Assembly (NCBI GenBank): GCA_001662655.1
Contig: KV460243.1
Source: Pseudogymnoascus verrucosus
Lineage: Eukaryota
Reading direction: 5' to 3' (one strand)
DNA: 64,000 bases
In this document: one piece after another, positions 1 to 64,000 of the stretch
Numbering within the stretch: the stretch's first letter is position 1
Layout: each line of letters starts with the position of its first letter
Translations under genes and position numbers: made by a program
The notes under the pieces: generated by a model
What the model saw: only the letters and a program-made list of their open reading frames with translations
What the model was told of the DNA's origin: nothing
Databases searched by the model: none

Positions 1-397
1 CGAGGTAGAAGATGTACGGCATATTATTAACTGGGTGGGTGGGTTTGAGGAAAGGAGGTGGGCATAGACGGGCGTTTTCGATAGGGAGATATGTTCAATT
101 TACCATCATTATTTTGGTTTGGCCCGTGGTAGTTGTGTGGTTTACTTTTGGATTTGTGTGCCCTACGATGGATGATATCTCCCCTTTCATTGGTGTTTCG
201 TCACCTGGTGTACTGCCGCTTTCTGGTTGAAAAGTATGGAACGGGGTGAGGTCAAGTGGAGGCCGTGGATGGCTGGACGGTTGGCTTGCTGTTGCCGTCG
301 GGGCCCTGTTGTCACTGTTGGATACTGATGTCGTCGGACCCCCGTTGTCACCGTTTGTCTATTGCTGTCAGCGCGAACCAGGGTCCAAAGAAGAGTT

Positions 398-505
398 CGA
401 GAAGCTGCTGAAGAGAGCGGNNNNNNNNNNNNNNNNNNNNNNNNNNNNNNNNNNNNNNNNNNNNNNNNNNNNNNNNNNNNNNCCGCTCTCTTCAGCAGCT
501 TCTCG
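398..505. repeat. 23-bp perfect inverted repeat flanking an N gap (probable assembly artefact)
   Basis: CGAGAAGCTGCTGAAGAGAGCGG (398-420) and its exact reverse complement CCGCTCTCTTCAGCAGCTTCTCG (483-505) directly abut the gap 421-482. Confidence 0.85.
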
Positions 506-1093
506 GTCTCTTCTGTCGTGTCATCCTCAATCCGTGTATCTGAGATTCTATTCCCTGGCCTATTGTCCACGTCCCCGGTCTCTTAGCCATTTGGTGAGCT
601 ACGTCCTCATAAATCAGACCGCAGGTTTCAATTCTAGCTATAGACTCTCTTCATCTAGACTTCTATGCCACAACGGGTACGAAATCCACGACATAACGAT
701 GATGTGACGTCGGTCGAAAGAGAACCGACGTCCGTTCGTCCTGACCCAAATGTTCGCGCCAAGACGGTTAAACTACCCCACGCTGTACCTGGTCGCAATT
801 TACCCATCCCCAATCCGTGGCGTTCTCCCCTCATAACCAACCCTGCAAAAGGCAAGGTGTCTAGGAATGCTTGAATCGACAGACGGGCGATCCTCCGCAG
901 AAACGGAAGTTATGTTGTTCCACCTCTGAGAAATTTCCCAGCGGACTTTACTTCGGCCGCTGTTACGAAGGGCGGGGAGGGGCAAGGCAAGCCACAGTTG
1001 GATTGTGTTGCTGGGGACGATGAGGTTGTATTTATATAAAGTCGCTGCTATGAAACATGTGGTCACGGAGGCAAATCTTCACCCTGAACAAGT

Positions 1094-2472
1094 ATGATAT
1101 TCAATAAGCTACTCTTGGCTCTGCTTGCCGCGCGGTCCATTGATGCTGCCCCGCCTTCCAGGCGGGCGCATTTTGACTGGGATAAGACGGATTTCGTGTA
1201 TGTTCTCACCAAGTTACTCGACGCATTATGTCACTGACTGGCTCCCAGACTCGCGTTTGGCGATTCGTATACCTTTGTGCAGGGTACAGAAGGGAATAAG
1301 GATTTTTCGTTTATTGGCGACAACTTGAACTTGAGTTACACCAAGGAGAAGTTGTATGGGGACAAGATTGTCAAAAATCAGGTAAGTAACATGTTCTCAT
1401 CCGAGAAATTGGGGAGTTTTAACATCTGAAGACGTCGGCGGGGGGACCTAATTGGACCGAGTACTTGACGGGCTGTTATGAAGGCTTCCCGTGGAAATGC
1501 AAGAGACCATTATGGAATTTTGCGTTTGCTGGATCGGATATATCAGTTGAATAGTAAGCCTTCGTTTTGGGAGTCTATATCTCTTTGGAAACCCATTAAT
1601 AACTGTGATAACAGTACCCCGCTACATCATGACTTCACCGTCGACTTTGTCAACCAGATTGAGCAATATGACACGTATGGTGATAAGCATCTGCCAAAAA
1701 ACAGGAAGAATGCTCTTGTTGCGGTCTGGATTGGGTATGTTCTATCAGTCCCTGAAAGTACGGTATTGTGCTAACGGTCTGTCAATAGCATCAATGACAT
1801 TTCAGACTCGGCCAAATACGCTTTGAATGTCACCGGTGTAAATTACACGAGTTTATACACGAAGATGATCGAAACACAGTTCCAAGCAATGGTAATTATA
1901 AGAATCCTACCTGCCAAAGGCTGACTTCATTGAAAGATGAACAGAGGCCTGACCTGCATCGTTATTTGCTAATACTTCTCTAGGAAACTCTCGAAGCTGA
2001 CGGATACCACAACTACCTTGTTATGGGACAGCCTCCCAGAGATAGAACGCCCGCTGGTCTCATCTCCGAGCATCCATTACCCAACAAGACAATGTTTGCC
2101 AACTGGGATCATATCATAGAATCGACTGCTCGCAAATTCGAAGAGAAGCACCAAGAATCGAATGTCTTCGTATTTGATACGTATTCATTCCTATCAGATG
2201 TCCTGGACAATTCCGAGAAGCACCACTTCACAAACATCACAGCCTTCTGTAAAGACTATGCTGCGCCGGATATTATCTGGAATTATGCGAACTACGGGTG
2301 TGAGCCGATTTATAACTATTTCTGGTTGAGTAAGTGCCGCCTCCCTTATGACTGGAAGCTGGATGTTACGCAATATACTGACATAATTATAGATTCGGGT
2401 CACATTACGTACCACGCCCATGAGATTTTGGCAAAAGGCGTATCCGCATTCTTGAGGCGGATGAAGCGCTAG
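1094..2472 (+). CDS. Secreted GDSL/SGNH acetylesterase, CE16-like, multi-exon
   Basis: Manual splicing gives signal peptide MIFNKLLLALLAARS, then LAFGDSYT (block I), GGPNWTEYL, NFAFAGS, WIGINDI (across an intron) and FWL/DSGH (DxxH across an intron). Stop at 2472. Confidence 0.85.
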
Positions 2473-2903
2473 TAGTACTACGTCGGGTGGAGGTTAAAAT
2501 AAACCTCTAGAAGCTAAAATCGGGATTGATGGATTGTTCAAGTTGAAAACCGTCCCATGTTCTTACGGAATAGGAGGTGGAGGTGGATATCCTTGGTCGG
2601 CCTAGTTTTTAGACTCTACCTCATGATTCGTAATTAAAGCCTGTGCTTCCGTATGGATTTCAAGTGGCCAATTGGTACCGTGTGAAGCTTCATTCTGTGG
2701 GGGCTTATCCCCACCGTCGCGCGATCAAGACGTGATACCTTGTTACAGCGACGGTCATCATTTTGATAGCCTCGGCAATGCTGCCTGGCAGATGTTAAAT
2801 TATGATACAGTACTACCGACTTTAATTGTTCTGCGTCTGTATTTCTATAATTTGACAGGTTTATACTCCAATCGGTGAGGTGATATGCTAGCTTCTATGG
2901 GCG

Positions 2904-2912
2904 ATTGGAGGA
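2904..2912 (-). promoter_or_regulatory. Candidate galacturonic-acid responsive element (GARE, TCCNCCAAT)
   Basis: ATTGGAGGA reads TCCTCCAAT on the minus strand, about 210 bp upstream of the pectate lyase ATG. Confidence 0.5.
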
Positions 2913-3123
2913 AAAACTCATAAACGAGGTCAATGGAAAACGAAATGCCATATTAAAGGCGTTGCAGATTTAATGACTTTTATATTCAAACGGCTTCCCC
3001 GCAAATATAAGCTTTAGGCTGAGCAAAATTACTTTGCTATAAAGGCTTGAAGGTCTTGGTTGCCGCGATGCACGTTGGTAATAAATCTTATTTTCGTGTA
3101 CATACTCCCTCATAACACTCACC

Positions 3124-4215
3124 ATGCTTAGAAACCTTAAATTTGTAACTGCCATTCTGGCAATTATTTCCGGGACTGTTGCCCAAAATGCTTTTGAAGG
3201 AGCCATAGGTTTTGGCGCCGTATCAACCGGTGGAAATGGCGGAACTGTAGTCACCGTCACCAACCTCGAGGACAGTGGCGCCGGCTCCTTTCGTGATGCT
3301 GTCAGCCAATCCAACCGCATCATCAATTTTGCTGTCGCTGGTTACATCGTCTTGAAGTCTCCTGTATCTCTATCAAGCCACATCACCATCAATGGGCAGA
3401 GTGCACCAAGCCCAGGAATCGGCGTCATGGCCGGCGAGATTTCCGCCAGTGGAAAGAACAATATTGTCATCCGTAACTTCCGCATGCGTCAGGGAAACCT
3501 CGATAAACAGACTGGAAAAAGCGCCTTTAATATGGGAGAGTCATCCAATATCATCCTGGACCACTGCTCGGTTGCTTACGGCCAGTGGGACTCCATCGAC
3601 GCTGTCAAGGCCGTGAATATAACTGTATCAAACTCCATAATTGCCTTCCCCATCGGGCAACAATTCGGCGCACACATTGAGGGAGGCCCTGCAACTCTAT
3701 ACGGAAACCTCTGGGTCAGCGCCCATAATCGCCAACCTCTCACCAAGAGTAATACGCAGTATATTAACAACATCGTTTACAACTACCAAGCCGCCTACAC
3801 CACCGCGGAAACGAGCGGCTACTTCTCCCATGACATCCTCAACAACTACTTCATCACGGGGCCCAGCACCACCAACCCGAGCAATTACTACTACCAGATG
3901 AACGAAAAGCAGAGTGTGTACGCCCATGGAAACTACGCCGATACCAAGAACGACGGCGTGCTTGCTGGCGCCTTGGAGAACAAGGTGGGTAGCGCCGTTG
4001 TGCTTGACGCGGCGTGGGATCCAACTTCCGTTGGTTTGGCCAAACTCACTGCTCTCGAGGCATACACAGCCGTCCTCGCCAGTGCGGGAGCCTCCCCACG
4101 CGATGAAGTTGATGCGTTTGCTGTTTCGACTGTGAAGACTCTGGGGAAGTCTGGTGTGATCTACACGAACCAGGCGAGCACAGGTCTTTCGAACGGCGGC
4201 TATGGCACGCTGTAA
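3124..4215 (+). CDS. Secreted polysaccharide lyase family 1 pectate lyase (PlyC-like), intronless
   Basis: Signal peptide; AFEGAIGFGAVSTGGNGGTVVTVTNLEDSGAGSFRDAVS N-terminus typical of this PL1 subgroup; IILDHCS (vWiDH equivalent); RQP (RxP); Asn-ladder beta-helix repeats. Confidence 0.88.
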   Translation: MLRNLKFVTAILAIISGTVAQNAFEGAIGFGAVSTGGNGGTVVTVTNLEDSGAGSFRDAVSQSNRIINFAVAGYIVLKSPVSLSSHITINGQSAPSPGIGVMAGEISASGKNNIVIRNFRMRQGNLDKQTGKSAFNMGESSNIILDHCSVAYGQWDSIDAVKAVNITVSNSIIAFPIGQQFGAHIEGGPATLYGNLWVSAHNRQPLTKSNTQYINNIVYNYQAAYTTAETSGYFSHDILNNYFITGPSTTNPSNYYYQMNEKQSVYAHGNYADTKNDGVLAGALENKVGSAVVLDAAWDPTSVGLAKLTALEAYTAVLASAGASPRDEVDAFAVSTVKTLGKSGVIYTNQASTGLSNGGYGTL

Positions 4216-5329
4216 GGGATTCCATGGGATATCATTACCCGGGGGGGAAGATGGAGATCTAAGCAATTTGCTTCTGTTCATGCCCTATACATACTTTGGG
4301 GAGTGATGTACATATTTCTTAAAGTGCTAGTAGGGTCTCCATATATTTGTTATAGCAAGGCTTTTATTGTGATTCACGGTTAATCCAGCTACGACAAATT
4401 ACATAAGGCACGGTGGAAACCATTGATCCCACAGATGGGCGCACAAAAATCAAACAATGACATGCCAATTGTGACTCTGTGCGATGCGGATTTTCGCCAA
4501 CTGTGGCATCATGGAGGTGGCTCTGTAGATGGCCACACGAGGTACTGTGGCCGACAGAGAAAAAGAAGTGGCAGTGAAGAGTGGCAGTGAGAAAACGGCG
4601 CTATAGTGACAGTATGGGCGACAGCGAGAAAGGGGGTGACGGTAGAAAATATGAGCTTGGTGATTACAATATCATCGATGAACTCTGTCCCAGACCCCAA
4701 CCAAGGTAGGAACTTGACGTAAAGTCTCTAGCTATAACACCGTCGAATTTCCGTTGTCGTGACATTGTGGACTGTACGATGGAGAAAATCGACTACTATG
4801 TCTACGAGATATTACCTGAGAGGCAATATATATATTTCATCCGGAATTGGTACTGATGGCACAAGGTGTTACTGGCTGTTGACCTTCTCCGATAGCTGAA
4901 CTACTTGCCGTCTTACATATATCCGGTGTATCCGATGGGGTTGGCATGAGATGCATCATTGAGGCGCGCGCAGCGAGTCCCAACCATCCATGGGATCGAT
5001 CATTTAACCGCTTGATTTCAAGATTGGTAGAGACTGGACTAATAAGATTATTATCGCGATGCCATATTAGAGTTTTTGAAGATAAGGCCTAGTTGATATA
5101 ATCAACTGTCTCGTGAAGAGATGATGTTGCTCTTCGCGAAGCTCGCCATCGAGAATTCTAATGGCGTGCGCTGGCTGACTGACAAATCCCATGGCGCTTC
5201 AAGGCGAGACAATGGCATCAGACGCGACTGAGACAATCGGAACGATGGGTTAAGTACGATCTCAACTTCTTGTTTCATCATTTTTCTACTTGGTTTGTTC
5301 ATATTTGCGAATCCACAAGCAATGTTACG

Positions 5330-7045
5330 ATGAGTCTCAATGAACAAGAGCCGTTGTTGAGCAAAATTAGCACTGGAGAGCCTGAGAGCCACGTAATCGA
5401 TGATGGCCTCTCAGACCCCGTACCATCAAGAAACATCGACGACGACGTTCTCCCAGAAACTGCCACCTATGGTCGCAATCTTGGATGGAGCGGCGCATAT
5501 ATCGTCGTCATCTCTCGAGTAATCGGCAGCGGCATTTTCGCGACTCCCGGCTCCATCACAAAATCAGTCGGGAGCATCGGAATCTCACTCCTGTTGTGGG
5601 TTGCCGGCGCAGTCCTGGCCGCCTGTGGCCTTTCTATATCCCTTGAATACGGATGCATGCTTCCAAGGTCTGGCGGCGAGAAGGTGTACCTAGAGTTCAC
5701 CTACCGGCATCCTCGATTCCTTGCATCTACTTTGGTAGCTGTTCAGGCTGTTTTACTTGGCTTCACAGCGAGTAATTGCATTGTTTTTGGGCGATATACC
5801 GTCTATGCCTTCTATGGGCACGATGCAACTGACTTCGCTCAAAAGTTGGTGGCAGCCAGCTTAATGACGGTGATTACTGTCATCCATGGCAGTCACGTCA
5901 AGACCGGAATCGCGATCCAGAATGCGTTCGGATGGGTTAAGGTAGTTTTGGTTGTCTCCATGGGATTTGCGGGACTTTATGTGATACTTTTCCGACCCAC
6001 GGCTACAGACCTACCGGCATCAGAGAGACAAGCCTTTAGTTGGGATGACCTATGGGAAGGTTCTAATTGGAGTTGGGGCATCATTTCCACAGCCGTCTTC
6101 AAGGTTTCGTATTCATACGCCGGACTCCACAATATCAACAACGTCTTAAATGAAGTTAAAGATCCAGTCAGGACGCTGAAGTCCGTGGGGCCAATTGCGC
6201 TCCTCACCGCGTGCATATTCTACTTGCTTGTGAACATTGCATACTTCGCCGTCATCCCCCTTCAAGAAATCAAAGACAGTGGCGAGCTTGTCGCGGCCCT
6301 TTTTTTTGATCGTTTGTTTGGCAACAGCATTGGCAAAACGGTACTGCCCCTCGCAATTGCCGTGTCCGCTGCTGGAAATGTCATGGTAGTAACATTCGCT
6401 TCCGTAAGTTCCACCTGCAAAAACCTTCTACATATCACTCACCTTCACAGGCAAGAGTAAACCAAGAGATAGCCCGCCAGGGGTTTCTCCCTTACGCTAG
6501 TCTGTTTTCTTCCTCTCGCCCTTTTAATACCCCTCTCGGGGGTCTCATCGTGCATTACATCCCTTCCATTCTTGTCATAACTCTTCCTCCCTTGGGAGAT
6601 GTTTACGCCTTTATCCTTGACGTTGAGGGTTATCCCGGGCAATTTTTTGCTTTAGCAACTACTGTTGGCCTTCTCAAACTCCGCAAGAGCCACCCGGATA
6701 TATTGCGTCCGTTCAGAGCATGGCTGCCGGTGGTATGGCTGAGGATTGGGGTTTGCCTTGCCCTTATTGCAGCGCCGTTTGTGCCGCCAAAAGGAGGTAA
6801 AGGAGATGTAAGCTTTTTCTATGCGACGTATGCTATTGTAGGGATTATGATGTGAGTATTGACCTCCACATCACTGGGATTTAGCTGATGTATCTAGAAT
6901 ATTATTTGCGGTAGGGTATTGGTATGTGTATTTTGTCGCTTTGCCGTGGTGGAATGGGCATAGGATTGAAGAGGAAACTGATGTATTGGAGGATGGAACA
7001 AGCATTACAAAGCTTGTAAAGGTGAAGAATATAGAGGTGAGTTAA
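5330..7045 (+). CDS. APC-superfamily amino acid permease, methionine permease (Mup1/Mup3)-like
   Basis: IGSGIFATPG, LEYGCMLPRSGGEKVYL, YSYAGLHNINNVLNEVKDP and ARVNQEIARQGFLP motifs; about 12 TM segments; introns near 6404-6450 and 6852-6897. Confidence 0.88.
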
Positions 7046-7268
7046 TGGGATTTTGGAGCAGCGTCGGAACTGTGGGAATAAATGAACCTTATGAGAGCTA
7101 CGAGACTGTGAACGAATAGGACGGGTACTGATTAAGACATACATTTAGATGGAAATTATATAGGCAGCCCTTGCAATAACTCAGAAGTTTGAATGAAAGG
7201 TGGCGTTATATTGCGAAGCAGAAACATGCTCCTCATTGCAGCAGCTTCCTTCAACGAAAACGCCTAAA

Positions 7269-7967
7269 TTATAAAACGACACAACGATGATTTCTCCTTT
7301 GCTTCTTCTTTGGCCACAAGCGCCGACGGGGAGTATACTTTTCAGTAGAAAGAGCAATACTCATAACAGCGTCAAGAAGCTCTGGCACGCCTTCCCCTGT
7401 AATAGCCGAGCACTCGAAGTAGCCGTCCATGTCGATACTCTGTGCGTATTGTTTTGCTCTTGCTCTGCCAGCACTCGTATCTGGATCTTGAGAGTCGCTC
7501 CTGCATCCAACCATAAAAATAGGCATTCTTATTTCTTGTGGGAAGTCTCGAGAGCACAACCCCTCAAGCTTCCACTGAAGGACTTCCAGATGGTCCTCCA
7601 CGCTACCCATGAAGTCAAGTGAGAAGCAGAATAAGACGACAGCTGCATTGACGAACATTATGGGGAGAAGCCTCGTGTAAGTATATGAATTCTCCCAGAA
7701 GGAAACTACACTTGTGTCGCCTTCTACCCCGCGCTGTAGTTCCGTAATATTCGAATCAGAAGGAGGTAATATTTCACTAGGGAGACCACCGTAGGAGGTG
7801 TCCACTGCTTCTTTGAGGAGTGCGGCTATGAGTAAAGTTTTCCCAACACCTTCTAAACCATCAACGGTAACCTTACGAAACCTAGAGCTAGGTTTTTTCT
7901 TTGGTACTGGAAGATATTAGCAACAGAAGCGAGTGTACCCGGTTAGATTCATACAAGGCAATGGCAT
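7269..7967 (-). CDS. Atypical Rho/Ras-family small GTPase-like protein with CAAX box
   Basis: Spliced start MPLPLPKKKPSSRFRKVTVDGLEGVGKT (P-loop); VVLFCFSL; G4-like VGCRSD; G5 YFECSA; polybasic tail ending CVVL. G3 DxxG is replaced by WENSY. Confidence 0.75.
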
Positions 7968-8270
7968 ATCTTTCGAGGATGCTGGGACATTACCCTGACG
8001 ATTGGATGGAGTTGTATGTATATTTTGTAGAGTTTGAAAGACGCTGGGTTCGGTCAACTATTCAGCTTTCGTGTACGGATGGAAACAGTTTACGTCTGAT
8101 CGTTGTCATAAACAGGTGGACTGCTATAGCCTTGGGGTCTTATGCCTTCAAGAGTAAGCCGGTGATCTATTAGGCCGACAAGTAGCCATGTGGTTGATTG
8201 CCTTGAATGGTTCATGATGATCAAGACCCCGACATGTGTCTCTCTCGTATTGCACAGCCACAACATAACC

Positions 8271-8394
8271 GAGCCACAACGAACTCTGACATGCACCTTC
8301 CCCCGTCGCCAGCATTTAATCTTCTATTCCGTGCTATGGCGGATGCTATGAACGATGGACCACCGATACAATGCTGGGCTTGCCGCGAAAAAGA
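8271..8394 (+). pseudogene. Truncated duplicate of the 5' end of the Zn2Cys6 gene at 10523
   Basis: ATG at 8336 gives MADAMNDGPPIQCWACR versus MADAMNDGSPIQCWACR at 10523. The 5' UTR is also similar (ATTTAATCTTCTATTCCGT vs ATTCAATCTTCCACTCCGT). A 1-bp deletion follows CWACR, then homology ends. Confidence 0.9.
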
Positions 8395-8397
8395 GCT

Positions 8398-10187
8398 TCA
8401 ACTCACTCCATAGCTTCTGTCTTCATCTGTATCGCTAGGAGGATCAACCACCGCTCCATTTTCTACGAGCACCAGCTCATCAACCCTTTCCCTATTATAT
8501 TCGACCCGCTTCCAAGTCGTTAAGCTCCCAGTAGTCGTACCGAGTTCCCAGACCCGCATTCGTCGGTGAAATCGCTTTTGCCTTGGCCATTTGCCGTATG
8601 AGCAGTATCCCCCGAACCCGCTACCACCTCCATAGCATAGCCAAGGGCCACGCTGAGGGGCTCCGTCACCATCCTGCTGCACTTGTTGTGGCAGCAGAGC
8701 GCAAAAGTCATTTACGTGATCGTGTCCGCAGCCTACAGCCGAAATTTCTTCTTTGACCAAAGCGTCGTAGAAATGGGAGTTGATGTTAGGCCCCTCAGTC
8801 GGTTCCTCTCGGTGTCCGTTGCCTATACGAAGGTTTTTGTCTCCAAACTCGGGAAGAGGGATGTGTAGGAAAACCAGAGATAAATGGAAGCCACTGTTGT
8901 TATTGTCGTCTTGCGCCATTCGTGCCGCTTGGGAAGTTTCCGTAAACCAGTCAATCTGGCTTTGCTTGATATGATCATAGCCAGTGGTACCAGGAACTTG
9001 ACCATGTGAATCCAAGAAGTATAAAGTCGATAACGGGAGTGATGACTGGCCGGGAGCCAAAACCTGAATATAGTAGTTGCCTATGCCGTCTACATTCGTT
9101 GGGCCTGGCCTACAGAAGCTAAACGGCAGATTCTGGAGTATTGACATCTGCTTATCTCCTATAATCCAGTTAGCAATCATTCCCATGAACTACGTTAGTA
9201 GGAATTCAGAACAAACTTGCAGAGCAGTCCGCGCCGTTTATAAGAGTGTAACAACTCCGAGTTGTCGATGGCTAGTGGGCTAACTAATGAAAGAAGATAC
9301 TGACGATTTAATGCGTGGATTCCCTCACTATCATGGTTCCCAAAGACAGCCGCGAATGGGATTGATCTGTTGATCATTGGGGCTACCACCTTGAAAATAG
9401 CAGTGTGACTCTCCGGGATGTCGTGGTGTAACTGATCTCCAGTGAGAACCACAAGGTCTGGTTTCTCAATATCCAAGATATTTTCAATGAACTTTACCGT
9501 AAGTGGATCGGCGTCGCTCTCTGGCAGATCGTTCCCATGGGCATCAATAGCATCCCTACATACCCCGACACCGGTGACCATGTGTGTGTCAGAGATCTGG
9601 AGGATCTTGAATTTGCCATCCTCCCTGACTCTCAAAGCCGCCGGAGTATCTGATCTCGGTGCCCTGCCGCGGAGTACACTTAGTCTCGCAACTGGTATCT
9701 TCGGGTGAGTCTCAAGCTGGAGCGGTGATTGCATGAGAGCCCATTGCGGTCGCGGGTCAACGGCATCTACGCCAAAGAACACATCCACCTCTGTAACAGT
9801 CTCGTCAATAGTAGAGAACTTGCGTCTCAACAACCAGATTCCGTAAGGTCGGCTCTCCCATGAAGTACCTGAGTCAGTGGGAGTCTGCTCACCGACGCTG
9901 ATATTCACAACAACCAAGTCCTCTGCCGCACGTAGTTCTTCCTTATTCACTAACGCTACATACAACCATGCACTTTGCTGGGATGCATATAGGTAGAGCT
10001 CCTTCTCTATGCGGTGCCATTTTGTGTCGGAGGCGGAAGGAGGAGCTGCCGGAGAGACTATTACTCTGAGATCCGTGACAACGTGGGTAGCAACGGCTGC
10101 ACTATCGTTGGAGGGGAGAACTCCCAAACTCTTAGAGTACGTAGCATCATCGCTCCTAAGAGAAGCCTTAACGCAGATATCGGACAT
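8398..10187 (-). CDS. Calcineurin-like metallophosphoesterase, Dcr2-like, two exons
   Basis: KFKILQISDTH, VVLTGDQ, FGNHD, LYFLDSHG, FLHIPLPEF, GHDHVND and GFGGY motifs; one intron of about 9160-9305. Confidence 0.87.
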
Positions 10188-10522
10188 TTTTTCTTCGTTT
10201 TGTTGAGCAACTTCCAAGGAATGTGGTTTGCAATACACGTGATTGGTAAGTGCCAGCGGATGACATGTCACTCGATAGTATTAATGACGGTTACCCGACG
10301 GTCTCGATAATCCCTCGATAGTACCCACCGACTTGTCCTCCGTCTTTCTCCTTCCTGAATTCCTGCCCTAGAGCCGCTCACTATCTCCATAGACATAATT
10401 TTGACAAGTCACGATTGATTTTAGTGGCATGAATCTGAATATAATCCACTAATACTAGAATATACATAAGAGGTATAGGCCGATGGCACAGCGAATTCTG
10501 ATTCAATCTTCCACTCCGTTAT

Positions 10523-12243
10523 ATGGCGGATGCTATGAACGACGGATCACCAATACAATGCTGGGCTTGCCGGCGAAAAAGACTTGTATGCGACTCCACT
10601 CGCCCAGCATGTAAAAAGTGCTTCAAGAGAGGGACAGTGTGTCCAGGATATGGCGCGAAGCCACTGACTTGGGTTGAGCCTCGCCAGAAGAGAACTTGCA
10701 AAGGAAAGGATAGACGGGAGGAGAACGGAAGCGAGGCAGATGTGTCGGGGATGGCAATCGTTAAGCTTATGAAACCGCGGTTCAAAGGGGTTGATGCGTG
10801 CATGAGCAGGTCATTTGATAGCCAAGCTGTCCTCCATGCCATAGATTACTGTAAGTATTTCAATGGACATCCGTACTTTCTGGTAATATCCTGCGATCTA
10901 ATATACCATGATGCCTAAAGACAATACCATGATCTCTCCAGACCTAGTCCCAGTCGAAAATCCAGAAAATCCATATCGCTTCAGCTCGTCAGATGTGCGC
11001 TTTCTCCCACCGACGGTTCTACACAATCTCTTCTCCATTGTGTTTAGCCACGAACTCATCCGCCGAAATGGAGTACATTCGGATAATGGTTCTCAATCCT
11101 CCTCGGTGGCCGTGTATAGCCATCGGGGACTAGCCCTTCGATCGCTGAATGAAGATCTTTCATCACCTGAAACGCAAACTAGCGATATGGTTATTGCCTG
11201 TATTTTGATGTTTACTTTGGCGGAGGTGAGGCTATATATGTTGATTAGAACATGTAGCACATGCTGATTCCAGAAATTTAGCTTCAGCTTTCGGTCTGTC
11301 ACGATTGGGACAAGCACATCGCAGGCGTCAAAAAGATCATCGAATTACGAGGTGGCATAAAAAATGTTGCCGGGCGAGACGTCCATCTGGATTCTATGCT
11401 TGCTTACTTTATGATGTATGGCCATTTCTAATTTTTGCATTTGCCCTGAGTTGCTAACAGGTTCTATGTAGCATTGATGTTATGAGCTTCACAACAAGTC
11501 CGCGTTCTGCTGTAGCTCGGACGGATTCTTGGATGAATGACCAAATACAGTATTTGGAAATTATTCCGGGGCTCTACAAGTCTGGCTTATCGACATGTTT
11601 TGCTTGCCCAACAGAGCTCTTCGAGGATATCATCCGAATAAACATGTTGCGAGCAGCCGAGGAGTCGCCAACAAATATCCACCAACCAATTACTTCTTTT
11701 CGGGATATCTTAGCCCATATTCTGCAATTTTCCTCTCTAGGATGGGTTGCAATGAACTTATGTGGCCAAAATTCAGAAACGCCATCAGATATTCAGGCCA
11801 CTGAGTCTATAATGTCGGGTTGGCTCAGCATTTCCGAAATATACCACGCTGCAGTAACCATTTACTGTCTTAGTTCTCTCGCCCCCTTACCTGAGTTTAC
11901 AGAAAACATCGCTTCGTTTTCTCAGGCTAGAAATGTATCATACAGTTCAATAAAGATCCACCTGATCAAGATATTATCAGCAACAAATGGAATGACACAT
12001 ATGAGAAAGCTCTTATTATGGCCTCTTGTCATTGCCGGAATCGAAACAGGGAGCGATGATAGCAACTTTAGAGTGTTCATTACCACACAACTGACCCTGA
12101 TGAGCTCGGAGCTGGGGACTTTTGCCCCTATTGAAGCGAGGCAATTTCTAGAGTCACATTGGACGTCTCTGGACAACTGTCCATTGTCACAAGCAAAGCC
12201 GTGGGATTTAATGTTTCACAAGCATTTTGTTTTCGTTCTTTAA
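10523..12243 (+). CDS. Zn2Cys6 transcription factor with fungal-specific TF domain (Fungal_trans_2 type)
   Basis: CWACRRKRLVCDSTRPACKKCFKRGTVC cluster; HRGLALRSLNEDL; IELRGG; CPTELF; LLWPLVIAGIE; three introns. Confidence 0.9.
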
Positions 12244-12378
12244 ACCACAACTGCCACAACTGGAAGCATCAATTGCTACACCGTCCAACACGCATTGGAT
12301 TCTACGTGGTGTCTTCGACAAAAACGATCGGATTGTGTTTGATCCAGATATCCTATTTGCAACTGGCTGTATTTGAAG

Positions 12379-12725
12379 TCTGAGGAAGCTGCGATGGAGT
12401 CTCTGCTTGGTAATGATTCCTTCCTTATATATTGGTTGAAAGATCTGAGGAAGCTGCGATATAGTTTTTCTTGGTAATCGTTCTTGCCACATATAGGGCT
12501 TAGAAGTGTTAAGGAAGCTGCGATGAAACCTTCATTGATAATCGTTCCTGCCATATATAATATCTTCAGGTTCTGAGGAAGCTACGACTAAGTCTTTGCT
12601 TAGAAATCGTACCTTCCATATATAGGGGCTAAATGCTCTGAGGAAGCCACGATGAAGCTTTGCGTGGTAATCGTTCTTTCCATATATAGCACCTGGATGT
12701 TCCGAGGGACCTATGATGAAGCATG
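12379..12725. repeat. Degenerate non-coding tandem array, 5 full units plus 1 partial, period 64-65 bp
   Basis: Units start at 12379, 12444, 12508, 12572, 12637 and 12701. Conserved blocks TCTGAGGAAGCYRCGAT and GGTAATCGTTCYTKCCATATATA. Confidence 0.9.
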
Positions 12726-12848
12726 GTTTGAATTCTCATGTATGTCAACAGCCATTAACAATTAATAGGTATGTAGCACAACAAACAATCTCTTGCTACA
12801 ACAAAAACATCCACCGTCCGTCTCTAACTCACAGGCGAAACAACAAAA

Positions 12849-14685
12849 CTACCACCACCGCTTCCCATCTCGAACAACATTGGTTCCACAATGCACCTCC
12901 CCGCCCCACGTATGGTGTGAATTCCAGTTATCAACAAAACTTACTTGATATCCAAGCTTGCGATAAATCGTTTGCACAGCGGAAGCAAGGATATCCACCC
13001 CATCAATAACTGGGCCCCAAGGCGTTGGCGCCAATATATCGCCATGATTCAACGCAAGCCCATTAATAGGATTGGGGTACAGTGAGACTCCCAACGTGGT
13101 GCTGGCGTTCCGCTCCGGGCCAATACCATTGTCAGGAGCGAAGGCGAGGCCAGTGCGAAACATTACAGGCATGCGAATGATCTCCGCGTCTGTAATACCA
13201 GTCTCGGCCTTTAGGATTCGGATGTTTCGTTGCATGCATGCAGCGATGGCAGTGTTGGCCTTTAGAATACCATCCCAAGCTAGGACCTCCGAAATGGAAT
13301 CGTCAGGGACGCCATGCAAACCGCCAGGAATCATGAATAGATCAGTCGGATTCCCTACAGTGTCGTTTTCGCGAGAAAATGCGCGCGTATCGCCATGGCC
13401 ATGCTTCACGGCATTCTGGAGCATTTCCACTCCTGAAATAGGGTCGGCAACCAGCATGACCCAGCCGCGGCGACTATTGACAGGCAAGAACTGGACGATT
13501 TCATCGACATGGCCGATAGCGAGGCAGTCGGTATCGAGAAGAAGCGGATCCTGCACCTGCTGGGCACGGAGGTAGTCCATAATGAAAGGCGTGGTGGTAT
13601 TATGAGCGCCCATGATTATACGTCCCGCACGATATCGTTTGCCGCGAAACTCGTACGGTGGAATTGTCTCAAGATTGCCCATAGCGTTGATATCGTTCCG
13701 TTCGCCGCCGAGGTGCTGCACAGCTCCCACACCCGATTTGCGGAGGTACTCGAAGACTTGACGGCCCGCAACACGTTCGTCTTGTGCGGAGCGGATCATA
13801 ATATGCAGGACGATGGGTCCATTGGGTCCAGGCATGCTGGTATACCCAGGCTCAACAAAGTCTTGGGCCCAGATATCATCGGAGCCGTGGAATTGAGTTA
13901 ATGGGTACCTTCCCCTGGTCTTATCGAGGGCATTTTGCAGTCTATCCACAAACCACCCTTGGAAGAAGTTCGCGCCTTCAGAGTAATTTCCAGCCGTGGT
14001 AAAAACCTCACGCGCAGCTTGGGCGTGATGATGTGTTAATACTGGCGCAACTCGCAGACTCACCGTGTCTTTTGCGGTAGATCGGCCATCATGTACGGTG
14101 AAGGTGACGGCAACTCTACCATCCCAAACGCCAGGACGACGAGTATCTCGAGCATCGATTCCGAGCTTCAATCCTGCGGCAAGCTCATGCTGAGAGAACA
14201 CATGCTCGTTGCCTGTGGTAATCCATTGGGATCCCTCGAGGCGAAATATGCGAACCTTCGAGCGACTATTTGGGTCTTGTATCGTTATGGTCCCAGATGC
14301 CTTCGGATTTGGCTTTGGAATGGGAACCGTACGTAGTGGTGCCAAGTATTGAGGTGCCCTCTGAATGTCATCAGAAGCGTCGTTACAAGCTGCAAGCTCC
14401 TCATTTGATAGGGCGGGTCCTGAAAGCGCCAACTTCGAACAGCGACGGTCCGTATCGCCAATGTTGGCGAGAAAGATTGCGCCGGCATCGTTGGAGTCGC
14501 TCAATTTATCGGGCAAGTCAGACCTTCCGTGGATATCGACTATGCCATCTCGGTTGGAATCTGCCCTGATGTCGGCTTTGAGAGCAACTGAAAGGCCGCA
14601 AGTTGCTATATTCCTATTAGATGCAATTCGGGAAGTATTAGATGGTCATACCAATAATCAGCAGGGAAAGGAGTCCTCCCGCCAT
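12849..14685 (-). CDS. Secreted protein-arginine deiminase (PAD family)
   Basis: Catalytic motifs WAQD, GHVDE and GEVHCGTN (equivalent to PAD4 D350, H471/D473, C645); also GNLE and PWGP. Splicing one short 5' intron gives signal peptide MAGGLLSLLIIATCGLSVA followed by DSNRDG. Confidence 0.92.
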
Positions 14686-15365
14686 TTTTTTCTGTTGAAT
14701 ATAATTGTTATAGAGCAAAATCTGAATGAATAACTTGAATATCATGACTATCAAGCCCCTTTTATGCCCATTACTCCCACCCAAACCCCCAAAGGCCCTT
14801 TCGACTCATCTCCACACATTTCAGCCCAGCTACCGAAAATGAGACACGACCATTGAAGTCCAAAATGTGGCGTTCAATCGCATAGCTATCCGGCCCTCAA
14901 CTGAAAGCCTACAAGGCTCATTTTTAGCGTGTCGAAACGGAACGGGAAACAAAGATGGCCAAGACTGTGGAGCCACATGGTTATGCCAAGAGTGATCGAC
15001 GGGCGTGTGCGGGCGGTTGAGTCTTGGCCAACATCCTTACCGTATTCGGTAAAAGATCGTCTCGTCCACCGCGTCATAATCTGACAGTCGAGATGAACTT
15101 ACTCTCTTCTCCAATTATACCACGTTGACATATCAGCCCGAAGTTAAATATCACAGCCCTGTGGACTGTGAAGTATTCAGGTAGGCTGTGTCTTTAAGTT
15201 GGTGATTTCAAGTTAAATATTAAAGCAAAGACGCTTGAACAAGTCTCATTATCATCGTGTTTCCTGTGTTCCCAAAAAGCTGTTGCTATCACTAACTTGA
15301 AAACCCAACTTCCTCTCACTCACCTCACATTTTTCTTAAATCACTGCCTCAAAACGCCATCTGCA

Positions 15366-15914
15366 ATGTCCCAACCACTTGTTTTCATCCTCGAAGGCTT
15401 ATCCAAAGGTTCCAACGCCACAGTATCTTCCCAGAATCTCCAAGGCGTCAAGACCCCATTCTATGCCATCCAACCGTCCCCAAACAAAAAGTCCAACCTC
15501 GCCATCACCCGTGCGTCTCCAGACGCTTCTCAAGTTGGAACTATACAATTCCACACACTATCCTCGAAAATAGAACTCGTCCTTCAATACGAAACAGTCT
15601 CCATGCGCCACGATGAACTTACAGGGAGCCGACATGAATTCACTAGCCCTACCGTTAGGGGTGATAAGCTCTCATGGAAGGAAGATAGCCTCTTTGGCCA
15701 CGGATTTAAACTCGTGAGCCCAGATGGACAACTACTGGCACGTTTTCGACGCACAGATAAATCAGCTGGGACGGGTTGCTTTGAGGTTTTTATCACGGCT
15801 GAGGGGGGATTGCTGGATCTTATCCTTTTGAGCGGAATCGCGGCAGCTGAGTATCGGAGGAGATCAAATATCGAACTTGCTTCTGTTGGGGACATTTTGG
15901 GACAGCTATTGTAG
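15366..15914 (+). CDS. Hypothetical beta-rich protein (tubby/LURP-one-like fold suspected)
   Basis: Intronless 182 aa from MSQPLV. Alternating beta-strand pattern, LSWK...LLARF, and a C-terminal hydrophobic helix LLDLILLSGIA. Confidence 0.6.
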   Translation: MSQPLVFILEGLSKGSNATVSSQNLQGVKTPFYAIQPSPNKKSNLAITRASPDASQVGTIQFHTLSSKIELVLQYETVSMRHDELTGSRHEFTSPTVRGDKLSWKEDSLFGHGFKLVSPDGQLLARFRRTDKSAGTGCFEVFITAEGGLLDLILLSGIAAAEYRRRSNIELASVGDILGQLL

Positions 15915-16296
15915 CTTTGTTTGGGAATTATTGGCCGGCGAAACTCGTCGGGAGATTGAATAACTGGGAACTGCGAGAGGTCGTACGGGAACTGTAAAGA
16001 GATTCGTCACTCGAAATGATTTTAATCTTTACATTAGACACTTATTTGGCTCATTGCTCCATTTAGGAACTTTATCTTCATCCTTGCATCTTCGACCTTG
16101 TATCTCGAAAGCGAGCGCTGCATTTTGCCGGATTTGGAAGCGGTAGTGGCTGTTCCGCTTCGATCGTGGTTGGTCAGTGCGCTGGATGTTATATCACCTC
16201 CCTCAATCTTAATCTGACATCAATGAATGATAGTTCTTCGATAAACACTGCACTGGACCTCGACTCATATAGCTTTTATAGTTACAAACTGGAAAA

Positions 16297-17010
16297 ATGG
16301 ACCTGTCGTCCAGTTTCTCTAAGCTCTCACTGTCATGCGCTTGCCTCGTATCTGCGTACCTCATAAAGCTTTCCTGGACGCCACCAAACCCAGTTGCAAA
16401 GGATACATTTATCCCCACCATAAAATACTCACGGAAGACTCTTGTTAGATTTTGGCGCGTTTTCATGCTCTTTCGCTACACAGACATCGCCTGCTGTATA
16501 TTCCACAGCATTCTGATTCTGTTGTACCCGTCGCCGCCAAGACGTATCTGCCCGAACGCTGACAACCTCTCACCATCTCTCTTCACCTGGTCTCCATACA
16601 GCACTCTCTGCCTCGGTACGATCATTATATTTTGTTCAATGAGGCTTCTTGCATTCAAAGAGCTGGGGAAGGATTTCACTTTCCACCTGACAAAGCCGAA
16701 GCGTCTGAATACCTCTGGTTTGTACTCGGTTGTTCAGCATCCATCTTACACGGGAGTTGTTCTATCAAACGCAGCAAACATAATGTTTCTGTATCGACTT
16801 GACGGAATTTCGGCGTGCTTCTTGCCTGGGTGGATTGTGGGACAGGCATGGTGGGCAAATTGGACTCTGTTTTTCGTCACGGCTATGATCAGTGCATATG
16901 GGACGAGGATAAGAGTTAAAAAGGAGGAGGAAATGCTGAAGCAAACTTTTGGACGGGAATGGGAAGAATGGCATGCAAAAACAAAGCGGTTCATTCCGGG
17001 TGTCTTTTGA
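16297..17010 (+). CDS. Isoprenylcysteine carboxyl methyltransferase (ICMT/Ste14) family membrane methyltransferase
   Basis: LGKDFTF, LNTSGLYSVVQHPSYTG, RVKKEEEMLKQTFGREWEEW and RFIPGVF motifs. Confidence 0.85.
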   Translation: MDLSSSFSKLSLSCACLVSAYLIKLSWTPPNPVAKDTFIPTIKYSRKTLVRFWRVFMLFRYTDIACCIFHSILILLYPSPPRRICPNADNLSPSLFTWSPYSTLCLGTIIIFCSMRLLAFKELGKDFTFHLTKPKRLNTSGLYSVVQHPSYTGVVLSNAANIMFLYRLDGISACFLPGWIVGQAWWANWTLFFVTAMISAYGTRIRVKKEEEMLKQTFGREWEEWHAKTKRFIPGVF

Positions 17011-17383
17011 AAGGAAGCCAAACACCTGGCTACAATTAACGAATGGGTATCTGCTAATTTGAATGGGGTGTTTTGGAAAGATTATTTAGTCGCTGAGATC
17101 TAACATGAGTTTTGATCTCCTCTCATATACAACTCTGGGTATTCGATTCTAAGTTTTAATCTAACTGTGAATTTGCTGAGGCGTCAGGACTGTATTTCAG
17201 CCGTCCAGGAAGGAACGTCTTGTTACATATGCTGGTCGTTCCTTCCCAAAGCTACCAGGGCAACCACAAATTACCATGATATGGTTTCAATGGTCTCAAT
17301 TTCCTACCTGCTACCCTCCAACAATGTTTCATCAGTTACTGCCGCTGATTTTCGATACCTAGAAACCATCCCATTGGGGGCAA

Positions 17384-18945
17384 ATGAGCGACTCCACGCC
17401 GAAAGACCTCTCATTTCCTCATTATACTTTGGAAGATACTCCGTCCACGCGCAGCACACTTAGCATTGAATCCTCCGCCAATCCAAGCACTGTTTCCTCA
17501 AGTCTTCGCCAGAAAAGCTCCCCCTTGATTACGGGCCCCGTGAAGGACTTTCAACAAGCCAGGTTTTCTTTGGCCAGTTCTCTCGCAGCGAGCCATTCCC
17601 AGATCAACACACCTCTGGCTGATCCTCCTGAGCTTGTCTTCCCGCGAGTCACACTGCCAGGGCATATTTCTCTACCGCGTAGCCCTCTGGAACCTACGCT
17701 TCGAAAACTCATCTTCTCACGAGGCAACCCTCTATCAACCGACCTATTCGAGATCGACACCCCGGAACCAAGCGCGCGACAAATGACATCTTACACAAAC
17801 CAACACCTTCATCTGCCACTTCCTGGAGATTTGCACTCGATATTCTTCCGTGCCTTCCATTCTCCATGGTCTGGCATTGGGCGGCGACTGGCGCTGGCTA
17901 TTCGTGGCTTCATATCACTATATATGACGGTCACTTTTATTATGGTCGTGGCGTGGCAGGCAAGAACCGAGGCGTCAGTGTCAATGGTGTTGTTCAAATT
18001 TGAGACGATCAGTTTTTTCTGGCAAGTGGCGTATTCTTGGATAACGTTTGTAAGTTTGCCATGGGCTATTTAATCATAGCGTGCGATCATCTATAGGCAG
18101 GATGCCTATTGTTTTGAATGGCTCCAATAGATAATTGATTATGATCGAGAGCTAATCCTTCGAATAGACCTGGGCCCTGGTGCACCTCGTTCCTCTGTGC
18201 CAGTCCGGCACAGACGATCATGGTTTCATGGACAGCCTGAAGATTGCGTTTCGATATCCCTTAACAGACCAGTGGCGCCAACTGTTTAGTATTATTTATA
18301 CCGGAGCAGTATCCCTCCCGAATGTCGTTGCTCTGGTCTACTGGACCATCGTGGTTCCCCATGATGTAGTTGATGGTATGTCGACATCGTAATACTGATA
18401 GAATGGGGGCCGGCTACTGATATGTCCTGCAGTGGGAGACCTCTTCAATAACGGCGACCTCCAATCATTCTGCGTCCTCAACTTGTACTTCATATCGCTG
18501 GTCGTTGCTCTCATCGAGATTTTCTTTTTATCCAGTATAAAGCCCCCGGGGGTATGTTCTTCCATATTCCAAGATTTTGTCTCTGTGTTCCCGTAAAATT
18601 AGATCTACTTACTATAACTGACTCTTCCAACAGCCTTTCTTTGTCCATATCCTCTGGTTCTCAGCCATTGGAGTTGCATACTACGTCTGGGCCTTTCTTG
18701 GCCACATTGTGACGGGAAATTACGTATATTTCTTCCTGGACCCCGAACAAATCGGGGAAGAGAATGTTGTCGTTGGATTGATTGCATTTGTCGCCCTGCT
18801 GAACATCTGTAAGTTTTTACACTTCAAGAATGGGTTTACGAGAACTAATGAGATAGTTTATGGTGTTGCATACGGCATGTCTGGTGCTCGCGATGCGATT
18901 ACAGGTCCTTTGGAAATTCTTGGAACATTGCAATTGCCCACGTAA
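17384..18945 (+). CDS. Multi-pass membrane protein of unknown function (FAR-17a/AIG1-like suspected)
   Basis: Ser/Pro-rich N-terminus followed by several TM segments across about five exons with canonical introns; VALVYWTI and GNYVYFFLDP motifs. Confidence 0.6.
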
Positions 18946-19550
18946 ATACTTTCTGAATAGTCTTCAGTATTTGGTGCGGTTGGTTTATAGTGGTCTTTGA
19001 GAAGTGTCCCGTGACAGTTGGTTGAAATGAGATGATGGCTTCACTGTGAGTATCAAATGGCTTTCGGGCCAGGAGAGGCCGTTCTCAGTAACTGAGAGAT
19101 TGTAAATCCATAACAAATGAATATTATTATTTCTCGACGAATTTGTATTTGTTTTGATATTTTGGATATGAGAATAGTTCCGTTAGCTCCGAAGCTGGGA
19201 AAGAAATATGGTAAATAAAACAAATAAATGTACGAAATAGGGTCTGTAATTGTGATATATTGTGACAAAAATAACAGTACAGTCGGATAATTGTACTGTT
19301 CGAATATGTGAGCGGCGGTTTGTTTTGTTTACTTCAACTGTGTTTGGTTTGGGCAGTCGCAACACGCTTTGAGACGTGGACTTGCTTGACAAACCCAGGA
19401 TTGATATCTGAGTTGACACACAACAACGCCTCTTAGATTCTTAGCCCACCCTATTTTTCTGAGTTTGCTAGCAATATCCATTTATTGTGTGATTATCAAA
19501 GATAAATAAAGATTACTAGGTATTGTTTGTTTGGTATTCGCCGACAACAA

Positions 19551-22538
19551 TATGTCTGTTCAACATTTGGCTACGCGCCTCAGGATCACTCCCCAGATCC
19601 TTGAAAGTATTATTCATGCTCTACCGCGTAATGATTTGACTCGGCAAGAGTTAAATGATTTTATGAGGCGATTCAAAAAGTTCAGCACAGATATCTCCAA
19701 GGTGACGCCGAGAACCTGAATATCAATACTACCACAGCGAAGAATCCAGAACAAGGGTGCAGTGCAGAGCCAAATATAAATCACCCGAACAAACCTGCTC
19801 CAGGCGAAGAAGGTCATTGGAAGAAAGGAGAATGGTCACAGAAATACAAAGCGATACTTGTCAGTCCCCATGATCGCAACCCTCATTTACTGTTTGTTAT
19901 CTAGTCCTAACTAATCCCCAAAGGACAAAACGACTGTTCCCGTCGAAAACCTCCGAAACTACCTTGGAGAATCATTGGAGCAGATTGATGCCCTGATCTT
20001 CAAAACGCTTCCTGACATCATCGCAAAACGGTCACTCAAAAGATTTGGCGAGGATATTTGCTGGATGACCGCTAAATACTTTGGGGATCCCACTAATGAT
20101 AAAGAATTTGATCGACTGGTCAACAAAATGAAGACAAGGAGCGGACGGAGGACAAGGAAACGAGAAAGGGCCCTGCTGAAGGAAAAAAACATGCAGAATA
20201 GGACGGTGGGGAATGCCGGGGCCGAACCAGCTGAAGAAGGGGTTGGCAGAGAGACAGAGGGAGATGGCGTGGGTCGAATGCCAGGCAACGAGCTAACTAA
20301 AGAAGACAGTAGTGTTCAAGCTCATGAGGAAGGAACGACCCATCTTCATGATCACATGGTTTTGCAAACTTTTGGCCCTGGCCAGCATTTCCCCACCAGC
20401 GATGACCATTTGGCAAAAAACCTCTAGAACCCCAAACTGCGACAAGACAAAACTCTATCTCTGGAATCAACACCCAAGCCTTTACTATCAAATCGAATAA
20501 CAGTTATTTGCAAGACTCGGTTGTCGGCAGACCGACAAGTGAGTCGCCGTTGCAACGGAGAGGTGAGGCACCGCATCATCAAAGTCTGTCAGTGCGAGAA
20601 AACCCACAGACAGAACTGGCGCCAACAGACATAGTGCCAGATAGACTAGTGGAAGAACACTCGAATACCATCGTGGATCAAAGCAGAGGTCATAAAAACG
20701 ACCTCCAGATCAGGATAAAGGTGGAAGAGCCGCCAACACCAGCATCGTTGCTGAAACGTACGCCTCAGCATTTGGCATTTAACCACAACACTATGGCTTC
20801 CCTGGGCGATCAACAACATGGCCCAATTTATCTCGCGGATGTAACTTGTGCAGAAAAGAGAAAACGCGATGAACTAGACACCGAAGACAGAGAAGCCAAG
20901 TTTCCAAAAATTGCCGACAAAGCAGGAGACATTGGCGAAGTCTGTAAGCAGATGGATTCAGATTATGAACCAGCAGAATCTGACCAGATTGAAGAACTGG
21001 AGCGCACGATTGAATCAGTGGAGAGACCCCCCCAATTGAGCCTCGAGGAGAGAGTACAGAAGAAAAGCACTGGACAGAAACCAAAGTCCGGATGGCCCCT
21101 CAATGCGGAATCGGGACCATACATTTCAGCAATGGACTTGCGTAGTTCTCCTGTTCTTTCTAAATTCGGAAAGCAGAATCCCCCGCAGGAAAGAATATGT
21201 CCGGAGCCGCTGTTAAACGAGCGACGTCCAATAGAGCCACAGGACCACCCCGAGGAGGACAAACCATTTTTCGGAAGCTCTTTTCATCATATGCGGTCGA
21301 TATCAGACGCTGATGATATGGACACCTCAAAAAAATCTGTTGCTGGTACTACAGCGGATTCGCAAATCCAAATGACGCGTAGGAGGCAGCGCAAGATCGC
21401 ATGGGACGAGAGAAAAAAGTTTCTGAAGCAAGCCAAAGTCCTGAAACGAATTACTAAGGACTTGGAAACAGTATCGGAGACAACTATTTCAAAGGTAGCG
21501 GATACTTCGAGCCAGCTGATAGAACCTTTATCAGTAAAGGCGGGCAACACAGCCGAAAATCAGATTCTGTGTTCCGATGGCGAACTCAGACCTCGTGGCG
21601 ACGAAGACGAGGAGGTGCTCGTTTTCGTGGGTTGGGAACAAGCTGCGCAGAGCAAACTCGGTAATAACGGCCTCTTCAATCCGGTTCAGCTTTACAGCAA
21701 GTTCTTACAATTGGAAATCGACGATAATAGGTTTGGAAATAGAAATATGAGAAGCGACGAGGCCGCGATGCTTGTCTACGTCATAATGGGAATCGGAAGT
21801 CCATGCGCGATTGCCCAATTTGGAAAAATTTCAACGGCTATGAGAGAGGAGTTGGAAGTGGCTATGGAATTTCTTCCAGGACACCAAAGCTACGGCAGAG
21901 CTGCGCTGAGGCTGACTCTTGGGCCGGATGAAGGTCCATTTAGACCATTTGCGGAATCAGTTCTTGCGCTCGAGTTTTATCGGTTCCTGCAAAACGAGAG
22001 GACATCACATGGCAAGATGCTCCCACTCACAGCCAGGGGCTTCGATTTCACGAAGATTCAGGAGCTAGAAATAAACTTGCCGGCAAGGCGTGGCCGAGGT
22101 GCCAATTTGCAAGCACTGCAACGGATCGGATATCGTCTCTCGAAGCTGGCTTCAATTTACGGCGATGGCATCTTGGCATTGATACCATCTTCAGGCTGTT
22201 TCGGGGATTGCCTCAATGTACTCGCAAATATGGATGAGGCTGCGTTCAAGATGTTCCAACAACATATGGACAAGAATCGTGACCAATTCCTCTTGAAAGT
22301 AAGCACGCCTCTGGAGCCCTATGTGCAAGAGGGAATGTGGGATACGCTTACCCTTCCGAAGCTGAGGCTGGAGGTCGAGGAGGGATTTGATGAGTTGGCT
22401 GTGAGAGACAGATCTGATCAGTTGGCATTGATGTGCTTGCCATCATGGGTATGCATACAACTTGATCACGGGCGCGTCTTCAGTCGCAGGAATACTCTTC
22501 AGCCTGCACACTGCACAACAGAAACAGGTCATGTATAA
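19551..22538 (+). other. Large orphan gene interrupted by two -1 frameshifts (pseudogene, sequencing error or recoding)
   Basis: ORF pieces join if one base is added at GATTTTATG (~19657-19665) and at GCAAAAAAC (20413-20421). Intron about 19860-19923. A long ORF then continues to 22538. Confidence 0.6.
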
Positions 22539-22699
22539 AAACAACAGTCTTGTTATTCCAGCGCAAACAGATGCATCAATGCCAAGAAAATATCCACATC
22601 AGAACGCTAACACTAAATACAAAATATTTATAAGCCAATGTAGTCACCCGTGAACATCCCTATTTACATGTGAACAACCTCAACCCCCCCTTCTATGTT

Positions 22700-23947
22700 T
22701 CAGCGCCAGGTGTTGCTAACAGTTACACTCTTCTCGCAAGTCTTCGGAACCGTGAATGAGCGATTGGGGTCAGATTCCCAGTTCACAGCCCCAGAGCTCT
22801 GAACGTTGATAAATTTGTACTGGAATGTCGTCCCGGCCGCCAGAGTTACCGTCGTGGACCATAATGGATTGGCATTTGTGTATTTCGATGCTGACAAGGC
22901 AATGGCGCTGCTGGTACTCCAGCTCCCCAGCTCAGAAATGGATCCTACGACTTTGATGGTCTGGCCATAAATTGTAGTGACAACCTCGTTGAAAGTGACA
23001 TCGACGCTCGAAGCAATGGCACAGGTTGTGCTTGTTGGGCTCGTAGTGCTGGTGCCTACCGATGTGGCTGCCGTGCTCGTGCCAGTCGGCTGCACGCTCG
23101 ATGACTGGCTTCCTCCAGATCCATTGATGGCAATGTCAGCGCAGGTTAAGTAGACCTGGCCGGTTTGGAACGAGTTCCAGCGCAGGGACAGCAGCGTGTG
23201 GGCCGAGTTGATGTTTGGGATCTTGACCCTCTTGGTCACGGTGTAACCGCCGGCGATGGAAGTATAGCATGAGTTCAGCGGCGCGTTGTCGACACCCTTG
23301 CACTTGGTCTGGTCGCCGGCGCTGAAGCCGTTGCAGGTGAACCAGTCATTGCGGTAGCATGATTGGCCGGGCGAGCAGTCGGGGTTGTATCCACAGGACT
23401 GGCCACTGACGTCGGTGCAGTCTAGCGTGCCGGCCTGGAAGCAGTCTTCTGCGGCCTGCTTTTCCGCATTAGTGGGAAGGTAGCCGGGGGTCAAGAGCTT
23501 GTCGACGAGGGCTTGGTCTTCGCAGATGCGGTAGCTGAACATGCCACCGTGGTCACCGTTGTTGTCAACGCACCACTGCACTTCAACGATATCTCCCGCA
23601 TTGTAGGTTACTACGGGAGAGTTGCCCCAGTTGGCCGTGGGCTGGTTATAGTCTATGCTGACGCGAGCATTGTAACCGCAGGGACCGCTCCGTCCTACTG
23701 CTGCGGCGGTGAGATCAGGCCAGGCAGCAACGGGCTCAAGGATAGTGCATTCGGGACATGAGTCCAGGTTTGCCTGAGTTGAAATATTAGCGACTACTCT
23801 CCAGCACGGACGGAAGATCGGTGCGGTGATCTATTTGTTACCCACCTTTACTCCAAGACTGGTTCGGCTCTGAGGAGTGATCAGGTAGCCATGTCCGTGG
23901 ACGAAGGTGGCCAAACTGAGGGCTGTCAAGGCAGATAGCGTCTTCAT
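22700..23947 (-). CDS. AA13 starch-active lytic polysaccharide monooxygenase with C-terminal CBM20
   Basis: Signal peptide then mature His1 [63 protein letters not shown] linker; CBM20 ([22 protein letters not shown]). Intron 23774-23845. Confidence 0.96.
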
Positions 23948-24276
23948 TTTTGACAATTTTAGCGATCAGGTTCGCGAGTCGAATTAGGTGGCGATGGATA
24001 AAACAGTCTGGAATGTCTGGATCTTCAAGGCAGGTTACCATATGGGAGAGTTCCCCCCATTTTATAACCTTCGCCATGTCGAAACATGAGCCGTGGTTGC
24101 GGGCTCATAACGTGCTTCATCATGCGAAAGAGTCTACAATGCGCCGATGATCTATAGGCCCTATAGTATAAGGCCGAAACATAGAGCCGCTGGCCTTGAG
24201 TTGGAAAAATCAGCCGCGTTGGCCACAGAACTTCAGATACCGTGATGTTGTCTGCCGTCTCAGGGCTTGGGAGGCG

Positions 24277-24795
24277 CCGAGAAGCGTCCGCATAGATTGG
24301 ATGAAACGCGGCGTTCTCGTTTGTAATGGATACCGAGGACCTTATTATGACGGTCTCGCACCTATCAAATCGCGGGGTTGGATATGCGGGGAACTTTGAT
24401 CCGACCAGGGGTTATCGTGGCGTTTTTTTACCGCCAACACCAAACATCACCAACATGTGACGAGATATCTTAGGTTGTAGGGTTATTATTCGATCGCCGG
24501 TTTAATATACTCTAGACGGTGTTCTTAGTCCGATGTAGGCCCGATATAGACCTTACGCTGGACCAATGAATTATCTAATCCACCAACAATAACCTTTTAG
24601 ACTCGATGGAGATCCGCAAGTTGCCCTGACACTATATTTTGAGGCCGTCTTTTCAAAGAGAATAAGGAGATGTTGCGGGGAAGTGGGACACAGACCACCC
24701 CACGATCAAGACGGCCCGAACCAGACACGAGAAAATCCACAAAAAATCATAATGTGGCTTGGAATCAGACTTTATTGCCGACCGATGATGAGCCG
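24277..24795 (-). promoter_or_regulatory. Three AmyR-type CGG-N8-CGG sites upstream of AA13
   Basis: Plus-strand CCG-N8-CCG at 24277-24290, 24530-24543 and 24782-24795, all in the same orientation. Confidence 0.55.
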
Positions 24796-25243
24796 AAGTA
24801 CGCGTTCCTTGAATGTTAGCTCAAGCCACAGTGCGGCACAAAACCTATTCTCATTAGCCCAAAGACCAGATCGAGAGTAGTCAGTTCTTGGATATCGATT
24901 CTAAGCAACTTTACACGAACAACTTTAGACTAGAATATTGAGGCTGTAAAAGGGCCGCAACCTCAGTCAGATCGGCGTCGATATTTGACTTGTGACATGG
25001 TTCAATAAGCCAAAGACTGTCAATCCCAGACGATGCCATGAGGCCGAGCCGAGAGCCGGAGTCAACTATGAGAGATTAACCCTCAGCTTACTACTTTAAG
25101 ACAGCGCCGCCAGCGGCATACGTTGAGAGACGGGCCAGCTTCCCTCGGTCAAATCCTCGTATTCGCAACTCGCCTCTTTAAATCCTCGCATCCGAACTCG
25201 CGTTGCCTTTAAAAAAGGATGAAGGATATTTAATGAAGCCATT

Positions 25244-25635
25244 GCAAGAATATTCTCGAGCAAGCCACGATAACCTCAACACCGCCAGAAGTATGGAATA
25301 GCGGACCTGTGAGGGAATATTTATTTACAACAGAAAGCTTTTCATATCAGTCCCTAAGATTTTCTTGATAATTTCCCTCTGGCGAGAATATTCATCGAAC
25401 AGAAGTTATGGCAATGTTAACGTTCCCGAAGCATGGAGTAAGAGGCCGCTGAGTGGATATTTCTTTACAACAGATTTTTTTCGAATCAACTGTTGAGACT
25501 TTCTTAAAAGTTACTCAAGGGCAAGAATATTCAGACGGGAAGCCGCAGCTACGTCGACAGCATCTACAATATGAATAGCGGACCTTTGAGAGAATATTTA
25601 TTTACAACAAAAAAAAATCGTATTAGCTGCTGACT
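25244..25635. repeat. Degenerate tandem array, about 3 units of 138-139 bp with a ~69-bp sub-period
   Basis: Units start GCRAGAATATTC at 25244, 25382 and 25521. Units 1 and 3 share GAATAGCGGACCT.TGAG.GAATATTTATTTACAACA; unit 2 is a diverged version. Confidence 0.85.
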
Positions 25636-26687
25636 GTTTATTGGCAGCTGCCTCGTTGCACTATATTCTATGTATGCATTACTGAATGTGGACAGAACGA
25701 AGGCCAAGCGTTAGAGCCGTTCATTTCGTGATATTATAGCCGCCAGCTTCGGCCCGATGCAAACGGCAATGCTGAACATTCAAGGAACCACGACAACTTG
25801 GTAGCCTTGTCACGTTATTGTCTATAATTTGTCTTGGCATTTATCCACGTGTTCTCTGCTTCATAATGTGTGTTCTATGCTCGCTCTATGATTCCTTTGG
25901 TGTTGGAATCACCGGGCCGGACGGGTATTTCCCAGACTGCCCAAAGAAGAGGATCGGCAGAAGGTTTTTCCATTATTATCGTGTACTAAAACTAATTATG
26001 GGGCAATCACTTAAATGCGGGGGTGGCGTGTCTTGGCAGCTAAAGCGTCAACTGCCGGACATCTCCCATCTTCAGTTGCGACTCGCTGCGCTTAAATAGG
26101 CTGAGGCGCTTTAGAAGTTCCATGCATATATTATACTGTATTTGAAGACAACGATCTCCTCCAAGAATTACGGCGTCTATGGATGAAGCATTGGCGACCT
26201 CTCAGAAGAGAGAATCCAACAAAGCTGCCCCGCTATACTATATTATACCCCGCTAAGATAAGCGGCCCGGCAGGGACCGGCAATGAATATGAAACTACGC
26301 CTCCGCCCAATACGTGAATTACTACGCAATGCTAGATCTCTCTCAATCTTCTTTTGCTCATCATTGCTTAATTAGTATTATGGCTCACAGTCCTCCCATG
26401 ATATCCTCAGATTGCGGCTCTAGGGCCGCCAAACCGTGGGGATATCCACTGGCTATCGCTGGCAGATTCCTGTTCCTAGCCCCTTGTGACCTTGGATTTG
26501 TTCCAAATCCTAACAAGGTTCATGCTTCCATGCATGCTTCCATACATTGTTAAATAAAATAAGTCGGATTATCCAGACGGAGAGCTCGTCCTCCGGCCAA
26601 GTATAAGAACCTTATCCTCTTCCTCCTGTGGAAGCCTTCTTCGTCCTTGCCAGCCAACCCATCACCTTCTCTAGATACACCGCAGAC

Positions 26688-27928
26688 ATGATTCGCACAC
26701 TCCCCTTCGCTGCTGCCCTCGTCGGCCTTGTTGCCGCCCAAAACCCGGGAACCAACCCTGAAGTCCACCCCAAGCTCGAGACCTGGAAGTGCACAGTGGC
26801 CGGTGGTTGCGTGTCTGCCAACACCGCTGTTGTCATCGACTCCGGGGCCCACTCAATCCATCTGCCAGATAGCACCGCTGCGTGCAGCGGTACAAACTGT
26901 GTCATTGAGGGCATCGATGACTACGCAAGCCATGGTGTCACTACCGAGGGCGGCGCCCTCAACTTGTTGCAGTTACTTAACGGGCAGTCAGTTAGCCCTC
27001 GCGTCTACCTCTTGGAGGAGACCGAGACGAACTACGAGATGCTTCAGTTGACTGGCCAGGAGCTCTCCTTTGATGTTGATGTGTCAAAGCTGCCTTGCGG
27101 CATGAACGGTGCTCTCTACCTCTCTGAGATGGGAGCCAATGGCGGCCAGAGTGAGGCCAACCCCGCCGGAGCCCCATACGGCACCGGCTACTGCGACGCT
27201 CAATGCTACACCCAAACTTTCATTGACGGCGAGGTAAGCGCCCCAACCTGATAGTCTGAAATATACCCACTAACACCCTGCAGGCCAACCCCGAGGGACA
27301 CGGCTCATGCTGCAATGAAATGGACATCTGGGAAGCCAACAACGCAGCTACCGCCTACGCCCCCCACCCCTGCAGCGTCGATGGTGTCTACGCCTGCACG
27401 GGTGCGGAATGCGAGTCCGCCGGCGTCTGTGACAAGAACGGCTGCGGCTACAACAACTACGCCCTCGGCAACAGCACCTTCTACGGCCCCGGTCTGATCG
27501 TCGACACCTCCCGCCCCTTCACCGTCGTCACGCAGTTCCCAGCGACTAACGGCATTCTCACTGAGATCCGCCGTTTGTATGTCCAGGATGGGAAGGTCAT
27601 CCAGAACGCACCGATTAATATTGAGGGTCCGGCACCCGGAGACAGCATGACTGACGAGTTCTGCGTTGCTACCGACGCGACGGCATTTAACCGCCTCAAT
27701 GGTCTCGAGGGTATGGGCGGCGCGCTGTCGAGGGGTATGGTTCTCATTTTCAGCGTGTGGTGGGATACTAGCGGATTCATGAACTGGCTGGATAGCGGCA
27801 ATGCAGGGCCATGCAGCGCCACCGAGGGTAACCCAACGGAGATCGTTAAGGTGGAGCCAAACCCAGCTGTGACCTTCAGCAATGTCAAGTGGGGTGAGAT
27901 CGGATCTACGTTCTCTGAGGGTAACTAA
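26688..27928 (+). CDS. GH7 endoglucanase (Cel7B/EG I type), no CBM1
   Basis: Signal peptide, EVHPKL, SPRVYLL, LPCGMNGALY, GTGYCDAQC, and catalytic EMDIWEAN. Short loops typical of endoglucanases. Intron 27234-27283. Confidence 0.95.
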
Positions 27929-28122
27929 GAGATTGGTATGGAGAGTAGATGGGAAGTGGGGCTTGTACATAGAAAAGAATTTGTTCCCCAAATATTTGCG
28001 AGATGTTGCCATTGGTTTTGAGAGCCTATATGTAAGTGGAACTATCCCCTATATATTGTGACACCTAAATCCCAGCCTTTACTCAATCGATAATGCACCG
28101 CTTTAATGACAACCAAATCCTC

Positions 28123-29241
28123 TTAAGCAGACTCTGACTTGAGAGCCTTAATCTCAATATCCACGATCTCCTCCAAACTCTCCTTCAGCGATGGAGCCAC
28201 AGGACTCCATCCCAGGGCCCGTAGCCTCTGCGCCCTACTCCGAGCGTTCCCGCCCCATAATATAGGCGCCCATGGATGCACCGCCGCTGCGTCTTGAACC
28301 GTTAACTGCTCTACCTCGGCCTCTACCTTGATCCCGCGCTCAGCGACCACGGCCGCAATATCGCGTCCGACCTGGGCCCATGAGTGCTCCCCAGCTTCGA
28401 CAAAGTAGTAGCCTTCAGCACCCCAGGTTGCTGCCCCTCCAGCTGGCTTCAATGCTTCTTCGACGAGGAGGCCAAAGGCAGCGGAGAGATCGGAGATGTG
28501 AATGTCTGGGCTAAGTGTTAGTTCGTACTTTTTAGGTTTGGGGCGGGAAGGCTTACGGTCCCAGATGTTGTTACCAGCGCCGACAGCAAAAGGGCGGCCA
28601 CGCCTAAGGGTTTGTTCAGCCAGGACAGGAACTTGAACGCTACGGTTGTTGATGGGCCCCTTTCCAATACCGTAGATAACGCAGGGCGCCACAATAGCCG
28701 TGGAGATGCCAAGCGTCTCACCCGATGCGATTACAGCGGCGTCGGTGTCGCGGTGGATATGTGTGCTGTCAAATGATGTGATCTCGAGGATGTCGGCAAC
28801 GTCATGGTAGATCTTGGATGATGGGTTCCCAAACCCATTGGTGACATCATGGAGAATCCCGGTGCCGGAGATATGGATATAGCGACCTTTCTTTCCATGA
28901 GATAGACCCTCAATGAGCGCCTTGGCTGCCGGGGTATGGTCTGAAGATGCCAATTCTGAATATATGTAAGTTTTTGTGTCGTGAAAGACTGTAAGCCAGA
29001 GGATTCATGACATACGCAGAACTACGTCTGCCCTCTTGCCTTGCTCGACTAGAAGATCAAGGTTATCTAGGTCTCCAAGGATGGTCTCGACAGTCGGCCA
29101 AGTTGCCTTTATTATCTCGGCTTGCTTTTCGGTGCGGACGAGAGTAATAATTTGATATTCAGAGTGCTTCTTAATTAAGTCGGTGACAATGTGACCGCCA
29201 ATGTAGCCCGAAACGCCTGTGACGAAAATGGTTGGAGACAT
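28123..29241 (-). CDS. NAD(P)-binding epimerase/dehydratase-like atypical SDR
   Basis: IFVTGVSGYIG Rossmann motif, IHISGTG, IYGIGKG, HISDL and ALGWSP; two introns. Confidence 0.88.
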
Positions 29242-30099
29242 TATGATATGGTTGTAACAATCGAGTCTTGATGTGATAAGTGCTGGGATTTGTATTCTCA
29301 AATCTCTGAGTGAGTTGGAATTTCAAAGAATAAAAAGAGAATATCAAATCGCCTTATATAGTTGAAGGGGTTCAAGCATATTCTCATTAAAAGACGATTC
29401 GTAAAAAGTCGTATGGACAGATGCTTTGTAATCACCGCGAAGAGTCCCAATGCATTTGACGTATTGAAATTCCCTTGGCGTTGATATTTAACAAGTATCT
29501 TGGTATAGCACATTAGCGGACGAAAGTTGGCCCGACGGTGTGAAGTTACCCCGTTTAAACTTGTCCTATGAAGAACCCAATATCTTAACTATATGACATT
29601 ATAGCTAACCCCGATAAATTGATTGGATATAAAATGGCAGATTCTGCGATTGGCTGGTTTTACCAGGCAGGCTGGTAACGATATCGAAGCGCCAATTTGC
29701 ATACTCGCCGTCGCCGAGGGTGCTAGTGCTGCCAATTCCTACTGCATGGGTCGAGTTTACTCATTTCAATACCACAGTTGCAGTTAGTCATATCACGACG
29801 GCTTCATTATACCCCGACAGATGGATGATAAGCACGGCTGTTTTTCTGACTCATAGAAGCGTTGGGGCTAGCAACAGCAAAAGCAACTGAGAGCATATCA
29901 GCGGCAATAGAGAGATGGTCAAAGAGAGATGAGAGTATTATATTCCTATGAACTTGTTTAACTATATTAACCCCAACCATGAATCTCCCTCCCAAAAATA
30001 AACGCTCCCTAAAATATAACAAAAGAGTGAGAGTATTAGATTGATAGCATCCTCAAAGAACCACATGTCCCAATTTTCTTCGTTCTTCCCCCCTTGTTC

Positions 30100-32027
30100 T
30101 TAGACCGAGCTATTAAACCTCACCACCATCCCTCCATTAGCCGTTCCCTGCATGTCCCCTGATTCCCCCATATCGCCCTCCCTATCAGGATACCTCGAGC
30201 CAAAAATCTCATCCATGCCCTTCGCCGTTAAGCCCTTTGTCTCCGGCAAAAACTTAGCCACTAGCGCCGCAGCTAGCAACGTACAAGCAGCAAAGAGGAA
30301 GAAGAAAACATTGCCTGAGTTATACGTTCCAGAACTCAGCAACACAGGCGTTAGCCGAGCGACAGCGTATTGCATAATCCATTGCACGGCTGTTGTTATC
30401 GACATAGATAGTTCTTTCAGTCGCGGCTGGTAGATCTCGCTGCTGTACACCCATGGTACGCCGTTCCAGGCGAGGGAGAAGGAAACCTGCGGTTGAGCGT
30501 TTGCATTTAGTAAGTTGGTAGATGGATGACAGAAAAGAAGGGAAGGAGACGGTAAAGATGACATACTGCGTAGAAGTACACGGCTGCCATAGCGAAATAG
30601 CCTGCTATAGACCCAGGTGCGGGTGATCCATGCGTAATGGTTAAGAAGGATCCAATGTAAACGAAGGCCAGCACAATTCCAGTGCTGGAAATAAGGAGAA
30701 GAAACTTTCTTCCGAATCTGTCGATGAAGAAGAAAAGGCCCACAAAGGTGCCTGTCGTCTTAGCAATGGCAAAGAAGCCGGAAAGTAAGAGCAGAAAGTT
30801 CACGGAGGTGAATCCTATCAGTCGAAAGATAGAGGGGGAGTAGAAATTTACACCGTTGATCCCAGAGGTGTTGGCGCCCACCATTAGCAGACATCCAATG
30901 ATGAGGCGGTTGATATTTCCGCGCCAGAGAAGCTCGCGGAAGAGGTGAAGAGGGAGGATGGTGTTTATCGAGCGAAATTTTCCGCCAGAAGGTTGCTGAG
31001 GAAGAGAGGATGCAACGAGTTCAATCTCTTCCGTGATGTATCGATGTTCGGCTGGCAGACCCCGAATAGAACTCAGGATTATTCTCGCTTTACCAATTTT
31101 CCCTCGTTGAATTAGAAATAATGGGGATTCTGGTAGTATGAAAATCACAGCGAGTATCAGTAAGCCAGCGGGGATGACTTGCATCGCAATCGGGATCTGC
31201 CACTGGCGATCCGTTCCGGGGTCAACTCCTACGCCGACGAAGTAGTTCGCAAAGAACCCACAGAGAGACGAGAGCTGGTTGTTGATCTCATATAATCCAA
31301 CAAGCGAGCCGCGGATTGCGGGAGGTGAGAGTTCGGAGATGTACATGGGCACGACGACCGTAATGCAGCCAAGCCCAATTCCACCTATAAAGCGGCCTGC
31401 GTACATGTAAGGAAGGCGGCCGGAGGCAAAAACTTGCAGGAGACAGCCAAAGGCGAAGAGACCCGATCCAATAGCCAGAGAGGGGAGGCGGCCAGAAAGG
31501 CGGACGAGGGGAAATATTAGCAGCGAGCCGACAAGGGCGCCGAGTTGGAGAAGGGAGACGATTGTGGATGTTATGGTTGCGTATTCGGGGGTTGAGGGAG
31601 CTGGCAGAGAAAATGCGGCGTGGAAGGAGGGGAGAATGATCGTGCCGCCTATCACCCCATTGTTGTAGCCAAACATCCAGGAGCCTATTGAACTGTGAGA
31701 CTTTGTGGGGTAAAGAGGGATTGGGGTCTAGGGCAGAGAAGTAGAGGGATGAATAGATGGCCACTTGGCTAATTCAGTAAACATTAATGAGAGTGGCTCT
31801 CGTGGTTAATCCATGTCTTGTGTATTGATTCCTTGGGATAAGTAGAGAAAGGTTTCGCCAAGTATATCATTGTATGGATGCTTCTGGTAGTAAGAATTGA
31901 AACGTCTTGTAAAACAAAATAGCACGAGGAACACACCCATTGTAGCACATAGCGCGAGTATATAAATGCGTAGATTATACACCTCCTTCGGCGTAGGCCG
32001 ATCCTCCTCTGCTCGTCCAAAACCCAT
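30100..32027 (-). CDS. MFS sugar-porter family, quinate permease (QutD/Qa-Y)-like
   Basis: EDRPTPKEVYNLRIY N-terminus typical of quinate permeases; FGYNNG, YISELSPPAIRG, PESP, GINGVNFYSP, DRFGRK and PETKG motifs. Confidence 0.88.
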
Positions 32028-32393
32028 GATTTCAATATGCAAAATGGACGTATAATCTTGCACGACTCTTCTTTTTGAGGATCTAGTCTTTTTCTTCTAT
32101 GAAACTCAACAAATTTACAAGATGCGTCTGACTCGAAACACAGCTAAAAGGAGATTGATTCACAATTGTTTCCATTGGAAAGCCTAGCAGGATCATAGCA
32201 ACAACGATAATATCAATGAATGAGACAAAAACAATAATAGTAATAGACAACAACAGCAGATCCAGGCCTTTCTATACATGCCAATTATCAGAAAGGTTCA
32301 TGTCAAAGCATCCGGTATCGTCGTGAAATGCCCCACAGATTTCGCTGTTCCGCCGTTTCTGTCTCCGTATACGGACGCGATGTGGGCACCATC

Positions 32394-32410
32394 CGGACTT
32401 ATGTGCTCCG
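32394..32410. promoter_or_regulatory. CGG-N11-CCG site upstream of the quinate-type permease
   Basis: CGGACTTATGTGCTCCG, about 370 bp upstream of the ATG at 32027. Confidence 0.4.
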
Positions 32411-32739
32411 GGGTGTATCATACAATCCTCCCACTCCACCACCCTCTCCAGCCAAATTTCAAGCTTTCATCTTCAACACCATCTAAAATCAAGGCAAAAG
32501 AATCGTATACCCTGTCTTTTGCCCTGTAAACAACCATGTATCTCGATCTTTACAGAACTTTTCTTATATATTCTGTAATAGCGCATCTTATGTCTTATGA
32601 CTGTTAGCCACTAAATACGCTATAACATACGCTACAAGCACTAACTGGGCCGCTATCCGTTATCTCGTCCATAAACCAGACTATACGGTAACACTTTGAC
32701 CGCCACAGGTGCTCTGCGTGCGGTCCTGTGCTAATTAGG

Positions 32740-34260
32740 CAGGAGTTGCAAAGAGCCTAGACAGAGTTGCTTGGCAGGAAGTTGGATTGACTGTGTTCAT
32801 CCTCATTTTCCATGTCGAAATAGTACTTCGGGGTAAGGTTAGAGACGGCCGGATAATTATTGAGCCCCGTGTGTGCAGTGGGATCAGGATGATGGTGGGG
32901 GCTGCACTTCCCCACGCCAATCGCATCACGCATCTAATGAAGCATCTGCCATGGTGCTTCATAGGTCGGAATTGTTGGTTATAATGATGGCTCTTCGCTG
33001 TTCGTATCGCCTTGCCCTATAAATATCTCGAATACCTCACTGATGATATATCGAAGAAGCTGCGTGTCGCTATTCTGTGGGTTTCCCTTTAGATAGGTGA
33101 GAATGAGCATGCATTGTTGGAGGGGCTGCAATTTTCCTGGGAATAGCCAGTGGTATGGGGAAAAGGCCAGTAATCGTGCGAGGTGTAGATAATTTCTCAA
33201 GATCTGGCAGCAAAGAGACATTTCGCTGTACACTTTGTTAATAGAGGGCTGGGAGGTATTTATAGGGATTCGCAGATTAAAATTGTACTTGCTCCAGATC
33301 ACCGAAGTCTGGTGATTGGAGGTTTGGGTTAGAAACTGCCGATTGAAGAATATTAACACGTGGTACTTCTCAAGCCGAGACTGATATCATGGAATGCCTG
33401 CGGTATTTTGGTGGTATATAACTCCTCGTTGCTACTGTGCGACAAGCACTTCCTGAAGTAAGCGTGGCTAGCACTTCAAGGTATATAATATGTATGATAC
33501 CAAACTCGTCGTGCAATCTCACCCTCCACTTCACCATAGGCCATGGTTATCACCTCTTCGCTGTGTAATTCAAGGGATTTTGCTGCTTGCACGCCTCCGA
33601 GATAAAATCCGGCGCCATGAGAATCTCGTCCACCTCTGAATCGCACTCACGAGCCAAAATGGAAGCTATGGGGCTATTTAAAGTTGGAAGCTTGGTAAAC
33701 TTGCATAATGAGAGAGATTGGCCCAGTTTTGTCCGTAGGCGTAAGAGCAAGGCCGGAGTGTGGCGCACATGGATCGAGGCCCTCGCTAACAAAGATGATG
33801 AAGCAGCTACAGCTCCGCAGAAAAGCACCGACCAAAGCAAACACAGGAAGGAAGCATCTTCCAATTGTTATTCGGCCAAGTTTAAAGCTCATCGTCATTG
33901 TATCGAACCCAAAACGAGTCGTACTCTGCTTGCAGGGTAGGACCGTGGACCAAAGGCAGCAGTGGACGAACGCCGAGCAGGAAAGATTGGATTAAAACAT
34001 CGCATAGCTTTTTGGAAGGCAGGCTTTGTATACCCCCAGGTTCTCTCTGGGAGTTTAGTTATTCTTTGTAGCCTCCAATTGGAGGTGTAGACTCTGACAA
34101 TTCCGTAGCACATCAAGCCAGTGGCATCACTGACCGAAAATTCAATGGGCGAATCTTCGAGACGAGTATTAAACTCAGCCTTATCTGATGAGAACCTAGC
34201 TGGTCGAACTCCTATCGATGCGCGCATTCCCAGGCACAAAGTTAGGAGTGTTAGAAACAT
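32740..34260 (-). pseudogene. Decayed fungal-specific transcription factor
   Basis: Fragments FLCLLWSVLFCGAV, RRVWYH/IIYLEV (joined by a frameshift near 33490) and YHWLFPGKLQPLQ. In-frame TAA/TAG near 32945-32981. No intact Zn cluster seen. Confidence 0.65.
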
Positions 34261-34926
34261 AAATGTAGAGGAACAGGCAACATTGCTGCTGTTTCAACCA
34301 ACTTATCGTTGTGGTGGGGGCTAGAATCCTGGTATTTGTTGCAAAACAGCAGTTGCGTCCGTAGATATATACTGGGATAGACCTTCTAGCTAGCCCTTGC
34401 CTTTACTTCGGTCGCATTGTTTTGTTGATGATAATAAGGAAAGTTTAGTTAATGTTCTTGCAAAACTAGAGTAGCAGGACAGGGGATCAGAGAACCCATC
34501 CTATTTGAGTCGAAGCTGTGGGTCGTTCCCCAGATTGATCAGCACCCGGCCGAGACACACGGACGCTAAATTTAGCGCCTTTTTTCTCGCCCCGGGGGTA
34601 GAATCACCCCACTTTGATCGCGCTTTAGCTTGCCCTGGGACACGATACATACGACTTGATTGCAATAACTGTGCATATGCGACGACCCGCGATCTCTAGT
34701 TCAAGCATATATGATAATTCCATAATAACTACCCACTTCTTTCCCTTATTTTCCGACTGGCTTGCTTGTTAACGGGTGGGCTCACGGATTCATGTCACCT
34801 ATTCCCCAGCCGTCGAGTCTTCCAATGGGGTTACATATCTCATTGTCCAGTCATGCTCCAGCTATCAAATCCATCAGCAGGGATACAAATCCCATATACC
34901 CCATTTACTTACTTCCGCCGCTCCAT

Positions 34927-35680
34927 TATGACCAACTTAGTAGATCAACCCCCCTCTGCGCCCTATATCTTCACCCAGTTCTCTCTCCCAGTGTATATAT
35001 TTCCGCTTGTTAATCAAAAGCCATCATATTCAAAGATGGGTCAACCTCAGATCCCTCCTACATTGAAAGCCTCCACCACCATCATCGCCGTTCGCTCCTA
35101 GACTAAGGGCCAAGAGGCTATAGCCGCTCTCAGGGCCAACCCCGAGGTCAAGGAAGACAACCCCGATGCCACGATCCGAGCCTTTGAGCTTGATCTCGAC
35201 GACTATGAGTCAGGATTGGCGTTTGCCCGAAAAGTAAAGGCCGAGGTCAAGGAGCTGGACGTCCTCCTGTGCAATGGGACGTTGCTAATATCCATCGGCA
35301 GTAAATTGCTACACTCACTTCCTCATAGTCCTTGAGCTCCTGCCACTTCTTCAAGCTACTGCCGCTATTCGAGGTGCTCCATCGCGCCTCACGATCGTCG
35401 GTTCTATCAGCCAGACCATGCACACATTGACGAAGAACGCCGTTATCGACTCGGAGACGGTGTTTGACCACTTTGATAATCAGATGACCTACAGCGGCCT
35501 CACGCGCTATTGTGATAGTAAATTAGTCGTCGATACCTTCGTCCGTACCTTGTCTAGCCATGTCTCATCTTCCGAGGTCATTATCAACAATCCTTGCCCT
35601 GGGTCCGTCTCTACTGGTTTTGACAAGCACCTGCCTGCCTGGCTGAAGCCGCTCATATTTGTGTACCGGATGACATCTTT
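34927..35680 (+). pseudogene. Short-chain dehydrogenase/reductase pseudogene
   Basis: IIIAVRS*TKG (TAG at 35099), ELDLDDYES, LDVLLCNG, catalytic YCDSK and NPCPG. The TGxxxGxG motif is deleted, and the 3' end is replaced by AT-rich DNA. Confidence 0.8.
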
Positions 35681-36207
35681 AGGAAAGTTTAATTCAATCA
35701 GACTATATTATCCAAGCTTATAATTAATTTCTATGCTGGGGAATATAAAAATTACAATTCATATAAAAACGCTAGCCCCGCTTATCCTCATTATAACGGA
35801 ACCTAATTAACAATTGCCTATTTCTATCATTAACGTCGTTAACCTAATTGTATTATTCCCGACGGTTGCCCATTTAATTCAATAATCTTGCTCGTCGTAA
35901 GTAAGCTACAATCGAAAAAGGTATCGTGATTGTCGATAAATTTCGTCTTGGAAGTTTGTCGGGCAACATCACCCCATTGGGTTAGTTTATGAAGGCCTAG
36001 ACCAGTCGATCAAGAGTGCGCCTAGTTTGTAGTGTTCACCTCCACAACCCCTCCGTGTTCCCGCCTCCAACGTCAGATAGTTGCGGTGAGTCGTCGATAT
36101 CCTCACGACTCTATCGCTTCCAAGTCAAATGTACTGCTTGTCTAAGGCAGAAGATTGAACGCGGTTGAAACGCGCTTAATCGAGTTGAGCAGGCCAACGT
36201 TGCCACC

Positions 36208-38442
36208 ATGAATCAATATGCTGTACCCAAAAGCTTCTCCAGTACGTTAGATGGAAATCGCTAAGTGTTTTCATAGTGCGAAGAGTGTCGGAGCAAAAAA
36301 TATCGATGCTCCAAAAATAGACCTTCTTGCTCTTACTGTGCGAGACATAATAAGTTATGTGTCTATTCGAGCAAGGTGATTAGAAGCCCCTTAACACGCG
36401 AGTAGGTGGTCTTCATGTCAGTTCTCGTCCATCGTGACATGGTGATTAACTCCAACAGATACGTGACATCGCTGGAGAATCGAGTGCAACAACTTGAAGC
36501 CCTGCTCGCAAGGCTCCTTCCCGATGGCGATGTGGAATCCGCCCTTTCCCAAGTCCCATCCCCATCCTCTCCAGACTTCAACACGTGGGTCACAGTTGAA
36601 CCCCGGCGGCCTAAAGTGGAAACCACAGATTCGCTACCAGATGAGAAAGAGATACCTTCCGAAGGACCTCCAGATGATCTTCCTATTTTATCTAATGGTT
36701 TCGAATGGTCCGAGCAAGATGACGATCCTACTAACTACATTGCAGATGGTATGGCAGCCCTATCTGTGGATCCACAGGGCGCTGGATATCTAGGTTGGTT
36801 CTCTCAACTCTTTAAGGGTTTGGTTAACTGATATTTAATAGGTTCCGCGGCTAACGTATCGTTACTTCGCTCTTTGCAAAGAAGTGGCTGGTGCGTAGTG
36901 TCTTCACGGGCAAGCTTAAGTGAGCTCTCTGGGAATCCAAGTTCCCTCTTGAATACATGGAGCATTCTACTACAGCCATCGAACCATCGCCAATTAAGGG
37001 CAACGCTCATTGACGCATACTTCTACCATTATCACCCTGCGTATCCTATTGTCCACGAAGCGACGTTTCGCGCTCAGTACAACGAAATACTGCCAAAACC
37101 CAGCTGTAGTAGTTGGGAATTACTACACAACACCATTCTCTGCATAGGAGCCTGGTGCCTAGGACATGATGTATCAGGGATTAAAGATCTTTTCGGGCTG
37201 GGTTCTCAAGGATTTAAGTTTGCGGCCAGCTTCTCATCAGGGAACCTCATTATGGTGCAAGCTTTAATGCTGTGGAGCAACTATAATCAGCGTCAAAATA
37301 AGCCAAACACAAGCTGGAACTATCAGGGGTTAGCAGTTAGAATGGCACTTAGTTTGGGATTACACAAGGAATTTCCAGCTTGGAATATAAGTCTTTTAGA
37401 CAGAGAAATCAGGAGAAGGGTCTGGTGGTTTTTGTATATCGTCGACAGTGGGGCATCAATGACTTTTGGCCGCCCAGTGCTACTCCCGGAGGCAGGTGGG
37501 AGCATGGACATTGAATTGTTTCTCAATGTCCACGATGATGTGAGTATATCGAGTCTGTACGATTTGAACATGTTCTAATGATTGCTAGTGTCTGACAGCG
37601 GCTACCACCGAGATTCCGGAGGATGCAAATGAACCCACGCTGTATTCAAGTCTTCTCATGCAATCAAAGTTCCACCTCATGGCCAATCCACTTTACGCAC
37701 GAAGAATCGGAAACCCAGACCTGGGAGTAGCCGAGGTCATGACCATGAACTCGAGAATCAGCTCGTGGATGTTGACCTTACCTTACTATTACCAGGAGAA
37801 CGCCAACCTGCCCAACTTGACTGAATCATTGGCGCTCTCACGCTACCGGTTCTTCTGGCGTATACGGAACTTCAGGATGCTACTACTGTGGCCGATTCTT
37901 ATCCACTACACAGAGAAGACTCACAATATCCCGAACGCGAGGGATAACGAGATAAATGAGACGGCCCGACAGTTGTGCTTGAGTTACGCCCATGACACGA
38001 TCGCATCGATCGATGAGTATCTTCTATCTAATATATCAGGAGCTTTTGGAGACTGGTACGCTCTGTAAGTATTCGTGAACTAGAAGCCAGATGTTGGACT
38101 GACTTTCTCAGGTACTACTTGATACAGTCCAGCCTCATTCCCATCATCGCTATGTTGACAGTCCCAGAATCGCCAGATGCAGTAGTATGGACAGCGGATA
38201 TAGAGACGACAAAGCGACTCCTTGGCTCTGTGGTAACACATCAAGAGCTTGCTCGCAAATTCCTAGACATAGTGAATCGCTTTTGGCCATCGATAGATGC
38301 TGTGGCACCAGGAGAATTTATGGATGGGCAGCAGAGCGAGCTTTTAAATCAGATTTATACCCAATTCACGATGGACAGTAGCGAACCTCAATTTCTGTGG
38401 CAAGGAATGTATGAGTCGGGGAATTGGGCTGCTACTCCATAA
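36208..38442 (+). CDS. Gal4/Lac9-like Zn2Cys6 transcription factor
   Basis: CEECRSKKYRCSKNRPSCSYCARHNKLCVYS, Gal4-type linker RSPLTR, dimerisation helix LENRVQQLE, DGMAALS, and middle homology region (AVRMALSLGLH, RRRVWW, FGRP). Confidence 0.9.
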
Positions 38443-38522
38443 TATAGAGTTTGCCATAATGTCATATAGTTAAGATGTAGGTCGTGACAGAGAATTACGC
38501 TGCATTGTGCTCCGGCTTGTAT

Positions 38523-38667
38523 CGGAGTGCTCGCGCCCGGATGGCCCCAGTAGGAAGGATTTAAATCTACCACACCTGACGAAGTACTGCTGGGATGGTG
38601 ACCAATTTTACGTTGTGAAAGTCGATAGAATTCCTTAGTACGTGCATGTCCGGAGTGCTGTTCTCCG
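38523..38667. promoter_or_regulatory. Two Gal4-type UAS sites (CGG-N11-CCG)
   Basis: CGGAGTGCTCGCGCCCG (38523-38539) and CGGAGTGCTGTTCTCCG (38651-38667) share a 9-bp start and lie 190-340 bp upstream of the transporter ATG. Confidence 0.75.
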
Positions 38668-38858
38668 GTTGTTAGCATCAGTAAGTTTTTTCGGTTGAAA
38701 TTCCAACTAATGAAATAGCTCCACCAGCATCCCGCTATATTCCCTATATATGGCTCGATCTCAAAATCAAACAAATCCTTTCAAGAAGAACCATCACGTC
38801 TACCTCAAGAATTACTTATAATTTGCCCTTCGAAGCATAAGTCTACATATAATTTGCT

Positions 38859-40444
38859 ATGAATTTCGGCGCAATCAACACCCCACCGAAATATGTCATC
38901 GCTTCGATCCTGGCCTCATTTGGGGCCATTGTTTTTGGGTACAATTAAATTCCTAGCTCATGATGCTTCTAGTGCTAATCTTAGATAGATATGACACTGG
39001 AATTATAGGTCCAGTGACAGTAATGACTCAGTTTGCAGACAGTTTTGGCGATTTCTCGGAGACTGCGCATGGTGCCATAGTTTCGGCAATTCTGATTCCC
39101 GCTGCCCTTACAGCCCTCTTTGGTGGTCATCTCGCTGATTCTTTGGGGCGCGTGAAGGCCATTGCGCTAGGAGCTGCAATATTTGGCGTCGGGGCAGCGC
39201 TTGAAGCTGGAGCTGCACACATTGCAATGTTCGTCGTTGGACGCGGCCTTGCTGGGGTGGGAGAAGGGTTTTTCTTGAGTACTATATCAGTGTAAGTTTA
39301 CCTAATATTCCCAGGACAGTGTCAGCTTTCTAACGTTACCAGCTATGTCACTGAAATCAGTCCTCCACGTATTCGTGGCCTCATAGGCGGTATTCCACAA
39401 TTTTTTATCTCCTTCGGCCTCTGCGCAGGCTACTTCGTGTGTTACGGCAGCGCCAACATCCTCTCATCCCTCTCTTGGCGCCTCCCTTTTGCCATCCAGT
39501 CTCTTGTCGCATTCATTTTCCTCGTCATCACATTCAGCCTTCCAGAATCTCCCCGCTGGCTCACGTCCATGGGTCGCAAGCAAGACGCAGCGGCGAACTG
39601 GGAGAAACTCGAGGTCTTGGCTGAAGATCGCGAGGCAATCGTTGAAGACACAGAGTTGACTCTCCATCACACAATCTCTCGCCCGGCCTCTGTCGTTGTC
39701 AAGAGCAAAATCAATACGCTCTTCGCTGTTTTTTCCCCAACGGCTTGGAGGCGCACAACACTTGGTATTTTCCTCAACGCCGCCCAGCAGCTGTCCGGCA
39801 TCGACGGCGTGCTCTACTACGCGCCTACCCTCTTTCTTAATGCAGGACTCTCATCGTCCAGCGCCTCCTTCCTAGCTTCTGGTGTCTCGGCACTTCTAAT
39901 TTTCGTTACCACCATTCCCGCTTTCCTGCTCGCAGATCACTGGAATCGCAGGACAAATATCTTAACTGGAGGTAGCATTCAAGCTATGTGTATGATTATC
40001 ATCGGTGCGCTCTATGCGTCTGGTCAAGTCTCACCCGGCAGCGCCGGTGCTTGGACCGTGATCGTGCTTATCTACGTCTTCACCATCGGTTTCTCCGGGA
40101 CCTGGGCAGTCGTCATTCGCGTCGTTACCTCGGAGGTTCAACCAGCAGCTACGAGAGCAGCTGCAACTAGCTTGGCTCAGGCAACAAATTGGTTTGTAAA
40201 TTTTATCGTTGCTCTTACCACCCCTTTATTCCTAGCTCGGAGTGCTGGTGGCGTATATTTTATGTTTGGGTTCAGTAGCGTCATTGCGGTCGTGGTTTGC
40301 ATGTTGTGGATGCCAGAGACAAGGGGTAGGAACCTTGAGGATATCGAGGGGAATTTTAATGGAAAGAAGAGGGGAACTGAGGGTCAGCTGCCTATAAATG
40401 AGAAAAGGCAAGGACGTGGTATGGGCGAGACAGTTGGTACCTAA
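38859..40444 (+). CDS. MFS sugar porter family transporter
   Basis: FG/YDTG, DSLGR, EISPPRIRG, PESPRWL, QQLSGID and PETRG motifs; two introns. Confidence 0.92.
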
Positions 40445-41197
40445 TTTTAGTAGTTCTTAAGGGGCCGACAGTTGGAGGACGAGTGATTATTCCATTAACG
40501 ATGCTACTTAGTACAGATAACTATATAATACATATGAAGACCATATTGCCAAGTTATCTGAACTGCTTTTCTGCTCAGGGATAAATCGACGATGAAAACT
40601 TACCCTTCAACTGATAATTTTGAGATCTGTCCAGAAACCGCTTCTGTCACACCAACTTATATACGATGATTATAATTACTTTTGAGTAGCATAGAAGTAA
40701 ATAAGTTGTAGTAATAATAACTATGTTTCATTGTGTGCTAGATAGTACTTCTAAAAGTTGCTTTTTACCTGTTAATTTACACGATTGAGCGTGGATATTA
40801 AGTACCCTGGAAATAAGTAACTTTACACGGAAACTACACTAAAAAGGGTTGGTGGCTTACGGGCCAGGTTGGTGGCTGAGCGGGAACACATATAGCGGGA
40901 AGCTTAAAATTAAACTTAACTTTAACACCTTCAGCTGGTACTAAGTATGTCTTGTTGAGCGCTTTCCAGACCCGCACTTGTTATTGCGAAAATAAAAATG
41001 CTATAACTTGCTCTCATTGTAGTATGACTGTATCATTGCATTATGACTTGTCAATACCAGACTAGTATCTGTAGAAAATCTAGCTAGCAAATACAACAGC
41101 TCATAATGTAACGATACATGATAACCACCCTATCATAAATCATGCCCATGAGTGAGCGATATTCTTAGCCCGTTACGCAGAGCTTATCCATCATTTC

Positions 41198-41380
41198 TTA
41201 GCAACTGTATACGCTGCACTGAGTTGCACTGCAACAGACTTTGCCTCCGTCGCTGCAAGCGGTGCACCAAGTCTGACGCGCATCGAGACCTGCAGGGGCT
41301 GCGTCGGTAGCTGGGCCTGGAGTTGGTGCGGCGAATGCAACGGCAACTAGGGCTGCGAGGACAAATGTTGTAAACTGCAT
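41198..41380 (-). CDS. Small secreted cysteine-rich prepropeptide (60 aa)
   Basis: Signal MQFTTFVLAALVAVAFA, pro-region ending LDAR, then mature QTWCTACSDGGKVCCSATQCSVYSC with 6 Cys. Candidate 5'-UTR intron 41406-41455 and TATAAAAG at about 41561-41568. Confidence 0.85.
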   Translation of the reverse strand: MQFTTFVLAALVAVAFAAPTPGPATDAAPAGLDARQTWCTACSDGGKVCCSATQCSVYSC

Positions 41381-42954
41381 ATTTGTGATGGAGAAGCGAC
41401 TCTTTCTAAACTTTGATAAGTATTAAGTAGAGATGCGTGTAAGTTTACAACTTACGGTGTTAGGTAAGGTGGTAGTTAATATGGTGTGTAAGGAATCTTT
41501 GTGTTTTTTGTTCGAGGTGTTGATCAATTGAGATATTGAAAAGTTAGAAAAATCGATGGCCTTTTATACCTCGATTCGCTCGTACTCCTCCGGAGTTAAG
41601 TAGAGAAAGTAAGCTTTACTTGTTGTCGCGGGGAAATGGAAAGGGACGTTATTCGTAGCCAGATGATCCGTCCTTCTCGACCAATACTTCTCCAGAATAT
41701 TACACTCGACTTGAATTTACCACAAATAATAATTGGATCCTGATTAAATCCTTCGAGTTTCCTTGCAAAGGAATGCGGGGTTACCTTTTAACCGGATCCT
41801 TCTCTCACTCGCTAACCTATAATGTAAAAGACAACCATGCTGTTGCTGCACTATAAATACTAAACTTACAACCTTCGTCGTACAATAGTCCGAACTTTGA
41901 TAACCGGTGTTACTATACGTATTGGCAGTTCCTACGATAAGCCCTCTTCTCTCTGTGGCTCCTCCTATGTAGCTGTAGCTCCTATCTTTTTACGTTTTGG
42001 GATGAGGTACAGCACCTTGGTGTAGGCGTAATCCATGAACATATCTATGGTACTCCAGATTCTAACAACATACAAAGACGCCCATTTGCCTCCTTCTCAG
42101 TAACCCACCGGAGGTTATGCAACCCCAGTAAGCCACATCTTCTGGTGCCTACCCCGCTCCATATCCATCCTAGTCTCCCCATAACTGTTCCGACACAACA
42201 CCTGCGTGATGGAGACAGGGGTTGGGGGGGTTCAAGAAGAGGTTAATGGGGGGAGAGGAGGGGGTGGCAGAGTTGTTACAACCATACTGTCGCAAAATGA
42301 GGGGTGACTCCATTGAACTTGATGTCGCCCTAATTGATGTCTTTCTCGTCTGCCATTCTCAACTTGGAGTCTCGGATTATTAGGAAGAAATGATGGTGTC
42401 TGAGATGCAATTTATATGAGAAGATACAGTAAATATTTGACATTGAGTTGATAGTTTTAGAGGATGATTATGAGAAAACTCCTGTTCTCCCTGTTGTTTT
42501 GTCTTTGCTTCAATCCCTCATCTGGCGGACTTGCCAAATCATGAAAGAACGATGCCAGCTGTCCCATCACCCACTATTGATAAGCAGGATAAAGAAGTGC
42601 GGACTGAGATGTAGCGAACACGTATAAGTGTCCAACCATACCACATGATAAAATGCTGGGTGTCAGTTCTTCGGAGCTTAGAGTATCTGTTTCTGAGGCT
42701 GGCTGACAGTGGGGCACTCAACCAAAACGCCAGAGGATTAGATAAGACCTAAATATAGACAAAAGACAGGGCGACCTGGAAGCTAGACAATTTATGGATT
42801 GAGGGACATGCAGTCGACGCCCCATTTTCGGTTTCGCGGGGTAATTCCAACGGAGTATACTAGACCAATGAGATCGCTCTCAATCTTATATTAACTTCAA
42901 GCTTGTACAGTTAATATCGAAGCTTAAAACTCAGCTGTTACGAAACTCAATAGT

Positions 42955-43470
42955 TTAATTGATCGCCTATTGCATCATTACATTGTGGCTCAAAGTCTAA
43001 CGGTAAATAAAACACAGGCATTGCTCCATAGTAAATCCACAGATTACCTACCTAGAGATTTTCTAACGACTCGAATTCAAAGCTTAGAGTATTTGCAAAG
43101 ACGCGTTTATTCTTGATCTGACCGAGATTTGTTACGAGGTATCGGCAGTCTGTAGAGAATTTTAGAGGGGAGGCAAGCTTGGAGGTCTTGATTTCCTGCC
43201 ATGTTCGGAACTTAAGATGACTACTGAAAGTGTTGCCCGGCAATCTTGAGGCTTTAAAGGATTCGGCAATGTCCCACAGCTTAATGGTCTCATCCCTAGA
43301 CCCTGAGACGATCTGCTTGCCGTCTGACAAGAAGGCTATAGCCTAGATCGAGTCTAAGTAGCTTCTAAGCGTGGCTCACGAGTCTTCCACTTGGGGGAGC
43401 TTTCCCAACCGCATGGAAAGCTTGTGATAACACGCCTATCTTTCCCACAGGCCATTGTTCTGGTAACAGC
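42955..43470 (-). pseudogene. Relic C-terminus of a NACHT-WD40 (HET-E/NWD-type) NLR
   Basis: LPQVEDS* junction, a mutated WD repeat TLRSYLDSI*AIAFLSDGKQIVSGSRDETIKLWD, then LKFSTDCRYLVTNLG and the typical tail WIYYG..VFYLPLDFEP. Several TAG/TGA stops. Confidence 0.8.
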
Positions 43471-43506
43471 TATTCGCCAACCGAAGATAAAACATGAATA
43501 AGATTA

Positions 43507-45275
43507 CTATTGCAAGATGTGATATCGAAAGCCAACCTTCGTGTACAATTCCATCGCCAAATCCAAACAGGGCTTCTCAATCCACATAAAATTTCGAAGC
43601 TGCTTCTCCATTTCGAGAAACGAGCGGATATCCAACGCCTCAAACAAGTCACACAGCAGCCCCAGAAGCCATGATTCCACCTCCGCAAACGCCGGGTCAC
43701 TCACGCCCGAGTTATCGATGGCGGATAGCTGGCTGAGTGCTTTCGGTATTTCGTACACCACATACGACATCATGAATGTCATCCAGAGCATGAAATCGGC
43801 GCCCCGCCGCCACATAGGATTAGACCGTGCTACCGACAGCGAATCCCTCAAACGCTCCAGCAGATACTTGCTTCCAAGTATGTCACTTCCCGACGGATGT
43901 AGCACTTTGGTCAGATAAACCATGAGCGCTAGAGCCAGGCATTCCTCGATCTGTGTGTAGCTCCGGCGCGCCGAAGGGCATCTATGGTCTGAGCTCAAGA
44001 TGAGTAAGCGGACATCCAGTTCTTTGTCGTTGATCCGTTTTATTAATTCGGTGGGGATACCTGCTCCCTTTGGGAAGTGATTGATGGTTTTGGTGAAGTA
44101 GCACATGTCGTTGAGGATGGCGCCTACGTAGAAGCTGAGCACGGACATTTCGAAATATGATAAGAAGCCTGGAGTAAGATGGTCAACGGCGGTCAGTCTT
44201 TGGCAGCTGCCTGTGTGCATAAAGTTTGGCATTGTGCCACTGTAAAAAGTTGAGGTTCGGTCATTCCTATCTGATGGCTTAGACTCGCCTTACAAGTTGT
44301 TAGAAGTATGCAACGAACCATAATACAAGTTGCTGGAGAAGGCCTTCCAGTCCAAGCGTTTCCACCCCACCTCTCATCTTCACCATGTCCCCGATTGCTT
44401 TCGTGTGGCTCTTCGCTCCATTTAAATTACCAGTGTGGAACTATATTCACATATGGTCAGGAAACCTATCCAAATATTGACACCCATAACTTACCTCATC
44501 GGATGCTAAAAACAGCACTTTCGCAACCGTTGCATCGGTAACACTATCGCCTTCGTCTTCAATTGCCTTCGCAACTGATCGAATGCAGGCGCCCTTATAT
44601 CTCAGCGCCTGGGACGCGTAGACGCCCTCGTGGGTCTGGTTTGCGAGACTGCGACATGCGGCGAGGAAGAGCCCGTTCATCATACCTGGGTCGGTGATGG
44701 TATATGAGACCCAATGGGAGTACATACGTCCAGTGTGTGTGTTGCTCCCCAGTGGCGAAAAGTGGGATGAGGGATTAGGAATAAGGAACTGGACATCTGA
44801 GTGACATTTCAGCTCGTGCACTGCAGACCAAAAATACTAAGACGGCGGTCGCCTCATTGATTTGACAGAAATAGGAGATCAATAAAAAAAAATGTGCCAG
44901 TTTGTGGGGACAATAGATATGAAATAAACCCTTACAGTGGTCGATTAAGGCATGCTCAAATGCCGTGCAATGAACGGCATAAGTCCTAAACGGGTCAATG
45001 CGTCCGCTGCCCAGCAAAGTAACCGGTCCCGGGGTTGACACTTCATCAACCTCTTCCTGTGAGGTTTTTGACTTCTGATACTCTACAATACGTGCCCGTC
45101 TGATCTTTGAGTGGGCTGCTCGAGCCGCATGTGCACGGATAAGCCTCTTGGTATCAGGTTTCCTGAGTGATTCCGGGCCTGCGCTGTTGACAAACTGCAA
45201 CTGTGTCTGCAATTCTTGTCGCATTGGCGATGTCACAGCTGTTGGAAGGTCAGCAGCCGACAAGCTCATGTTCAT
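43507..45275 (-). CDS. Fungal-specific TF-domain protein lacking a Zn cluster
   Basis: LQFVNS...IRAHAAR, LGSGRIDPF, DPGMMNGLFLAAC, YKGACI, DATVAKVLFLASDE and LWMTF motifs; multi-exon. Confidence 0.75.
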
Positions 45276-46182
45276 ATTTGCTCGCGTGTAGAACTCACTC
45301 TTACTTGTCATGCCAACTCCAGAAAAGCACGCCTTTGCAACTATAGGCGCGCTGTTCCTAGCCGATAACCGAAAAGGGTCGTTTGTCATTCTGTAAGTAA
45401 TGTAATATAGCGATGGGCATTTGTAAGGATGGGTTGATTATTGAAGACAGCACTGATATTAGAGATGGGGCTACAGCAGGATGGTATTAACATGATGATG
45501 GAAATGGGAATTTATCTCTTTCGGGTGTTGGAAATTAAAAATATATAACGGTTAAAGTACAGATCACCGAATAACTCTATCATGTGACGAAATGATCGAT
45601 CTACACGGAGTTGTTTTGGAGGGGTTTCGATGTTTCGTCGGCTTCTGGATAAAGTGAGTGTTTAGAACACGGTCAAGGGGATAAAGCGGGGAAGGAGGGA
45701 TGGCGGGCAGCATATTAAGTACTCTATGGAGCGCATTTACCCCGCAGCTACCTACAATAGTCCCTGATTACTAATAAAAATGTGCAGTACAGTTATACAA
45801 TACATACAGCATTGGGACTTGAGCTTGTATTAACATTGTGCGGAGCACGTTTGAGACGGTGAATTATCACCGTTGAGTAGGATTTAACTTCCATGCTGTA
45901 AAATACCAACAAATATACGCCACATAATGTTAACCGCTCCTTTAGATAGCGCCTTGAACAGTATCCCGACAATCGCGGCAATCTAAACTGCCCACCATCG
46001 TCCCTGGAGCAAGCTACGTCTCTGAACTCCGGTGGAGCGATTGTGTGCAACGCCACATGTACAGAAGATTGCTACGGGTCTGATATGGGGTGGCCAGAAT
46101 CTCCATTTTTGCAAGGGTGATGAGTATTCGTGTCACGCCTCGGATTAAAATGTTGATTTTGGTCCAGAGGCGGTCCAGAGAC

Positions 46183-46282
46183 GAGACAATGCTGTGCAAT
46201 CCAGAGCGGCTGATGTGTGAGACAAAGCTGTGCAGTCCAGAGGCAGTTGATGCGTGAGACAACACTGTGCAACTTCCCAGAG
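46183..46282. repeat. Three tandem 36-37 bp repeats
   Basis: GAGACAA..CTGTGCA.TCCAGAG units start at 46183, 46219 and 46256, in the divergent promoter. Confidence 0.8.
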
Positions 46283-46509
46283 CCATTGGTCAATAACGAC
46301 TTCTCTTCGCTTTTTGACCCGAATGTCGCAGTAGCAGCACCACTGATGTATATTAGCGGTTACTCCTTGCATTTGGTGGGTCTGGGTTGACTTACCTGCA
46401 CGATGAAAATATGCTCTGGGCTTACCCCCGCAAGGGGTATAAAAGATGGCCGCCATTTTTCATTGTCTCTGGGATCTAGTAATAAAAAATTGGGGTCATA
46501 TTTTGCCTC

Positions 46510-48001
46510 ATGATGAATTCTGAAAAGGAGACCGAGAGCGCACAGTCCTCGGCAGATATAGACACGCCTCCGAGCCCCATAGATATACGGCCCGATGGTG
46601 GTCTCGAAGCTTGGATGGTTGTAGCTGGTGCATGGGGCGCATGCTTCTGCAGTTGGGGGTGGATTAATAGTTGGTTTTTCTATTCCAGGCCAAAATCCGA
46701 GACTAATCATGAAAAAGGCGTGGGGGTCTTCCAAGAGTACTACGGAAAAAATATCCTCAAGGAGTACACACCTGGCACAGTATCCTGGATTTTATGTTTG
46801 GAAGCCTTCTTCCTATTGGCCCTAGTGAGTGATCGAATTGCCTTCATTGATAAAATAGGAGTTAATCATCAACTATCATGTAGGCACCAGTTATTGGGAA
46901 GCTGTTTGACAGATATGGGCCTCGTTGGTTGTTGCTAGTTGGTACTTTTCTACATGTATTTGGGTTGCTTATGGCATCCATATCAACAAAATACTACCAA
47001 CTATTGTTGTCCCAAGGAGTATGCAGTGCAATTGGGGCAAGCCTCGTTTTACTACCGTGTTAGATTCCGCTTCCGTCCCAAGCTATCAAATTTTACTGAC
47101 ATATAGTTCAGCGCTCAACTGCGTCGTAGGCTACTTTGACACGCGCCGCTCTACTGCCTTCGGAATCGTGGCCACCGGATCAAGTACAGGCGGGGTGGTT
47201 TTACCGATCATGGTAAGTCGGTTGATTGATAACATAGGCTTTCCATGGGCGATGCGAGCAACGGCACTACTTCTCCTGGTGGTGCTCACGATGACCAACT
47301 TGACGGTAAAATCAAGGATCCCTCTAAACCCGAGTCCATTTTCGGTCAAGGAGTACATTCTCCCCTTCAAAAGAACCGCCTTCTTGCTCACGTCTTTCGG
47401 TAATATTTTATTTGCGTTCGGATCGTTTGTTCCCATGACATACTTGGTTGTTCAGGCAGTTTCTATGGGGATGGATAGACGTCTTGCACAGTACTTAGTT
47501 GCAATTATCAATGGGTCTAGGTAAGTTACTTATCACTGAGCAAGAACCTACGTTTTAACTTACGACTGCAGTACGGCTGGCCGCCTCGGAGCCGGAGTTC
47601 TCGCTGACGTATACGGACCATTTAATGCATGGATTGCCGTCACGTACGCTGCCGGTATCTTGATTCTCTCACTTTGGATACCCACAACGAATGACGCATC
47701 CATCATTGCCTTTGCCTCCCTCTTCGGAATCTGCTTTGGAGCATACGTAGCCATCCAACCTGCGCTAGTAGCACAGATAACCCCCATCGCAGACATAGGC
47801 ATTTGCACCGGGCTATATTTTTCTCTCTCGGCCTTCTCACAACTAGTGAGTGGCCCGATTGCCGGACACACTCTCGAAACGTCAGGCGGCTCGTATCTTG
47901 AGATGAAGATTATGGCTGGCTTTCTTTGTCTGGCAGGTGCCACTTTTGTGCTCGGAGCTAAGCTTTATGCGACAGGCTACAAGCTGATGGCGAAGTTCTA
48001 G
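46510..48001 (+). CDS. MFS monocarboxylate-porter family (Mch5-like) transporter
   Basis: PDGGLEAWMVV, GVFQEYY, FDRYGP, GSSTGGVV, GFPWAMR and ADVYGPFN motifs; several introns. Confidence 0.9.
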
Positions 48002-48662
48002 CCCCCTCTTATTTGTATGACTCGGAGAAAAGGGGGATGAGGGGGAATTCACGTGCTCGAAGACGTTGGGCGGTCTACTTGAGCATTGTACAAATTGGAC
48101 GGGTCTAGAACAGATTTAAGGAGGTAGCACTTCCATTGCACGCAAATTTTCAGCTACCATCTCACGCGGGGTAGTCGGACAATATATGGTTGCACCCGTG
48201 GTTGGAATTGATCACGACATTCCGTATCCATTTGCGTCCATGACAGTGGGACAACAGGCAATATTCATATTTGGCTATACTATGCGGCAATTATGTGGAT
48301 GGAGATTCAGAGCCCATCATAGATTATACCAAGGGCTGCCGTTGAATGCGAGTACGGCCTGTAGTGTCACAGTGACGAATGTTGTACCACTTAGATATAT
48401 GCATGTGCATATAAATGAAGGACGAAGTTCACTTAATTTGTCGCGATGCAGGTTGTTTCTGAAGGCCAGTGTTGTCACATTCCAGAGTGCTTCACATGAG
48501 ATGCACTTATTGTGCTCCCCCGAGAATCCTCGCATTCCCATACATGCATGATCGACAGGGCCTCTCCCCAACTTCTGATCCCGAAAAAGGTTATTATATA
48601 ATTATTTATGCTTTATTAATATCCTCCTATGCAATATCGCTTTATATCAACCACGACTCCAC

Positions 48663-51128
48663 TCAACTCCCCGAGTCCGGCCAATCTCTCCGTGGAGACG
48701 CCTGATCAGGCGACATTGTCCGTGGCCATGGCGCCGCTTCTTCGTCTTCGGGGGCTATGTACGATGGGACGGGTTTCCGCCTTGGTCTCGACGCAGTGCT
48801 CATATCCGTGTCTCTGCGCGTCAATGGCCCCATGCTCTGGTCCGTGTCTCTACGTGTCAATGGCCCCATGCTCTGATCCGTGTCTCTCCTGACAAGGGTC
48901 TGCATACTTTGATCCGATTCCCTTCTCGTATCAAAGTACCCAAAGCTTTGGTCCGTGTCTCTCCGCGCATACCCTGAACGCCTCTCTAGAGCAGCCTCGG
49001 GTAGCGGAACCTGATGCGGTGAAATCAGCGGAGACGGTGAAGACGGACCAGATTCCCCCCGTTGGAACCCAGGCCGCTGCATTGCACTCTGCGGTATGGC
49101 AGGCGGGGAAGTTGGGTCATATGCCACCGACATCCGAGAGCCTGACATTCGCGATGTTGTGGCGGGCCCATCATAGAGATCCTCCTCAGACGCCTCCATC
49201 CCACCAGTCAGTGTCAAACCGGACGTTCTGTCTTGATGCAACCTCTGTAATTTCGACATCTCCGTTCCCAACGCGGGCGTATCGGGCGCATTATTCACGC
49301 TTTCGTATGCTCCCCTCATTTTTTGCACGTTCTCGTACTCATCCCTCTTTCTCAGCGCTTTCGTCCGTACTCTGTCCAGAGCAACATGTCGATGCGTCTC
49401 ATTCTCACCCTTGTTTTTCTTATCCCGACGGTCATTGTGGCACATGCGGCACGGACATATAGGCTTCCCGCCCGGGTTCTTCGTCACCTCCGCATCCCAT
49501 ACGAGCTGGAGATCGGCTCCACGCATCTGAGATTGGTACACTGTGTCCTTCCACCACGCAGAAAAGAGTCGCATGTTCGTCCCGCCCGTCCAGATCGCGC
49601 ACTTGGTGCTGTTCCAGCCGTGGACGAATGGGCTGCCGAGTTCTCCAAAGAAATCCTTGATCTTTTTACGGACGCTCAGGTCTTTGTCCGTTTCGACGAT
49701 GGATTGGCGTTCAGATTTGGCATATTTGACGACCCGCCAGCCTGCACGGAACAGGACAACTAGGGCCTCCAGCCAGGCCCCATTGTACCGGTCGATCACG
49801 GCGGCGAAGATGACGAGTATGGCGCCAACCCAGGCTCCCCATGCCCCTATAGCATCGCTGTGTTCGCTGGGTGGTATTGTCTGTATTAAAATCTCACTTG
49901 CTATGACGCTAGCTATAAAAACGATGGGGCATATGACACTGAGGAATATAGCCGAAACGTAGAACATCGCTGCTATAGCTTTGGCGATGTGGTAGCGTAT
50001 TTTCTTCCGCGTGGTTTCTTCCGTGTTTTTATCCTCTCTGCCATATTGTTTAAGCAGTTCCTCCTCACGCTTGCCCTCGAATAGGACCTTGATCCACAGT
50101 CTGAGGTCAGCATTGCAGACGCGGAAAATCGCATTTCGGACCTCGCTTTGGCTGTAGTAACTTTCCAGAACGCCGATAGCCCCATTAATAGTTATGAATG
50201 CAAGCGCAAACAAAATAGTGTAGAAGAGATTGTTAAAGGCTTTGGTTGAGGCGGCTTTATCAGCTTTTGTTATAAAGTATGGTACCATGTTTTCGCCCCG
50301 ACGCATGGGAGCGATGGGGCTCAGTGTGCCGCAAAAGTCGATGCAGTTACATCTGTTGTAGTATTCAAGCGCTAGAAAATTGTCGGTTTGGGGTACGATG
50401 CAGTCCGGAGTTCCCTCGCACAGGGCAAATGATGGCAGGGTGTTCACCACCATTCTTCCCCCGCTGGTGAGACCGAACCCCCGCATCATGACGCCTAGGC
50501 ACGTCGCTAACGCAACAAATATCAGGGCCCCCCAGCAGACAATAACTGCTTGAGCATGGTGCTTGCGCACCGTGTTCGACCACATTAGAATGGGCGTGAG
50601 CATGATACCCGACGCAGTAAGGATGGGGAAAATTCCAAAAAGGTCCAGGTCCATGTATTCCTTCGTGGACTCGGGGTCCCAGCCCCCTGGATCTCTGAAG
50701 CGAAATAATCCAACGAGGGTGAAGAGGTGTACTGCCGACACGGCCGCATAAGTCATGGCTGTGCCGAGTGCGGCGACGGAGATCCAAACATGTCGGCGGA
50801 AGACGAGCGAGAAGACAATTAGGACGTAGAAGAGGGCGCGCGAGAGCGTATTGTATTGCCCACTGATTGGGTACACGCAATCGATATTCATCTGAATGCG
50901 ACTTGAGTCGAATATAGATTCCGTAATCGCAAAGGCACTGTTCAAGATGCGGAGGGAGGAGACCTGAAATATGAGACCAACATAGTCGTCATCGTAGAGT
51001 CTTAGGCTGACGCCTTGGTCGTCATCGTTCCCGGGGTAAGGGGTAAAGTTTCCGTTAAGCTGAGGATGGAGTGGCCCAGTTCGCCATCCAATCCGGTACA
51101 AGAACGTTTCGTTCATAGGGGTAGTCAT
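48663..51128 (-). CDS. Intronless ~821-aa membrane protein with apparent 7TM topology and a repetitive cytosolic tail
   Basis: CVYPISGQY followed by seven hydrophobic segments, a Cys-rich loop, and a low-complexity tail with 5 RR[DE][TS]D repeats. First ATG at 51128. Confidence 0.85.
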   Translation of the reverse strand: MTTPMNETFLYRIGWRTGPLHPQLNGNFTPYPGNDDDQGVSLRLYDDDYVGLIFQVSSLRILNSAFAITESIFDSSRIQMNIDCVYPISGQYNTLSRALFYVLIVFSLVFRRHVWISVAALGTAMTYAAVSAVHLFTLVGLFRFRDPGGWDPESTKEYMDLDLFGIFPILTASGIMLTPILMWSNTVRKHHAQAVIVCWGALIFVALATCLGVMMRGFGLTSGGRMVVNTLPSFALCEGTPDCIVPQTDNFLALEYYNRCNCIDFCGTLSPIAPMRRGENMVPYFITKADKAASTKAFNNLFYTILFALAFITINGAIGVLESYYSQSEVRNAIFRVCNADLRLWIKVLFEGKREEELLKQYGREDKNTEETTRKKIRYHIAKAIAAMFYVSAIFLSVICPIVFIASVIASEILIQTIPPSEHSDAIGAWGAWVGAILVIFAAVIDRYNGAWLEALVVLFRAGWRVVKYAKSERQSIVETDKDLSVRKKIKDFFGELGSPFVHGWNSTKCAIWTGGTNMRLFSAWWKDTVYQSQMRGADLQLVWDAEVTKNPGGKPICPCRMCHNDRRDKKNKGENETHRHVALDRVRTKALRKRDEYENVQKMRGAYESVNNAPDTPALGTEMSKLQRLHQDRTSGLTLTGGMEASEEDLYDGPATTSRMSGSRMSVAYDPTSPPAIPQSAMQRPGFQRGESGPSSPSPLISPHQVPLPEAALERRSGYARRDTDQSFGYFDTRRESDQSMQTLVRRDTDQSMGPLTRRDTDQSMGPLTRRDTDMSTASRPRRKPVPSYIAPEDEEAAPWPRTMSPDQASPRRDWPDSGS

Positions 51129-52605
51129 TGTTGCGGCCACGAGGAGTGCGAGCAAACGAGCCCATAAAGCTCACAGGAGATAGATGCTTATAAGCTTAAT
51201 CATACCCCAACCAATCTCTAGATATATTCACCAACAAAACAGCCAAGGTCGTCCTCAGCGATCCATGCACACCGGTCGATAAGGACTGGATGCATGCTTC
51301 TATTTACATACTTCTGTAATGAGGGTCGAGAGGGGGTTGTAGCTTCAACGCTAGGCGGCACTGCCCGTATGCCAAAATTAGCCGTCTCAGCTGTCAGCGC
51401 TAGCCCTATACTGGCTCCCGAAGGATTTTTAGGATGCAGTGCGGCTGGGGAACTGTCCACTAACAATCTATCATTTCTTGGCCGGGCCACGCCTTCAGGA
51501 CCACACCTATCAACTCTAAACAATATTGTCAGAATTTAGGGATTCGAGATGGTGGGATTCGCGTGGCTGGCCAGGCCTGCGCCGATATATCCGCTCGATG
51601 ACACCCTGATGGAGGCTGAAATTGGCCAGCTCTTGCGCCAAATCGCGCACGAACGCGAAATCGTGATTGCGATACAGTCGCGTTCAAATAGAGCCGCCTT
51701 CGTTGCATTACTCGTTCTTCCTTCAGTCCTCCACCTACCCCCCAGTCCTGGTCACTTCAGCTCCCATGCCAAGCTTATCTTCCCCTCCCACAGAGCGTCG
51801 TGCAGACACGGATCTTGTCTTCCCCCTTGTTGCCGGGGCGCACAATGAACCCCTCACATGGTCACACTAACGCAAGGCTCGGCAGGTTGTCTTTGCTGTG
51901 TCACAGCTCGATCCTTCTCTCGCGCTAGCTAGGCACTGGGATCTGGTCTGTGATCGTGATTTGCTCGGCGCGTTGGCATTGGGCTGCAGCTGTGCGTCAC
52001 ATATGGTGTATGATCGCACATTGTGGGGGCTGTATGTGAGGCTGTTGACAGGGAATCTTGCGCAAAAGTTTCCCAAATAATTGGAAGGATCTATTCATGT
52101 GTTTTGTGCATATCCGCGGAGGAAGCTAGTTTGCGAAGAGTCCTCCTAAATGGGCAAGGCCCTTTTCCTGTGGGCAGAAACTTCCCAAAAAGCTAGGGTC
52201 TACCCTTGTATTCGCAAGGAAGGAGCGGCTCCCGCGGAAGCTGCTCAATTTAGCCGTTCCGATGGTTCCTGCCTGTAATTTGTGATTACTATACTTACTA
52301 GGCGCGGAAAATCGGAGTTATCTTGACTGTCGCATTCGGAGCTGCTCGTAGCTGCGCATTTAGAGCATATTTCCAACTACATCGGCCTTTCAATTACATC
52401 AGCCATTAGTCACGAGTGCAGGAAACTTGAGAGTGATCACAAATTTAACTGTTTATTATAAGCAGCTATAGCATCGCTAGGTATACAGCCATTAAATTGT
52501 GAAGACAGAGCAGCTAGAAACTCAACCCTCTACTCCAGCCACCAAATTACACTCCTGTCACACGGTAGAACCGATCAACAGAGCATCGCACCAAAAGGAA
52601 GAGAA

Positions 52606-53705
52606 TCAGTTACTGATCTGTGGCACTAATTAGCTCCAGACTCAATCACCACACTTCAGATCAAACATACCTCAATAATCGCCGGCCCCGCAGCCGTCGT
52701 ATCATCCGAAACGGTGTCCTTGCAACTGGTCAACACCGCGTAAGACTGTCCACTAAATCCCATCGGAATCGTGACCTCGAAACCACCTGCGACCGGGGTC
52801 GCTTCGACAAATGTTGGGCCTGTGACCGAGATGAACGCCGCATACACGGTCGCAACGCCCTGGGCAGCCTTGAGGGTGTAGCCCGGCGTCAGCAGCTTGA
52901 CTTTGCTGCCTGCCTTCACAGTACCGGCAGCGGGATCAAGCTGGAGAGCTGGGAAGGCTTTGACGGGCAACTTGGCGTTCGTCGTGGGGCAGCTGGTGAT
53001 GAAGCCTGCGGCCAGGGTGTACACCTCATCAAGGGTGAGGGGCGTATCGAAGGGTGCTGCGAAGGGGGTCTGCTTGAGCCCAGCACGGATGTAGGAGGAG
53101 TGCCTCGCTTCGACGGTGAGGATCGAACCAGCGGCCGTGAGGTAGGCCTTGCTCATGATGTCGGCTGCGGCGCCGAGGTAGGCGGAAACTCCGACGCCTT
53201 CAAGGACTGAGGCGGTGGCGATGAAGGTCTTTACGTCGGTGAGGGGGAAGTTGTAGGTGCATGCGTCGACGGGCTTGGCTCCGGCGGCTGGGATGGTTAG
53301 TATGCGAAGCTTCTGGAGAAATATGGACGGAATAGGGGGGGTTGGAAGGGAGAGTAAGAATGGGAAACTAACCGGTCAACCCTGAGGTAAGGAACTTGAC
53401 ATGTTCTGTCTCGTCACTTGATACTTTCTGGATGTTGGCGTAGAAGGTCGCATCGAACCCGGCGGCGGCAAACTGGGCTTCGGTGAATTTTGCGAGACCT
53501 TGGCGGTAAAAGTTATCCTCGAGGTGCTCGAGAGTGAGGGCGTACTGGAGGATGTCGGCTGGTAAGGAGTTAGGAGTTGTTGCCAATTGCTATGGGTTGA
53601 GTAGGTGTTCAGCTTACCATCTGTTGGGCCGGCTCTCTTCGCGAGAGGGGATGAGGAAACGATGCCTGCAGCCGCGAGGGCGATGATGGATTGGGAGAAC
53701 TTCAT
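52606..53705 (-). CDS. Secreted ferritin-like domain protein (Rds1-like)
   Basis: Signal plus KR, DILQYALTLEHLE, ETEH, LEGVGVSAYLG, EARH and PFDTPL motifs; three introns, last exon ISN*. Confidence 0.9.
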
Positions 53706-54790
53706 GATGAGGTAGGAGAATACAGCAATGTGTATGTAGTAGTTGTTATTGCGGTATGGGATTGATAGAATAGAGAATGTGGCGCCAGGTACGGTTTATA
53801 ACCAGTGAGTGAGAATGACGAGCTGATTAATGCCCATACTGTACTCCTATGATATCCTATTCTACTATGGCAAACATCTCTTCCGTGCCAATCTCTCATA
53901 ACAACACTCACATCACTCGCGGCCCAATCCCCATCCGATGGGATGACAGCTGGTTTCAATTGACGATCATCTACCTACCCATGTCTATTTCCCCGGGAAC
54001 AAACCATCCCATCTCAGTAGCACCAAAACAAGGCACCGACCTCCAATTCGCCACTTCCATAACAAGCTTATCTGTTTCAAGAAACGGATTTCCCTATTAG
54101 ACGAAGTATACTGGCATCTTGGACTTCCGAATACGTTAGCTCCGTCCCAAAGTGATAAGATCGCCCTCTCGGATCTTGCTTGGCCCGGCTTAAACAACAC
54201 TAAATGCGGGAGTAACCGCGCTAGGTACGAAAATGGTCTTAGTAAACTGTCATATCGACGCTTGCCTTACCTTTAACTCCGAACCGGGGGTTTGGGGATG
54301 GGGGTATTGGATGAATTGGGAAGGAATGTTTGCAGAGGTCGCTGGTCAAATTAGAGACGTTTGTATATCATAATGGAGGCAAGATCTCCATCCGGATGTT
54401 TCAATCGCCGAAACAACTTTCGTCAGTATATTGAATGTTTGTATCACAAATTAAATTGGTAAGCTCTCACTTTTACTATATGCCGAATGTGACGACGAGG
54501 AAGGCAGTGCACGGGTACTATTATTTCCGAGACGCCCATCTGCAAGGTACGAGGTATCCAGGAACCAAGGCAGAACTTGTGATAGAACCAAGACGGGAAA
54601 TTTGATTAATAGCGCCAACTGATGGGCAAGCAGATCCAAAGACGTAGTACAGTATAAGGCACGAGCCCTCCCGTCTCCCGCATAAATCATAAACCACACG
54701 CAACATATTCCTCACGCGTCTTCAATCCCACTGCATCATCAAACCCCTAAACACCAAGCAACCAACCAGCCAAATCAACAAACCGCAGCC

Positions 54791-55212
54791 ATGAAACTCG
54801 TCATCCTCGCCGCCCTTCTCTCCGGTATTTCCCCTCCCAAAACCCAATCCTCATAACCCCCTCTCCAAACATAACATAAACCCGCTAACCCACCCCAACA
54901 GCCCTCCAACTCACCGCCCTCGCCGACTCAACAATAACATGCTCCACCTGCCCATCATCCACCCCCGCAGCCCCAGACATCGTGACGCGCACTGATGCCC
55001 CAGTGACGCCCTGCTCGGCGGCTGTGCTGACTGCTGTGTCTGATTCTTCGACTGGGGGAGCGGGCGGGAGTGGTGGAGGTACGGGAGGAGGAGCGAATGC
55101 GACCGGGACTGGGGGTGCGCAGCCGACGCCGAGCCCTAATGTTGGGGGGAGGGTGATGGGGAGTGCGGGGGGGGCCGTGGTGTTGGGTGTTGTTGTTGCG
55201 TTTGTGTTGTGA
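54791..55212 (+). CDS. Small secreted Gly/Thr-rich, probably GPI-anchored protein
   Basis: Signal MKLVILAALLSALQLTALA (intron 54825-54901), G/T/S-rich stalk, PSPN omega-like site and hydrophobic C-terminus GAVVLGVVVAFVL. Confidence 0.75.
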
Positions 55213-55613
55213 GATGGCGAGTGACGGGAAATAGGAGTGAGGTGGTGAGAGTGCTGAATACAGAGTGGATGGGTGTGATATCTGGTAGGAGGGTTAATTA
55301 ATGGCTTGTTGAGAAAGGGGCTTCGTGTGTAGGGGTGTAATATACCATTAAATTCCATCCATAGCGTAGCAATACGCAGACTCCATGCTGTCCATATAGG
55401 CTCTGTTGGGTTTTCGTTGAGAGCTGTCGTAACGCTGCACTATTTCGTTTTTTCGTCTGCAACTCCGTCCCAAAGTTTCCTCGTAGTGTCCTATTTGCGA
55501 TTTCATGCTCTTTCGACGACAGAATGCCATACGAAACCATATCGTAGAACCAGTGCCCCTTGCACCTTTATTTTCTCAGACCCGAATTCGAAATCATACC
55601 ACAGTTGACAAGA

Positions 55614-58600
55614 TTATGTTGGAACTATGTTTTGTTGCTCGCTGCGTTCCCGGAATTCTAGTAGATCTGCAAGGTTCTTTGTATACATTATTGTATGCTC
55701 GTGCTCCCTGCCAAGGACCTTCTCTGCAAGCTGAGCTGATTGTCGGTACATCAACTCAGCCTCATCGTACTTGCCCTGTTCTTGTAGGACGACTCCAAGG
55801 CTGTTCATGCTTTTTAGTGTATCAGGATGCTCCTTGCCAANNNNNNNNNNNNNNNNNNNNNNNNNNNNNNNNNNNNNNNNNNNNNNNNNNNNNNNNNNNN
55901 NNNNNNNNNGCTCCTTGCCAAGAACCCTCTCTTGTACCTGAAGCGTCTGTCGGTATATTTGCTCAGCCATGTCGTGCTTACCCTGCTTTCTTAGAGCTAC
56001 TCCAAGATTGTTCATGCTTGCTAGTGTATTAGGATGCTCCTTGCCAAGAACCCTCTCTTGTACCTGAAGCGTCTGTCGGTATATTTGCTCAGCCTCGTCG
56101 TTCTTGCCCTGTCTTTGTAGACCTATTCCAAGATTGTTCATGCTTGCTAGTGTATTAGGATGCTCCTTGCCAAGAACCCTCTCTTGTACCTGAAGCGTCT
56201 GTCGGTATATTTGCTCAGCCTCGTCGTTCTTGCCCTGTTTTTGTAGGGCTATTCCAAGGTTGTTCATGCTTAATAGTGTATGGGGATGCTCCTTGCCAAG
56301 AACCCTTTTAGTCCATTTTAAAGCCTGTCGAATCATTGGTTCGGACGAATTATATCGACCCTGGCTGTCGAAAAATTCTGCGAAATAGAACGTAGCAGCA
56401 TGCAATTTGATCCCCTCGAGATCTCCTTGGAGAACTTTATATTTGTTCTCGTTTTGAAAAACGACCTCTAAGTGAGAAAGTAAAGCTTGCCGTGTGCTTA
56501 AAGTCATTTCATAAATGGGATGCTTTTGGAGAAAGGTGGAAAGCAGTAGAATTGCTTCTGTAGCGTATGCTCGGTGATCATTTATGACTCGCAACTTTAC
56601 CCAATCTTGAATAAGAGGGTGGAGTGAGAATGTTGTCCCATTGTCTCTGGTGTTCAGGTTTTGAAGTAGTGAAAGTTTTCGAAGCTCTTTCAGTATGTCT
56701 TGGGCTTCATACTTGTCCCAGACACCATCTGTTACACAGGACACTAGCCAATCAATATTTTGAGAGCCATAGCATTCAAATAGATCTTCAGATACTTCTT
56801 TGCTGTCTAGGAATGCCGCAAGAGTAAGGATATGAATTTTGTCTTTCTGTTCCGTTGGAGTTCCAGTAATCAGTTGGACTGACAGCTCCCAGGTGGTGAA
56901 CACAGTTAGCTTGGTCATGGTCTCTGAATCGGTCTTCAATCTTCGTTGGTAATCCCATAATTCAGGTATCTCGCTGAGTACCTTTTTTTTCCGCTCGGTA
57001 TAGTGTTCCATATAGAGGCAAAGATCAAGATCACCTGCCTTGATGTACGCGCCTGCCTGGTCGATAGCAAGGGCATGATATCCAAGCCGCTTGACGATAT
57101 TTTCCCCTTCTTGTATGTTCTCATCAGACCTCTCAACGTCGCTTCTATTGAGTAAAAGATCCAACGCTTCCTTATCCAACATGGATGTTACATCAATACT
57201 CAGTCCCATGTCCTTTACTCCAGCGTGTCGAGTTGTGAAGAGAATCGACGCGTGGGCCCCCCGTGGGAAATAATCCTTGATATTCTCATCGCCAAACGCG
57301 CTCGGATCATCAAAATTGTCAAAGACGAGCAGCCAGTGGATATTCCTAGTCTCTATCGCATTAAGAACAAATCTAATGTTGCCTTTGACATCTGCCACAT
57401 CAAAATCTGGCCTGGACAATTTATGCGCAATATCGGCAAAAGACTGCGCCATGCTTGCTGGGGTGCTTGCGTCGAACCAGAAAATCGCAGAAAACCATTT
57501 TCTATTCTGTCCCTGTCGACAGTATTCGAGTGCAACCTGGGTCTTGCCGCATCCACCCATACCATAAAGGACAGCAATCGTTGGTGCTGAATTATGTTGC
57601 CTCATTTGGAAGTGGTTCTGGATAGCATCCACGAAATCTTTTCTGGCGACATAGTGCGTGACTTGATGCGACGGATATAGATAGTAGGAATGGGCATTTA
57701 CGGGTGCGGTGACTGCTCCATCTGTCTAATAATAAGCAGATGTGTAATAAAGGGCCGTTGCTATGTACCTAGCTGTCCAAGAGGGAAAGCATCCAAGGGT
57801 TTCCCTACTAATGCGTCTACAATAACCCCTATCTCTTGTTTAATACTTTTGTCTTGGAGATATGCCTCAGTGTGCGTCTTGACCTCTCCAAGCTTTTCCC
57901 ACTCCTGAAGGGTGACCAGTTCAAGTCCTTGCTCCACATTCAGCCGGTGATAAAGTCCATGGCAGTTCCGAAGTCGATCTTTCATCCTTGACGCTTCAGC
58001 CTCTGAGTCCGTGGCCATCTTTTTCATGACTTTGATAAGGTCCAATGGCACTGCTCTTTGAAAGAAATTCGGGGCTTTGAACCCAGCAGCCATTGACTTT
58101 CCTGTTCCGATGCTGATGATGCAGTTTACCTTTCTGTCAGGGCCGAATTCGTTTATTGCTTCTTCGACAAGATACCGCACGGGATTGTTACATCCCATAC
58201 CGGCATCAATGAATTCCTCTTCTATTCCAGCGTCGCCAATATAAATACGCTTGAAGAAGGTGGGGGCAGCAGATGTCGCGCGGGCGGCTTCCCAGATAGT
58301 ACAGTTATATCCAGGGTTTTCATCTGCGGACCATGTTCTGAACAGCCTCGGTTGATTGTTGACGTGCATCGCTGGAACGGCGCAAACAAACCTAAAAAAT
58401 CAGTGTTATTAAAAGCCGATAATTTCATAGAGGCTCACATACGTCTTGCACGACACAGTGTCCGTTATAAACATATTATCGTCCGCATGACCTTTGCCTA
58501 ATTTTGACTCGATAGTTTCTTTTATTGCCCTTTCTAGATTGGAGGCTTTGTAGGTCCCGTCTTTTCCAGGGGCCTTCTTCTCTGAGAAGATTTGTTTGGC

Positions 58601-58916
58601 CAGGGCTCGATATGTATCAATAGCTTCGGGAACTGATAACCGGAGGCGGCCAAGAAGAATAGCAATAAGTCTATGCAATATTAGAATAACATACTGCTAC
58701 GACTTCAGCTAAGGATACTGACCCGCCAGTGCTTGTTCCACAGATCATATCAAAGTAGTCAGCCGGTAACGGTGTCTCCACTTTCAAAGCCCGGCCAACA
58801 CGGTGCATGATTTCCTGTAGTATTACAAGCTCCGAAATGCCCCTGATTCCGCCGCCGTCTAAAGAGAGGAGACGGAGAGGCCGGTTCAGCGGTTCCGGCG
58901 GCGAAGTTTGCTCCAT
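55614..58916 (-). CDS. Fungal NLR: patatin-like phospholipase + NB-ARC + TPR repeats (PLP-1-like architecture)
   Basis: LSLDGGGIRG, GTSTG, ATSAAPTFF and FIDAG; an in-frame splice into Walker A GMGGCGKT, Walker B LLVFDNFDD, FTTR, LAIDQAG and LHPL; then 42-aa TPR repeats. Confidence 0.93.
55780..56305 (-). repeat. 126-bp near-identical TPR-coding tandem repeats; copy number unresolved because of a gap
   Basis: Repeated VLGKEHPxTLxSMNNLG...QGKxDxAEQIYRQTLQVQER. GCTCCTTGCCAA occurs on both sides of the N run 55841-55909. Confidence 0.92.
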
Positions 58917-60530
58917 GTCGGCAAGGCTGAGTCCTAAGTACTGCGAAGATGGTATATATTTTGGGGTAGATATTCTTGATTCGTCAAGTTGGAACACTCT
59001 TCATCGCTTCCCTCGTAGCATTGTATCACAGGCTCATGAAGACGCGAACAAGAAGAATTGCAAAGTTTGGGGTGTTCAGCTTCTCTTGTACGGAGCCTCA
59101 TTGCAGCCTTCCCTTACACTCATTTCAAAAGACAGCGCTTAGCCTACGAATCAGCAACGACAGACCCTGGTCGCACCTTGGCGGTGGTGAACAACGCACC
59201 GAATGAAGTCGAACATGCATAGTCCAATCGGAGGGTCTTCTCGTCCATCCCGAGATATTCCCCTGGAGGTTCGGCTTAGTCAGTTGAGACACGACTTATT
59301 TATTATCCGCAGGAGTTCATAGCCGTTACGCATGCCCTGTCAGTATTGTAAAATAAATCAGTTCGTAGGCCCTTAGAGCGGGTAGAACATCCCCTCTCTC
59401 ACATAACCACCATTTTCCAGAAAATTCCGGCGATAATAGCTTGGTATTGAACTTGCTAGCTCGGGTCTAATGAACACTACAAAGCGTTCCTGCTCCTCTC
59501 TCTCAAACGCCCCAGCTTCTGGTTCATCGGGAGGTCGTTCTCATAGCTCCCGCTCCTGCCATTTCCGAAGCGTTCACATCCACGGACAAGTAGGTTCTCT
59601 TGGGGTAAGGTACCACAGAATCATGTAGGCACCCATATAAATAACGCTCTGGAGTCTCATCGAATAGACCAGACTCCAAACGATGGTGTTTTTCTTTAAA
59701 AGGTGCCATATATATATGCCCATGTCCCACACAACAGTCTTGATATGTTATATAAGCAAAATCCGGGGTTTGCACACTCCTCACAACCCTACATCATAAA
59801 CTAACCTTCTTCAGTAGCGCCTCCCACTTCCGGTAATCGTGTTCACGTAATCCAGGCTCAGATCGATCCAGTAGTGCTTCCAGGATCCACCGCTAATTTA
59901 GAGCTGCGGGTAGTGGCGACTAGCATACCCGCTATCTGCCCGCCTAGGCGCGGTGTTTGCTTCTGGATGTCGGCTTCTGGAACCCTTGGAGCTAGCCTTT
60001 GAAAATGTGGGGTCTAGATTAACTTAGGAGAGCCAGCAGATGCCGTGATATCATATCCGCCGAACGGTGTTTGCTGGTTGATTTTCGAGACTTAAAAACC
60101 AAAAACCGGGAACGTCACCGTGGGATTTGAGGGGCAAAATATGAGAAAGACACCATACAAAAACTTAGACTAAGGAGGGAAATATCATATAGTTACCTCG
60201 ATAACGTCAAGTAACCTAAGATAAGGACCAAACTTACGTGCGCGGCGATCGCCCCTCAATTAGCGCGGTGAACCCATCCGGGGTTTGGATCGGGGACTGA
60301 TATTTGTCCGGCGATTGTGATCGGGGACTGCTCCGTCGGTGACTGCTTCGTGCCTTAGACGCTCGATAACTTATCAGCGTCACACGGTGGTTTACCTGTG
60401 GTTGGTAGGCGCGGATAATACATGAGTATATATCAATTCGCCTTGCTGGTGCAGTGTTTGTGATTCAAACCACCCCCTAAAAATCACAACCCAACTCTCG
60501 CGAAATTCTCACATCCTATAACTAAGCACA

Positions 60531-61131
60531 ATGTCAACTCCCACCAAGATCACCGGCGGCTGCCTCTGCAAAGCCGTCAGATACGAGGTTAACTTCCCTG
60601 AAGACCATGACTTCAAAGCCAACGTAAGAACCCCTGAGTCTACCCATTCTCATCTCGTCCTTTTCAGAAGTTCTCCATTCTTTTTCGTTCCCCATTCTCC
60701 AGCTCACACCTCTTCAGTCAGTAGCCTGCTTCTGCACCCTCTGCCGCAAGCAATCCGGAGCCGTCGCCGTGCACGTCCACATTCTACCCCGCAGCAGCTT
60801 CGCCTGGACCTCCCCCTCTGCCACCCCCGCCGCTCCACTTGCCAACTACCAAGTCATCAAAGATAACCTGCGCTGGTTCTGCACAGCGTGCGGCTCCTAT
60901 CTCGCGTGGGAGGGCAACGGAATCATCGAGGTGACAGCGGGGTCGGTGGATGAGGAGTGCCTCGTTGGGAAGAAGGATGGTGAGGGGAATGTGATTGAGA
61001 AGGGGGTTGGAGAGCAGTTCTGCCATCCGGAAGGGGCTGTGACGTGGGTTAATAATTCGCTGGGTCCAGTGACGGAGGGGGTCAAGGGAACTAGATGGAA
61101 GTTCTCTGTTGCCCATGGGGTGAGGGGATAA
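60531..61131 (+). CDS. GFA/CENP-V (Mss4-like) zinc-binding protein, copy 1
   Basis: ITGGCLCKAVRY, CFCTLCRK and RWFCTACGS motifs; one intron after KAN. Confidence 0.88.
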
Positions 61132-61492
61132 AGGGGTGAAGTTTTAATAAGGTATAAATATGAGTTATGAGGCACGATGGATGGCAAAACATCATAAAGT
61201 TATGAGTGTGAAGGTATAAAATGTACTTTACGCGGTGTATCCCCAACTCCCGTGACAGCGTGATACGGAGCATTATTTCCCCGCACCAAGTGCCTGAACA
61301 CGTCGTCCGACATACGCGACCCGGACCCCGCCAAGTGAATGACTAACATTTGAGGGTGGGATGCCCATGAGCAACGCGGCTTATTACTACAGCTGCGCGT
61401 CATCCTCCAATATTTTATTCTTCTTTTGCTTTTCAAAAAGCAAACATATTTCCAAAGAAGCATTCTCTCGAATCAAATATAAAATAGAAACC

Positions 61493-62214
61493 ATGCAGGA
61501 AAAGCTGCCAGTCAAAGCCGCGGGCGGCTGTCTCTGCGGCGCAATCAGATACAGCGTTGTCTTCCCTCCAGGCCACGATTTTGCCATGAACGTACGTCTT
61601 CACCCATTTCCAATTCAGCAGACTCAGCATTCTACCTCTATTCCCCAATTCAAACTCCCTGTCCAAAAAAACCCTCCGCTGACCCCATCCGCCAGTCAAC
61701 CAAATGCCTCTGCACCGCCTGTCGCAAGCAATCCGGCGCCCTGATGCTTCACCTGCACACCCTCCCCCTCTCGTCCTTCTCCTGCGTGGCTCCCGCCTCC
61801 GAGCTAGGCGACTACAGCCGCTCGCCCGGCTACCACCGCCTCTTCTGCAAGCGCTGCGGCTCCTTCATCGCCTGGCGCCAGGACCCGCGCCTATGCTGTG
61901 ACGTTCACGGGCTCGCTGACATCGGGGGCTCGCGCGCCACACGCCAGGCGCTGGATGGGATGATTGACTGTGCGCCTGCGCACGAGGAGGGCGAGGTTGA
62001 GATCTGTGTTGGCACGCTGGATGAGGAGTTTCTGGTCGGGCGACGTGGGCCGGGGGGGAAGGTGATCCCCGGGACGGGGTTTGGGTCTTTGCTGGGACAC
62101 CCTGAGGGCAGGATTCTCTGGGCGGAAAATGATATCATAGGAGTCACGGATCGGCTGACTGGGGTGAGGTATCAGAATAACAGTGCCAATGAGGTCAAGA
62201 TCAAAGAGCACTGA
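61493..62214 (+). CDS. GFA/CENP-V (Mss4-like) zinc-binding protein, copy 2
   Basis: AAGGCLCGAIRY, CLCTACRK, RLFCKRCGS and GTLDEE motifs; intron at the same position as in copy 1. Confidence 0.88.
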
Positions 62215-62902
62215 TCAACTAGGCTTGGAGGGGAGGCAGGTTTAAAGGAGGGGGGAAACGGAAAAGGGAGAGGGATCGAGTAATGGCTAACTGAGTGAGG
62301 GCTCTCCAGATGCGGGATGCTGACTCTGGTGTATATATCACCGTAGACTCTATCTTAGAGACACCCCGAACCGCATCCCCCGCGTTTCACCATCCCGTTC
62401 ACGAAGAGAAAAATCGGCGAAGGGCGGCGCCCAGCGCACTTACCGACATCGGACGTGCGGCTGCGGCGCCACGGGCCTGGTCCGCAGCTACTCTAGAGAT
62501 AGCAGGTGCGGCCAGATTGGCAGGGAGGGCCAGGCACACCGCTCTCAATGGGCATGGGGGGGTGGGGGTGTTACCGTTAGAGTTTGGGAGCGAAAAGGGG
62601 GGAGGGGGGGTTCGGACTTGGGTCAGCAACGGTCCGACTGGACAGTACAGCTCTACGCTATCTATGTGCTGCATAACACATGGGTGGGAGAGGAGTCAAC
62701 TCCATGCCAATGCCGAGTAGGGGGGATGTGGAGCGAAGATGCAGCTTTAACTCCGATCACAAGTCACGTTACAGAAATTGAGTCACAGAAAAAGTGACTA
62801 GCGTATCTTTCTCCAATTCATAACATCTACTACACGCCGCTAGGGCAACATAAGGAAAATCCAAAGACAGTGTATATATTGTTACATGCGCCGCGTATCC
62901 CT

Positions 62903-64000
62903 CTAACTGAACTCCTTCACCTCCTCGTCCTCCTCCAGCATCTGCCGGAAGCTGAACGGCTCGAACGCAATTCCATCACCCATGAAGTGCTTGCTCATCG
63001 CCTCGACCCAGTGCAGACGCAGCGAATGCAACATGGCGCTCGTGCCCTCCATGACGACGAGCACGCAGACACTGAGGAAGAACCACATGTAGAATGTTAT
63101 GACAAGGGTGATAACTCCGCCGATACCGGTTGAGGTCAACCCGTTGTTAAGAGTCATGGACCACAAAACAAGGGAAAGCTGTTGATGAGCGAGCGAGAGA
63201 GCCCAGAGACGCAGGTAGGACGCCGTGTGGGAAACGCAGTTAAGGCAGAATTCTAGTCTCTGTTAGAGTGGGCAAATTAGAAAGGGGAGGCTTGCTTACC
63301 AATAGTGTGGATAACTTGGTGGATCATGACTTCGCCAAACTCGAACTCTTCGTGGCCTTCACCGTCATTGTCAATGCCCTGAGTAATCATATCGACACCC
63401 TCCGTCTCACTAGCAATGCTAGCACGACGGTCATCATCGTCTCCATCGAGAGCGCTGATGCGCGACGTCTCGCCGATTCCGCGGTAACCCTTGGCGCGGG
63501 CCTGGTTATGCTCCCAGCGCAGATAAAACGGCTTGAGGAAGAGGAGGATGGGGACCTGGATAATAGCAATGACAACGAGGAAGTTCTGAATGATCTTCTG
63601 GTACGTTCCGTCACCGTATAAAGGCACATCAATCTTGTCGGGTTGGAGGAACATGTAGATCAACATATTCAAGAGTCCAGGTGGGTTCCTGTGGTTAGGC
63701 GCTTGCACGCCGGCAGGCCAGTCGTCGGGTGCAAGCGGGTACCAATCGGTTGACCACTTGTAGACGATGGTGAACACAAGGTATCCGAAGATGGATTGGA
63801 AGAAGATCATGCCCGGGATGAAGTTACCCCAAATATCGATCGGGGACTTGAAGCGACGGGCGTTGATATAGGAGAGGCACAGGGAGTAGGTCATGTGGCA
63901 CCAACCCATGAGGATACTGAGCTTCATCTTGTAACTGTTTGCAAAAAGAAGCTCGTTCTCAGCTCCGTGCCACATCCAGTCAAGACCGAACGGGTATCTG
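62903..64000 (-). CDS. vph1: V-type ATPase V0 subunit a, 3' part (gene runs off the window)
   Basis: [46 protein letters not shown] (essential Arg) and [17 protein letters not shown]. Confidence 0.97.

What the first reader, a model, noticed from the sequence alone, without database searches (positions are those of the whole stretch)
36208..40444. Gal4-like TF beside a sugar porter carrying two near-consensus Gal4 UAS sites: candidate self-contained sugar-uptake switch
Seen: the TF keeps the Gal4 linker RSPLTR. The ~415-bp gap before the adjacent sugar porter holds CGGAGTGCTCGCGCCCG and CGGAGTGCTGTTCTCCG, both CGG-N11-CCG and identical over 9 bp. Known: the Gal4 linker/dimerisation region sets the 11-bp spacing, and the yeast consensus is close to CGGAGGACTGTCCTCCG-type 17-mers. 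Inference: this is a TF-target pair with yeast-like specificity and no GAL1/7/10 genes in the window, so the inducer may be another sugar. Caveat: Neurospora CLR-2 is also reported to bind CGG-N11-CCG.
Basis: partly seen in the sequence, partly recalled or inferred. Interest (0 to 1): 0.7.

Follow-up and report, generated by a model that had tools for sequence, protein, structure and literature searches.

The report
Fungal Gal4 paralogue beside orphan transporter
A mould relative of the yeast galactose regulator Gal4 sits next to a sugar-transporter gene whose promoter carries Gal4-type binding sites, and related moulds use the same layout with a different transporter and a sugar kinase, which suggests that mould Gal4 proteins control uptake of some sugar other than galactose.

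Summary
A 659-aa Gal4/Lac9-family factor (36208-38442) lies 416 bp upstream of an intact 494-aa sugar porter. The gap holds two CGG-N11-CCG sites (local shuffle P=0.00045). Only 38651 is near-consensus, and the RSPLTR linker is family-wide. The genome (Pseudogymnoascus by homologues) has three Gal4-like paralogues, and this one is a divergent out-paralogue. The main-line orthologue lies in a conserved trio with a Yfh7/FrcK-like kinase and a different porter. In 14 dereplicated promoters of that trio from other fungi, CGG-N11-CCG occurs 25 times against 0-6 for each other spacing. A matrix built from those sites ranks 38651 in the top 0.3% of random sites. Its strict consensus hits 4 places in 30 Mb, two of them in porter promoters beside Gal4-like genes. 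Best reading (0.6): a local factor-transporter pair that keeps Gal4 specificity and answers an unknown non-galactose carbohydrate. The GAL1 and GAL7 upstream regions lack sites, and no Gal80 domain was found. 'Self-contained' is not supported: sister paralogues or RhaR could read the same sites. Binding and inducer are untested. The family-wide trio is the more interesting lead.

The parts
36208..38442 (+). Gal4/Lac9-family Zn2Cys6 transcription factor, 659 aa, six exons: 36208-36222, 36277-36401, 36459-36793, 36842-37539, 37589-38064, 38112-38442
   Evidence: open spliced frame with GT-AG introns; PF00172 and PF04082; Lac9 and Gal4 are the best solved matches; the last intron is absent from a contig of run X12
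36277..36401 (+). exon with the zinc cluster and the Gal4-type linker RSPLTR; the dimerisation helix follows in the next exon
   Evidence: PF03902 Gal4_dimer passes its cut-off of 22 in close relatives P0264 (23.3 bits) and P0241 (25.9 bits)
38498..38514 (.). degenerate CGC-N11-CCG site (matrix score 0.6); its first base differs in run X5
38523..38539 (.). CGG-N11-CCG site 1 (-336), weak inner match (-2.1 bits, top 8.7% of random sites)
38651..38667 (.). CGG-N11-CCG site 2 (-208), strong inner match (5.3 bits, top 0.3%; above all 95 background sites); both ends overlap the CreA consensus SYGGRG
38745..38750 (+). TATATA, possible TATA box about 110 bp before the porter ATG
   Evidence: read from the sequence; not tested; a contig of run X12 begins at 38843
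38859..40444 (+). sugar porter (MFS), 494 aa, exons 38859-38938, 38989-39291, 39343-40444; subfamily of A. niger An18g01760; substrate unknown
   Evidence: PF00083; TIGR00879 over cut-off for close homologue P0121; porter motifs present; intron 1 absent from a contig of run X12; motif match to An18g01760
35036..35723 (+). broken short-chain dehydrogenase gene upstream of the factor (internal deletion, in-frame stop at 35099-35101, 3' end missing); longer and apparently whole in relatives; link to the module unknown
   Evidence: compare P0241 and P0001
30100..32027 (-). second, unrelated sugar porter 4 kb upstream of the factor; possible second target
   Evidence: PF00083; ATG read at 32025-32027
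32394..32410 (.). CGG-N11-CCG site 367 bp upstream of the second porter, highest matrix score in the window (5.7 bits, top 0.25%)

Best explanation
The locus is a small regulator-transporter module. The factor is a divergent out-paralogue of the Gal4/Lac9 orthologue of filamentous ascomycetes. It most likely binds as a homodimer to the two inverted-CGG sites 128 bp apart (Gal4 geometry inferred from the ungapped zinc cluster, linker and dimer helix) and activates the neighbouring porter, and perhaps the second porter at 30100-32027. The signal is probably an uncommon sugar or polyol, or its metabolite, sensed without Gal80, presumably through the middle homology region as in other fungal Zn2Cys6 activators (established knowledge, not tested). 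Overlap of site 2 with the CreA consensus offers a route for glucose repression (inferred from consensus only). Shown: gene structures, sites, splicing in a relative, conservation of the pair, family-wide site enrichment. Inferred: binding, activation, which paralogue acts, the inducer.
For: Local excess of sites, P=0.00045. In other fungi the 11-bp spacing is specifically enriched beside family members: 25 sites in 14 promoters (13,157 bp) against 0-6 for each of 20 other spacings, and no such excess in the other 192,716 bp of the same loci (39 against 24-51); 11 of the 14 promoters hold two or more sites. A matrix built without window data ranks 38651 and 32394, both upstream of porters, as the top 2 of the 19 window sites. 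The strict consensus occurs at 4 places in G000 (control 2); two are porter promoters beside Gal4-like genes. The main-line paralogue on C5 shows the same paired-site layout. The pair has consecutive locus tags in 4 Pseudogymnoascus assemblies and fused gene models in 5 more. No listed substitution falls in either site: run X5, 13 of 13 differences listed, 9 in the gap; run X18, 36 of 54 listed, 17 in the gap. No site upstream of GAL1 or GAL7. The A. niger porter relative An18g01760 stays near background (19-55 units) on all 22 carbon sources tested, galactose included (PMC5968117 supplement).
Against: No binding or expression-response data. Site 1 is a weak matrix match. Site conservation is statistically weak: P=0.10 for X18, with 18 of 54 rows not shown. 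Bare site pairs are common in this genome (104 vs 101 control). None of 79 metagenome loci (56 clusters) pairs a Gal4-like factor with this porter type, so the pairing is known only from one genus. The porter's own paralogue on C69, with no Gal4-like gene beside it, also has a weak pair 128 bp apart, so the sites may belong to the porter lineage. The matrix comes from main-line factors, which may be the true readers. Eight of the 11 two-site promoters fall in one clade of the tree with Alternaria and Pleomassaria, so they are not independent.
Confidence: 0.6

Rival explanations
1. The sites are functional but are read mainly by another Gal4-like paralogue (main-line C5, or C53, which has no evident target beside it); the neighbouring factor is redundant or incidental.
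For: All three paralogues have six-cysteine clusters with RSPLTR or RTPLTR linkers. Site 2 fits the matrix of main-line factors. No good site lies in the 30 kb around C53 (best -2.4 bits).
Against: The factor-porter adjacency is kept in 9 assemblies. The window's sites share an inner 5' half and CCGG ends that differ from the usual TCGG...CCGA ends of main-line sites, which hints at a different reader. The dimer helix differs from the main line (REYVTSLE type).
Confidence: 0.2
2. The sites belong to an unrelated Zn2Cys6 factor with the same spacing: RhaR/PDR-1 (L-rhamnose) or CLR-2/ClrB (cellulose, mannan).
For: RhaR binds CGG-N11-CCG by EMSA and PDR-1 prefers TCGG (PMC5469009); site 1 starts TCGG. 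The window holds GH7 and CBM20 genes and 19 such sites against 10.45 expected. The A. niger main-line porter An11g09600 falls from 354/479 to 148/122 in the rhaR deletion on rhamnose.
Against: The inner bases of site 2 match the Gal4-family matrix. An18g01760 is not induced on rhamnose, cellulose or mannan. RhaR and CLR-2 orthologues were not looked for in G000.
Confidence: 0.1
3. The sites are chance or relic sequence (for example one site plus a short local duplication) in a decaying accessory region.
For: 104 bare pairs genome-wide; the neighbouring dehydrogenase gene is broken; the two sites share 9 bases, as a duplication would give; the conservation test is weak.
Against: Both genes have intact frames and spliced contigs in a relative. 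Site 2 is one of only 4 strict-consensus matches in 30 Mb. The same layout recurs at C5 and in other fungi.
Confidence: 0.1

Closest known systems
Saccharomyces Gal4 / Kluyveromyces Lac9 with UAS-G upstream of the GAL2 and LAC12 permeases
   Same: ungapped zinc cluster and linker, Gal4-type dimer helix, CGG-N11-CCG sites upstream of a sugar permease
   Different: no Gal80_C domain found in G000; no sites upstream of GAL1 or GAL7; factor gene adjacent to its target; porter of another subfamily
Main-line Gal4-like orthologue of filamentous ascomycetes (A. niger An11g09590, A. nidulans AN4785, P. oxalicum PDE_01826; G000 C5) with its kinase-porter trio
   Same: same family (39-40% identity), adjacent porter, paired sites 119-177 bp apart in most cases
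   Different: the window factor is on a separate branch (with C53 and a Xylona protein, 99/98; union with the C5 type rejected, p-AU 1e-57); the porter is only about 26% identical to the trio's porter; no kinase. I found no functional study of this family
Candida intermedia GALLAC cluster with Lac9_2 (PMC11497787, passages)
   Same: an extra Lac9/Gal4-like paralogue clustered with targets that carry Lac9/Gal4 motifs, in a species without Gal80
   Different: there the targets are GAL1, GAL10 and XYL1 copies and regulation is shown by deletion; here the target is a porter and nothing is shown
Aspergillus GalX and GalR
   Same: Zn2Cys6 sugar regulators of moulds
   Different: reported to be only 20% and 11% identical to Gal4 and confined to Aspergillus (PMC5468973); not compared by sequence here
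RhaR / PDR-1
   Same: binds CGG-N11-CCG (PMC5469009)
   Different: PDR-1 is a 971-aa protein of the rhamnose regulon; not compared by sequence here

Membership tests
Gal4/Lac9 family | Zn2Cys6 cluster with Gal4 cysteine spacing | tested here: met
   PF00172; ungapped alignment to Lac9 and Gal4
Gal4/Lac9 family | Gal4-length linker followed by a Gal4 dimerisation helix | tested here: met
   RSPLTR in register; PF03902 over cut-off in relatives 87-96% identical; the window's spliced protein itself was not scanned
Gal4/Lac9 family | fungal middle homology region | tested here: met
   PF04082, E 2.7e-28
Gal4/Lac9 family | binds CGG-N11-CCG as a dimer | not testable with these tools
   only indirect enrichment
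yeast GAL switch (Gal4-Gal80-Gal3/Gal1) | Gal80 repressor present | tested here: not met
   PF22685: 0 candidates in G000; a quick exon-wise search of a draft genome, so absence is not proven
yeast GAL switch (Gal4-Gal80-Gal3/Gal1) | UAS upstream of Leloir genes | tested here: not met
   no CGG-N11-CCG in about 1.4-1.5 kb upstream of GAL1 (C1) and GAL7 (C19); GAL10 not examined
yeast GAL switch (Gal4-Gal80-Gal3/Gal1) | C-terminal Gal80-binding activation domain | not tested
   C-termini printed but not compared with Gal4
main-line mould Gal4 trio (factor + Yfh7/FrcK-like kinase + An11g09600-type porter) | factor orthologous to An11g09590/AN4785 | tested here: not met
   C5 is the orthologue (47% vs 40% identity; trees; AU test)
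main-line mould Gal4 trio (factor + Yfh7/FrcK-like kinase + An11g09600-type porter) | adjacent kinase and An11g09600-type porter | tested here: not met
   the genome's two kinases of this type lie on C5 and C41; window porter about 26% identical to the C5 porter
main-line mould Gal4 trio (factor + Yfh7/FrcK-like kinase + An11g09600-type porter) | paired CGG-N11-CCG sites in the porter promoter | tested here: met
   128 bp apart; one strong and one weak matrix match
sugar porter family (MFS) | SP profile and loop motifs | tested here: met
   PF00083; TIGR00879 288.9 > 237.8 for P0121; PESPR, PETRG, QQLSG and the two loop motifs found; my strict E-x5-R/K-G pattern returned nothing
GalX, RhaR/PDR-1 or CLR-2 orthologue | sequence orthology | not tested
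   no named sequence of these was available; the top homologues that carry an informative name are mostly labelled GAL4 or LAC9

The most novel reading that the evidence does not exclude
Filamentous ascomycetes keep an undescribed Gal4 micro-regulon. The Gal4/Lac9 orthologue, clustered with a Yfh7/FrcK-like P-loop kinase and a porter, binds a 17-bp element nearly the same as yeast UAS-G and controls uptake and phosphorylation of a non-galactose carbohydrate without Gal80. This could be a surviving trace of what Gal4 did before yeasts wired it to GAL genes, and it would point to a sugar substrate for the orphan Yfh7 kinase family. The window is an old out-paralogue that uses the same site code for a second, orphan transporter.
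Probability: 0.4. Interest if true: 0.72.

Novelty: new variant of a known kind. Interest (0 to 1): 0.52.

Why it matters
Gal4 is the textbook eukaryotic activator and a standard case of regulatory rewiring, yet I found no functional study of its mould orthologues in the searched library (no paper held AN4785 or An11g09590). The data give named, testable predictions in laboratory aspergilli: a target promoter, a 17-bp site, a transporter and an orphan kinase. The window adds a natural experiment: three paralogues with the same linker in one genome, which lets one ask how they avoid cross-talk. If the pair is inducible by a rare sugar it is also a candidate two-gene expression switch. On its own, a regulator beside a transporter with its sites is a familiar fungal arrangement.

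Tried and rejected
Galactose/GAL-switch reading: rejected on the Leloir promoters and the Gal80 search. Sorbitol/fructose reading: prompted by the FrcK-like kinase and one locus, L069, with a sorbitol/xylitol-dehydrogenase-like gene beside the kinase. It is not supported: L069's promoter has no site, none of 10 such dehydrogenase loci in G000 has a site scoring above -2.2, and An11g09600 is low on fructose (103/112). Paralogue-specific flank CCGGA-N9-TCCGG: 28 places vs 17 control; the 15 scored are all at or below 0.6 bits; no regulon emerged. Shared 9-mer pattern: 5 places; the 3 outside the window overlap long open frames. Three other site pairs picked (C4, C2, C15) score poorly. The strong C7 site lies upstream of a Gfo/Idh/MocA gene closest to YvaA/YhhX-type oxidoreductases, with no Gal80 among the best 60 of 85 solved matches shown. 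Recent duplication from the C5 gene: rejected (group named after seeing earlier trees; one long-branch row, P0350, left out; six short loci left out). Sequencing runs: no RNA holder listed; runs X8 and X12 do not cover the sites. The bacterial promoter scan is not relevant and found nothing. Earlier-findings look-ups returned nothing. Paper searches with no useful hit. No structure or complex prediction was run. Supplement file 2 of PMC5968117 gave no text, file 3 was only keyword-searched, and supplements of the other papers were not opened; they may mention these genes.
Full report
Observation. The window is G000:C38:62001-126000 of a 30.2-Mb fungal genome; the closest named homologues (87-98% identity) are all from Pseudogymnoascus. 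A six-exon model gives a 659-aa factor (36208-38442) and a three-exon model a 494-aa porter (38859-40444), both without internal stops. The 416-bp gap holds CGG-N11-CCG at 38523 and 38651. Two or more sites arose in 0.00045 of 20,000 shuffles of the gap. The window has 19 such sites against 10.45 expected. Contigs of run X12 (kind not on record, a related organism) join 38064 to 38112 and 38938 to 38989, as transcripts would, on separate contigs for the two genes.

The factor. Its zinc-cluster exon aligns without gaps to Lac9 and Gal4 through RSPLTR, and close relatives pass the Gal4 dimerisation profile. The linker is family-wide. G000 has two more members: C53 (43% identity) and C5 (39%). 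Trees place C5 with the Leotiomycete and Eurotiomycete main line, which includes A. niger An11g09590 and A. nidulans AN4785 (names). The window factor groups with C53 (100/98) and a Xylona protein (99/98) (30 rows, one long-branch row left out). Forcing the window and C53 types together with the C5 type is rejected (p-AU 1e-57; group named after earlier trees). Named members of the window and C53 types came only from Pseudogymnoascus (best 120 of 338 and of 166 listed).

The pair in relatives. Consecutive locus tags carry the factor and porter in 4 assemblies, and fused gene models carry both in 5 more. Four of 24 listed runs were laid on 38100-39000; two span the gap. X5 has 13 substitutions, all listed, 9 in the gap and none in a site. 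X18 has 54, of which 36 are listed, 17 in the gap and none in a site; the unlisted rows seem to lie beyond 38673, but that is not shown. For X18, 0 of 14 changes in 34 of 231 bases has P=0.10: suggestive only.

The family in other fungi. A metagenome scan gave 79 loci, 56 clusters at 90% identity. Many contigs are too short to show neighbours. In 21 of 56 the factor lies beside a kinase, a C5-type porter or both; in 0 of 56 beside the window-type porter. The kinase matches yeast Yfh7 (PDB 2ga8; the name is recalled, the entry says hypothetical protein) and a bacterial 'fructokinase' (3c8u), and the PRK09270 models below their cut-offs. Fourteen kinase/porter promoters could be delimited (13,157 bp). 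They hold 25 CGG-N11-CCG, against 0-6 for each other spacing from 0 to 20. The remaining 192,716 bp hold 39, against 24-51. Eleven promoters have two or more sites, two have one, one has none. Eight of the eleven come from one clade, so independent support is about four lineages plus C5. C5 itself has two sites 119 bp apart between its kinase and porter.

Scoring the window. A symmetric matrix from those 25 sites gives true sites 7.3 bits on average (leave-one-out) and 95 background sites -9.9 (maximum 5.0). Window site 2 scores 5.3 (top 0.3% of random), site 1 -2.1 (top 8.7%), and 32394, upstream of a second porter, 5.7. These are the two best of 19. A consensus from the commonest letters of the matrix (chosen with the window site already known) matches 4 places in G000, control 2: C5's promoter, window site 2, a site about 850 bp upstream of a Gfo/Idh/MocA gene on C7, and one inside a reading frame on C19. 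Against this, bare pairs 100-130 bp apart occur 104 times (control 101), and the porter's 50%-identical paralogue on C69 has a weak pair, also 128 bp apart, with no Gal4-like gene evident in the 20 kb read.

Inducer. GAL1 and GAL7 lie on other contigs with no site upstream, and no Gal80_C match was found. In A. niger the window-type porter An18g01760 (assigned by a shared motif and by eye) reads 19-55 units on all 22 carbon sources. The trio-type porter An11g09600, next by locus number to An11g09590, is low on galactose (73/114), fructose and glucose, high on galacturonate (1228/1253), xylan and xylose, and is kept in the xlnR and araR deletions (572/543, 652/844) but lowered in the rhaR deletion. 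Part of this may be derepression, since it also rises in the amyR deletion on maltose. T. reesei Str2, a xylose/glucose carrier, has A. niger orthologue 9364; that this is An11g09600 is my recollection. So the family's signal is unlikely to be galactose, and the window's substrate is not identified.

Mechanism. Most likely (0.6) the factor dimer binds the two sites and activates the porter, and perhaps the second porter, when an uncommon carbohydrate or its metabolite is present; CreA may compete at site 2, whose ends match SYGGRG. Rivals: another Gal4-like paralogue reads the sites (0.2); RhaR/PDR-1 or CLR-2 does (0.1); chance or relic (0.1). Binding, activation and inducer are inferred.

Literature seen. 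PMC5468973 passages; PMC5469009 passages and section 13; PMC5968117 passages, section 13 and parts of supplements 1 and 4; passages only of PMC12834513, PMC7072658, PMC7652724, PMC10050438, PMC12782949, PMC7084071, PMC4015282 and PMC11497787. Ten full-text searches ran; none showed a functional study of the mould Gal4 orthologue or the trio. PDE_01826 appears only as a table row in an inferred network. Subscription papers are not in this library.

Verdict. A real, coherent regulator-transporter pair of a known kind, carried by a genus-restricted Gal4 out-paralogue. The wider trio, found while checking it, is the stronger and apparently undescribed result.

Noticed in passing
G000:C5:248993-254780 (L014, L015) and metagenome loci L028, L030, L031, L032, L038, L039, L045, L046, L056, L064, L078: Conserved trio of main-line Gal4-like factor, Yfh7/FrcK-like kinase and porter, with paired Gal4-type sites in the kinase/porter divergent promoter.
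   Followed up: yes
window 30100-32027 (-) and 32394-32410: A second sugar porter with the best-scoring site of the window 367 bp upstream; a poor site at 32686.
   Followed up: partly
window 35036-35723: Short-chain dehydrogenase gene broken by a deletion, a stop and loss of its 3' end, followed by AT-rich sequence; longer in relatives, where gene callers fuse it to the factor.
   Followed up: partly
G000:C69:8567 and 8695 (L119, L126): The porter's 50%-identical paralogue has two weak CGG-N11-CCG sites, also 128 bp apart; one resembles a site in L064.
   Followed up: partly
G000:C7:367046 (L103, L131): A 10-bit Gal4-type site about 850 bp upstream of a Gfo/Idh/MocA oxidoreductase of YvaA/YhhX type; possible unlinked target.
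   Followed up: partly
G000:C53:186034-188056 (-): Third Gal4-like paralogue, sister to the window factor, with no good site or sugar gene seen within the 30 kb read.
   Followed up: partly
window 22700-27928: A CBM20-bearing gene (-) and a GH7 gene (+) diverge; CGG-N11-CCG at 24387 and 26263 lie between them, possibly CLR-2-type sites.
   Followed up: no
L069:8607-14262: A distant Gal4-like gene lies near a porter, the kinase and a sorbitol/xylitol-dehydrogenase-like gene, but without sites in the promoter.
   Followed up: partly
G000:C41:281963-282421 (L167): A second, unclustered Yfh7-like kinase (42% identity), so the clustered one may be a specialised copy.
   Followed up: partly
window 12849-14645 (-), 55614-58399 (-): A protein-arginine deiminase gene, and a patatin-like frame followed by a TPR-repeat frame, possibly one NLR-like gene.
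   Followed up: no
public gene models P0002, P0003, P0242, P0258, P0262: Most public models miss the two short 5' exons, so the factor appears without its zinc cluster, and several fuse it to the porter.
   Followed up: yes
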